A DNA stretch of 64,000 nt from Podarcis vaucheri (Eukaryota), in the NCBI GenBank assembly GCA_965113315.1, contig OZ220375.1, one strand, 5' to 3'. Shown here piece after piece: positions 1-64,000 of the stretch. Numbering within the stretch: the stretch's first letter is position 1; the number at the start of each line of letters is the position of its first letter. Below the pieces are notes generated by a model. That model was not told the DNA's origin, made no database searches, and saw nothing but the letters and a program-made list of their open reading frames with translations. Made by a program: the position numbers and the translations under genes.

Positions 1-26
1 GTTAACTATATCTTCCTTTTTTAAAG

Positions 27-928
27 ATGCCGATGCCTGTGTCAATTGTCCAGAAGAACAGTGTCCTAACAAGGAACAAACTAAATGCATTCCAAAGGAT
101 GTGAACTACCTCTCTTACAAAGAAGATTTAGGGATCATCTTAACTATATTGGCAATTTCTTTCTGCTTGATCGCAAGTTTAGTACTTGGAATTTTTATGA
201 AGTACAAGGACACTCCCATAGTCAAAGCCAACAACCGAACCCTCACCTATATCCTTCTCATCTCCCTCCTCCTTTGCTTCCTCTGCTCCTTGCTCTTCAT
301 TGGACATCCTGGAAAGCTCATCTGCCTTCTCCAACAAACAGCCTTTGGTATCATATTCTCTGTGGCGCTTTCTTCTGTGTTGGCAAAGACCATCACTGTG
401 GTTCTGGCTTTCATGGCAACCAAACCAGGATCTGGAATGAGGAGATGGGTGGGGAAAAGAATGGCAGATTCTATTGTCCTTTCCTCTTCCTTGATTCAAG
501 TTGGCATTTGTACTCTTTGGTTAAGTACCTCTCCTCCTTTCCCAGATTTGGACATGAACTCATTGGATAGGGAAATCATAGTGGAATGTAATGATGGTTC
601 TGCTTTCATGTTTTACTGTGTCTTGGGCTACATGGGCTCACTGGCCATTGTCAGCTTTGTTGTGGCTTTCCTGGCTAGGAAGTTGCCCGACAGTTTCAAT
701 GAAGCCAAGTTCATCACTTTCAGCATGTTGGTGTTTTGCACTGTTTGGTTATCCTTTGTTCCAACCTATCTAAGCACCAAAGGGAAATATATGGTGGCTG
801 TAGAGGTCTTTTCCATCTTGTCCTCGAGTGCTGGGTTATTGGGCTGCATCTTCTTCCCTAAATGCTACATCATTCTGCTCAGGCCTGAGCTGAACAACCG
901 GGATCAATTAATAAGAAGAAGAAAATAA
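27..928 (+). CDS. V2R gene A (partial): terminal exon 6, end of cysteine-rich domain plus class C GPCR 7TM domain
   Basis: Acceptor ttttttaaAG at 25-26. Encodes [10 protein letters not shown]...[13 protein letters not shown]...[16 protein letters not shown]...[11 protein letters not shown]...PKCY. Stop at 926-928. Upstream exons lie outside the window. Confidence 0.93.
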
Positions 929-1728
929 AAAGAAGAAGAAATACATATCTTTTTGTTCATATAAGTATTCCCTTGGAAATGCTTATGCTAGGTGTATTTG
1001 TAATTCCTCTAATAACTAGCAAGGTTGGTGGGTCTCCCACATCAGCTACCATTGTAGCTGGAAATGAACCTTCCAAAAAACCTTAGTAGGACCACTGTCA
1101 TTCACACCATGGAGTTACACAGATCTCCTGGGCCCAGAACTCCTGTTCCCTATTCTGTTCCTTGCTCCTAGATACATATACTCAGTCAATTTATATGCTG
1201 TAAGCTCCATGGGGCTGCAATTTTGTCTGCTGTATCTTGCACAATTTTATTACTGCATTAATAAATTCTTTTTAACAATGACAAAATAATATTAATATCA
1301 ATAACTGTGGCAGACAATAATTGCATTTGTTCTGCTAAAGGAACTGGAGGAAGTTATTGATTTGTTTTGTTCTTTTACTTGTTTTTATTATGTATTTCGT
1401 GTTTTTGATCTTAAATTTTATGTTGCGAACCATCTTTAGATCTACATATGAAGGGTGATATACACATTTAATAAACAAAACAAAACAATATATAATATAC
1501 TTTTTTACATGAAAACACTCACTCTCAGATTTGCCAGGCTATAACTCACTATTGAAACACACTTATACCAAATCTGAATGGCTGTTGTGTGAACTCAATT
1601 CTAAGCAGAAGCATCCTACTCCAATAAGGCCATGTGCCATGTATTTCTAAATCTCCCTAAAAGATAAAGAAAAATAGTTGTAGAATTGGGAGGAGGCACT
1701 TCCTTGCAGTTTTGTGGTATATGATGTA

Positions 1729-2523
1729 AAGCCTCTCCTCCTTACAGAGGGGAGGAGTTATGAGCAGGAGCCATTTCCCACGTTGGCAGGGGGCGTTCCA
1801 GCCCCTCCCCAGCTGGCCTGTCTCCTGCACCACGCCCCCAGGTAGCCAAGCAATCAGGTGGAGGCTTGGGGTGGGGTTTAGCTGCTCAAATGCGGCCGCA
1901 GCAGCACTTCCTTTTCATTCTGCTGCTGGTTTTTGTCAGATCACCCACCCACCCTCCCTTTAGTTCATTGCTTGGTTCTTGACATTGCTACGGACTTGTG
2001 GTTGGTCACCTTGGTTGCCCAAGGGGCCTGGTAGGAATTTTTATCCGACTGGCAAATTGGCACCGGCCACTTAGTTTTTTGCCTACCTCGTAGCAAATTG
2101 TCACAACTTTTAGGTATTGGCGGTTAGGCATTGGAATATGTTTGTGTATTGGAGGGCTGGGTGTGGTCATTGCCTCCCCCTCCACTTTATGGTTATTCCG
2201 GTAAAGGAATCCAGTGGTCGTGGATCCTGTCTGATGCCCTTGCTGGTGGCTAGGGCCATGGCACAACCCCAGGTGACATCAGGAGGAGCTTTCAGTTATA
2301 TTTGCATCAACAGGTTGCTCCCACTGGTGATTAACCCTTGTTAGACTCACCCCCCCCCCCCGAGAGGGTGGAGTCACACTCTGTTGTTTTATCCAGTGCC
2401 TAAGCCAATACCTCTCACATGCTGTAATCAATAAAGGTGTGGCCTTTTTTAGCCCATTAACCTAATATACTGTGTCCATGTGTCTTTCTTATCCCCAAGC
2501 AGGTGGCAGGTCTTTGAATCACA
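1729..2523 (+). mobile_element. ORF-less ~0.8 kb insertion, probable non-autonomous relative of Ngaro/DIRS tyrosine-recombinase retroelements
   Basis: Absent at the paralogous site (~14360-14385). No clear TSD. Shares a structured motif and the AATAAAG(G/T)TGTGGCC 3' signal with the YR element at 39930-46372. Confidence 0.65.
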
Positions 2524-3110
2524 ACTTCAAATGCCAGTAGCACTCTGGGGAAGTGATCATCATCCCATCATTGTTCAAATTACTGTTTTGCATCCTCTGA
2601 CAGAATAGATTTTCAGAGGCCAATAACAAGATCAACAATCAGCATCTTAAAAGGCTATATAATCTTCATATGGTTCACAACTGAATCCTAGCACAGGAAG
2701 AGCTTTGCTAATCTTTTGTGTGACTGTTTCCACTTCATATGTCAACCTATAACCCCAGCAGCTGATTCAACTATACTTTTTTAGAATAAAATTCAAGAAA
2801 TGTATTCTAGAGTATCTCTGCTTCTCATCCCTTTTTTGTCGGCTGATGATTTTCCACTTGTCCATTTCTTCCTGTGAAAAACTGGACCTCTTTAATTAGG
2901 CATGTGAAAAGGGAGCAATTATTAACTTTGCTACCAGGTTACTCGTGCAGAGCTAATCTAAGAATTTCAGCTATAAAACTGTGTGTACCAACAGAATCAT
3001 TACCATTCAAGGGAGGCTGTAACAAAATTTACAATACTAACACATTGTGCTGCACAATAAATAGTATTGATAGAAATCCAATAGTTGGAAACACAGAGAT
3101 CTATGCTGGG

Positions 3111-6100
3111 ATGGAAAACATTTTCAACAGGATCTGGGTGATGGTGATGTTGCTACTTGTACTCCTGTGCCAAAGTGTATGCATGACAAACCTGATTAAT
3201 TGCACCATGTTTGATGATCGTCTCCTGATTCCTCATGGATTTTATCAACCAGGAGACCTCCTCATTGGAGGGATTGTTTCTCAGGTCTTATTCCTCTATA
3301 ATAACCTTTCTTTCATGGAACAGCCTGCAAAGATCTTGATTAATGAACCCATGTAAAGCATCATCTTTTCTCTCTCTCTCTCTCTTTCTCTCCTCTGCCC
3401 CTTTATTTATCTCTCTGCCTGTAATATAGGCTCTTCCTGAGCCCATAGTGACTCAGAATGCAACATTAAGAAAAATTGTGCTAAAGTAAAATCATTTAGC
3501 TTTTAGTGTGAGTGTATCTTGCCAAGGCTATTCCCATTTTATACAAGGATAAGCTCAGAATGATCTATATCTCTGTTGAGAATATGTTTGTGTTATTTGT
3601 GTTTGGAAATACAATCTGGTCTTGCACATACTATTTGAATTTGAAAGTGTGCACACACATTATTGTACAGGGACATGCTTTTAAAAATATTATTTTGGAG
3701 TTGGCCCTATGCTGGGTCTGTATAGATTATATTTAAAATATAGATGAATTCATGGAAGCTTGTAGGCTCTCCTTTGTACTTTCCACATGCAATATCTTTT
3801 CTCATTTCACTTCTTTTGAGTATATACACTGCAACTGAATTAAAATATATCTGACCCCTGATATCATAAATGATCCAGATCAGTTGCCTGACTTACTTGT
3901 TATTATGTAGATTTAATGTTTGATTTAATCTGCTGCTAAATAGATTTTCAATAATAAATGTACTAAATGAAATAAATGTGTATGGAGAAGGCAAAAGATA
4001 CTCCTATTCTGCTTCTAAGAAGAAGTGGAGAGAGCAATTTGATCAACAATTAGATTGTCTCCAAACTTTTGCTCCCTTTAGACTACCACTTCTCCTGAGT
4101 AGTTAGTACTTACTGAGTTCTACTCAAAGTAGACTCATTAAAATGAAAAAAGTCCTATCTGAGTTGTGCCCATTAATTCAGTGGGTCTATTCTGACTAAT
4201 TTTGGTTCCTCCTCGGCAGTTTTATACTACATTTAACTTTTGAAATGATGTCAATAAATGAATATTATAAATTCAACAAATTGTTATTGTTGTTGTTATT
4301 TGATTAAAGAGCCTGTAACTCTAATTGCAGTTCAGTGCCTAAGAACTACCAGCATATCATGGCTTTCGCATTTGCTGTAAAAGAGATAAATGAGAATCTC
4401 AACATTTTATCAAATGTTTCCCTGGGGTTCCACATCCTCAATAGCTACTACACTGCAGGAATGACTTATAAGGCCACACTGAACCTGCTTTCCACACAAC
4501 AGAGGTTTGTCACCAACTTCAAGTGTCACCACCTGAGCAAGCTGATAGCTCTCATTGGAGGATGTATCTCTGAGATCTCTGCCAACGTAGCCATTATTTC
4601 TGCAATCCACAAAATTCCACAGGTAAGTTGTATGCATGAGAGTATAGGGATTCAACAACTTTGCGCATTGCCTTGATTTCTGTAAAACAGATGACTTCTT
4701 GTGATATTTTATTTAGCAATTCTTTAGCACATTCTCTTGAATAGCTTAGATGAAACTGGGAAGCACTAATAGGCAGATGACAGAAAACAGGGAGTGATAG
4801 TAGCCAGAGCAACTTAAACCCCCAATTTGTCATGCTTGGAGAGGGGTGTTGGATGGAACAGAGGTTTCCTTCCAGCTAGTGTTGGTTAGACAAAAAATAT
4901 GGTGTTTTTTGCATATGGACAAATTCCTCAATGCAACAAACTGAGGAGGGGGCTATAAAACAATGTGTCTGTTATTTGACATCATATGAACTCAAATTTA
5001 TCTACAGTTTATTTCAATATAACTGTTACATGAAAATCTCATACCAACTAGGTTCTACATTTTGGAGGTGTGATTGATAAAACTAAATAAAAATAAAAAA
5101 ATTCCTTCCAGTAGCACCTTAAAGACCAACTAAGTTAGTTCTTGGTATGAGCTTTCATGTGCATGCACACTTCTTCAGATACACTGAAACAGAAGTTGCC
5201 AGATCCTTCTATATACTGAGAAGGTGGGGAGGGGTATTACTCAGAAGGGTGGTGGGAATGGGAGATTGGCAGGTAGCTGAGATGAGCCTGTTGACGACTC
5301 TTAACGGCTGTAATAGGTCTTACAGGAAAGGGCAAGGGGTGAGAAGGTGAGAAATGGCTTAATCATGTATAATGAGATAAGAATCCAATGTCTTTGTTCA
5401 GACCAGGTCTCTCCATGGTTTTAAGTTTGGTAACTGTGTCTAAAACTCCATACTTCTGTTAGAAGCTAGTGAATGCCCAATTTCAACTAAAGCATGGTGG
5501 GCTGCCCTAAAACATTGGCTCAGGATTGTAGTGTTTGATCTAGGGAAGGGTCTGTATCAACACCTGACCAGTGAGGAGTTTGTCAGCAATTGGCAGAAAA
5601 CCATGGCAAAAAAGCCACCTCTATTGGTCTTTCACACACACACCCCAAACTCTATTACCTGGGTTGTGAAGGTGCCCTAAAGACATTAAAGCAAAGATTA
5701 TGGGATAGAGGATTCCTAGGTAAGATCCTCCCTCTATTGTGTGGGCAGGTAATCCCTCCCCTACCTGGCCTGGTCTCCTTGGCAACGCTTCCCCCAGGTG
5801 GGATTGGACAACTCACTGAGGTAGGTGGAGACCTCCAGGTATCACACCTGAGGGAAGGCAAAGCCAAGCCTATGCTGTTGGAGCCGCTCCAGATCTAGGG
5901 GCTGCACGCGTCCACGCAAAGGGTGCCCCCCATTTTAAGTGGGGAGCGGTCATTATGGGATAATACACACAGTGACTTGAAATCCTGATCACACAGAGTC
6001 TGTAGTCCGTTGGCAGTAGGAATACAATATGGGCATGTCTTAAAGTTAACACCTTACATTAAAAACCTGGCAGTACCAAATTAGCGAAGGTTATTCACCA

Positions 6101-9100
6101 AAGCCATACTAAACATCTTTCCTTCTGCAGTGTTGGATGGCAGGTTGAGAGCAGTTCACTACCAGGACAGACTTTGCTCGTGTGCTCAAGACATCAATTC
6201 TATAAAACATATTTTGCTGCACTGTGCGAAATACAAGCAAGCCAGGGCTGAACAGATATTACCCTTGCTGGTACCTTTCCTGGGAAAACCAGAGGTTCAC
6301 TATGTCAAGTTACTATTGGAAGACCCGACAAACACTAGAACATTAGCAGTGGTGAAGTTTTTATCGGTAGTTGCAAGAACCAATCATCCCTATCTTTGAG
6401 TCTGAACAAAATGCTTGTTTAACCTGGTGGTAGGCTGTCTGAATTATGTATTGCTTTGTAATAAAGATGGATGATATATTTTATTTCAGCTTACTTATGG
6501 ATCATTTTTGCCTGTAAAAAATATCAGAATGCAATTCCCATTTTTATACCAGATGGTTCCAAATGAAGCTCATCAGCACATGGGAGTTGTTCTGTTACTT
6601 CAGCATTTCAGATGGACATGGGTTGGGCTCTTGGCTGTGGCTGATGACAAAGGGGACCAGTTTCTACAGACCATGGTACCAATGCTTTCTCAGAATGGCA
6701 TCTGTTCTGCCTTCATAGATAGAATACCAAAACGGGCATATTTTGATGAGTTGATTGACTTGATGATAAAGCACTGGGTAAGTTATGTAATCGTCAGTGA
6801 CAAAAAAGCAAATGCATTATTTGTATATGGAGAACCACCGTCTTTTCAGATTTTGAGAGTATTACTGTTTCTAGCACCTTTCTTGTCACTTCCACCTCTG
6901 TGTAAAGTATGGATTATTACATCCCACTGGGATTTTGCATCACTGTCTGTTCAGAAGATATGGGATATACAAACCTTCCATGGTGCCATATCATTCACAG
7001 TTCACTCAAAACAGCCCCAAGGATTCCAAAAGTTTATTCAGATGATTAAACCTTCCTGGGTTAAAGGAGATGGTTTTGTCCAGGACTTCTGGGAACAGGC
7101 ATTCAGCTGTTCATTAAAAGTGTACAACGCACTAGAAGAGAGAAAGAAAGTGTGCACTGGAGAAGAGAAACTGGAGAGCCTTTCTGGAATTTTGTTTGAA
7201 GGGAAGATGACTGGTCACAGCTACAATGTCTACAATGCTGTCTATGCTGTGGCACATGCTTTAAATAAAATCAGTTCCCAACATCGGAGCGTCAGAGGGA
7301 GTCTGAAACTTCAGGATGTGCAACCATGGCAGGTAATTGCAGCTTAAAGAACAATAGTTAAGATTATGATGCAGAAGTAAAGGTAAGTTCTCCTCATTTT
7401 TCTTTTTGTCAATCTATTTGGATAATTCCTTCTAACCCCAATGTGAAGTAGTGATCTATTCATTATTTTAATTCATCGCTACTCATGTTTATAGAGCCCT
7501 GTCAGGGGAAAAGGTGAAAGATTATGATAATAATCTTCCGGGTTGGTGCCTTCGGCAATGGCGGAGTTCCTCTGATTGGGAGGAATTTGCCCCGTGGGAA
7601 TTTGGGTCTGTACTGCCACGGCGAAGGCGGAGACCAGTAAAAATCACAGGCGTGAGAAGCCTGTGAACGTAGGATTCAGCAGGCACCTTTTGCGCCTCCC
7701 CTACTCACGGGGAAACCCGGTTTCAGGGATCCAGAGCGATGTGGGGTGAGTGGCGCGGTGCTTCGAATCGTCTGCTTCTTCCACGGAGCGAAGCTGCATA
7801 GCTGTTGTCAGAGAGCACTGACTTTTTCCTGTGGACAATTTGACTCTAAAGTAATTACCCTTGAGTAGAGCTGAATTGGGAAGAATTGGATTTTTAAATG
7901 TTTAATCTGGCATCGAAACGGGGAGGTTCAATACAGGAAGTCCGCCTCCCCCTTTTGTAGATAAACTGAAGCAAGGAGGCTGCAAGCTAAAGTCTTGGAA
8001 AGCCTTTTGTAAAGGTGGATTTGGAAATATGGACAAATCAGAAATTGTTACTGTTGGGCCGAGTTACTGTGGTGGGGATGAGGGCTGCTGTGTTGCTGGG
8101 GATGTTGCTTTTGTTTCAAACATTGCAAGCTTTGGATGGGATGGGATGGATTGTTTCAGGGGGTGGCAGAGGGATGTTTTTGGAGTTGTTTGGCAGGGCA
8201 GGAAGCCTCGAGTAAAACTTAAGATATTGATGGATGCTAAAGAAGGAGGTGGACCTGCCCTGTCAGACCTTTAAATTTCGTTGTGAACCATCTGCTTTTT
8301 GCTGGTTGAGAGAATGGTTGCTTCTTGAAAGCACTGAAGTGTTGGACAATGGCATACAAAGTTGATGGACTATATGGAATTGGCGGAAATGACTGGCAAG
8401 ATCCGAGACCAGGGAGAAGAGTCGGTGGAAGAAGATTGGAAAAAGTTTAAAGACTATCTATAGAAATATTGTAAAATTAAGGAATGTTAGAAAAATGATG
8501 GAATGAAGTTATATGGCTTTAGTAGAAATGTCATAAGGAATTAAGTATAAATAGATTAATAGAAAATTAAAGGAAAAATAAGGCAAGAATGTGTTAAGAT
8601 AATTATAGGATAGAAAACAGAGCAAGATGGAAAGGAATTGCTGAAACAATTAATAGAAGTGGAATACAAAAAGTGAGGTGTGAGGAGGTCGTTGGAAATA
8701 AGTGAATGAAATATAAGATATTGAAAATGTTTGAGGTGTTTTTAAATTGTGTTGGGTTTTTTTGCTTTGTTTTGTTAGTCCATGTAGCGTTTTTGTATTG
8801 TATTTGTACTGTTTTTTCTCTTTTCTTTTTTGTTTGTAGTGTTGTGTTGGAAATGTTGAAAAAGTAATAAATATCATTTTTTTAAAAAAAAAAAGATTAT
8901 GATAATGATGGTAGATAGAAATATGCCATCAAATACATTATCCCAAAAAGAGTTTGACAACTCTTTGTGTAGTTCTTGGAAATGTTTTTTTTTAATTATT
9001 TTTATTTATGATTTTCAGGTTTAAACATTTCAATAATTTTGCAGTCATTTTAACATTTCAGACTTGACTTCCTTCCCCCACTTTCTGTGGTTCCTTAAAT

Positions 9101-12100
9101 TTATTTTTATTAACTTCTACATATCCAAATTAACTTAATTTGTTCATTTATTCTTCTACTTTAAATATATATTCTTATGAAACAGCAGGTTATTACGATA
9201 ATCCTGCCAATGTTCTTTTCTGCTTACAATTTGTCTGTAAATATTCAATAAACCATTTCCATCCTTTTATAAAAAGTTTGTTATCTTGATTTCCTATTTT
9301 TCCAGTAAATTTTGCCATTTCTGCATATTGCATAAGTTTTTGTTCATTCTTCCTTTGCTGGGACTTCTACTTCTTTCTGTTTTGGAGCAAGTAACATTCT
9401 TGCCACTGTAGTAGCATACATGAATACATTTCTGTACAGTTTGGGTAGTTCTGTCCCTTTAATTCCCAAAAGGAAAGCTTCTAGGTTTTTTACAAATGTT
9501 AATTTAAACATCCTTTTCAATTCATTATATATTATTTCTTGGAAATGGTTTCAAGACTTTGCTGTCTCTTTGTTCACATTCTTTTCATTTTAGGTTCATC
9601 ACATTCTAAGGAGGATTGCATTCAACAACAGTGAAGGAGATACTGTGTCTTTTGATGAAAATGGTGAATTAGTTACAAGTTTTGATATTACAAACTGGCT
9701 GATGTTCCCCAATGGCTCTGTGGTTCGAGTGAAAGTTGGCAGGCTGGAACCTCAGGCACCTCAAGGCAAACAGTTAGCTATCAATGATGATCAAATTGTG
9801 TGGCATCAAAGTTTTAACCAGGTGAGAAACATCTATAAGTGCTTGGTTACAAGTAAGAGCCAACTGACTCACGTCACAGTGCAGAACCAAAAGAGTACTC
9901 GCCTTTTTGGTCCCTTGCTCTGGTGCGGCCAGTGCAGGGAGCAAAATTGGGGCATTCAGGATTGGAATCAGAAGCAATGGCTGTCCCAGTTAGCTTGGAA
10001 CATTGAGGGATCTGGGGAACTACAGCAAAAGAGGCCCATTCTTGTGTTGCTGCCCTCTGGACCTCTTGTGGAGGGAGCAAATGAAGTGCATCAGATGATG
10101 ATTGCAGGGTCTGGGTCAGTTCATATAGGAAGATATTGTCCTTGAGGTCTTGAGTCATTTAAGGTCAAAACTAGCACTTTGAATTGGCCCTGGAAACAAA
10201 TTGGCAGGCAGTGCAGGCAGACCAGGATCAATGTAATATGCCCAAACCATGTTGCCCCAGTGAGCAGTTTTTGTGCCAAAACTGGGCCTAAACCCCAAAT
10301 GAAATGGATCTAGAAAATCAGTTTCCTCCCAGATTGCCTGGATCTGGTCCACAACTACCCACTCAAGAACCTTGCCCAAGAAGGGGAGATTGGCCACTGG
10401 CTGGTAACTACTTAGATTTTCCTAATTCATGGAGGGCTTCATAAGGTGGAACCTTTGCCTCTCAAAAGGAGGCATTAATTACTTCCCTAGCCCACCCAGC
10501 TGTCCCTTCTCTGCAAGTATTTATAAGCCACGAGGAGCAACGGGTCACAGTGCAAGTGGTTATCCTGACTGATACAAACATGTTGTCCAAATCCTCAGAT
10601 ATTTTGCAGACCTGCTGTTCTCAAAACACATCACTAATAGTATTTAATGCATATGAACAGGTGCTGCCACTTTCCATTTGCAATGAGAACTGCTACCCAG
10701 GTTATAGCAGAAAAAAGAAAGAGGGGGAGAAATTTTGCTGCTATGATTGTGCTCCATGTCCAGAAGGGATGATCTCTCACCAGAAGGGTAGGAGAAATAA
10801 TGAACAGAAATATCAAGGAAGTTCTGTAATGCATCATCTTTTTATTTACTTGTTTAGATTATATGTTCCTTGAAATTATAGAAAGGTTTTGGCTGGTTTG
10901 CCAGCCATCCCATCATCAAAAGCAGAAGGAAATGTGCCCCTCTTGAACATGCCCAGTTAACAACTTCCAACCTATATTACCCCTGCCCCAAAATGCAATG
11001 ACAGCTACTCTTACTTGAAATTAACAAAGCTATATTTATTCAACCAAATAGGTTTAGCAGCCTGCAAAGGGTAAATAGGTCAAGTTTTTAAGATGCATGA
11101 GCAAGGAAAGTTGTTCATAACCAAACAGAAGCTATGAAGATCCTCCAAGAGTTGAAATGCCCCTTGTACAGAGCTTTTAAAGATGAGACAGAGCAAGCTC
11201 ACTCATGGAAATCCCTTGTCGTCAGTTCTGCTGAATGTGTGCTCCATTAGGTGTGTGTCAAGGGGTGGATTCCCTCTGATCCCACCTATAAAGCTGGTGT
11301 CTGGCTCCTGGCAGCAAGATTGTTTCCTACCCTCTGTCTCCAGCTATGCTACCACCTCATCCTGTTGGCTAGTTGGCTAGCTGAAGTAGCTAGAGCTATT
11401 GTGGAAATATGTATTTTTATTTGCCTGCATAAGTCAAGTTTTCAGCAGCCATATAAATGTAGAAATAGAAAGTACCTCACAGCTGTTAACTATATCTTCC
11501 TTTTTTAAAGATGCCGATGCCTGTGTCAATTGTCCAGAAGAACAGTGTCCTAACAAGGAACAAACTAAATGCATTCCAAAGGATGTGAACTACCTCTCTT
11601 ACAAAGAAGATTTAGGGATCATCTTAACTATATTGGCAATTTCTTTCTGCTTGATCACAAGTTTAGTACTTGGAATTTTTATGAAGTACAAGGATACTCC
11701 CATAGTCAAAGCCAACAACCGAACCCTCACCTATATCCTCCTCATCTCCCTCCTCCTTTGCTTCCTCTGCTCCTTGCTCTTCATTGGACATCCTGGAAAG
11801 CTCATCTGCCTTCTCCGACAAACAGCCTTTGGTATCATATTCTCTGTGGCCCTTTCTTCTGTGTTGGCAAAGACCATCACTGTGGTTCTGGCTTTCATGG
11901 CAACCAAACCAGGATCTGGAATGAGGAGATGGGTGGGGAAAAGAATGGCAGATTCTATTGTCCTTTCCTCTTCCTTGATTCAATTTGGCATTTGTACTCT
12001 TTGGTTAAGTACCTCTCCTCCTTTCCCAGATTTGGACATGTACTCATTGGCTAGGGAAATCATAGTGGAATGTAATGATGGTTCTGCTTTCATGTTTTAC

Positions 12101-12412
12101 TGTGTCTTGGGCTACATGGGCTCACTTGCCATTGTCAGCTTTGTTGTGGCTTTCCTGGCTAGGAAGTTGCCTGACAGTTTCAATGAAGCCAAGTTCATCA
12201 CTTTCAGCATGTTGGTGTTTTGCACTGTTTGGTTATCCTTTGTTCCAACCTATCTAAGCACCAAAGGGAAATATATGGTGGCTGTAGAGGTCTTTTCCAT
12301 CTTGTCCTCAAGTGCTGGGTTACTGGGCTGCATCTTCTTCCCTAAATGCTACATCATTCTGCTCAGGCCTGAGCTGAACAACCGGGATCAATTAATAATA
12401 AGAAGAAAATAA
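3111..12412 (+). CDS. V2R gene B, vomeronasal type-2 receptor, 877 aa; exons 3111-3352, 4331-4622, 6490-7332, 9594-9821, 10661-10787, 11511-12412
   Basis: All junctions GT-AG. Exon lengths 242/292/843/228/127/902 sum to 2634 (in frame). Signal peptide, Venus-flytrap motifs ([39 protein letters not shown]), Cys-rich [11 protein letters not shown], 7TM. Confidence 0.92.
5088..5432 (-). mobile_element. Penelope-like element 3' fragment
   Basis: Minus strand reads [21 protein letters not shown] (GIY-YIG-type C-terminus), then a UTR with a hammerhead motif and gtctttaaggtgctactgg. Absent from gene C intron 2. Confidence 0.8.
5145..5182 (-). ncRNA. Minimal type I hammerhead ribozyme motif within the Penelope-like fragment
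   Basis: Minus strand GUAU-CUGAAGA-A-GUGUG(CAUG)CACAU-GAAA-GCUC-AUAC: CUGANGA and GAAA boxes, stem II, minimal stem III, CUC cleavage triplet, stem I GUAU/AUAC. Confidence 0.75.
6055..6472 (+). mobile_element. Non-LTR retrotransposon 3' end (RTE-X-like) with C-terminal CCHC knuckle
   Basis: Peptide [12 protein letters not shown]...RLCSC...[10 protein letters not shown], then a short UTR ending in AATAAA. Absent from gene C. Confidence 0.65.
7535..8891 (+). mobile_element. Internally deleted L1 (5'UTR + ORF2 fragments + 3'UTR + polyA)
   Basis: TSD aaagattatgataat(a/g)at at 7517-7534 and 8892-8909. CpG-rich 5' end. ORF2 remnant [28 protein letters not shown] and A-tail. Confidence 0.85.
8985..9535 (-). 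mobile_element. 5'-truncated L1
   Basis: TSD ttcttggaaatg at 8973-8984 and 9536-9547. PolyT on the + strand. ORF2 C-terminal remnant on the minus strand. Empty site in gene C. Confidence 0.85.
9895..10420 (-). mobile_element. Decayed L2/CR1-group LINE fragments
   Basis: RT remnant [13 protein letters not shown]...[11 protein letters not shown] on the minus strand. Confidence 0.7.
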
Positions 12413-12926
12413 AAAGAAGAAGAAATACATTTCTTTCTGCTGATATATGTAGTCCTTTGGAAATGCTTATGTTAGGGATATCTGTAATTCCAGTACAAGT
12501 GCTTCCTTAGTCAAAAATGTCTGAAGAAATTCTTGGCCACAGCCCACCTCAAAGTACTCCCTATATTGATTCAGGCAGAGAATAAGAGATACCCGATTAT
12601 GATAAAGGGTTGGTGGTCTACTCCTTCTGTCTGCCTTCTTCTATTCTTAGTAATGTGAAGACATTACCAGCACACCGGCACTAGGGGGTGGGCACAGTTC
12701 CCACTAGTGTTGATAAGCTGTGAAATTCTGCACCATAAACTCTGATGGGAAACATGGGCCTTACAGACTGTTGCAGGGGAAGGAGACGAGAGCCAGTTCA
12801 ACCACCACAGCTTTTTTATTTTAAAAGTAATGGCTTGTAGGCACTATATGATTTTCTACATTATTTTTAGGTTCTGTCCCTGTGAAGTATCCCACTGTGG
12901 TGCTAAATCAGAGCCAAGAGGCATTG

Positions 12927-13551
12927 CATACCCTCCAAGTGTCCAGATTTTCCAGGCATAGTCCTGGAATTAAGAAAGCCACCCCGGCTTCTGATTTGAA
13001 CCTGGAATGTCCCAATTTCCTCCACCAGTGCTGCCACTGCTGAGCTCAGGAAGGAGGATGAGGCAGTGCTTGTCTCAAGTGGCAGCGGAGGTGAGGGAGC
13101 ATCCTGTAGCCTTTCCATGGCCTCTCCATGGCCGCAGCTGCTGGCTTCCTCCCTTGGGCAGTTTGTAGTGGCTGCTGGAGAGTGGGTGAGGAGGAGGAGA
13201 GGCTGCCACCATCAAGGCCCAAACCCATATGATGCACTGGCTCTGAAGGGCAGGCAGAGGAAAGGGCCACCCTGGGCAGGAAGAAAGAGGGAGCAGAGTG
13301 GGCCACAAGGAATCTTGCTTTTAAAAAATGCTTTGTGTGTCTGCGTCTAATCTTGCCCCATTTTAAAAAGTATTTATTGATATGGTTGAGGGCATGTGTG
13401 CTGTGTCCTGTTGATGCAGTGGTGGCGGCCCTCACCCTTCTTCTGATAGGAACTGCTCTGTGGCGGGAAAACAAAAATGGAGCTCGGAGAATATCAGTTG
13501 GTGGGAGTGAGAAATGTCCCTATTTTCATCTGAGGTATCTTGAAAGGTATG
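12927..13551. mobile_element. Non-autonomous DNA transposon (MITE)
   Basis: Imperfect TIRs CATACCCTCCAA...TTGAAAGGTATG, flanks gcattg/gcatcg. Lies in a ~1.1 kb block missing from the paralogous spacer. Confidence 0.6.
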
Positions 13552-14961
13552 GCATCGTGGAGAATGAAAATGGTGCTGATGTGGTTGATCCCAGCACTTC
13601 TCCTCTCAGTGCTCCTTAAAAGGAATTACGGGGTGCATCTAATAACTAGCAAGGTGGGTAGGTGTTCCACATTAGCTACCGTTGTAGCTGGAAATGAACT
13701 TTGCCCGAAAACGTAGTAGGGCCACTGTCATTCCCACCATGGAGTTACACAGACCATGAAAACAAGTTTGCAATGGGCCCAGAACTCCAGTTGCTTACTC
13801 TGTTCCTTGCTCCTAGATACATATACTCAGTCAATTTATATGCTGTAAGCTCCATGGGGCTGAGATTTTGTCTGCTGTATCTTGCACACTGTTATTACTG
13901 CATGAATGAATTCTTTTTTTCAATGACAAAATAATATTAATATCAATAACTTTGACAGACAATAATTGCAATTGTTCTGCTAAAGGAACTGGAGGAGGTT
14001 ATTGATTTTTTTTTAGTTCTTTTTCTTGTTTTTATTATTTATTTTGTGTTTTTGATCTTAAATTTTATGTTGTGAACCACCTTGAGATCTATGTATGAAG
14101 GGTGATATACACATTTAATAAACAAAACAAAACAATATATAATATACTGTTTTACATGAAAACACTCACCCTCAGATTTGCCAGGCAATAACTCTGCATT
14201 AAACACACTTATACCAAATCTGAGTGGCTAGTGTGTGAACTTAGTTCTGGGCAGAAGCAACCTGCACCAATAAAGCCATGTGCCATGTATTTCTAAATCT
14301 CCCTAAAATATAAGGAAAAATAGTTGTAGGATTAGGAGGAGGCTATTCCTTGCAGTTTTGTGGTATATTGTGTAACTTCAAATGCCAATAGCACTCTGGG
14401 GAAGTGATCATCATCCCATCATTGTGCAAATTACTGTTTTGCATCCTCTGACCGAATAGACTTTCAGAGGCCAATAACAAGATCAACAATCAGCATCTTA
14501 AAAGGCTATATAATCTTCATATGGTTCACAACTGAATCCTAGCAAAGGAAGAGCTTTGCTAATCTTTTATGTGACTGTTTCCACTTCATATGTCAACCTA
14601 TAATCCCAGCAGCTGATTCAACTATACTTTTTTAGAATAAAATTCAAGAAATGTATTCTAGAGTATCTCTGCTTCTCATCCCTTTTTTATCGGCTGATGA
14701 TTTTCCACTTGTCCATTTCTTCCTGTGAAAAACTGGACCTCTTCAATTAGGCATGTGAAAAGGGAGCAATTATTAACTTTGCTACCAGGTTACTCGTGCA
14801 GAGCTAATCTAAGAATTTCAGCTATAAAACTGTGTGTACCAACAGAATCATTACCATTCAAGGGAGGCTGTAACAAAATTTACAATACTAACACATTGTG
14901 CTGCACAATAAATAGTATTGATAGAAATCCAATAGTTGGAAACACAGAGATCTATGCTGGG

Positions 14962-17900
14962 ATGGAAAACATTTTCAACAGGATCTGGGTGATGGTGATG
15001 TTGCTACTTGTACTCCTGTGCCAAAGTGTATGCATGACAAACCTGATTAATTGCACCATGTTTGATGATCGTCTCCTGATTCCTCATGGATTTTATCAAC
15101 CAGGAGACCTCCTCATTGGAGGGATTGTTTCTCAGGTCTTATTCCTCTATAATAACCTTTCTTTCATGGAACAGCCTGCAAAGATCTTGATTAATGAACC
15201 CATGTAAAGCATCATCTTCTCTCTCTCTTTCCCTTTCTCTCTCTCTCTCTTCCTGTAATATGTTTAGTCCATAGTGACTCAGAATGCATCATTAAGTAAA
15301 ACTGTGCTTAAGTAAAATTATTGAGTTTTTGGTATGAGCGTAGCTTGCCCAGTCTATTCCCGTCTTGTACAATGATAAACTCAGAATTAGTGAAGGATCT
15401 GAATCTCTATTGAGAGTATGTTTTTGATATTTGTGGTTGGAAATACAATATGGTCTTGCACATACTTTTTGAATTTAAAAGTGTGCACACAAATTATTGT
15501 ACAGGTACATGGTTTGTAAAATATTATTTTGGAATTGGCCCTCAGTCATAAGAAACTGGGTCAGTATAGGTGATATTTTAAATATAGGTGAGTTCATTCT
15601 TGTAGGCTCTCCTTTGTACTTTTCACCTGCAGGATCGTTTCTCATTTCACTTTCTCATTTCACTTGAGAGCCAGTGTGGTGTAGTGGTTAAGAGCAGTAG
15701 TCTCGTAATCTGGGGAACCGGGTTCATGTCTCCACTCCTCCACATGCAGCTGCTGGGTGACCTTGGGCTAGTCACACTTCTTTGATGTCTCTCAGCCCCA
15801 CTCACCTCACAGAGTGTTTGTTGTGGGGGAGGAAGGGAAAGGAGAATGTTAGCTGCTTTGAGACTCCTTAAAGGGAGTGAAAGGTGGGATATCAAATCCA
15901 AACTCCTCCTCTTCTTCTCTTCTTTCTTTGGGTATACGCACTGCAACTGAATTAAAATATATTTGGCCCCTGATATCATAAATTATCCAGATCAGTTGCT
16001 TGATCTGTTGCTTACTTATTATTATGTATATTTAATGTTTGATTTAACCTGCTGCTAAACAGATTTTCAATAATAAATGCAGGAAATGAAATAAATGTGT
16101 ATGGAGAAGGCAAAAATACTCCTATTCTGCTCCTAAAAATAAGTGGAGGGGGCAGTTTGATCAACAATGAGATTGTCCCCAAATTTTTGCCCCCCTTCAT
16201 TTCATTATACTGTAGACTTCCACTTCTCCTGAGTAGTTAGTATTTACTGAGTTCTACTCAAAGCAGACTCATTAAAATGAAAAAGTCCTATATTAGTTTT
16301 GCTCATTAAGTCAATGGTCTATTCTGACTAATTCTGGTTCCTACCAGAATTAGCATTTTTTTTTTGCTACATTTAACTTTTGAAATGATGCCAATAAATG
16401 ATTATTATAAATTCAACAAATTATTATTATTGTTGTTGTTGTTGTTATTTGATTAAAGAGCCTGTAACTCTAATTGCAGTTCAGTGCCTAAGAACTACCA
16501 GCATATCATGGCTTTCACATTTGCTGTAAAAGAGATAAATGAGAATCTCAACATTTTATCAAATGTTTCCCTGGGGTTCCACATCCTCAATAGCTACTAC
16601 ACTGCAGGAATGACTTATAAGGCCACACTGAACCTGCTTTCCACACAACAGAGGTTTGTCCCCAACTTCAAGTGCCACCACCAGAGCCAGCTGATAGCTC
16701 TCATTGGAGGATGTATCTCTGAGATCTCTGCCAACGTAGCCATTATTTCTGCAATCCACAAAATTCCACAGGTAAGTTGTATGTATGAGAGTATGGAGAT
16801 TCCACAACTGTGCGCATTGTCTTGATTTCTGTAAAACAGATGAGAAAACTTCTTGCGATATTTTATTTAGCAATTATTTAGCACATTCTCACCAATAACA
16901 TAGATGAAACAGGGAAGTACTAATAGGCAGATGACAGAAAACAGGGAGTGATAGTGGCCAGAGCAATTTAAACCCCCAATTTCCCATGCTTGGAGAGGGG
17001 TGTTGGATGGAACAGAGGTTTCTTCCAGCTAGGTGTTGGTTAGACAAGAAAATATGGTGTTTGTTGCATGTGGACAAAGTATTATTATAGGAGGGGGCTA
17101 TAAAACAATGTGTCTGTTATCTGATCCCATATGAACTCAAATTTATCTATAGTTTATTTCAAAACAACTATTACATGCAGGCATGTCCAAAGTCCATCCT
17201 GGGGGCCTAATCCGACCCACCGCTTGGTTTAATCCGGCCTTTGTGACAGTTTATTTGCCGTGGTAAAATCCTATAAAATGCTCTACAACTTTGGTTGGCC
17301 CTCTCACAAGTATACGTCATCAAATCTGGCCCTCTTTGAAAAAAAATTGGAGATCCCTAGTTACATGGAAAATCTCATGCCACCTAGGTTCCACATTTTG
17401 GAGGTGTGACAAAACTAAAGCATTCTAAAGTCAGTATTGTTATCATATTGCAAAACTCACAGAATATAGTCCCCAAAATGAGACAATTATTAAAGTTCTT
17501 GTCTTCAGGTAAAGGTAGGACAGCCACGTGCCGTGGATGCTTTAATTCTAAATTTCCTTCATCACACAGGATATTAGACTATAAGCAGAGCAACATGAAA
17601 CACTTTGATTCAATTATTTACCATTCTTTTGAAATCTATCCTGAAAAGGTATTATATATTTTATTTCAGCTCACTTATGGATCATTTTTGCCTGTAAAAA
17701 GTATCAGAATGCATTTCCCATTTTTATACCAGATGGTTCCAAATGAAGCTCATCAGCACATGGGAGTTGTTCTGTTACTTCAGCATTTCAGATGGACATG
17801 GGTTGGGCTCTTGGCTGTGGCTGATGACAAAGGGGACCAGTTTTTACAGACCATGGTACCAATGCTTTCTCAGAATGGCATCTGTTCTGCCTTCATAGAT

Positions 17901-19350
17901 AGAATACCAAAACGGGCATATTTTGATGAGTTGATTGACTTGATGTTAAAGCGCTGGGAAAATTATGTAATCATCAGTGACAAAAAAGTGAATGCATTAT
18001 TTGTATATGGAGAACCACCATCTTTTCAGATTTTGAGAGTATTACTGTTTCTAGCACCTTTCTTGTCACTTCCACCTCTGTGTAAAGTATGGATTATTAC
18101 ATCCCACTGGGATTTTGCATCACTGTCTGTTCAGAAGATATGGGATATACAAACCTTCCATGGTGCCATATCATTCACAGCTCACTCAAAACAGCCCCAA
18201 GGATTCCAAAAGTTTATTCAGACTATTAGACCTTCCTGGGTTAATGGAGATGGTTTTGTCCAGGACTTCTGGGAACAGGCATTCAGCTGTTCATTAAAAG
18301 TGTACAATGGACTAGGAGAGAGAAAGAAAGTGTGCACTGGAGAAGAGAAACTGGAGAGCCTTTCTGGAATTTTGTTTGAAGGGAAGATGACTGGTCACAG
18401 CTACAATGTCTACAATGCTGTCTATGCTGTGGCACATGCTTTAAATAAAATCAGTTCCCAACATCGAAGCTTCAGAGGGTGTCTGAAACTTCAGAATGTG
18501 CAACCATGGCAGGTAATGGCCTCTTAAAGAACAATACAGTTAAGATTATGATGCAGAAGTAAAGGTAAGTTCTTTTCATTTTTCTTTTTGTCAATCTATT
18601 TTGATAATTCTTTCCAACCCCATTTGAAACAGTGATTTATTCATTGTTTTAATTCATTGCTACTCATGTTTATGGAGCTCTGTCAGGGAAAAAGGAGAAA
18701 GGTGGTGGTTGTGATAGACAGATAGAAATATGTCATCAAATAAACTATTCAAAAATGTGTTTGACAAGTCTTTGGAAATGATTTCAAGACTTTGCTGTCT
18801 CTTTGTCCACATTCTTTTCATTTTAGGTCCATCACATTCTAAGGAGGATTGCATTCAACAACAGTGAAGGAGATACTGTGTCTTTTGATGAAAATGGCGA
18901 ATTAGTTACAAGTTTTGATATTACAAACTGGCTGATGTTCCCCAATGGCTCTGTGGTTCGAGTGAAAGTTGGCAGGCTGGAACCTCAGGCACCTCAAGGC
19001 AAACAGTTAGCTATTAATGATGATCAAATTGTGTGGAATCAAGGCTTTAACCAGGTAAGAAACATCTATAAGTGCTTAGTTACAAGAGCCAACTGACTCA
19101 CGCCACAGTGCAAAACTAAAAAACAACAACAAACCTAATTCAGGGAGGGCTTCTTAACACGGAACAATCGCCTCTCAGAAGGAGGCTTTAATTACCTCCC
19201 TAGCCCAGCCGGCTGTCCCTTCTCTGATAGTATTTATAAGCCATGAGGAACAATGGGTTACATTGTAAGTGGTTTCCTGGCTGATCCAAACATGTTGTCC
19301 ACATCCTCAGGATGTTCTCAAAACACATCACCACTAATAGTATTTCATGC

Positions 19351-19393
<43 letters not shown>

Positions 19394-21674
19394 TTATAAT
19401 AATTTATTATTTATACCCCGCCCATCTGGCTGGGGTGAACAGGTGCTGCCGCTTTCTGTTTGCAATGAGAACTGTTACCCAGGCTATAGCAGAAAAAAGA
19501 AAGAGGGGAAGAAATTTTGCTGCTATGATTGTGCTCCATGCCCAGAAGGGATGATCTCTCACCAGAAGGGTAGGAGAAATAATGATATCAAGGAATTTCC
19601 ATAAAGGTGGTAATGGTGCTGGTGATGATTACTATTATTATTGAATGTGCATCCATTGAATATCTATGACTTTGGTTCACATTAAGAACTTCAAAAATCA
19701 TTTTAACGTGTGTGTGTAACAGATTGATAGTGAAATTGATCGGATAATATATGAAACAAGTTCAAGGAAACAAAAGGGTCCATTCTTACTATTTTTTTAT
19801 AAATAAATCCTTTAAACAGAAGTTAGTGTGAGGTCATGTCTATGACAGATTAGCACCTGGTTCATTTGTGGTAGAAGTCTTGGCAAACTGTGAAGGAGTA
19901 TTCCCTCTTCCCCTTTCTAACCTGTTCTGCACACCCTTCTCTTAATGCAACATAGACTCAGCAATAGGAGAAGAGCAGCAATTAGTCAACATGATTTTAT
20001 GTATCCAAGATGCAGCACGGAACAAATCAACTTAGTAGAAGAGCTTCAGAATTGTTTAAACACATTTCAGGGACAAGGTTGTGGGTCAATATTACCCCTT
20101 TTTTCTCATATGTCCATTTTCTGTGGAGGTAATGCATGTTTTAAGATAAAAAATGGTGGTATCAGCTCCAATGTATATCTAGGTTCCAAAGGATTTAGGG
20201 CTGGATTTCAGACCACTAGCCTGGAAGGTAGATCGGTTTTCTTTGTGCATCCCTGTTTTAGTCAGAGCTTTCCCATAATATTCAAACCACTGCATGCCCA
20301 ATCCTGAGCCCAGGATAAGGATTTACTTTGGAGAAAAGAGTTATTTCACTCCTTTTCATTCTCCCCTTGTTAATGGGGATTGTATCGCCTTAGTTCAGAA
20401 GTAAGAATATGCTAAGGTATAATGCTACCACATACCCAATAACTGTGTTGTGATTTATGTCTGTAATTTCTCTGTTTTCTTACAACAAATGAATGTTTTA
20501 ATTTAGCCTAGTTGGGAGCTACGTTCTCGAGTTATACAACCATTTATCAGACACTGTTCCATGACATCTCTCACAAAAGATCCCCCTCCTGTCTAGGAGG
20601 CCGGTAAATGGGAATGATGGTGCCAGGTGCACACATGAAGTTTCCCAACACACATGTGTACAACAATTGTCAACGTATGCAAACATTTAATGTGTGTGTG
20701 TATGTGTGTGTGTAAAGGTATAGATGTTGGACTAACCTTAGAAATACTTAAACTGTTCTTCCTTTTTTTCAGACATGGATGCTTGTGTGAATTGTCCTGA
20801 AGATCAGTATCCCAACAAAGACCAAACTCAGTGCATTCCCAAAATTATAAGCTACCTCTCTTACAGAGAAGATTTAGCAATCGCCTTAACTAGCTTGGCT
20901 ATTATTTTCTCTTTTGTCACAATTGTAGTACTTGGAATTTTTATGAAGTACAAGGACACTCCCATAGTGAAAGCCAACAACCGGACCCTCACCTACATCC
21001 TCCTCATCTCCCTCCTCCTTTGCTTCCTCTGTTCTTTGCTCTTCATTGGACAACCTGGAAAGGCAACCTGCCTTCTACGTCAAACCACTTTTGGCATTGT
21101 CTTCTCTGTGGCCCTTTCTTCTGTGTTGGCAAAGACCATCACTGTGGTTGTGGCATTTATGGGAACAAAACCAGGATCCAGGATGAGGAAATGGGTGGGG
21201 AGAAGACTGACTAATTCTATTTTTCTCTCCTGCTCTTTTATTCAGGCTGCCATTTGTACTCTTTGGTTAAGTTCTGCTCCTCCATTCCCAGGCAGAGATA
21301 TGCATTCAGTGAAGGGTGAAATCATACTAGAATGTAATGAGGGTTCTGTTTCCATGTTTTACTGTGTCCTGGGCTATATGGGTTTCTTAGCCATTGTCAG
21401 TTTCATTGTGGCTTTTCTTGCCAGGAAGTTGCCAGACAGTTTCAATGAAACCAAATTTATCACTTTCAGCATGTTGGTGTTTTGCAGTGTATGGTTATCC
21501 TTTATTCCAACCTACCTGAGCAGCAAAGGAAAGTACATGGTGGCTGTGGAGATCTTCTCCATCTTGTCATCCAGTGCTGGATTATTGGGTTGTATCTTTT
21601 CCCCTAAATGTTATGTTATTGTACTCAGGCCCGAGCTTAACAGCAGAGAGCAACTCGTCAGAAAAAAGAAATGA
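14962..21674 (+). CDS. V2R gene C, 877 aa; exons 14962-15203, 16480-16771, 17670-18512, 18827-19054, 19443-19569, 20773-21674
   Basis: Same exon sizes as gene B, GT-AG, open frame. The exon-5 acceptor context is altered by a short LINE-tail insertion. Confidence 0.9.
15666..15925 (+). mobile_element. tRNA-derived squamate SINE (Squam3-like)
   Basis: A-box TGGTGTAGTGG, B-box-like GGTTCATGTC, CT-rich tail. Absent in gene B intron 1. Second copy at 22567. Confidence 0.85.
17178..17359. mobile_element. hAT-type MITE
   Basis: 8-bp TSD attacatg/gttacatg. Termini CAGGCATGTCCAA...TTGGAGATCCCTA. Empty site in gene B. Confidence 0.75.
19354..19435 (-). mobile_element. Extremely 5'-truncated L2 tail with (AAT)n
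   Basis: (aat)n + ttataccccgcccatctggctggg, matching the L2 3' ends at 34216 and 34637. Absent in gene B. Confidence 0.75.
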
Positions 21675-22054
21675 AATAATATATCCATCTCATTAATCTG
21701 TTGCTTTGTTAATAGAAATTATGGTGTTGAAGGGATTTCAGGAGAATTTGAGCATAATTTCTTAGGAAAATATCTCTCTTCACATTCCCATGAGTGGACT
21801 TGAACCAGGAATATACTATCTCAAGAGGGTTGTCTATCTTGTTTCTATCTTCTTAAACACCCACATATTGTCTGCTTCTCCAAATGCCCTTCTGGGTCCA
21901 GAATGAGGTTCCATCTATTAGTACATTCCTAATGAGAGAATTTCACTTCACCTGACTTCCTTCCTATGTGTTTACTCATAAAAATGTAGACACTACTAAC
22001 ATGGTCGGGTTTGCGTTTTTTACCACCAGGAATCTTTAGAAAAAAGAAAAGGAG

Positions 22055-22885
22055 TAAATTTTATTAGTATTTTCCACACAACAACAAGCAAAAAAACCAA
22101 AAAAATACAAAACACAAAAAACATATGAAAAACAAATCCAAATCTTACAAATTAATAGTATAAACACTAAAAAGGAAAACAAACGTTGACTTCCACCAAT
22201 CCCGCAGCACCTCCTTTACCTCTCATTGTATATTCCTGTTTTCCTTATCATCTCGATCCTAGCATCTAAATATATATCCCTCTTTCTTATCCTTTCACTT
22301 CAGAAGGTTATTCCAGACTCAGCCAGATTTCTGTCCTCAAACCTTGTCTTTTAAGGCATTCGTTTAGGCACTCCTATTCCTTTTTCACTACACTTTTTGG
22401 TTTTTGTCTTATTATATCTGTCAGTTTGGCTAACTCTAAGTATTCTGAAAGCTTACATAACCATTCTCCCCTAGTGGATAACTGATTCCCTTTCCAATAC
22501 TTAGCCACCAGAATTCTTGCTGCAAACATCGCATATAAGAAAAAAATAATCTTTTGGGATATTGTCGAGAGCCAGTGTGGTGTAGTGGTTAAGAGTGGTA
22601 GTCTCGTAATCTGGGGAACCGGGTTCGCGTATCCGCTCCTCCACATGCAGCTGCTGGGTGACCTTAGGCTAGTCACATTTCTTTGAAGTCTCTCAGCCCC
22701 ACTCATCTCACAGAGTGTTTGTTGTGGGGGAGGAAGGGAAAGGAGAATGTTAGCCGCTTTGAGACTCCTTAAAGGCGGGATATCAAATCCAAACTCTTCT
22801 AATATTCCTAAAATGATTGCCTCTGGCCTTTACTATATGATAGTCTTAATATTTTCTTTATTTCTTCATGGATCCGTGATCCGTA
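22055..22885 (-). mobile_element. L1 3' fragment interrupted by a SINE
   Basis: Minus-strand ORF2 C-terminus FLYAMFAARILVAKYWK...EWLCKLSEYLELAKLT, with a 3'UTR and AATAAA on minus. Confidence 0.75.
22567..22800 (+). mobile_element. tRNA-derived SINE (Squam3-like), nested in L1
   Basis: Near-identical to 15666-15925, with pol III A and B boxes. Confidence 0.85.
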
Positions 22886-24209
22886 CCACCAGCAATCTTA
22901 AGAGTCCCTGCCAGCTTCATTAAACATTATATTTCCTTCAATTTTACAAAATGTTTGGAGAGAAATACTGTAGAAGAATCAATGTAAGCCTATTCTACCT
23001 TTGAAGGATATGTTGCTGCCACTTGCTACCATATCCAATGTAAGAGTTTTCCTTTGGCGATACAGACTGCATCATGATTTGGGCCTCTTTCATTTGCAAA
23101 TGGAGCACTCAATGAGCCCAGCTCCTCCTCGGAGCTAGCAGTGTGAGGTTTGTGGAACAATGTATAAGTAGTGGGATGATACAAAGAATTAGAACTTTAA
23201 ATAGCCTATAATTCCTAAGACAGATGTGGGCACAGAAAAGAATTACTTTTCCTTGACATTAGTTTAAACTGTTTTACAGCTGTTTCCTTTTTGTAGGAAC
23301 TGTATAATTTAACACAGACAATTGAAACATGGTGGTTATACCCAGGCCTGTACAGAGCTTCTTTGAAGCCCAATGTAGGAATCTTGTTCTTGGCATGATA
23401 GCGTAAGTCCGGCAGGCCCCCAAAGGGACTCACCTGCTGGATTAGCCCTCAAGGCCCGGGGCAAGTGTACCTAGCTGCACACCACATCCTGCATGGACCC
23501 GCCTATACCTGAGCTCAGCTTCACAAATGGTCAAGCTCAGAAACAGCTTTCAGTGCTTTTTGAAAATATTGAAGGAAGCCATGGTTTGTTGCCATACAGT
23601 TCTCACAGAGAGCAACACTGCTGAACAGAGTACTCCCTGCAAGACTAGCTCTATTACAATTCAAACTCTGCAGAGGCAAGAACTCCTAAGCGATAGCCAC
23701 TCCAACCTGTGGGCAGCTAGATAACCTTCCTGGGCTTTTTGTTCGTTTGTTATGAAAAGGGGGGGAGGCATGGGGCACTGCTGCATGCTTTGACTGCCTG
23801 CTAGTTGCTTTTAAAAAATGAAGTTTTAAAAATTGTACTTCTGCATTGAATTTTAAGGATTCCCCCTTTTAAATACACACAGAAACAGGTGAGTTGGACT
23901 TAGTCCATTCCCACTGTAATACAGGAGTGGACCAGACTTCAATGAGTCTGTCCATCCCCACTCATAGGTGAGTCATAGCATTTTTGTCAGTTTTTGTCAT
24001 GCTTTCCTTAATGTAGATGTGGCTGAGGTGTGCTTGTTAGCCTCCTTCCTCTCATTGTACACAGTTAGCAATGTGAGGTTTGTGGGGAAATGAACAATTA
24101 TGGGGGTGACCAGCAAAAATTATAATTCCTAATATACATTGTGAGCATAAAACAATTATCTTTTTAAAAATAAAGATAAAAATGTTAAACTGCCATATAG
24201 CATATGTTT

Positions 24210-24276
24210 GTTAGGGTGTGGTGCTGATAACACCAAGGTCGCAGATTCAATCCTCATACAGGACAGCTGCATATTT
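24210..24276 (+). mobile_element. Fragment of a tRNA(Ile)-like SINE head
   Basis: ggtgctgataacaccaaggtcgcagattcaatcc resembles tRNA anticodon and T arms. Truncated, not a tRNA gene. Confidence 0.5.
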
Positions 24277-24912
24277 AGACTATATTGCATGAATGCATAC
24301 TTTTAATTACAAATAATAATGACAATAATAAATGGGACAAGTAGCAGTTAGACGTTAGCTGTTAAAGGATATATACCCATCATCATTATAAAACTGAGTC
24401 TCAAATTTCCCAGCTTTTAAGGTCAGGCCTTCCAATCACTTAAATCTGATCAATGACAAAAACAGCCTACAACTCTCTGTCTAAGCATCACTTATTACCC
24501 CTTAAAGAAAATATTGTCACTCCTAGTTGATTTGCCATTCATGATGCAACTCCAAAGGACATCAACACACTTGGGAAATCATAATTGCACACTTAATTGT
24601 CAAAACTGCTGGCTTCTATCCCCTTACACAATGGATATGCAGATGGCAGCAAAATTTGCATTTGAAAAAGGACATAAAACCCTGGTGTTTTTCAGAATTG
24701 AATCTAGGCGTAGGCAGAGGTCTGCCATTTTTCTTGTATGATCATTTCTCCTTTCCATCTTAGAATATGTCGTCCACCAGTTGATTTTGCAATTATTTTA
24801 CCACAAAAATTATAATGTGACTATCCTTTTTCTTTATCCTATGTGCATACCCATTTAATTTGCTCTTCCCAGATAGTTACTGGGCAGACCTCTTTGTCTA
24901 GATATGAATTAG

Positions 24913-24934
24913 CACACACACACACACACACACA
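24913..24934. repeat. (CA)n microsatellite
   Basis: Directly visible. Confidence 0.9.
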
Positions 24935-25344
24935 TAGCTATCCACACTTCTGCACCATAACTCTGCCTCACTGTAACAAACCACACATTCTTTTTTAAAA
25001 TAAATAAATAATAGTTTTACATGTTTCTTGTCAACTTAGAGGCTTTCATATAATCAAGGGGTATGTAAATTTTGTTAAATGAATAAATAAATTCATTTGC
25101 ACAAAATCATAGATAATTTTCAGAGTTATATTTTTGCTTTCTTTGCACTCCAAGGAAGTATTACTGATACTTGTAGATGAACAAATTTTAATTGTCTCAT
25201 CCTTAGGGGGAAAATAAGTAAATAAATAGACTACACTGTTCAGAAATATGGGACACATATTCCCTAAGATGTGTAACATCACATTCTGTCGCCAGACGCT
25301 GTACCGAAACAGATAATAGCCACACAGAATGTTGTGGTTCAAAC

Positions 25345-28300
25345 ATGGGAATCTATCCTGGATGGCTGATATTTTTCAATAAGATCATGTTGGTGGTGCT
25401 GCTGCTGCAGCTGGTGCTGCTGTCTCATATTGTATGCAAAACACATTCTGTTAACTGCAGCATTTTTGATGATCCTCTCCCCATTCCTCATAACTTTTAC
25501 CAACCGGGTGACCTCATCATTGGGGGCATTGTTTCCCAGGTCTTCTTCAACTACAATAATCTCTCTTTTAAGGAAGAGCCAAAACAGATCTTGATTGATG
25601 AAGCAATGTAAGCCATTATTTCTTCCTCTCCTTGTGTAATACATTCAGCTCATAATAACAGAATATGCCGTAATGCTACACTGTGTTCCGTTAATCTCTA
25701 GTGTGATAAAAGTGGCAGTTGAGCCACTTTCCTGTTCCTTCCTTAATCATTTTTTGCCTTACCTTTAGTCAGGAGGTTGTGGACTCTCCTTCCTTGGGGG
25801 TTTCTAAGCAGAGGTTGGGTGGTCATCTGTCATTGATGCTTTAGCTGGGATTCCTTCATTGCAGGGAGTTGGACTAGATGACCCCTGGGGTCCCTTCCAC
25901 TTCTACAGTTCTATGATTCTATGAAACCACTAGAAGGGTTTCTCCACAAGCTCCACAAAATGAATAGATTTCCATTGTGTGTCTGCTAATTAACCACATA
26001 GTGGATTGTGTGTGTGTGTGTGTGTGTTAGTTTTTGCCACTTCTGTTCTTCCCTCACTTTGCTCTCATCTTTTGACTCCATGTCTGTCCCTTCTCATGCA
26101 CTTTCAGAATTTTGGCATTTTAAATCAAGCTTTCAGTATGCTTTAGAAACTCCACTGTTTTTCCTTCTTCCCACTCACCCCTATGCCTGCAGTTTGTATA
26201 GTCAAGTTCTGATTTATTGTTGAAACTTAAAGCTCACTGAAGGGGGATCCTCAATCAAATCTAGCTTTCACATATTGTGAAAGTTAGAGGATGTGTATGC
26301 TGTGGGCATTTGCAAACACTATTGTTCTCAACTGGTTTTCACCAGGGCTCTTTTTCAGCCAGAGCTCACTGGAACTCAGTTCCAGCATCTCTCTGGTGGG
26401 TGCCATTGCCATTATAAGAGGAGTTCTGGCACCTCTTTTTCTAGAAAAAATAGCACTGGTTTTCATGCTTTTAAACTCAAAGGTGCAGAAGTTAAATATC
26501 ATGTGGTTTTAAAAAGAATTTTAGGAATTGGCCTTCAGGCACCATGCATTGTGCTACATTTGTGGGAGAATCCTTAGTCTCTACTTTGCACTTCCCACGT
26601 GTATCATATCTCATTTCATATCCTTATGGCTGTCATTGAAGGACAAGAATGGGAGAGAAATTTAATTCAGTTCACATTTAAAGAGGAACCTAACTAGTTT
26701 GCACTTTCCAAATTAAAAACAATATGTGAACTGAAACATAGATAGTCCTCAAAATTCCTATTTACCTGAATTTTGCAGTGCGGTTCTCCAGTGAAATAAT
26801 ATGTACAAAAGTTCATATAAAGGGGTATGAGTGCATAAAAATGCATATATTAGAGAAAATAACATAAAAAATGTATTATATTAGGGAACATTGATTTGCA
26901 AACATGTAGCAAAATTGCATACTTATCATATGATAAATTTGCACTAAAATGAGGATCAATTTTCATGAGACGCTTTGTAGATTAAAATTGCAAACTATGG
27001 AAAAGTAGAGAATGGAATTTAAGACTGGAAAAATAAGAAGCTTATTCAACCATCCCTACTGAAAAGATTAGGAAAAGGTCCCACATATATCATTCAGAGA
27101 CTGATAAAATACAAAATGTTTTATAGCACTCATGATTTATATTTAGTCATGCTATTTAATTTCAGTCTGCACTGAGCATGACTAATGTTGACTGCAAGCC
27201 AACAAATATTTGCAGTTTGGGCTGACTGTTGTTGCTCTTCATTGGTATATAGGGAAATTTACAAAATTAAGTCCAGAAAACAGTTTTTTAAGCTCCAGAA
27301 TTAATCTGAAAACTCCCCCACCCCATTTTTCATGAAAGGGCTATCTATTCAGGTGCTAATTTTTCTTCAGCCTATTATCTTCTAGGGTTTTAAAGCTACA
27401 CCTTGCTTTTGAAAGTATTCCAATGAATGTCAATGAAGTGCACTAAAACATTTTTGTTATTGCTACTGTGTTTGTTTTATTAAACAGACTGTAACTCTGC
27501 TTACAGTTCAGTGCCTAAGAACTACCAGCACATTCTGGCCTTAGCATTTGCTGTCAAAGAGATAAATGAGAATCCCAACATCTTATCAAATATATCTCTG
27601 GGGTTCCACATCCTCAATAGCTACTTCACTGCAAGGATGACCTACAAAGCCACTCTTAGCCTCTTTTCTACACAACGGAAGTTTGTCCCCAACTTCAGGT
27701 GTCACAACCAGAACAATCTGATAGCTGTCATTGGAGCATGTTTCTCTGAAATCTCTACAAATATAGCTGTCATTTCAGCAAGCAAAAAGACTCCACAGGT
27801 AAGCTGTATTTCTGGGGGTACAGGGATTTCACAATTGTGACAAACCATGTGGAATGCAGGAAAGCACTTTGCAAAGTTGCTCCTGATTTTGGTAACCAGT
27901 TGGTTAGATGCAAACTTGATAATGATACCATTGATGGATTTACAGTTCATTACAAAACAGTACTCAAGGAGTGCTCATCAATTATTTCCCTTCAAATGGA
28001 AGGTGGTGTTGAATAGTATATAGCAGGGCTTGGTGCTTGGTCCAGTACACTTGAAGATTCAGATTTCAGATGTTATAAAACAGAGAGATTAATAACATAT
28101 CAGAAGACAGAAATAAAGTTGAAATCTATATGTAAAGGTGGTATATGTACTGGGTTGTTGCAGTAATGGACTAGATGAGGGCCAGTAAACTGAAGCTTAA
28201 TTCAGACAAGACTGAGATGATGCTACTTGGTGGTTATTCTGTCTGGCTGTGTGGTGTACTGCCTGGTCTAGATGAGATCATACCCATTCTGAAAAAGTGG

Positions 28301-31300
28301 ATCTAAATAAAGGTTGGTTTATGGAAAGTTGAGGTGTTGGATGTTAATAAGGAGTAAAGGTTTTGCATTAGTTTTTAAATCTGGCAGACAGAGAATTGGA
28401 AGTCTTTTTTCTTCTTTCTTTCAGTTTTTATGTTTAAAAAATGATTGACGTTGATTTCTATATATTGTTTTTTCTCCAAGCTTTAATAAAAATAGCTTTT
28501 TTGTTTACAAAGGTAAAACATTATCTTTAGTAGGAAAATCATTTTAATTTTTATTTCAGCTTACAATAAAGTGTTTCTGCTCCTGGGTAGTTATGATGTA
28601 TGGCTGATTGATATGCCGCCCATTCTAGGGGGAGACCACACTCCCTCTGAAAGAATGGGTCCATAGTTTGGTGGTTGTCCTTGATCCATTGTTGTTACTA
28701 AAGGCTCAGTGGCCAAGGTACTGACGGGTGCCTTTGAACAGCTTTGGTTGGTGGTCCAGCTATAAAAAAAAAAACTCCATATGGCTATGGGGAAGCTGGC
28801 TGCTGTTGTAGGCCAGGCACACTAATATGCCTAAGGAAGGAGTGTTGCATTACAATAAGCCCAGGTGACCAGTGTTATGATTCGACAATATAGCTATTTT
28901 CCTCATCTGAAAACAATCCCTTTAATTTTTATTTCAGCTCACTTATGGAACACTTTTGCCATCATGGGATGAGAGAATAATTTCTCCTTTTTTGTCCCAT
29001 ATGGTCCCAAATGAAGCCCACCAGTACATGGGAGCTGTCCGGTTATTTCAGCATTTTGGATGGACATGGGTTGGGCTCTTGGCTGTGGACAATGACAAAG
29101 GGGAACGATTCTTACAGACAATAGTGCCCATGCTTTCTCAGAATGGCATCTGCTATGCCTTCATCATAAGATTGCCTAAATGGAATTATGTAGATGAGTT
29201 GATGCAGTTGCTTGTACAGCGCTGGGAAACTTATGGAATTATTACTGAGGAAAACACCAATGTATTATTTGTATATGGAGAAAATCCATCCTTTCAAGTT
29301 TTGAGAATATTGCTGTTTCTACGACCAGTTATGGAATCGCCTCCTCTGGGGAAAGTATGGATTATTACATCACACTGGGATTTCACATCACTGTCAGTTC
29401 AAAAGACATGGGACATGCAAACTTTCCATGGTTCCATATCCTTCACTGCTCACTCCAATCAGCCACCAGGTTTCCAAAATTTCATTCAGAAGATAGGACC
29501 TTCCTGGGCAAAAGGAGATGGTTTTATCCAGGACTTCTGGGAGCAGGCATTCAGCTGTACATTAAGAATGTATAAGGGGCCAGAAGAGGAGGAAATCTGT
29601 ACTGGAGAAGAAAAACTGGACAACATTACTGGAATTTTGTTTGAAATGAACATGACAGGCCACAGCTATAGCGTCTACAATGCTGTCTATGTTGTGGCAC
29701 ATGCTTTGAATGCCATGTTTGAATCTATCTCCAAACACAGAAGAAAAGTAGACACTAGGAGAATGGTATTTCGGGATGTGCAACTATGGCAGGTAATCCC
29801 CACTAGCACCACCCACATGAGGCTAGGTTTTCATTCATAGATAAAATGAATGCTGATGAAATAAGACTACTACACCAAAATTGCTTTGTTTTGCTTTTTG
29901 TTGTTGTTATTGGCGTTTATACATACATTGTGGATAAGCAGTATGAAACTCATTACAAAACAGTAAAACCCACATATACAATAATGGAAAGAAATGACAT
30001 CTAGATTGATGATGCCTCCACCTATACTTTCAAAGGAAAAAATGTGTATGGGCATCATTTGTGAAGCTCATTGAAATAAATTTAAGACCTAGTTGGCCTT
30101 TTCTTCAAATTCTCTTTGTTTCTAGATCCATCAATTTTTAAGGCACACCATATTCAATAACAGTGTTGGAGAAACTGTGTGCTTTGATGAAAATGGGGAA
30201 CTAGATACTGTTTTAGATGTTACAAATTGGATAATGTTCCACAATGGCTCAGTGGTTAGAGCAAAAGTTGGAAGACTGCAACCTCATGCTCCGGGCAAAG
30301 AGTTAACCATTGATGATGACCAAGTTGTATGGCATCAACACTTTAATCAGGTGAGACATAGTGGCAATTATTTGAATATATCAGAGGGGAAATGCTGTAC
30401 ACCTGTGGTGCCAGCCACGGCAGAACTCAGTGGAGGGAGAAGCCAGCCAACCAGCCAAGTCGTGGGGGGTACTTGCCTGGAGGCAGAGTCCATATACAGT
30501 GGTACCTCTGGTTACATACGCTTCAGGTTACAGACTCCGCTAACCCAGAAATATTACCTCGGGTTAAGAACTTTGCTTCAGGATGAGAACAGAAATTGTG
30601 ATCCAATGGTGCGGCGGCAGCAGGAGGCCCCATTAGCTAAAGTGGTGCTTCAGGTTAAGAACAGTTTCAGGTTAAGAACGGACCTCCGGAACGAATTAAG
30701 TACTTAACCCGAGGTACCACTGTACAAGGTGCAGTCCAGTCCTAAGGACATGAATATCCCAGTTCATGTAGTCAGACGATTTGGGGGGTCAAGAAAGCTG
30801 AGGGTTCAAAGTCACGATAAGCAAGAAGCAGCAAGATCTGGTCAAGAACAATGAATGTTGTTTCCAGCAACTGACTGAGGCTGGAAACCCTGCTTAAGAA
30901 AGCTGGAGCCATCTGGTTCTCATCAGGAGCAAGAAGGCTGATCAGCAGCAGGTGGAGTCACTTTGCTGTCTGCTCCTTCAGGTTGCTGCTCAGCAGGTAA
31001 AGCCGACTCCTGGCCCATGACAGAAAATGTCTATTAACTCTGCTTATCATTCCACCTGATCATCGCATTCTGAATTATGCTTGGTAGTATCCTTGCCAAC
31101 CTTTTTTTAAAAAGCAAGCAGGCAAACCATCAAACAAACACCCTATAGTTCTTTCCCATCTTTCTAAAGAAGCAATAGTGATACTGCATTTGTCTAATTC
31201 ATATGCATTAGTCTGTGGTTCTGAGGGACCTCACAGTTTATTTCTGATTTCATTTTTTTTTCTCTTTTAATAAAGGGATAATTAACGAAATGGCACAAAG

Positions 31301-33599
31301 TCATGACACTTAATTACTGCTTCAAAACCTGCTGCAAGTTAATTGCTATACTTTTTAAAATATTGCATTGCAACCCATCTTTATTCCTTTAAATTATACA
31401 TTTAAAACATTGCATTGCAATCCATCTTTATTCCTGTATGAGGGCAGCAATTCTTTTTCAGTGGATCACTTCTCTTCATAACCAATGTGTTTAATGAAAT
31501 TTAATTATTGTTCTCTAGGGAGAGAACAGCTTTGTGTAGGTTTAGACTAGATGAATTTACTTTATTTTGTATCAAATCATTTATGTAGAAAAGAAACTAT
31601 ATCAGTTTCTGCAATTTAAAGCTTGCCTCATCTTTCAGATGAAATTTCCTTCCAAACTGAAGTTGGGAGAAATTTGCTATCATCTCTAATGTCATAATTT
31701 AATGTCAATACCCACTATTTGAAGTTCTACCATTCCATTAAAAAAAAATTCTTTTTTTGCTAACATCTGTTATGTTTCTATGTAGGTGCTACCCCTTTCT
31801 ATTTGTAATAAGAACTGCTATCCTGGCTTCAATAGGAGAAAGAAGGAGGGAGCGAAATTTTGCTGTTATGATTGTGTTCCGTGTCCAGAAGGGATGTTCT
31901 CTAACCAAAAGGGTAAGAGACATAATTTCCATAAGATAATATTATTAATTTCTAGAAGCCTCATACCTGATTTTGCTCAGGAATTCCAAGTAACAAAAAA
32001 TCAATGCAGTTTTGATAGTTTCAGTCCAATGTCTTACTTCAAAATGGCATCCAACCAGAGACAAAACCCATTTTCTTGATCTCAGGAACCATTATGTTAA
32101 ATGTGGTTATGATATCTTAAAATACACAGCAAAAAACCCAAAAAAACATCCTGCTGAAAATGTAGATTTATTTATTTGGAGAATATGTTTCCAGTTAATG
32201 TATATGAAAGTAGTTTTTAAAAATAATTTTAAAAAATGAATTAGACATTCTGTAAACATTATTTAAAAGGCCACTTGGCAAAAAAAAAAGCAAAAAAACA
32301 AAAAACAAAAAAACAACCTGTAACAGCACAAAAGGGTGTATTCTCACTAGATTATAGAAGTGAATTCTTAAATACAGTGGTACATTGGTTCTTGAACTTA
32401 ATCCATTCCGGAATTCCGTTCAAGTCCCGAAACTGTTCAAAAATGAAGGAGTGGCTCGGAGTTTCCTGCACTCAAGCGGAAGCCATGTCGGATGCTCAGC
32501 TTCCTAAAAACATTCGCAAACCAGAACACTTACTTCTGGGGTTGCAGCGTTTGGGAGCCTATTTGTTCGGCAACTAAGCCGTTCAGGAACCAAGGTTCCA
32601 ATGTATATGTTGGTAAATAAATGGAAATACTTACAACTACTCTAGCTTTTTGTTTCTTTTCTCAGCCATAGTGTATTGAAATATTCTCTTCTTTCAGACA
32701 TGGATAGCTGTGTCAAATGTCCAGAAGACCAGTATCCCAACAAGGACCAAACTGAGTGTATTCCCAAGTTTCTAAGCTACCTCTCTTACAAAGAAGATTT
32801 AGGGATTGCCTTAACTAGCTTGGCTATTTCTCTCTCTTTCATCACAATTTCAGTGCTCTTAATTTTTATTAAGCACAGGGAAACCCCCATAGTCAAGGCC
32901 AACAACCGGACCCTCACCTACATCCTCCTCATCTCTCTCCTCCTTTGCTTCCTCTGCTCTTTTCTGTTCATTGGGAATCCTGGAAGAGTGACCTGCCTTC
33001 TACAACAAACTGCTTTTGGCATTGTTTTCTCCGTGGCTCTTTCCTCTGTGTTGGCAAAGACAATCACTGTAGTTCTGGCATTCATGGCAACCAAACCAGG
33101 GGCCAATATGAGGAAATGGGTGGGGAAAGGTGTAGCAAATTCTATTGTTCTTTGTTGTTCCTTCGCTCAGGCTGGTATTTGCACTCTTTGGTTAAGTACT
33201 TTCCCTCCATTCCCTGATACAGACATGCACTCATTGCATGGAAAAATCATACTGCAGTGTAATGAGAATTCAGCTACCATGTTTTACTGTGTCTTGGGCT
33301 ATATGGGTTCCCTGGCCATAATCAGTTTCATTGTAGCTTTTCTTGCCAGGAAGTTACCTGACAGCTTCAATGAGGCCAAGTTCATCACTTTCAGCATGTT
33401 GGTGTTTTGCAGTGTGTGGTTATCTTTTGTCCCAACCTACCTGAGCACCAAAGGAAAATACATGGTAGCTGTGGAGATTTTCTCCATCTTATCATCCAGT
33501 GCAGGATTACTGGTTGGTATCTTTTTTCCTAAATGTTACATCATTGTGCTGAGGCCAGAGTTGAACAGCAGACAACACATTATAAGGAAAACCAAGTGA
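25345..33599 (+). CDS. V2R gene D, 887 aa; exons 25345-25607, 27507-27798, 28938-29792, 30126-30350, 31786-31912, 32698-33599
   Basis: Lengths 263/292/855/225/127/902 = 2664, in frame. GT-AG junctions. All V2R motifs present. Confidence 0.92.
25770..25924 (+). mobile_element. CR1 LINE 3' end
   Basis: ttggactagatgacc...ggtcccttcc...(ttctatga)2 terminal octamer repeats typical of CR1. Confidence 0.8.
26007..26027. repeat. (GT)n microsatellite
   Basis: Directly visible. Confidence 0.9.
26343..26458. mobile_element. Short hAT-type MITE
   Basis: TIR CAGGGCT...AGCACTG; 8-bp TSD gttttcac/gttttcat. Confidence 0.7.
30393..31022. mobile_element. Old LTR-like insertion hosting a MITE
   Basis: TG...CCATGACA ends (same right end as the LTR at 56281-56690), possible gaaa TSD, GC-richer than the flanks. 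Confidence 0.35.
30497..30722. mobile_element. Tc1/mariner (pogo-like) MITE
   Basis: TIR CAGTGGTACCTC...GAGGTACCACTG with TA on both sides. Confidence 0.85.
32375..32603. mobile_element. Tc1/mariner (pogo-like) MITE, older
   Basis: TA-CAGTGGTACATTGGTTC...GAACCAAGGTTCCAATG-TA. Confidence 0.7.
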
Positions 33600-34215
33600 A
33601 AGTCATGTCTTTATTTTATATTTATATTTAGAGAGAGCGTGCAAGAGCAAAGGAAAATATTTTTGTGAGGGGAACCTAGCACAGTCTTATGTGGTTTTAC
33701 TATTTGATTCACCTTGCATCTGCCTGCATTGTATGCTATCATGAAGGTAAGCTCAGGATATGGTTGAATCTAACAGCTCCTTCCAAGATAAGAGAGGTCC
33801 AATAAACCTCCCTACCTTCCTCTGTGGCTGTTAGGAAACATGGAGGCAATACTAGAAGAGTAGAGTCTTTCCTCACCATGTATCATTGACTTCTTGTCAT
33901 CCCTGACAGAAGAGGTTGGCAAGCTTTATTATACTTTGTATCTCCTTTATTTTAGAAACATAGGGAAATGAAGTGTTAAGGAATACAGTTAATGAGTTAA
34001 TTATCCATGAATCAGCAGAGATTACTCTTTCCCCACAATGCACATGCAGAAAAATTGTGACTCTCTTACCTATGTTTCTATGAGGATTTGGAAAGCAATT
34101 TTGTGTATAAAATGACTTAGTTAAAGAATGCTGTGTGTGTCGTGGTAGGTGGTCGCATGAATTGTTGATGGCTATCTGTGGAAACTGTGGATTCAAATGA
34201 GGAAAAAGTTTGGAA

Positions 34216-34360
34216 ATAATAATATAATAATAATTTATTATTTATACTCGGCCCATCTGGCTCGGTTTCCCCAGCCACTCTGGGCAAATCCCAGCAGAAT
34301 ATTAAAAACACGATAAAACATCAAACCTTAAAAAGTTCCCTAAACAGGGTTGCCTTCAGC
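34216..34360 (-). mobile_element. L2 3' end
   Basis: (aat)n-ttatactcggcccatctggctcggtttccccagccactctggg...aaacagggttgccttcag. Confidence 0.75.
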
Positions 34361-34636
34361 AAGCTCTATCAATTGCAGGACTTTGAACTTCGGACTTGGG
34401 TGTGGACTTTAACACAGCAAAGACTTTGAAGCATAGAATCATCTATGGCCTCAGTGAGAGCAAATTATTTGGACAATCTGTAAATAGTGTGTGTATGCAT
34501 AGTGGTGTATGTTGGTCTTGTAAAGACAACTCTGCTAAATAGTTGTTTTCTGTGGTGAATTTAACCTCTTGCCTGAGTTTCCCTGCTGTATAGACCCAAC
34601 AGAAAGAGAGCCCAAGCAAGCATATTTTATCTTTAA

Positions 34637-34770
34637 AATAATAATAATAATTTATTATTTGTACCCCACCCATCTGGCTGGGTTTCCCCAGCCACTCTGG
34701 GCGGCTTCCATAGAAACCCAAAAACACTAAAATATCATACATTAAAAACTTCCCTGAACAGGGCTGCCTG
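34637..34770 (-). mobile_element. L2 3' end (second copy)
   Basis: Same family tail as 34216-34360. Confidence 0.75.
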
Positions 34771-35184
34771 TGCTACTACAGGCTACTCCCTCTTGGCCAA
34801 CAACGTGAGTTTTTACCATCATGGTTGACAACTGCAAAGAAGTTTGGACCACATTGGAATTCAAATCCCTTTGGATTGCAAAAGATATCAGCCAGTTGCC
34901 AATAACCCCCTTGAGAGAGGGGAGTAGTGGTGAGAACCGTGTGGGCAGCTACAAGCATTTTTGGAGGATGCAGATTATTTAAATCCATTCCAATCTGGGT
35001 TGAGGCCTGGCCATGGTTGCCTTGGTCACTCTGATGGATAGCCTTTGCAGAGAGCAGGACAGGGGAAGTGCAAACTTAGTACTGCTTTTTGGTGTCTCAT
35101 TAGCATTTGTTACCATTGACCATGGGTCCTGGGGTATACAAGCTTGGGTAGTGGAGCTATACACAATACTTACAAAACTCCTTT

Positions 35185-35457
35185 TTTTGTCAAGCATGAT
35201 TCAACTTCAAATGACATCATCCCTCTGGAGAAAGTCTAATCGCAGCTATCTTTCTCAAAATCACTGGTCTCAATTCTCTAAACACAATAGACTTAGAGAC
35301 CTAATTAGCAAGCTCCACAACCAACATCTGAAAAACAGATATAAAACCTTGTGTTTTTGAGAACTGGATCTTAGCATAGGCAGGGCTGTGTCATGTTCTT
35401 TATGATGTGTTCACCTTTTTATGTTCAGGTATGTTTTCCACCAGCTGATTCTGAAAC
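35185..35457 (+). promoter_or_regulatory. Putative proximal promoter/5'UTR shared by V2R genes E, F and G
   Basis: Block conserved at ~51220-51493 and ~61770-62046, with TATA-like GATATAAAAC ~120 nt before the ATG. Conservation may simply reflect recent duplication. Confidence 0.35.
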
Positions 35458-38421
35458 ATGGTTGCCTATGTTGGGAGACAAAGTTTTATCAACAGGATCA
35501 TGCTAGCGGTCATGTTGCTGCTTGCACTGTTGTGTCAAACTGCATCCAAGACACATTCCATTAACTGCAGCATATATGATGATCCTCTCCCTATTCCTCA
35601 TAACTTTTTTAAACCAGGTGATATAATCATTGGGGAGATTGTCTCCCAGGTGTTCTTAAACTACAATAACCTCTCTTTCATGGAACAGCCCATGCAGACA
35701 TTGATTGATGAACCTATGTAAGTCATAATTGCTTTACTCTCTCTCATTCTATGTCCAGGCCACACTAACTGAGAAGATATCATAATGCAACGCTGTGCTG
35801 TAAGAATTTGTTAACTTTATACCATGAGAAAAGGGGAACCTTCAAACTTCCAACTGTAAATCATGGGTGAGGTGGGGGGTAGAAAGTAATTTGAGAATGT
35901 GGCCTACGGCCACCATACAAATAGTCAGTTATCAGCACATGGGAAGAAATGTTGCAAATTAATCAGAGGCAGTGGCAATCACCCTCTTTGTCCCCAAATT
36001 TAGCAGGATTCTTTGCAGGACCTAGATTTGGTTTGGAACAATGTGGAGGGAGCCTGATTTCTCTCGGATAGCTCTTGAAATCTCTAGTAATGATCTGGCC
36101 TCATATGCAGGCTTCATTCAAATGCAACACATACCTCTAATACACATACACCAAGTTAAATTTCCTGAACTCATTAAGTCCCAGTTAGTCTGGTCCATTA
36201 ATTTCAAATGGCCTACTATGATTAATCTTGTATAAAATCAGCATGAATATAAGCACACACAGAGAGACACTTTGGATTGTTGTGGTTGCCAGTGAGGGCA
36301 TGTAATGGAAAGTGGAGAATAGGTGGAGCAATTTGTCAACATCCAGAATGATCCCTGCATTTTTTCAGAATGTGGCTTTTCATGGGAGAAATATCTACTT
36401 CAGATGTCTTTTTTAATTAAAAAAAAATCTATTATCTTCTATGGCCCCTTGTTTTCCCTAACCTTGTAAGGATTAAGATGATGAAGAAGATAGCAGATCC
36501 TTGTTATCATTGCTGCGGTCATTTTGTTGAACAGCTGCAATCCTTATTACAGTTCAGTGCCTAAGAACTACCAGCATATTCTGGCTTTAGCATTTGCTGC
36601 CAAAGAGATCAATGAGAACCCCACAATCTTGGCAAACATCTCTCTTGGCTTCCACATCCTCAATAGCTACTTCAATGCAAGGATGACCTACAAGGCCACT
36701 CTGAGCCTCCTTTCCATACAACAAAGGTTTGTCCCCAACTTCAGCTGTCACAACCAGAACAATATGATATCAGTCATTGGAGAATGTTTCTCTGAGATCT
36801 CTGCTAACATTGCAGTGATTTTGGCAAGCAAAAAGATTCCTCAGGTATGTTTAGTGCATGAAAGTATGGAGATTACACAATTGTGATATACCACACTGAT
36901 TTCAGGAACACATTACATAAAGTTCTTTTTGATGATTTAGCGAGAAAACTGGTTAAATACTTGATGGTGATACCAGCAAGTGGATTAACACTTTATTATA
37001 ACAGGATACTAAAGGAGTAATTATCAAGTTCTCCTCTTAAATGAAATGAAGTATTGAGTCGTGTGGTGCAGGGTTCTGTCTTTCACCAAAACGACTTCAA
37101 TATTTTCTTCAATTACTTACATAATGAGCTGGAAGGAATCCCAATGTCATCCACTTGGTTAGAATTGTGAATACTTCAGATGGCAAGAAAACAATTGACA
37201 TTTTGCTGGTGAAGTGTGCTGAATTGTGATCTGGTTGCAATAATAGACTTGATAAGGGCAAAAAAAGAAAAGATTAATTCAGACAAGAATGTGTTTCTGC
37301 TACTAGGTGGCATGTGGTATGACTAATTGATATGCAGGCCACTCTTAAAGAGACACCACTCTCCCTCTGAAAGAGTGGGCCCATAGTTTGGTGCTCATCC
37401 TTGATCAGGATTCAGGCCTCGCCATGGGACTGAAACTGCCTTGGTTGCACTGGTCGATGATCTCCTGCAGCTAGGGACAAAGATGGAAGCTGTTTCCTAG
37501 TTCTGCTGGATCTCTCAGCGGCCTTTGACACCATCAACAATAACATCCTTCTGGAGGGGCTGGGAACTGGGGGCACTGTTATACAGTGGTTCCGCTCCTT
37601 TCTCCTGGGCTGTGTCCAGACAGTGGTGTTGGGGGATGAGTGTTCAGACCCCTGGGCTCTCACTTGTGGGGTGCCTCAGGGTTCCATCCTCTCCCCCATG
37701 CTTCTTAATATCTATATGAAGCCACTGGGAGAGATCATCAGGGGGTTTGGGCTGAGTGTTCATCAGTATGCAGATGATACCAAGCTCTACCTCTCTTTTA
37801 AATCAGAACCAGTAAAGGTGGAGAAGGTCCTGTGTGGTGGTTGGCGGATGGATGGCAGCTAACAGATTGAGGTTCAATCCTGACAAGACAGAAGTAATGT
37901 TTTGGGGGGACAGGAGGAGGGCAGGTGGGGGGACTCCCTAGTCCTGAATGGGGTAACTGTGCCCCTGAAGGATCATGTGTGAAGCCTGGGAGTCATTTTG
38001 GACTCACAGCTGTCCATGGAGGCACAAGTCAATTCTCTGTAACTAATCCAGAATGTGGCAGGTAGACTGGTGACTGGCAGTGGCCAACGAGACCGTCTAA
38101 CACCGGTCCTGAAAGACCTACATTTGCTCCCCGTACGTTTCCAAGCACAATTAAAAGTATTGTTGCTGACCTTTGAAGGGAGGCTACAGGGAACCAGGCA
38201 AAGGGGGTTCTCAGTAGTGGTGCCCACCCTGTGGAATGCCCTCCCATCAAGGAAATAACTATCAGGCTTTTGGTAGACATCTGAAGGCAGCCCTGTTAGG
38301 AAGTTTTTAATGTTTGAAGTTTTATTCTATTTTTTGAAGTTTTTATTCTGTTTTTAATGTTCTATTGAAAGACACCCAAAGAAGCTGGGGAAACTCAGCC
38401 AGATGGGTAGGGTAGAAGTAA

Positions 38422-38470
<49 letters not shown>

Positions 38471-41400
38471 CATTGTTGTTACTAAAGGCTCAGTGGCATA
38501 GGTACTGAAGGTGCCATTCAACAGCTTTGGTTAGTGGTCCAGCTATAAAATCCCATATGGCTATGGAGAACCTGGCTGCAGTTGTAGGCCAAGCACACTA
38601 ATATGCCTAAGGAAGGAGTGTTTCATTACAATAAGACCAGGTGACCAGTGCCACTGCTATGATTCTACAATGCAGCTGTTTTACTCTTCTGAAAATAATC
38701 TTTTATTATTATTATTTCAGCTCACTTATGGAACATTTTTGCCATCATGGGATGAGAGAATAATTTTCCCCTTTTTGTACCATATGGTCCCAAATGAAGC
38801 CCACCAGTACATAGGAGCTGTTCGGTTATTTCAGCATTTTGGATGGACATGGGTTGGGCTCTTGTCTGTGGACAATGACAAAGGGGACAGATTCCTACAG
38901 ACAATGCTGCCCCTGCTTTCTGAGAATGGAATCTGTTCTGCATTCGTAATTAGACTACCACAATGGAGTTTTGTGGACCAACTGATAGAGTTGTTTCTGC
39001 AGCATGCGCAAAGCTATGTAACCATCATTCAAGGAAGAGCCAATGCATTATTTGTTTATGGAGAAAACCCATCTTTTCGGGTTTTGAGAATATTGCTATT
39101 TCTAGCACGCTTCACTCAGTTGCCTCCCCTTGAGAAAGTATGGATTATTACATCTCACTGGGATTTCACATCAATGTCTTTTCAAAAGAATTGGGAAATG
39201 CAAACTTTCCATGGCTCCTTATCCTTCACTGTTCACTCAGATCAGCCATTAGGATTCCAAAAATTCATTCAAACATTAAATCCTTCCTGGTCGAAAGGAG
39301 ATGGTTTTATCCAGGACTTCTGGGAACAGGCCTTCAGCTGTTCATTAAAAATGCTCATGGAGGATGAGGAGAGTGCCTGTACTGGAGAGGAAAAGCTGGA
39401 GAGCATTCCTGGAATATTATTTGAAATGAAAATGACAGGTCACAGCTACAGTATCTACAATGCTGTCTATGCTGTTGCATATGCTTTGCAAGCCATGTAC
39501 AAATCCACCTCAAAGCATAGAAGTTTGGATAAAAGGAACAGATTGTTATTACAGAATGTGCAACCATGGCAGGTAATGATAATTCAGTGTTTGATTGTTT
39601 TTTAAAAGGTAAGCTAGCTTTTAATACAGAGGTAAAAGGAACTGACAGGAAGCAGTGTACTAAAGTTGTTTTCATGTTATTGTTCTTGTATATGTTAATC
39701 CAGCTCCAATTATAGAATGTTATGCGGAAGTGGGTATTTCTAGATTTGCAACTGTCCTTAAGTAGGAATGAAAATCCAATATTTACCTATTTATTTATTT
39801 ATTTATTAGAAATCAGGCAAACAAGCAGAGATTAAAGGCTCTATATGCCTCCATTAAATAAAAATTCACCCAGATTCAGTTGTTGCAGTTGATGAATCCA
39901 TATTGATCAATAGTATTGGTCTCATTATGTTGCGTGTTGAGTCACAGTAGCCCCCCAATAATTCACACTTCACACATCAATTTTTTGTTTAAGGTTTTTG
40001 GCATAATTTTGGCCACAACTTTATTCAAATACAAAAATGTGAGTGGTTGCTTAGGCACTGGTTCCGACTATCTGTCCTTGCCCTCAGGGACAGTGCTGGC
40101 CTTCCGGATACCAGCGGAAGCCAGCGTGGGAAACAAGTATTGGGTGAGAAATAAAGCTGGGCACCAGACCATTACTTCTCACCCTCATGTTCCTGTGGGG
40201 CTTGCACGGCCCAAGTCCGACTCCGGGGACAAGGACGAAAGAATGGCAAGCCCCTGGATTTCCTTTAACGGAATTCCCATTCGCATCATTTGGAGGGGTA
40301 GGCACTTACCCCTCCAAGCACCAATTTAACCAGTGCCTAACCGCCATGGAGCCCTCAGCTCACCGCCAAACCACTCACAGCCCCAACCAAGACCTCAGCT
40401 TGGTCACCACCGCACCTATCCAATCCTCATTCCCTGAAGCGGAAAGGTGCATGCCATCAGCTTGGAAAAAGGATGGCCTCTCAAAAAGAATCTCGGGGTG
40501 GGAAATTGCATCGCCACCAGCTCCAAAACTTTTTTGACCACAGCAGAATTGATGCGTTTTCGGGCCTTCAGTGGCAGCCGGGCAACGACTGCCCTTCCAA
40601 ACGCAGCGTTGCAAAAGCTTTGACCAAAAAAAAATTTCGCTGTCGGCACCATTGCACGCAGCGTCTCCAGGTCACCCAAAATTGCAGCACGTAGTGACAA
40701 ACAGTCCATGGGCACCAGGTCGTTCTCACCAATCTGCACCACAATAGCAGCTGGCGGCCCCTCCAGGGGCAACTGCCTCCGGATACTTGGCAGGAACTCC
40801 GACCAGCGCATCCCACGTCTGGACAGCCAAGACAAGCGAATATGTGGAGGAAAGCCGAAATCTGGACCCAATCCAGATTGCCGTGCTGCGATGCCAGCCC
40901 AATGGACGATACTGTGCCCCACAATCCAAACACGGGTCACCGCTAAACCTGATAAATAAGATGAAACAAACAAAAATTGTAAGACACCAATAATGTTAAC
41001 GAACATAATCTTTGAATGCATTCGATTTCCAACGACCTGTATTTTATTTCCACTGCCTTATTAACATGCTTTCCGGCCTTCTTGGTGGTACGTTTGTCTA
41101 GGCATTGGTTCCCGACTAGCTGCACCTGACCTCAGCAGGGCAGCACTGACGACTCGGCCCCACCATATCGTCAGTACCAGCAAACATTGTGGGGGAGCAT
41201 AGAATCCCAAGGCAATCGCATCCCGCCAGGTGTCGTTCCCCATAGGGGAAAGATGCACCCCATCTGCCCTAAAGAGGGCAATAGCCTTGAAGAAAATTAG
41301 GAGGGTGCAATATTACAGAACCACCTAAAGCAAGGACCTATTTTATTTTATTTGTTATTTTATTTACTTTATTTATTTTATTCTATTATCCACCGCCTTA

Positions 41401-44400
41401 TTAACATGCTTTCTGGCCTGCTCGGTGGTAGTTTGTCTAGGCATTGGCTCCCGACTAGCTGCACCTGACCTCAGCAGGGCAGCACTGACGACTGGGCCCC
41501 ACCATATCGTCAGTTCCAGTAAACAGCATGGGGGAGGAATGAACCAGGATCAGACTCAAGCTCACCCCAAATGCTCCCAGGGATTCTTGCATGGCCCTAC
41601 CCCTCAAAAGGGGTCGACAAAAGCATGGCAAATCCTTGGATTCCCTTAATGGAACATCTTTGCGCATTGGAGGGGACAGGTGCTCCAACCCCCCCTCCAG
41701 ACCACCTTGAACCAATGCCTTAAATTATTTTGAGTCCAGGGAGAGCTGCCATCAACTCAATCCAAGCCCTCTTGCATGCAGGAATGCAAACTTATGCTGG
41801 AGGAAGACAGCAAACATTCTCGCCCAGCTGTACCACCAGCACTGCGGGAGGACCTGCACAGGTCACACTTGACCGCACCAAAGGAAGGACGTCCTCCCAT
41901 CTGGACATCCTCCCATCTGGACATCCAGCCTATGTTCACATGGGCAGGAAGACTGAGATGACGCCCCAGTCCAAACCCGTCAACATGCTTGCCAGCCTAG
42001 TGTACAATGCTGTGGCCCAAATGTGCACAGCTGCTCCTATGAAAAAAGGAAACAACAGACAAGCATCAGCACAGACATCATTGTGACACTTCCTGATATA
42101 ACCCTTGTCAGTGTCAGACTTCCAATGACCCGTATTCACAATCCTGTCTACAGACAGGCCCCCAGTGTGCAGCCGTTGCAGCAGCACCTAATCGTAAGGA
42201 ATGAGGAGTGTTCAGCGGTAAGCAAGCCGCAGGCTGTAATAACTGGTGCACGACGTAAGCACATTGATGCCAGGCTAACGGGAACCCATTTTCATGCACT
42301 AGGAGCGGGCCAGCCCCCAGGGAATAAAAAGCCAAATATTCTGTTATCCATAACCGGGCAAGGGCCCTCCTCACCTGTGGCGGGAAGCCTGATTGTGGCA
42401 CTCCTGCCCACTAAGTCTGTTTTAGAGTTACCAGCTCTAATGACAAGCTCCAAAGGATAAGGAAAAGTCCTGAAGCAATAAGCCTCCAGACTCTCAGCCC
42501 CGTGCTGGCTCCAACAACCATTACCCCAACCCTCAGTGCGAAAATGCAATGGACTACTGAAAGGAGTCTCACCTTGATCTTTAACCCGCAGACAAGTTTT
42601 AACTTGTTGCAGATACTGCATAGGTAAAATTGACCGACTCCCTGCCCACTGTCCTATGAGGTTGGAGCCTATTCCAACCTTCCAAGGCCCTGCGCGCTGC
42701 AAACTTTATACAAGGGTCTCTGAAAAAATAAAGCTTCAATGTAACAGACATTGCAGCGGACTGAATTCGGATAGTTATAACCGCATGCCCAATCTGCAGC
42801 AGGTGGACCAAATACTGCAGGATCTGCTCAGAGGATGGGGGCAAATTCTTCCGAATGGCCAAGAACTGCCAGCTTAAGGCTAAGAAAACCATCCAGGCCT
42901 TCCCATAAGAGGTAAAAGCAGAAGGGGAAATGGAAGCTGCCGCTCTCTGAAATTACTAATTGTTGTCAAAATGCCACAAGACTGGAAAAGTCTGGCAATA
43001 GCTGAGTCTGGAGCCCAGGATCTGAAGCGCTTCATCTGAAAATCGGATAGTGTCAGCGTAATTTGGAGAGTAGAAAGCACAATATTAAACCTTAAGTGGC
43101 GCAGCTCGAAAGCATGAGCGGAGGGGCAGAGACTGTGTTACAGCATGAGGACTGTTTTGCCAAGACGCTCACCACCACCTGGTTATCAGACCAAAAGCAG
43201 ATCCGATGGTCACTGAACTCCTCGGGCCACATGAACTGCTACTACAATGGGGAAAACTCAAGAAAAGTTATGTCACATGATTGCCTCACCACACCAGGCT
43301 TGAGGCCATAGCTTTGCACACCAGCAGCCCTTGAAATAAAACCAAAGGGCAAAGATCCAGCAGCACCAGCATGAACCTGAAAATCCCTGAGCGGGTTCAA
43401 GGTATCCTGCCATGGCGAACTACTATTGCATACATTCAGGAATTGCTACCATCGCCTGATATCTGCCTTCACCACACTTGGTAGGCATACACAAAGGTAA
43501 GGGGACCTCTGTCAGCATCGCCCTTGAGCCAGTGCCACCAACTGGACTCATCCACTTCAGCCCCAACTGGGCTAGGCGAGCTGGGTAGCACTTCCAGAGA
43601 CCACCTTCTGCACAGGGACAGGTCAAAGTGCTGTGGACTCACAGCTTAAGAGTTGTGAGCACCGGATTCACTCCCACAAGAAGACAGTCGTCGCACAGCA
43701 GAGTACAGCAGAGTATATAAACAACTCGGAGAGCAGCTCTGTAGAATATCTTCTTTATTCTATCTACAACTATACAAACTATATACAGAGCTTAATAGGT
43801 CTAAGTATAAATAAATGCTGCACTGCACTGAGTGTCTGCAGCTGCCCTTAGCAGCAACCTTATCTCTACACATGATCTCTAACACTCAGTCTGTCTCCCT
43901 CTCCGACACTGACTGACTGACTGACTTGGTGCTGGAGCAGAATAAGTAGAGACCAGAACACGCCTCCTCCTTTCTGGAGAATCAGCAGACTCCTCAGGAG
44001 ATTCTTGGATATGGGAGGGGTGAAATCTAGGCAGCCTGGCCTAGTGGGAAGATTAGTTAAGTGACCCAGCAAGATCGGATCTGGTGAAGCATCACTTGCT
44101 ACAGAGGAAGTATTACAAATTAACTTCCTTCAAGGCAGACAGCTTCTCCATAGCCAAGTGGTATGTTTTAGCAACGATATCCAACTGGATCCCTAAATAA
44201 AATGGGAATATGGGCAAATGGTATTGAGCTATTGCTTGCCAGCTTCCAGCCCCCGCTTGGGCAGGGGGCATCTTGTGCTGCCATCATGATATGTAAATTT
44301 ACAGGGCCGATGCTGGCCTGAACCCCTAAAGAAGTCCCAACCAAGCTGCCGCCAAGCCAGCTTCCTTTTCAGACACACACTCTGTGCAATGCAAAAACAC

Positions 44401-47400
44401 ACTCCGTGCAGTGCACACACTCTCCATGCAATGCAACTACACACTCCGTGCAATGCAAAAAAAAAAGCACACTCTGTGCAATGCAACTACACACTACATG
44501 CAATGCACACACAAACCCTCCGTGCAATGCAACTACACACCCCGTGCAATGCAAAACACACTCCCTGCAATGCACACACCCTTCATGCAATGCAACTACA
44601 CTCCATGCAATGCAACTACACACTCTGTGCACTGCACACCCTCTGTTCAATGCAACTACATATTCCGTGCCATGCACACACACTCCGTGCAATGCAAAAA
44701 CAAAACAAAACAACACACTCTGTGCAATACAACTACACCCTCCATGCAATGCAGCTACACACTCCCTGCAATGCACACACCCTCCATGCAATGCAACTAC
44801 ACTCCATGCAATGCAACTACACACTCCGTGCACTGCACACCCTCTGTTCAATGCAACTACATATTCCGTGCCATGCACACACACTCCGTGCAATGCAAAA
44901 ACAAAACAAAACAACACACTCTGTGCAATACAACTACACCCTCCATGCAATGCAGCTACACACTCCCTGCAATGCAACTACACTCCATGCAATGCAACTA
45001 CACACTCCGTGCACTGCACACCCTCTGTTCAATGCGACAACAAACTCCGTGCAATGCAACTACACACTCCGTGCAATGCGCACACCCTCCGTGCAATGCA
45101 ACTGCAAATCTCCTAGCAATGCAATGCAATTGCAGCCCGTGCAGCGCCGTGCTCTGCAACGCACGCAAAGGTGCTTTCTCCCAGTTGCATATTGCAAACA
45201 TGGCACCCGTTACATCCCTCGCAGTGAGGTAACCACCAAAAGGACTTAAGTGTCCAGGTAGAGCAATAGGGGAGCATGCAGCTGTCCCATACAGGGACCA
45301 ATCCTGCAACCTAGGCATTACCGGCACTATCCGCTGACCCAGTGAAACCAATTCTTCATGGACCACATGGGGACACTATTGAGGCCGGAAACACTTACAG
45401 GCCATCGAATTCTAGGGCAAAGCCCTAGGGTCACCTGCTAGGCCAGGCATAAATGTTTCCAGTGAAATAGCAGAGTTGAGGTAGCCCACAGCTTGTCCAG
45501 GTACCCCTGCTTGCCCTTTTAGAGGGAAGCACCCCTTCAAGAAACCCAAAGTTCTTTTATCACAAATGGGCCGAACTACCCAGCAACAGAATAGCCCATA
45601 AGGAGCAGTTTGTTTTGTTTTGTTATAACAATGGCTAAGAGGGGTATATGAACCCTGTCTCCCAGGTCCTAGTCCTACACTTTAGCCACTAATCCACAAT
45701 GGCGCATCTCTAAAATGGCAGTCGCCACTATCAGGGCAAAACAAACTTAAAGAAAATAAACTTGTTCAGAAACAGCATAGTTCAAGAGCATATACAGAGT
45801 GCTCATAGTCCTTGGAGGCACAGGGAGCCATAAAGCCAACCTTTGGGGATACTATAAACGAAAGTGATACCAGCTAAGCTGGGAACAGCCCTGACTAGCC
45901 CCACAATTTCAACAAGAGAAATGGGGGAAACCTTTTTGCGAAAGAAAGCCCCTAACGGGGGCTCTCTCACTATTGGGAAAGGCAAGCCACAGATACAGGG
46001 AGAATCTTCCTACGGGGCAGGGTAAGGGGTGGGGTGGGAAATTGAACAGGAAAGGGGGGTAATTAAATTATTTAAGGGACTAGAGAGGATTAAAAAGAAG
46101 GGGAAAATAAAGAAATAAAGAAATGTAACCAGACAATGAGAAGATTGTCCAAGTGCTCCATGTGATCCGATGCAAAACGGCCAAGAGGCCGTGCCAACGT
46201 CTGGCCCCTGTATATATAGACTCTGACCCCTCCTCTGAATTGGCAACAATCAAAACACCCCAGCAACCCAGTTTAACCATTTAAATGGTCGGGATTCAAC
46301 TAAATTTGCCTAGTCACTGGAGGGTGGCCTGTTCCCAACCGCAACACGTGCTCTCTGCTAGGGAGAACACGCTATGTAGTCCATTTCAAAATTATTCACA
46401 ATAAGAAACTCACATCACAACAAATGAAAGGAAATAACAGCTTGGTGGATAAGTCCCCACAGGTAGAGAGGAATACAACCTAGTGCTAAATTGGAGTTTG
46501 CACAAGGTCATCTCCCCCCTTCCCCCTCTTCTCCCTCTGTGTTTTCAGCAAACCTATTAGACGGACTCCTCCAACCCTCCAGAGAAGATTTAGGAGGTGC
46601 AGCTGAGAGTAGAGGGGGGAGAGTCCCATTGAAAAAGCAGATCTCTATCTCAATTGCCTTCCTCTGGTAAAAAAATAGTAGTTGTAAGATAGTTCTTTGT
46701 GAATCTCATTGAAATCATTTAAAACATAGTTACCCCTGTCTTCATATTCATTTTGAATCTAGGTTCATCATTTACTAAGAAGCATCATCTTCAATAACAG
46801 TGTTGGAGACACTATCCACTTTAATGAAAATAGAGAATTAGTTGCATTCTTTGATATTACAAACTGGATGGTGTTCCCCAATGGCTCAGTAATGAGAGTA
46901 AAAGTTGGAAGGCTAGAACCTCAGGCTCCTTCAGGTGATGAATTGACCATGAATTATGACCAGATTGTGTGGCATCAAAGCTTTAATCAGGTAAGACATA
47001 ATATTATTAACATTTATCTTTTGTTAAATTTGTAAACCTCCCCTCATTAATAGAAATCAGGACAGTTTGCAGAATAAAAATACAAGATAAATACTCAAAA
47101 TGGATAATAAAACCAAAATCTAAACAAAACAATAACAACCCTCTCCATTATTATATAATATATAATTATGATGTTAATTTGAAACTTTGCAAAAGTAGTC
47201 TGTACCTATGTCCAGTTGCTGGTGAGACACAATCTACATACAGGTGAAACTCAGAAAATTAGAATATAGTGGAAAAGTTCATTAAAAGATGAAACTAATA
47301 TATGAGACAGACTCATGATATGCAAAGTGAGATATGGCAAGCCTTTATTTGTTATAATTGTGATGATCATGGCATATAGCTGATGAAAACTGCAAATTGA

Positions 47401-49484
47401 GAATCTCAGAAAATTAGAATATTAAATGAAATCAGCAAAACAAGGATTGCAAATAGGCCCAGCAGGTGATCCGACCAGGTATGGAGACTTGCACCCTCCT
47501 CACCGCCTCCTCACTTTGCCCGACCAGTGGAGCTGGGTGAGGCCCCACTCAGAGGCCGGGCCCCGCTAACCAATCAGAGCGTACAGAGGGCATGACTGTG
47601 GGGAATTTAAACAACGGCGCCATGGGGAGACAGTCCTCTCATGCCCTTCGCCGGATTGGGTCAGATCAACAGACTCTTTGCAAATCTACCACTGTAAAGA
47701 AAAGAACACTCTTACTGCTGATCATTCTTCATGTTTCTATATAGGTTCTGCCTCGTTCTGTGTGCTCTGACAGCTGCTATCCTGGCTCCAGCAGGAAAAA
47801 GAAGGAAGGAGAGAAATTTTGCTGCTATGACTGTGCTCTGTGTCCAGATGGGATGATCTCCAAAAAGAAGGGTATTGAGAGACCAATTGATATTAATAAG
47901 CTTAGATATTTATTATTGATAGATTCACAGTGAAAATGAGATTCTTCACTTGCTCCAGTGGGTGAGAGGGTAGTGCCCAAAGAGAGAGACTAAAATTCTT
48001 TTTAAAATACTTCCTTTAAATAAACCATCAGAAGACCAGCAAATGCTCAAGAAATATATCAGCATAATAATAACAAAGAACAATCAATAATATATTAAAC
48101 ATGGATTAATATAGTGGAAGGCAGAAATAATAAGCCATCTAGGCAAAGGGAATCTCCCCCAAAACAGACATTCAGGCCTACTTCAATCATGTAAAAGAAT
48201 ATACTGATCAAAGTTCTCTTCCATTCTATACTGCCTGGTGTGATTAACTTTTTCATCCTTTATCATTCACCACCCAGGTTGACCTTATTAATACAGAGAA
48301 CGTACATTCATTGAACATCTATGAAGACTATGAAGATAGTGTGTATTAAAGATTCTTTTAAAAAAAATTAAAAAGAAAACAGAGGCATTTAGACAGTGAA
48401 TGGGAAAGTGAGATCGAGAGAAAGAGATGATACTATTTTGTTGTCAGGTAAAAAGTGCAAGAAGATGAAAGGCTGAATTGCTACTAACTTCTATAGTTAA
48501 CTAGACATCTGGAAATATAACTATTGTTGCATTTTTGTGTGTTAAATGCTTAAAATATTGAAACACCTCTTCCATTTCTCAGATATGGATGCCTGTGTCA
48601 AATGTCCAGAAGACCAGTATCCCAACAAGGACCAAACTAAATGCATTCCAAAATTGGTAACATATCTCTCTTATAAAGAAGATTTGGGGATCATCTTAGC
48701 TACCTTGGCTATTTCTTTCTCTTTGACCACATGTTCAGTACTTGGAATTTTTATGAAGCACAAGGACACTCCCATAGTGAAAGCCAACAACCGGACCCTC
48801 ACCTACATCCTCCTCATCTCCCTCCTCCTTTGCTTCCTCTGCTCTTTGCTCTTCATCGGACAACCTGGAAAGGCAACCTGCCTTCTACGTCAAACCACTT
48901 TTGGCATTGTCTTCTCTGTGGCCCTTTCTTCTGTGTTGGCAAAGACCATCACTGTGGTTGTGGCATTTATGGGAACAAAACCAGGATCCAGGATGAGGAA
49001 ATGGGTGGGGAGAAGACTGGCTAATTCTATTGTTCTCTCCTGCTCTTTTATTCAGGCTGCCATTTGTACTCTTTGGTTAAGTTCTGCTCCTCCATTCCCA
49101 AGTAGAGACGTACATTCAGTGAAAGGTGAAATCATACTGGTATGTAAGGAGGGTTCTGTTTCCATGCTTTATTGTGTCTTGGGCTACATGGGTTCCCTGG
49201 CCATAATCAGCTTCATGGTGGCTTTTCTTGCCAGGAAATTACCTGACAGCTTCAATGAGGCCAAGTTCATCACATTCAGCATGTTGGTGTTTTGCAGTGT
49301 GTGGTTATCCTTTATTCCCACCTACCTGAGCACCAAAGGAAAATATATGGTGGCTGTGGAGATCTTCTCCATCTTATCATCCAGTGCAGGATTACTGGGT
49401 TGCATCTTTTCCCCAAAATGTTACATCATTGTGCTGAGGCCTGAGCTGAACAACAGGGAACAACTCACAAGGAAAATAAAGTGA
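35458..49484 (+). CDS. V2R gene E, 886 aa; exons 35458-35717, 36553-36844, 38721-39572, 46763-46990, 47745-47871, 48583-49484
   Basis: Lengths 260/292/852/228/127/902 = 2661, in frame. Exons 4-5 were read manually ([16 protein letters not shown]..., [14 protein letters not shown]...). Intron 3 is expanded by a ~6.4 kb retroelement. Confidence 0.9.
37408..38469 (+). mobile_element. L2 LINE 3' portion with internal deletions and (TTA)n tail
   Basis: RT motifs [17 protein letters not shown] and QYADDTKLY. Empty site ccttgatccattgttg in gene D (~28680). Confidence 0.85.
38422..38469. repeat. (TTA)n microsatellite (L2 tail)
   Basis: Directly visible. Confidence 0.95.
40375..40945 (-). pseudogene. 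SGNH/GDSL-type hydrolase ORF of the element (frameshifted near a T-run)
   Basis: [11 protein letters not shown] (block I), [13 protein letters not shown] (block III), [11 protein letters not shown] (D-x-x-H). Confidence 0.85.
41200..42030 (-). pseudogene. Two further degraded SGNH hydrolase remnants (~41730-42030 N-terminal part; ~41200-41330 C-terminal part)
   Basis: [16 protein letters not shown] at ~41225-41280; VHIW...NIGWM... remnant parallel to the 40375-40945 copy. Confidence 0.6.
42085..42900 (-). pseudogene. Tyrosine recombinase of the Ngaro/DIRS-type element (frameshifted)
   Basis: [31 protein letters not shown] (H-x-x-R box), GHWKSD...YIR (catalytic Tyr region). Confidence 0.85.
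43650..44050 (-). mobile_element. LTR-like insertion within the RT/RNase H region
   Basis: Interrupts the RT remnant. Has AATAAA, (CAGT)n and a ...CACA end on minus. Boundaries uncertain, no TSD found. Confidence 0.4.
44372..45130. repeat. Minisatellite, ~20-23 bp unit CACACTCCGTGCAATGCAACTA, with a 201-bp higher-order repeat
   Basis: Marker ctctgttcaa at 44641, 44842 and 45023. Confidence 0.9.
47241..47455. mobile_element. Tc1/mariner terminal fragment
   Basis: TA-CAGGTGAAACTCAGAAAATTAGAATAT with an internal repeat of ctcagaaaattagaatat. Absent in gene F. Confidence 0.65.
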
Positions 49485-51493
49485 AATTAAAATGTGCATC
49501 TCTCTTTTTTATATATTTATATTGAAGGGGCGGGGAGAGAGAAGATCTTTTCATGGTTCCTATGAGATTACAAGCAAGGGTGCAAACATCTCTGCAAAAC
49601 TCATTGAGGTTTCCAGTGCGGTGCCTGGCCTAGAGTAAAGGAATCCTTTCCAGATGATGCCGCCTAATGTGGAAAGGATACGTGCAGTCATGCAACTGAA
49701 CACATGCCTTCTGGACCTTCGGCCTTCCTTGACTAAACAAGCTGAAGTGGGGTTGCTGGGTATATCCAGGGTGTTGGGAACACATCACTGAATGACAGGG
49801 TGGTGCAACCTGCAACTGAAGAAGTGGTGATGCAACCCATCCTTAAAAAACTCACTCTGGACCAAATGGTGTTTAACATCTGCTTGCCACTTCCCATTAT
49901 TCCTTTTGGGGGGGGCAGTGATTGAGAGGGTGCTGGGAGAATAACTTAATGTGTTTCTGAATTACATTGATTATTTGAATACACTTAAATCTGGACTTTA
50001 AAATGGCTTGTTGAGTAGGTACCTGCATTGCCAAATAAGTGGCTGTTTTCCTGTGTGGCTGACTTCATTGAGTAATACTGGGAAAGTGTTATCCAACCCC
50101 CCTGGTATGTGATGGGGTTCTGTGGGGAACCCTTTTGCCCCCAGTGTCATTTGACATTTATCTGGAGCCATTGGGAGCAATCTTTAAAATTTTTGGAGTA
50201 TTGTGCTTTCTATTTTTGGAAGATATGTTTTTTTCCCCTTTCAGACCACTTAAACACTCCCTCTGAAGTAGTAAGTAGGTAACTCTTTGATACATTTTTT
50301 GGTCATTAGTTTTCTTTGGCTTTTTTGGTCATTAGTTTTCTTTGGCTTTCCCTAAGAAGCTAGAAGTTACAAAATGGTTGGTGTGTGTGGCATTAAAGAA
50401 ATGGCTGCCATAGTGTGATGCTTTTTTAAAAAAATGGCTGCAGTGAGGGTATAACATAACTTCAAAAATCAAAAATGGAGAGAGATGGCAACAAAACAGT
50501 GCACATATACCCCTCCTCTCAATCAATGTGCTTAGGAACCATTTCAATACCTACGTAGAATAGCTCTCTGCGTCTATCCTCTGTTCAGAACAGATGGGAT
50601 GGTGGGTGTCCAGCTCTGTCATCCTTTGAAATGTGGACATTAAAAGTGGCATTATCAGTGAAGTAGACGTTGTACCTGTTTAAACAGGGACTGAGCAGCA
50701 GATTTCTTTTTAGAGAATATTTGAATTCTGGATTATTTTAGGAGCTATTACAACTTTTCATGAACTCACAGGTACCACTTTGGCAACCCCTGATTTAAGG
50801 TCAGACCTTAAATTTATGCAAAATGTGAGTGAGGTGGGGAGAATAGAGGAAGCTGCCCAGACCCCAGAACAATTGACTTTGCTGCTCACCAGCTGGTGGA
50901 AAAAAAGAGTCGATACTGTGAGCTGCTGGGTCTTCCTTTGCAAATGACATCCGCTCAGATAGTATGCTTACAGATAGCACAGAACCCTTCTATTTTCAGT
51001 ATGGTCGGATCTGGGAGGAGGAAATGTCATGTTGCCTTTCCCCCTGCTACTCCTCTGTGGCTTTATGTAGGCTTTAAAATTCAAATTTACTAGTAAATAT
51101 GATTCAGGGTTGTATTTGGGTTGTTTGTTCCCCAGGTTGTTCCAGGTCATGTCAGTACTGATCCACAGCCTCAGATTGGGTAGTGGGGCTATATACAATG
51201 CTTACCAATCTCCTAGTAGTTTTTGTCAAGCATGATTCAACTTCAAACGACACTATCCCTTTGGGGAAAGTCTAATCACAGCTATCTCTCTCAAAATCAC
51301 TGGTCTCAATTCTCTTAACAAAATAGACAAGAGATATGTCATTAGCAAGCACCACAACCAAAATCTAAAAAAGGATATAAAACCTTGTGTTTTTGAGAAT
51401 TGGATCCAGGCATAGGCAGAACTGTGTCAGTTTCTGATTAGTCTATTCCCCTTTTTATGTTCAGGTATGTTTTCCACCAGCTGATCCTGAAAC

Positions 51494-54400
51494 ATGGTAA
51501 CCTATTGTGGGAGGCAAAATTTTCTCACCAGGATCATGCTGGCGGTCGTGTTGCTGCTTGCACTGTTGTGTCAAACTGCATCCAAAACACATTCCATTAA
51601 CTGCAGCATATATGATGATCCCCTCCCTATTCCTCATAACTTTTATAAACCAGGTGATATAATCATTGGGCAGATTGTTTCCCAGGTATTCTTAAATTAC
51701 GATAACCTCTCTTTCACGGAACAGCCTATGCAGACATTGATTGATGAACCTATGTAAGTCATAATTTCTTTACTCTCTCTCATTCTATGTTCAGGTCACA
51801 CTAACTGAGAAGATATCTATAATGCAATGCTGTGCTGTAAGAAATTGTTAACTTTATTCCATGAGAAAAGGGGAACCTGCAAACTTCCAACTGTAAATCA
51901 TGGGATGAGGTGGGGGATAGAAAGTAATTTGAGAATTTGGCCTATAGCCACCATACAAATAATCAATTATAAACACTTGGGAAGAAATGTTGCAAATATT
52001 TCAGAGGCAGTGGCAATCACCCTCTTTGTCCCCAAATTTAGCAGGATGTTTTACACAAACTAGGTTTGGTTTGGAACAATGTGGATGGAGCCTGATTTAT
52101 CTTGGATATCTCTTGAATCTATATTAATGATCTGGCCTCATATCCAGGCTTCATTCAAATGCAATACATACCTCAAATATACATACATTAAGTTAGATTC
52201 CCTGAACCCATTAAGCCCCAGTTAGTCATGTCCATTAATTTCAAATGACCTACTATGGCTGATTTTGTATGGAATCAGCATGAAGATAAGCACACATAGA
52301 GAGACACTTTGGATTGTTGTGGTTGCCAATGAGGGCATGTGATTGAATATGGAGAATAGGTTTGTGGAACAATATATTAACATTCAGAATGATCCCAGTG
52401 CATTTAAAGAGCATGGCTATTCAGGGGGAATATGTCTACTTCAGATGTCATTTTTTTTAAAAAAATATCTATTGTCTTCTATGATCCCATGTTTTGCCTC
52501 AGCCTTGCAAGGATTAAGATGATGAAGAAGATAGCAGATCCTTGTTGTCATTGCTGCGGTCATTTTGTTAAACAGCTGCAATCCTTATTACAGTTCAGTG
52601 CCTAAGAACTACCAGCATATTCTGGCTCTAGCATTTGCTGTCAAAGAGATCAATGAGAACCCCACAATCTTGGCAAACATCTCTCTTGGCTTCCACATCC
52701 TCAATAGCTACTTCAATGCAAAGATGACCTACAAGGCCACTCTGAGCCTCCTTTCCACACAACAAAGATTTGTCCCCAACTTCAGCTGTCACAACCAAAA
52801 CAATATGATAGCACTCATTGGAGAATGTTTCTCTGAGATCTCTGCTAACATTGAAGTGATTTTGGCAAGCAAGAAGACTCCTCAGGTATGTTTAGTGCAT
52901 GAAGGCATGGAGATTTTGCAATTGTGATATGCCCTCCTGATTTCAAGAACACATTACGTAAAGTTTCTTTTGATGATTTGGTGACAAAATTGGTTAAATA
53001 CTTGATGGTGATACCAATAGGTGGACTTATAGTACAATACAACAGGATTCTAAAGGAGTGATTATCAATTTCTGCTCTTTAAATGAAGTGAGGTTTTGAG
53101 GTGTGTGGTGCAGGGTTCTGTCTTGCACCAAGAAGACTTCAGCATTTTCTTCAAATACTTACATGAAGAAATGGAAGGAATCCCAATGTCATCCACTAGG
53201 GAAGAATGGTTAAGACCTCAGTAGGCAAGAATAAAATTGAAATTCTGCTGGTGAAGTATTGGATTTGCTGAATTGTTATCTGGTTGCAATAATAGACTGG
53301 ATGAGGGCCAAAAAAGAAAATATTAATTCAGACAAGAATGTGTTTCTGCTACTAGGTGGGCATGTTGTATGGCTGATTGATATGCAGCCCACTCTTAAAG
53401 AGACACAACTCTGCCTCTGAAAGAGTGGGCCCATAGTTTGGTGCTCATCCTTGATCATGATTCAGGCCTCATCATGGGACTGAAATTGCCTCGGTTGCGC
53501 TGGTTGATGATCTCTTGCAGGCTAGGGACAAATGTTGAAGCTGTTTCCTATTTCTGCTGTATATCTCAACGGCTTTTGAGACCATCGATCATGACATCCT
53601 TCTGGACCGTCTTGAGGAGCTGGGAGCCGGGGGCACTGTTTATACAGTGGTTCCGCTCCTTTCTCCTGAACTTCATATAGATATTAAAAAGCATGGGGGA
53701 AAGGATGGAACCCTGAGGCACCCCACAAGTGAGAGCCCTAGGGTCTGAACACTCATCCCCCAACACCACTTTCTGGACAAGGCCCAGGAGAAAGGAACAG
53801 AACCACTGTATGTGCCCAGAGCTCCCAGCCCCTCTAGACGGTCCAAAGGATGTCATGATCAATGGTCTCAAAAGCCGTTGAGATATACAGCAGAAATAGG
53901 AAACAGCTTCAACCTTTGTCCCTGAATCCTGATTGGAAGGGATCCAAATGGTCCGCATCCTCCAGGCATGCTTGGAGTTGTTCAGCAACCACCCGCTCAA
54001 TCACCTTGCCCAAGAATGGAAGATTTGAGACTGGGCAATAGTTGGCCATATTGGCCGGGTCTAAAGATTTTTTTTAAGAAGCAGTTTAATGACTGCCTCT
54101 TTCAGCGGGTCTGGGAAGGCTCCCTCGCAGAGGGAAGCATTCACCACCCCACAGAGCCCATCACCCAGCCCTTCCTGGCTTGCTTTTATCAACCAGGATG
54201 GACAAGGATCAAGGAGACAGGTGGCTGCTTTCACTCGTCGAAGCAGCCTGTCCACATCCTCGGAGGTAACAGATTGAAATTGATCCCATATAACATGACC
54301 ACATAACCAGACAGAGGGACTTCTCAGTAGTGGCGCCTTCCCTGTGGAACACCCTTCCATCAGATGTCAAGGAAATAAACAACTATCAGGTTTTTAGAAG

Positions 54401-57400
54401 ACATCTGAAGGCAACCCTGTTTGAAGTTTTATTCTGTTTTTAATGTTCAGTTGAAAGCCGCCCAAAGTAGCTGGGGAAACCCAGACANNNNNNNNNNNNN
54501 NNNNNNNNNNNNNNNNNNNNNNNNNNNNNNNNNNNNNNNNNNNNNNNNNNNNNNNNNNNNNNNNNNNNNNNNNNNNNNNNNNNNNNNNNNNNNNNNNNNN
54601 NNNNNNNNNNNNNNNNNNNNNNNNNNNNNNNNNNNNAAAAGGCTCAGTGGCATAGGTACTGAAGAGTGCCATTCAACAGTTTTGGTTAGTGGTCCAGCTA
54701 TAAAAACCCATATGGCTATGGAGAACCTGGCTGCAGTTGTAGGCCAAGCACACTTATATGCCTAAGGAACGGGTATTTCATTACAATAAGACCAGGTGAC
54801 CGGTGCCAGTGCTATGATTCTACAATGTAGCTGTTTTCCTCACCTGAAAATAACCCCTTTAATTTTTATTTCAGCTCACTTATGGAACATTTTTGCCATC
54901 ACAGGATGAGAGAATAATTTCCCCTTTTTTGTACCATATGGTCCCAAACGAAGCCCACCAGTACATGGGAGCTGTTCAGTTATTTCAGCATTTTGGATGG
55001 ACATGGGTTGGGCTCTCGTCTGTGGACAATGACAAAGGGGACAGATTCCTACAGACAATGCTGCCTTTGCTTTCTGAGAATGACATCTGCTATGCTTTTA
55101 TTATAAGATTACCACGATGGAGTTACGTAGAAGAGCTCATACAGTTGCTTCTACAACACTGGAACAGTTATGCAATTATCATTCAAAAAAAAGCCAACAC
55201 ATTTTTTGTACATGGAGAAAACCCATCCTTTCGAGTTTTGAGAATATTGCTATTTCTAGCACATTTCACTGAGTTGCCTCCTCTTGAGAAAGTATGGATT
55301 ATTACATCTCACTGGGATTTCACATCAATGTCTCTTCAAAAGAATTGGGAAATGCAAACTTTCCATGGCTCCTTATCCTTCAGTGTTCACTCAGATCAGC
55401 CATTAGGATTCCAAGAATTCATTCAAACATTAAATCCTTCCTGGTCGAAGGGAGATGGTTTTATCCAGGACTTCTGGGAACAGGCCTTCAGCTGTTCATT
55501 AAAAATGCTCATGGAGAATGAGGAGAGTGCCTGTACTGGAGAGGAACAGCTGGAGAGCATTCCTGGAATATTATTTGAAATGAAAATGACAGGTCACAGC
55601 TACAGTATCTACAATGCTGTCTATGCTGTTGCACATGCTTTGCAAGCCATGTACAAATCCACCTCAAGGCGTAGAAGTTTGGATAAAAGGAACAGATTGT
55701 TATTACAGAATGTGCAACCATGGCAGGTAATGATAATTCAGTGTTTGATTGTTTTTTAAAAGGTAAGCTAGCTTTTAATACAGAGGTAAAAGGAACTGTT
55801 TCAGAAAACAGTTTACTAAAGTTGTTTTCATGTTATTGTTCTTGTATATGTTAATCCAGCTCCAATTACAGAACGTTACTTGGAAGTGGGTATTTCTGGA
55901 TTTGCAACTGCCTTTAGGTAGGAATGAAAATCCAATATTTACTTATTTATTTATTAGAAAGCAGGCAAACAAGCAGAGATTAACAGCTCCATATGTCTCC
56001 ATTAAACAAAAATTCACTCAGATTCTTATGTTGTATTTTATGAACCCGTATTGATCAATAGTGTTGCTCTCATAATGATGTAATCCATTTCAAAATTATT
56101 TGCAATAAGAAACTCACATTAAAGCAAATGAAAGGAAATGACAGCTTGGTGGATAGGCCTCCACGTGTAGAGAGGAATTTAACCTAGTGCTAAATTGGAG
56201 TGTGCACAAGGTCATCTCCCTCCTACCCCCTCTTCTCTCTCTGCATTTTATGTAAACCTGTTTGACAGACTCCTCCAACCTGTGATGGCTTGTGAGCGCC
56301 TTCCGCAAGAAATGCCTCTGCTCACTCAGAGATACATATATACATCCTTTATTTTACATATGTACAAGCAGCACACATAATCATGCATCTGAATCCTCCG
56401 GCTCAGATTCTTGGAGTGCCTTATGGCCACCCCTTCTCCAGTAGAAAAGGCGTGAAATTCTCATGTGATGTCTCTGTCCCCTCCTCTTTAACACTTTCCT
56501 TTCCTGGGCAGATGGAACAGGCATTGCTTCACTGTCCGTGCCAGAGCTTCCTGTGCGGTGTTGAGGCTCTGTTCCAACATCTGTGAGTCGTTCCTCCTCA
56601 CTTTCCCTTCTTTCCTCCACCGTCACTTTCTGCCCCCCTTCCTCTGCCTGTCTCTCCTCTTCCCCTTCATTCTCCATCAATACCATGACACAACCCTCCA
56701 GAGAAAATTTAGGAGGTGCAGCTGAGTGAAGATGGTCCCATTGCAAAAGCAGATCTCTCTCTCAATTACTTTCCTACGGTAAAAAATAGTAGCTGTAAGA
56801 TAGCTCTTTGTGAATGTCATTAAAATAATTTAAAACATAGTTATCCTATTTTTCATATTCATTTTGAATCTAGGTTCATCATTTACTAAGGAACATCATA
56901 TTCAATAACAGTGTTGGAGACACGATCCACTTTAATGAAAATAGAGAATTAGTTGCAGGCTTTGATATTACAAACTGGATGATGTTCCCCAATGGCTCAG
57001 TGGTCAGAGTAAAAGTTGGAAGGCTAGAATCTCAGGCTCCTTCAGGTGATGAATTAACCATGAATTATGACCAGATTGTGTGGCATCAAAGCTTTAATCA
57101 GGTAAGACATAATATTATTATCATTAACCTGTTATTAAATTTGTATAGCTCCCCTCATCCATAGAACTCAAGACAGTTTGCAGAATAAAAATACAAGATA
57201 AATACACAAAATTGATAATAAAACAAAAAACTAACAATAACACCCCTTTCTATTATTATATAATAATTATGTAATTATTTTGAACTGTGTAAAAGTAATC
57301 TGTAGCTATGTCCAGTTGCTGGTGAAACAAAATCTACCTATAGTGAACTTGTAAATTACCATATGTACCTCTTCCCTTAAGAAAGGGGTATTCTGCTTAC

Positions 57401-60272
57401 ACCTTGATATGTCCTTGCATTCTCTCAAGATAATCTGCAAGTTTCTCTTGTGGGGAATGTTTGGATATTTAAGAAAGAAAATGTCAATTAAGCCAATTCA
57501 GCATTCTGTCATCTCATAAGGTACTGAATTGTGTTTGACAGCATTCTTTTTTTCTTCTTTTTCTTTTTTGCTGCTGCTGCTATTTTAAATTCCTTCTTTA
57601 TGAGGATTAATCTATATTTTCAAAGTAGTTCATGTGGGGTTTTTTGAGTTCATGCTTGCATATCTTTAAATAAATGAATAAACCAGGAAACTGTTCAAAA
57701 ATTATCATGACTTCAAAAAAAGCACAGAATCACTTGTTACATCATTAACCAGGTCTTATCTTCAAAGGGACTTAAAACCCTTCCTGGTTATTTTTACATC
57801 CTGGGAATGAGGGCAGATATAACTTAAATGGTCACTTCCAGAGTCGTACCATTACTGTCAGTCATAAAACTCTAATGTATACTCAAATGTAATTACCGGT
57901 ATGTTTAGTTGTGAATATAGCAGCTGTGAACAGATTCATTCATATGCTCTTGATTTTGTTTTAAAATTATATATTTAGAGAAGAAAACAAGCTCAAATGG
58001 AGAAACACACATCTTCCCATCTTCTAATCCCCCCTTGAATATAAAGCCTACCCTCACTATTCAGCAAAGCGGTGTGATGTGATAAGACAGATAAGGCACC
58101 TCCATCAGATTCTGTGATTTGACATTCCCTCACTGTTGAGGCAGGCCTTCAAAAGTCTCTGAAATTTCATTCCAAACTGAAATTGAGAAAATTTATGGCA
58201 TGTCAAATGACTTTGTTCAGTGCCAGCAAGTCTGCTCACCTTATTTGGTGTGTGGAGTTGCAGCCAGGCCCCAGGCCCAGCAAGTGATCCGACCAGGTAC
58301 GGAGACTTACACCCTCCTCACTGCCGCATCGCCCCATCAGTGGAGCTGAGTGGGACCCCTCTCAGACGCTGGGCCCCACTAACTAATCAGTGCCAAAGAA
58401 AGGCAAGACTGTAGGAAATTTAAACCATGGCACCATGGAGAGACAGTCCTCTCATGCCCTTCGCCAGATTGGGTCAGATCAACAGACTCTTTGCAAATCT
58501 GCCACTCTAAAGAAAAGAACACTCATATTGCTGATCATCTTTCATGTTTCTATATAGGTTCTGCCTCGTTCTGTGTGCACTGACAGCTGCTATCCGGGCT
58601 CTAGCAGGAAAAAGAAGGAAGGAGAGAAATTTTGCTGCTATGACTGTGCTCTGTGTCCAGATGGGATGATCTCCGACAGGAAGGGTATTGAGAGACCAAT
58701 TGATATTAATAAGCTTAGGTATTTATTATTGATATATTCACAGTGAAAAGGAGATTCCTCACTTGCTCCAGTGGGTGAGAGGGTAGTGCCCAAAGAGAGA
58801 GATTAAAATCATCAGGAGACCAGCAAATGCATTTCGGCTCAAGAAATATATCAGCATAATAATAAAAAAGAACAATCAACAATATATTAAACATGGATTA
58901 ATACAGTGGAAGGCAGAAATAATAAGCCATCTAGGCAAAGGGAATCTCCCCCCAAAACAGACATTCAGGCCTACTTCAATCATGAAAAAGAATATACTGA
59001 TCAAAGTTCTCTTCCATTCTACACTGCCTGGTGTGATTAACTTTTTCATCCTTTATCATTCACCACCCAAGTTGACCTCATTAATACAGAGAACATAGAT
59101 TCATTGAATATCTATGAAGATAGTATGTATTAAAGATTCTTAAAAATATTTTTAAAAAGAAAACACAGAGAGGCATTTAGACAGTGAATGGGAAAGTGTG
59201 ATTGAGGGAAAGAGATGTTACTATTGTGTTGTCAGGTAAAAAGTGCAAGAAGATGAAAGGCTGAATGGCTACTAACTTCTATAGTTAACTAGACATCTGG
59301 AAATATAACTATTGTTGCATTTTTGTGTGTTAAATGCTTAAAATATTGAAGCACCTCTTCCATTTCTCAGATATGGATGCATGTGTCAAATGTCCAGAAG
59401 ACCAGTATCCCAACAAGGACCAAACTAAATGCATTCCAAAATTGGTAACATATCTCTCTTATAAGGAAGAATTGGGGATCATGTTAGCTACCTTGGCTAT
59501 TTCTTTCTCTTTGACCACATGTTCAGTATTTGGAATTTTTATGAAGCACAAGGACACTCCCATAGTGAAAGCCAACAACCGGACCCTCACCTACATCCTC
59601 CTCATCTCCCTCCTCCTTTGCTTCCTCTGCTCTTTGCTCTTCATCGGACAACCTGGAAGGGCAACCTGCCTTCTCCGTCAAACCACTTTTGGCATTGTCT
59701 TCTCTGTGGCCCTTTCTTCTGTGTTGGCAAAGACCATCACTGTGGTTGTGGCATTTATGGGAACAAAACCAGGTTCCAGGATGAGGAAATGGGTGGGGAA
59801 AAGACTCACTAATTCTATTGTTCTCTCCTGCTCTTTTATTCAGGCTGCCATTTGTACTCTTTGGTTAAGTTCTGCTCCTCCATTCCCAGGTAGAGACATG
59901 CATTCAGTGAAGGGTGAAATCATACTGCAATGTAAGGAGGGTTCTGTTTCCATGCTTTATTGTGTCTTGAGCTATATGGGTTCCCTGGCCATAATCAGCT
60001 TCATGGTGGCTTTTCTTGCCAGGAAGTTACCTGACAGCTTCAATGAGGCCAAGTTCATCACTTTCAGCATGTTGGTGTTTTGCAGTGTGTGGTTATCCTT
60101 TATTCCAACCTACCTGAGTACCAAAGGAAAATACATGGTAGCTGTGGAGATCTTCTCCATCTTATCATCCAGTGCAGGATTACTGGGTTGCATCTTTTTC
60201 CCAAAATGTTACATCATTGTGCTGAGGCCTGAGCTGAACAACAGGGAACAACTCACAAGGAAAATAAAATGA
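51494..60272 (+). CDS. V2R gene F, 886 aa; exons 51494-51753, 52594-52885, 54875-55726, 56874-57101, 58558-58684, 59371-60272
   Basis: Close paralogue of E with identical exon sizes, GT-AG junctions and an open frame. Assembly gap in intron 2. Confidence 0.92.
53458..54487. mobile_element. Rearranged L2 (same insertion site as 37408-38469) with an internal inversion and inverted duplication
   Basis: Forward 53458-53668, inverted ~53669-54295 ([18 protein letters not shown] and [12 protein letters not shown] on minus), forward 3' end running into the gap. Confidence 0.8.
54488..54636. other. Assembly gap (Ns), probably over the L2 (TTA)n tail
   Basis: Flanks correspond to ~38400 and ~38485 in paralogue E. 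Confidence 0.9.
56281..56690 (-). mobile_element. Solo LTR (410 bp)
   Basis: TGTGATGG...CCATGACA ends, perfect 5-bp TSD CAACC, AATAAA on minus. Empty site in gene E (~46575). Confidence 0.85.
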
Positions 60273-62046
60273 AATTTAAATGTGCATCTCTCTTTTTTAT
60301 ATATTTATATTCAATTGGGGAGGGGAGTCTTTTCATGGTTCCTGTGAGTTTCCAAGCAAGGGTGGAAACATCTCTGCAAAACTCATTGAGGTTTCCAGTG
60401 CTGTGCCTGGCCTACAGTAAAGGAATCTTTTCCAGATGATGCAGCCTAATGTGGAAAGGATACGTGCAGTGATACATCTGAACACATGCCTTCTGGACCT
60501 TTGACCATCCTTGACTAATTAAACAAGCTGAAGTTGGGTGGCTGGATGTAACCAGGGTGTTGGGAACACATCACTGAATGACAGGGTCATGCAACCTGCA
60601 ATTGAAGAAGTGGTGATTCAACTTGTCCTTAAAAAGCTGACTCTGGACCAAATGGTGTTTACATCTGCTTGCCACTTACCATTATTCCTTTTGGGGGACA
60701 GTGATTGTGAGGGTGCTGAGAGAAGAACTTAATGTGTTTCTGAATTACATTGATTATCTGAATACACTTAAATCTGGAATTAAAAATAGCTTGTTGAGTA
60801 GGTACCTGCATTGCCAAATAAGTGGCTGTTTTCTTGTGTGGCGGACTTCATTGAGTAATACTGGGAAAGTGTTATACAACCCCCTGGTATTTATGTGATA
60901 GGGTTCTGTGGGAAACCATTTTGCCCCCTGTGTCATTTGACATTTTTCTGGAGAAATTGGGAGTAATCTTTAAAAATTTTGGAGTATTGTGCTTTCTATT
61001 TTTGAAAGATATGTTGTTTTCCCATTCAGACCACTTAAACAATCCCTCTGAAGTTGTAAGTAGGTAAGTTCTATTGTCTCCTCTGAAAGAGCAACAAAAA
61101 TGGAGAGATGAGAACAAAATAGAGTATATATACCCCTCCTCTCAATCAATGTGTGTGGGAACCATTTCAATACCTACAGAGAATAGCACCCTGCATCTCT
61201 CCTCTGTTCAGAACAGATGGGGTGGTGGGTATCCAGTTCTGTCATCCTATGAAATCTGAATATTTGAATTCTGGATAATTTTAGGAACTATTTATTACAG
61301 CTTCTCATGAGCTCACAGGTACCACTTTGTCAAACCCTGATTTAAGGTCAGACTTTAAATTATGCAAAATGTGAGTCAGGCAGGAAGAATAGAGTAAGCT
61401 GCTCAGACTCTGTAACAATTGACTTCTCTGCTCACCAGCTGATGAAAATAAGAGTTGATCCTAAGAGCTTCTGGATGTTCTTTGCTAATGACATCCGTTC
61501 AGATAGTATGCTTACAGATAGCTCAGAACCCTCCTGTCCTCAGTGTGGTTTGATCTGGGAGGAGAAAATGTCACTTTGCCTTGCCACACCTCTGTGTGTT
61601 TATGTGGGCTTTAAAAATTCTAATTAAATATTAGCTCCACTCCCAAAATTGATTCAGGGTTGTATTTGAGTTGTGTGTTCCTCAGGTTGTTCCAGGTCAT
61701 GTCAGTACTGATCCACAGCCCCAGATTGGGTAGAGGGACTATACACAATACTTACAATATTCCTAATAGTTTTTGTCAAGCATGATTCAACTTCAAACGA
61801 CATCATCCCTTTTGGGAAAGTCTAATTACAGCTATCTTTCTCAAAATCACTGGTCTCAATCCTTTAAACACAATAGACATACAGACCTAATTAGCAAGCT
61901 CCACAACCAAAATCTTTTTTAAAAAAGATATAAAACCTTGTGTTTTTGAGAACTGGATCCAGGCATAGGCAGGAGTGTGTCATTTTCTGTATGGTCTGTT
62001 ACCCTTTATATGTTCAGGTATGTTTTCCACCAGCTGATTCTGAAGC

Positions 62047-63424
62047 ATGGTAACTTATGTTTGGAAGCAATATTTTCTCAACAGGACCATGCTAGTGGTT
62101 ATGTTGCTGCTTGCACTGTTGTGTCAAACTGCATCCAAGACACATTCCATTAACTGTAGCATATATGATGATCCCCTCCCTATTCCTCATAACTTTTTTA
62201 AGCCAGGTGATATAATCATTGGGGAGATTGTTTCCCAGGTGTTCTTACACTACAATAACCTCTCTTTCACGGAACAGCCTATGCAGACATTGATTGATGA
62301 ACCTATGTAAGTCATAATTTCTTTACTCTCTGTAATTCTATGCTCAGGCCACATTAACTGAAAACATATCAATAATGCAACGCTGTGCTGCCATAATTTG
62401 TTAACTTTATTCCATGAGAAAAGTGGAACCTGCAAACTTCCAACTGTAAATCGTGGGGTGAGGTGGGGGGTAGAAAGTAATTTGAGAATTTGACCTATAG
62501 CCACCATATAAATAATCAATTATAAACACTTGGGAAGAAATTTTGCAAATTATTCAGGGGCAGGGGCAATCACCCCCTTTGTCTACAAATTTAGCAGGAT
62601 GTTTTGCAGGACCTAGATTTGGTTTGAAACAATGTGGAGGGAGCCTGATTGATCTTGAATATCTCTTCAATCTCTATTAATGATCTGTCCTCATATGCAG
62701 GTTTCATTCAAAGTCAGCAAGTACCCCTAATACACATTCATTAAATTAGATTCCCTGAACTCATTAAGCCCCAGTTAGTCTGGTCCATTAAATTCAAATG
62801 AACCACTATGATTGATTTTGTATGTAATTAGCATAAAGATAAGCACACACACACAGAGAGACACACTTTGGATTGTTGCTGTTGCCAGTGAGGGCATGTA
62901 ATGGAATGTGGAGAATAGGTCTGTGGAACAATTTGTCAACCTCCAGAATGATCCCAACACATTTAAATAACATGACTATTGAGGCGGAAAATGTCTACTT
63001 CAGATGTCATATTTTTAAAAAATCTATTGTCTTCTATGGTCCCTTACAAGATTTCAGATTATGATGAAGAGTACAGATTTTTGTTGTCATAGCTGTAGTC
63101 ATTTTAATAAGCAGCTATAATCCTTATTACAGTTCAGTGCCTAAGAACTACCAGCATATTCTGGCTTTAGCATTTGCGGTCAAAGAGATCAATGAGAATC
63201 CCACAATCTCGTCAAATATCTCTCTTGGCTTCCATATCCTGAATAGTTACTTCAATGCAAGGATGACCTATAAGGCCACTCTGAGCCTCATTTCCACAGA
63301 ACAAAGATTTGTCCCCAATTTCAGCTGTCACAACCAGAACAATATGATAGCACTCATTGGAGAATGTTTCTCTGAGATCTCTGCTAACATTGCAGTGATT
63401 TTGGCAAGCAAGAAGATCCCACAG
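62047..63424 (+). CDS. V2R gene G (partial): exons 62047-62306 and 63133-63424, continues beyond the window
   Basis: Paralogous to E/F exons 1-2 (260 and 292 nt) with GT donors. The rest of the gene is not visible, so intactness is unknown. Confidence 0.88.
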
Positions 63425-63460
63425 GTATGTTTGGTGCATAAAGGTATGTAGACTTCACAG

Positions 63461-64000
63461 TGGATGGTTGGATGGTGGCTAACAGATTGAGGTTGAATCC
63501 TGACAAGACAGAAGTACTGTTTTTGGGGGACAGGAGGTGGGCAGGTGTGGAGGATTCCCTGGTCCTGAATGGGATAACTGTGCCCCTGAAGGACCAGGTG
63601 CACAGCCTGGGAGTCATTTTGGACTCACAGCTGTCCATGGAGGCACAGGTCAAATCTGTATCCAGGGCAGCTGTTTACCAGCTCCATCTGGTACGCAGGC
63701 TGAGACCCTATCTGCCTGCGGACTGCCTCGCCAGAGTTGTGCATGCTCTGGTTATCTCCCGCTTGGATTACTGCAATGCGCTCTACGTGGGGCTACCTTT
63801 GAAGGTGACCCAGAAACTACAACTAATCCAGAACACAGCAGCTAGACTGGTGACTGGGAGCGGCTGCAGAGACCACATAACACCGGTCTTGAAAGACCTA
63901 CATTGGCTCCCAGTATGTTTCCGAGCGCAATTCAAAGTGTTGGTGCTGACCTTTAAAGCCCTAAACGGCCTTGGTCCAGTATATCTGAAGGAGCGTCTCC
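63461..64000 (+). mobile_element. L2 LINE, ORF2 3' region, runs off the window
   Basis: NRLRLNPDKTEV...SRLDYCNALYVGLP...LHWLPV. More intact than the copy at 37408. Confidence 0.85.

Follow-up and report, generated by a model that had tools for sequence, protein, structure and literature searches.

A segment of about 300 nucleotides near the beginning of the window analyzed here, a stretch of 64,000 nucleotides (64 kb) from Podarcis vaucheri, raises the question of whether it encodes a conserved multi-branched RNA structure and, if so, what such an RNA might do. The sequence-only reading that drew attention to it had proposed a structure-selected, cis-acting RNA outside the described families, possibly a replication or packaging signal, a translation element or an unknown ribozyme. 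The window holds six tandem class-C (V2R-like) receptor gene units, spaced 9 to 16 kb apart and 80 to 99% identical to one another. Our preferred reading, to which as a whole, including the role in cDNA synthesis proposed below, we assign a probability of roughly 0.45, is that the segment represents a structured RNA domain of ~290 to 300 nucleotides carried by lacertid Ngaro-like elements, located in their 3' untranslated or repeat-B region 15 to 25 nucleotides before an AATAAA. Searches with nhmmer, using each copy as the query, find three full copies in the 64 kb and no others, as well as a copy of the 3' half.

2112-2413, plus strand: folded domain, copy A (nhmmer; E-value 1.7e-14 to copy B and 3e-6 to copy C)
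40049-40345, minus strand: folded domain, copy B, with helices P1 to P7; the best-folding copy (minimum free energy, MFE, -139.9 kcal/mol)
41439-41722, minus strand: folded domain, copy C, with helices P1 to P7 and a truncated hydrolase remnant upstream
41060-41225, minus strand: 3'-half copy of the folded domain (nhmmer), inside direct repeat B2

The three full copies are only ~50-57% identical in pairwise comparisons, with B and C ~55% identical. Folded separately, B and C nonetheless give a common plan, in which a closing stem (P1) encloses six hairpins (P2 to P7). In both copies P2 contains an invariant GGAGGG/CCCUCC helix and P3 has the form UUCC-N6-GGAA followed by UCCA, with UUCC-NNUAAR-GGAAUCCA as the P3 pattern across copies. 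P4 is a two-tier hairpin with a conserved GGGCCRUG sequence, and P5 is a long hairpin. P6 and P7 follow, and then a short junction, UAGUCGG, leads into the 3' strand of P1. Compared with dinucleotide shuffles, the MFE z-scores are -6.9 for B, -3.3 for C and -2.4 for A. By-eye inspection revealed no conserved pseudoknot in the form of a pairing between the P3 loop and a junction that is common to the three copies.

Copy A shares P1 through P5 with this plan, and has one large distal hairpin in place of P6 and P7.

2112-2135 pairing with 2392-2413, plus strand: P1 of copy A
2150-2184, plus strand: P2 of copy A
2196-2209, plus strand: P3 of copy A
2214-2270, plus strand: P4 of copy A
2277-2329, plus strand: P5 of copy A
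2344-2375, plus strand: distal hairpin of copy A

The helices that had been claimed for copy A are present as described. The closing stem consists of 10 bp and 12 bp separated by a GG bulge and includes one U-G pair, and inside it lie TGGAGGG/CCCTCCA (2150-2184), TTCC-GGTAAA-GGAA (2196-2209) and GACTC...GAGTC (2344-2375). Their recurrence on the minus strand also holds, since B and C contain the closing stem core TTAGGCAYTGG/CCARTGCCTAA, the GGAGGG/CCCTCC helix and the TTCC-N6-GGAA hairpin. The GG bulge is retained in copy B, as had been stated, and is missing from copy C. The GACTC/GAGTC hairpin is found in copy A only, at the place taken by P6 and P7 in the other two copies.

Several features of copy A depart from the B and C plan. 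Its minimum-energy fold fuses P4 and P5, and a fold with the homologous P4 forced into place, similar to that of B and C, lies 4.3 kcal/mol above the optimum. P4 of copy A shows four both-sided changes and two mismatches relative to B. A covariance model built from B and C matches copy A at 2141-2270, its best non-training match in the window (16.6 bits, rough E-value 0.02), and a model of the 3' half of B does not recognize the 3' half of copy A. Because copy A is homologous to B and yet has a 3' half that the B model misses, we regard it as a clearly homologous family member, as judged by sequence similarity, with a variant 3' part.

Of the two insertions that carry the domain in the window, the larger contains copies B and C.

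39933-46373, minus strand: composite, degraded Ngaro-like insertion with copies B and C, delimited by a paralogous empty site
42114-42401, minus strand: tyrosine-recombinase-like ORF fragment with an HSLRLGAAT motif, from Atlas feature matches
41379-41536, minus strand: direct repeat B1, 91% identical to B2
41040-41197, minus strand: direct repeat B2, 91% identical to B1, holding a partial copy of the domain
40416-41021, minus strand: SGNH/GDSL hydrolase ORF with a frameshifted C-terminal part, ending ~70 nucleotides upstream of copy B
40020-40025, minus strand: AATAAA, 24 nucleotides past copy B, read from the sequence

A paralogous repeat has the two flanks of this insertion (39012-39932 and 46374-46576) joined directly at 56078-56080, with an overlap of 0 to 3 nucleotides between filled and empty sites and no target-site duplication. 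The hydrolase ORF shares 47 to 67% identity with lizard proteins, those of Podarcis and unnamed ones, and PF13472 is found in several of them. The recombinase-like fragment has Atlas feature scores of 0.88 to 0.93 to Phage_integrase, DUF3504 and DUF3435 clusters, which have the standing of leads only, and Pfam and PHROGs scans of the fragment gave no match. Six internal ORF pieces scanned against the same two collections, in which reverse transcriptase and RNase H were sought, also lack a family match. The region from 42900 to 46000 contains only short broken ORFs, an array of 22/42-nucleotide tandem repeats and other debris. B1 and B2 are 159-nucleotide repeats on either side of a 181-nucleotide spacer. 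B1 overlaps the 3' third of copy C, from the 3' side of P5 through the whole of P6 and P7 to the P1 3' strand, and a tail of 60 nucleotides, and the spacer has no match at the 5' end of the large element that could represent an A1 repeat.

Ngaro elements, which belong to the DIRS order, have split direct repeats in the arrangement A1-B1-A2-B2 and optionally an SGNH hydrolase ORF (PMC9210276, PMC7192593). The elements in the window resemble them in that a recombinase-like region precedes the hydrolase ORF, B1 and B2 flank a spacer, target-site duplications are lacking and the domain lies in or overlaps B; the B1-spacer-B2 series of the element with copy C is the right-hand arrangement described for Ngaro (PMC9210276). 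The host elements are Ngaro-like, as indicated by the SGNH hydrolase ORF, the recombinase-like fragment, the B1/B2 repeats and the lack of target duplication.

The 39933-46373 insertion (minus strand) appears as a tandem of two hydrolase-plus-domain modules of different families. The first comprises the truncated hydrolase, copy C and B1-spacer-B2, and the second comprises a hydrolase, copy B and the true 3' terminus. This composite could have arisen when one element inserted into the end of a second.

Copy A resides in a much smaller unit.

1730-2522, plus strand: ORF-less, Ngaro-like unit of 793 bp, consisting of a 382-nucleotide 5' part, the folded domain and a 109-nucleotide tail
2430-2435, plus strand: AATAAA, a putative poly(A) signal as judged from the sequence, 17 nucleotides past the closing stem of copy A

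In a 98%-identical tandem paralogue the corresponding flanks (1008-1729 and 2523-3396) adjoin each other at 14374/14375, so that this copy provides an empty site; the filled and empty sites overlap by 0 to 1 nucleotide, with no target-site duplication. The termini of the unit resemble those of the large block, starting with AGC..TCTCC.TA.CAGAG and ending with ..TCA(A)CAC, and no internal repeats were found within 1730-2522. Since the unit is discrete and ORF-less, has block-like termini and is without internal repeats, it is one of two things, a solo repeat unit of the A-B type or a derivative that is non-autonomous. Since the very recent duplication that produced the 98%-identical receptor-gene copies, it has either been inserted or been lost by precise removal, and the pair of filled and empty sites (1730-2522 versus 14374-14375) could mean recent activity or recombinase-mediated excision. 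In DNA contigs the domain is 5 to 10 times more common than the hydrolase ORF, an excess to be expected if each element has two copies and solo units add more; by itself it is no proof of trans-mobilization.

An RNA role depends on whether the fold, and not some other property of the sequence, has been conserved. A coding explanation is ruled out, because the sense strand of copy A has no ORF of at least 80 amino acids and there are many gaps between the copies. Under a neutral explanation, the hairpins would go back to an ancestor with many local inverted repeats, and the folds would be alike through shared descent and GC-rich composition. Such an explanation draws on the fact that there are three copies only, that the elements in the window are degraded, and that the blind permutation test is not significant for copy A (p = 0.03-0.5). 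A full-copy alignment with n = 3 has too few sequences for covariation power of the R-scape type.

Copies B and C are, however, divergent enough that an unconstrained descendant at ~55% identity should have lost the fold. In a blind test, the two copies were aligned pairwise with MAFFT, and residues of C were permuted 2000 times among columns that share the same B letter. In this alignment 66 of 100 B pairs are kept in C, compared with 51.5 ± 4.1 under the null, and 16 of the kept pairs have changed on both sides, compared with 7.0. In the B-to-C direction, 0 of 2000 permutations attained the figure observed for kept pairs or that for both-sided changes, and the reverse direction gave p = 0.002 and 0.006. 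The sequence of P6 is nearly wholly different in B and C, and is nevertheless paired in each, which also argues against neutrality.

Covariance models lead to a similar picture, with the reservation that alignments fitted to a model favor the structure. A 5'-half model derived from B alone retrieves C with 33.9 bits (E-value 8e-6). In the fitted alignment 96% of cells are paired and there are 8 both-sided changes, as opposed to 0 or 1 when partners are slid by 1 to 3 columns. The 3'-half model of B retrieves C weakly (14.2 bits), and aligns P6 and P7 with 11 further both-sided changes. Over both halves, copy C on the fitted alignment has 19 both-sided changes, 10 G-U pairs and 0 A-C pairs.

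Variants of the family were collected from thousands of public lizard DNA contigs and from RNA reads with at least 80% likeness, and were mapped onto the folds. In the public lizard contigs, pair 17/292 in P1 changes from C-G to U-A with shares of 0.83 and 0.90, and pair 177/197 in P5 changes from A-U to G-C with shares of 0.59 and 0.61, where the shares on the two sides are unlinked across contigs. In the RNA reads of one run the two P5 changes do co-occur (19 of 19 and 18 of 19). Among the 14 best-supported variant positions, taken from the best 40 of 325 variant rows, seven are unpaired, and a family-wide A>G change creates a U95-G143 pair in C. Two of the 14 would disrupt a pair, unless a partner outside the best 40 of 325 rows varies as well. 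On the whole, the family-wide variants avoid pair breakage, which speaks against neutrality.

Compensatory base changes beyond those attributable to relatedness are therefore found between B and C and, family-wide, at two pairs. The claim that the RNA is selected for its structure holds for B versus C, where these changes exceed the permutation null, but is weak for copy A alone; the case for selection is carried mainly by B, C and the family-wide data, to which copy A by itself adds weakly. The P1 core, P2 and P3 are sequence-invariant among the copies and so are uninformative on pairing either way. Because two strongly diverged copies keep the fold, the domain is probably a selected RNA signal, and we consider it quite likely that the fold is maintained by selection on the sense transcript of the element. 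Neutral inheritance is correspondingly improbable in light of the compensatory changes.

The strand that folds is probably, though not certainly, the sense one, which runs in the direction of the ORFs. For the three copies the MFE of the sense strand is always lower than that of the antisense strand (-141.1 versus -137.2, -123.7 versus -108.6 and -115.5 versus -114.1). We abandoned folding z-scores as a guide to the strand, since the antisense values (-7.1, -3.7 and -3.7) equal or better those of the sense strand. The ratio of G-U to A-C on the blind alignment was also set aside, because 51:37 is not decisive. The well-aligned helices contain G-U pairs, at which the complement would have A-C mismatches.

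These observations bear on a role at the level of DNA, in which the fold would form in single-stranded cDNA, or the inverted repeats and palindromic boxes would serve as binding sites for proteins, such as the tyrosine recombinase or transcription factors that act in the terminal repeat. The good antisense folds agree with such a role, and so does the overlap of the domain with the B repeat. The most conserved parts, namely the P1 core, P2 and P3, do not vary in sequence, a property expected of a DNA site, and DIRS-1 uses single-stranded cDNA intermediates (PMC7192593). Compensatory changes in P4 through P7, however, are not expected of double-stranded DNA sites. A G-U pair in the sense strand becomes an A-C mismatch in minus-strand cDNA, as would apply to the P1 U-G pair of copy A and to U95-G143 in C, and the 10 G-U pairs versus 0 A-C pairs in the fitted alignment of C point in the same direction. 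Moreover, arms that are 260 nucleotides apart are unlike known tyrosine-recombinase core sites. We regard a DNA-level role as improbable, mostly on account of the compensatory changes.

RNA reads with 80 to 95% likeness cover the domain and not the hydrolase ORF, and apparently derive mostly from one paralogue. In one bulk RNA run (X24), reads over 40050-40349 are ~92% alike, their first mates lie almost only on the plus strand, and they depart into unrelated sequence upstream of 40315. These reads probably come from one expressed paralogue that is embedded in another transcript. At copy B the RNA reads show no pile-up of ends after the AATAAA; they continue through it, with loose ends at 39992-39995.

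The domain does not correspond to a described Rfam family, in agreement with the original proposal. An Rfam 15 scan of the 64 kb returned nothing at gathering level, and over the three copies the best matches by E-value score 10 to 18 bits against cut-offs of 40 to 80. As to the functions suggested at the outset, none of the known self-cleaving families in Rfam 15 (hammerhead, HDV-like, twister, hatchet, pistol, VS and hairpin) matches, and the position of the domain downstream of the last ORF argues against a role in translation initiation.

A scan of viral contigs for the motif gave 48 matches, and a 24-base gapped pattern gave 3 matches over metagenome contigs; none of these has further similarity by nhmmer, and both collections are without lizard DNA. 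All were treated as chance matches and not as relatives, because 3 is about the number expected by a rough estimate.

In the papers covered by full-text literature searches, which did not extend to the original account of Ngaro (Goodwin and Poulter 2004), no folded RNA is reported for these elements. The possibility that the domain is simply a described Ngaro terminal-repeat feature, against which the sequence-only reading had measured itself, is borne out in part: the domain is within repeat B, but the fold itself is undescribed in the papers searched, which present the repeats merely as repeats, with no conserved multi-helix fold. The domain is thus a candidate for a new RNA family in Rfam.

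We know of no primer or initiation signal for elements of the DIRS order. For DIRS-1, whose primer for reverse transcription is not known, the literature offers only a proposed short hairpin at the 3' end (PMC7192593). The DIRS-1 internal complementary region (ICR) with the proposed 3' hairpin and the lizard domain are alike in that both would be cis-acting, near the 3' end and tied to starting or completing cDNA (PMC7192593). However, the ICR acts by complementarity to the termini and the hairpin has 14 nucleotides (PMC7192593), whereas the lizard domain comprises 300 nucleotides and seven helices, and is without evident complementarity to the termini.

A different parallel comes from non-LTR retrotransposons. 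In R2 and other stringent elements of this type, the 3' untranslated RNA is bound by the element's own reverse transcriptase. As in the lizard domain, a fold of a few hundred nucleotides is located at the 3' end of the element RNA, and its structure is kept while the sequence drifts. In contrast to the recombinase-using lizard element, R2-type elements rely on target-primed reverse transcription and terminate with the structure or with a tail, whereas the lizard unit runs ~90 to 110 nucleotides beyond the AATAAA. There is no sequence similarity, as the Rfam scan was negative.

Our favored account, whose odds we place slightly short of even, is that the structured Ngaro 3' domain acts in the initiation or transfer of cDNA. 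The domain would be a cis-acting platform near the 3' end of the element transcript, through which a complex of the element's reverse transcriptase and Gag might recognize its own RNA. Bound there, the complex would start, or transfer, minus-strand cDNA synthesis. The sequence-invariant P2 (GGAGGG/CCCUCC) and P3 might be contact sites, and the covarying helices P4 through P7 might be a scaffold. The more specific proposal, that this is the cis-acting replication signal so far missing for tyrosine-recombinase retrotransposons, responsible for template choice and for the start or transfer of first-strand cDNA, is possible but somewhat doubtful. If true, it would account for a possible mobilization in trans of ORF-less A-B units such as 1730-2522.

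A signal required at the extreme 3' end of the RNA fits poorly with one aspect of the element that carries copy C, in which the complete domain is at the internal B1 and the terminal B2 has only the 3' half. This arrangement better suits an element that works independently of position, and the same selected RNA domain could instead promote the nuclear export or the stability of the unspliced element RNA, through host factors that it recruits in place of a reverse transcriptase encoded by the element. By analogy, models for such a function would be the constitutive transport element (CTE) of simian type-D retroviruses, the RTE of mouse IAP and the hepadnaviral PRE.

The CTE of MPMV/SRV and the IAP RTE lie between the last ORF and the 3' repeat or poly(A) signal, and their function depends on binding of host NXF1/RBM15. 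The IAP RTE is a multi-stem-loop domain of ~230 nucleotides with a terminal closing stem, and is present in many genomic copies. The lizard domain, with ~300 nucleotides, multiple hairpins and a long closing stem, would resemble the IAP RTE, and is comparable to both elements in its 3' UTR position and general shape. Its place between the last ORF and the poly(A) signal, which such elements also occupy, would put it in every transcript. An export function fits the position of the domain equally as well as the cDNA-initiation account. No host-factor motif was identified in the domain. We consider an export or stability function the main rival to the cDNA account, but rather unlikely.

On our preferred reading of a structured Ngaro 3' domain that acts on cDNA, the domain offers a concrete, testable object for the question of how reverse transcription starts in the DIRS order, in that its shape is kept across families and it is located in the terminal repeat region. 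It also permits a search for an RNA export element of the retroviral type in multi-ORF Ngaro-like elements.

Several additional features occur within the degraded large element or elsewhere in the window. At 46308-46320 (minus strand), ~55 nucleotides from the 5' end of the large element, the sequence CCAGTGACTAGGC agrees with the P1 3' strand, CCAGTGCCTAAGC, in 11 of 13 letters. By chance, about three matches this good would be expected per window; if real, the match could allow pairing between the 5' and 3' regions of the transcript. A TATA-like box, TCTATATATACAGGGG, at 46215-46235 (minus strand) is ~140 nucleotides from the same 5' end and is a candidate internal promoter; it is absent from the 5' part of the 793-bp unit. 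The tandem array in the degraded element spans 44375-45124 and has 22/42-nucleotide units, a higher-order period of 181 to 201 nucleotides and the consensus ACACACTCCGTGCAATGCAA... A stretch at 45640-45720 (minus strand), GTGGCTAAAGTGTAGGACTAGGACCTGGGAGACAGGGTTCATATACC, resembles the head of a tRNA-derived SINE. Outside the insertion, the window contains a run of N at 54488-54636 and a long inverted repeat at 53524-53923.
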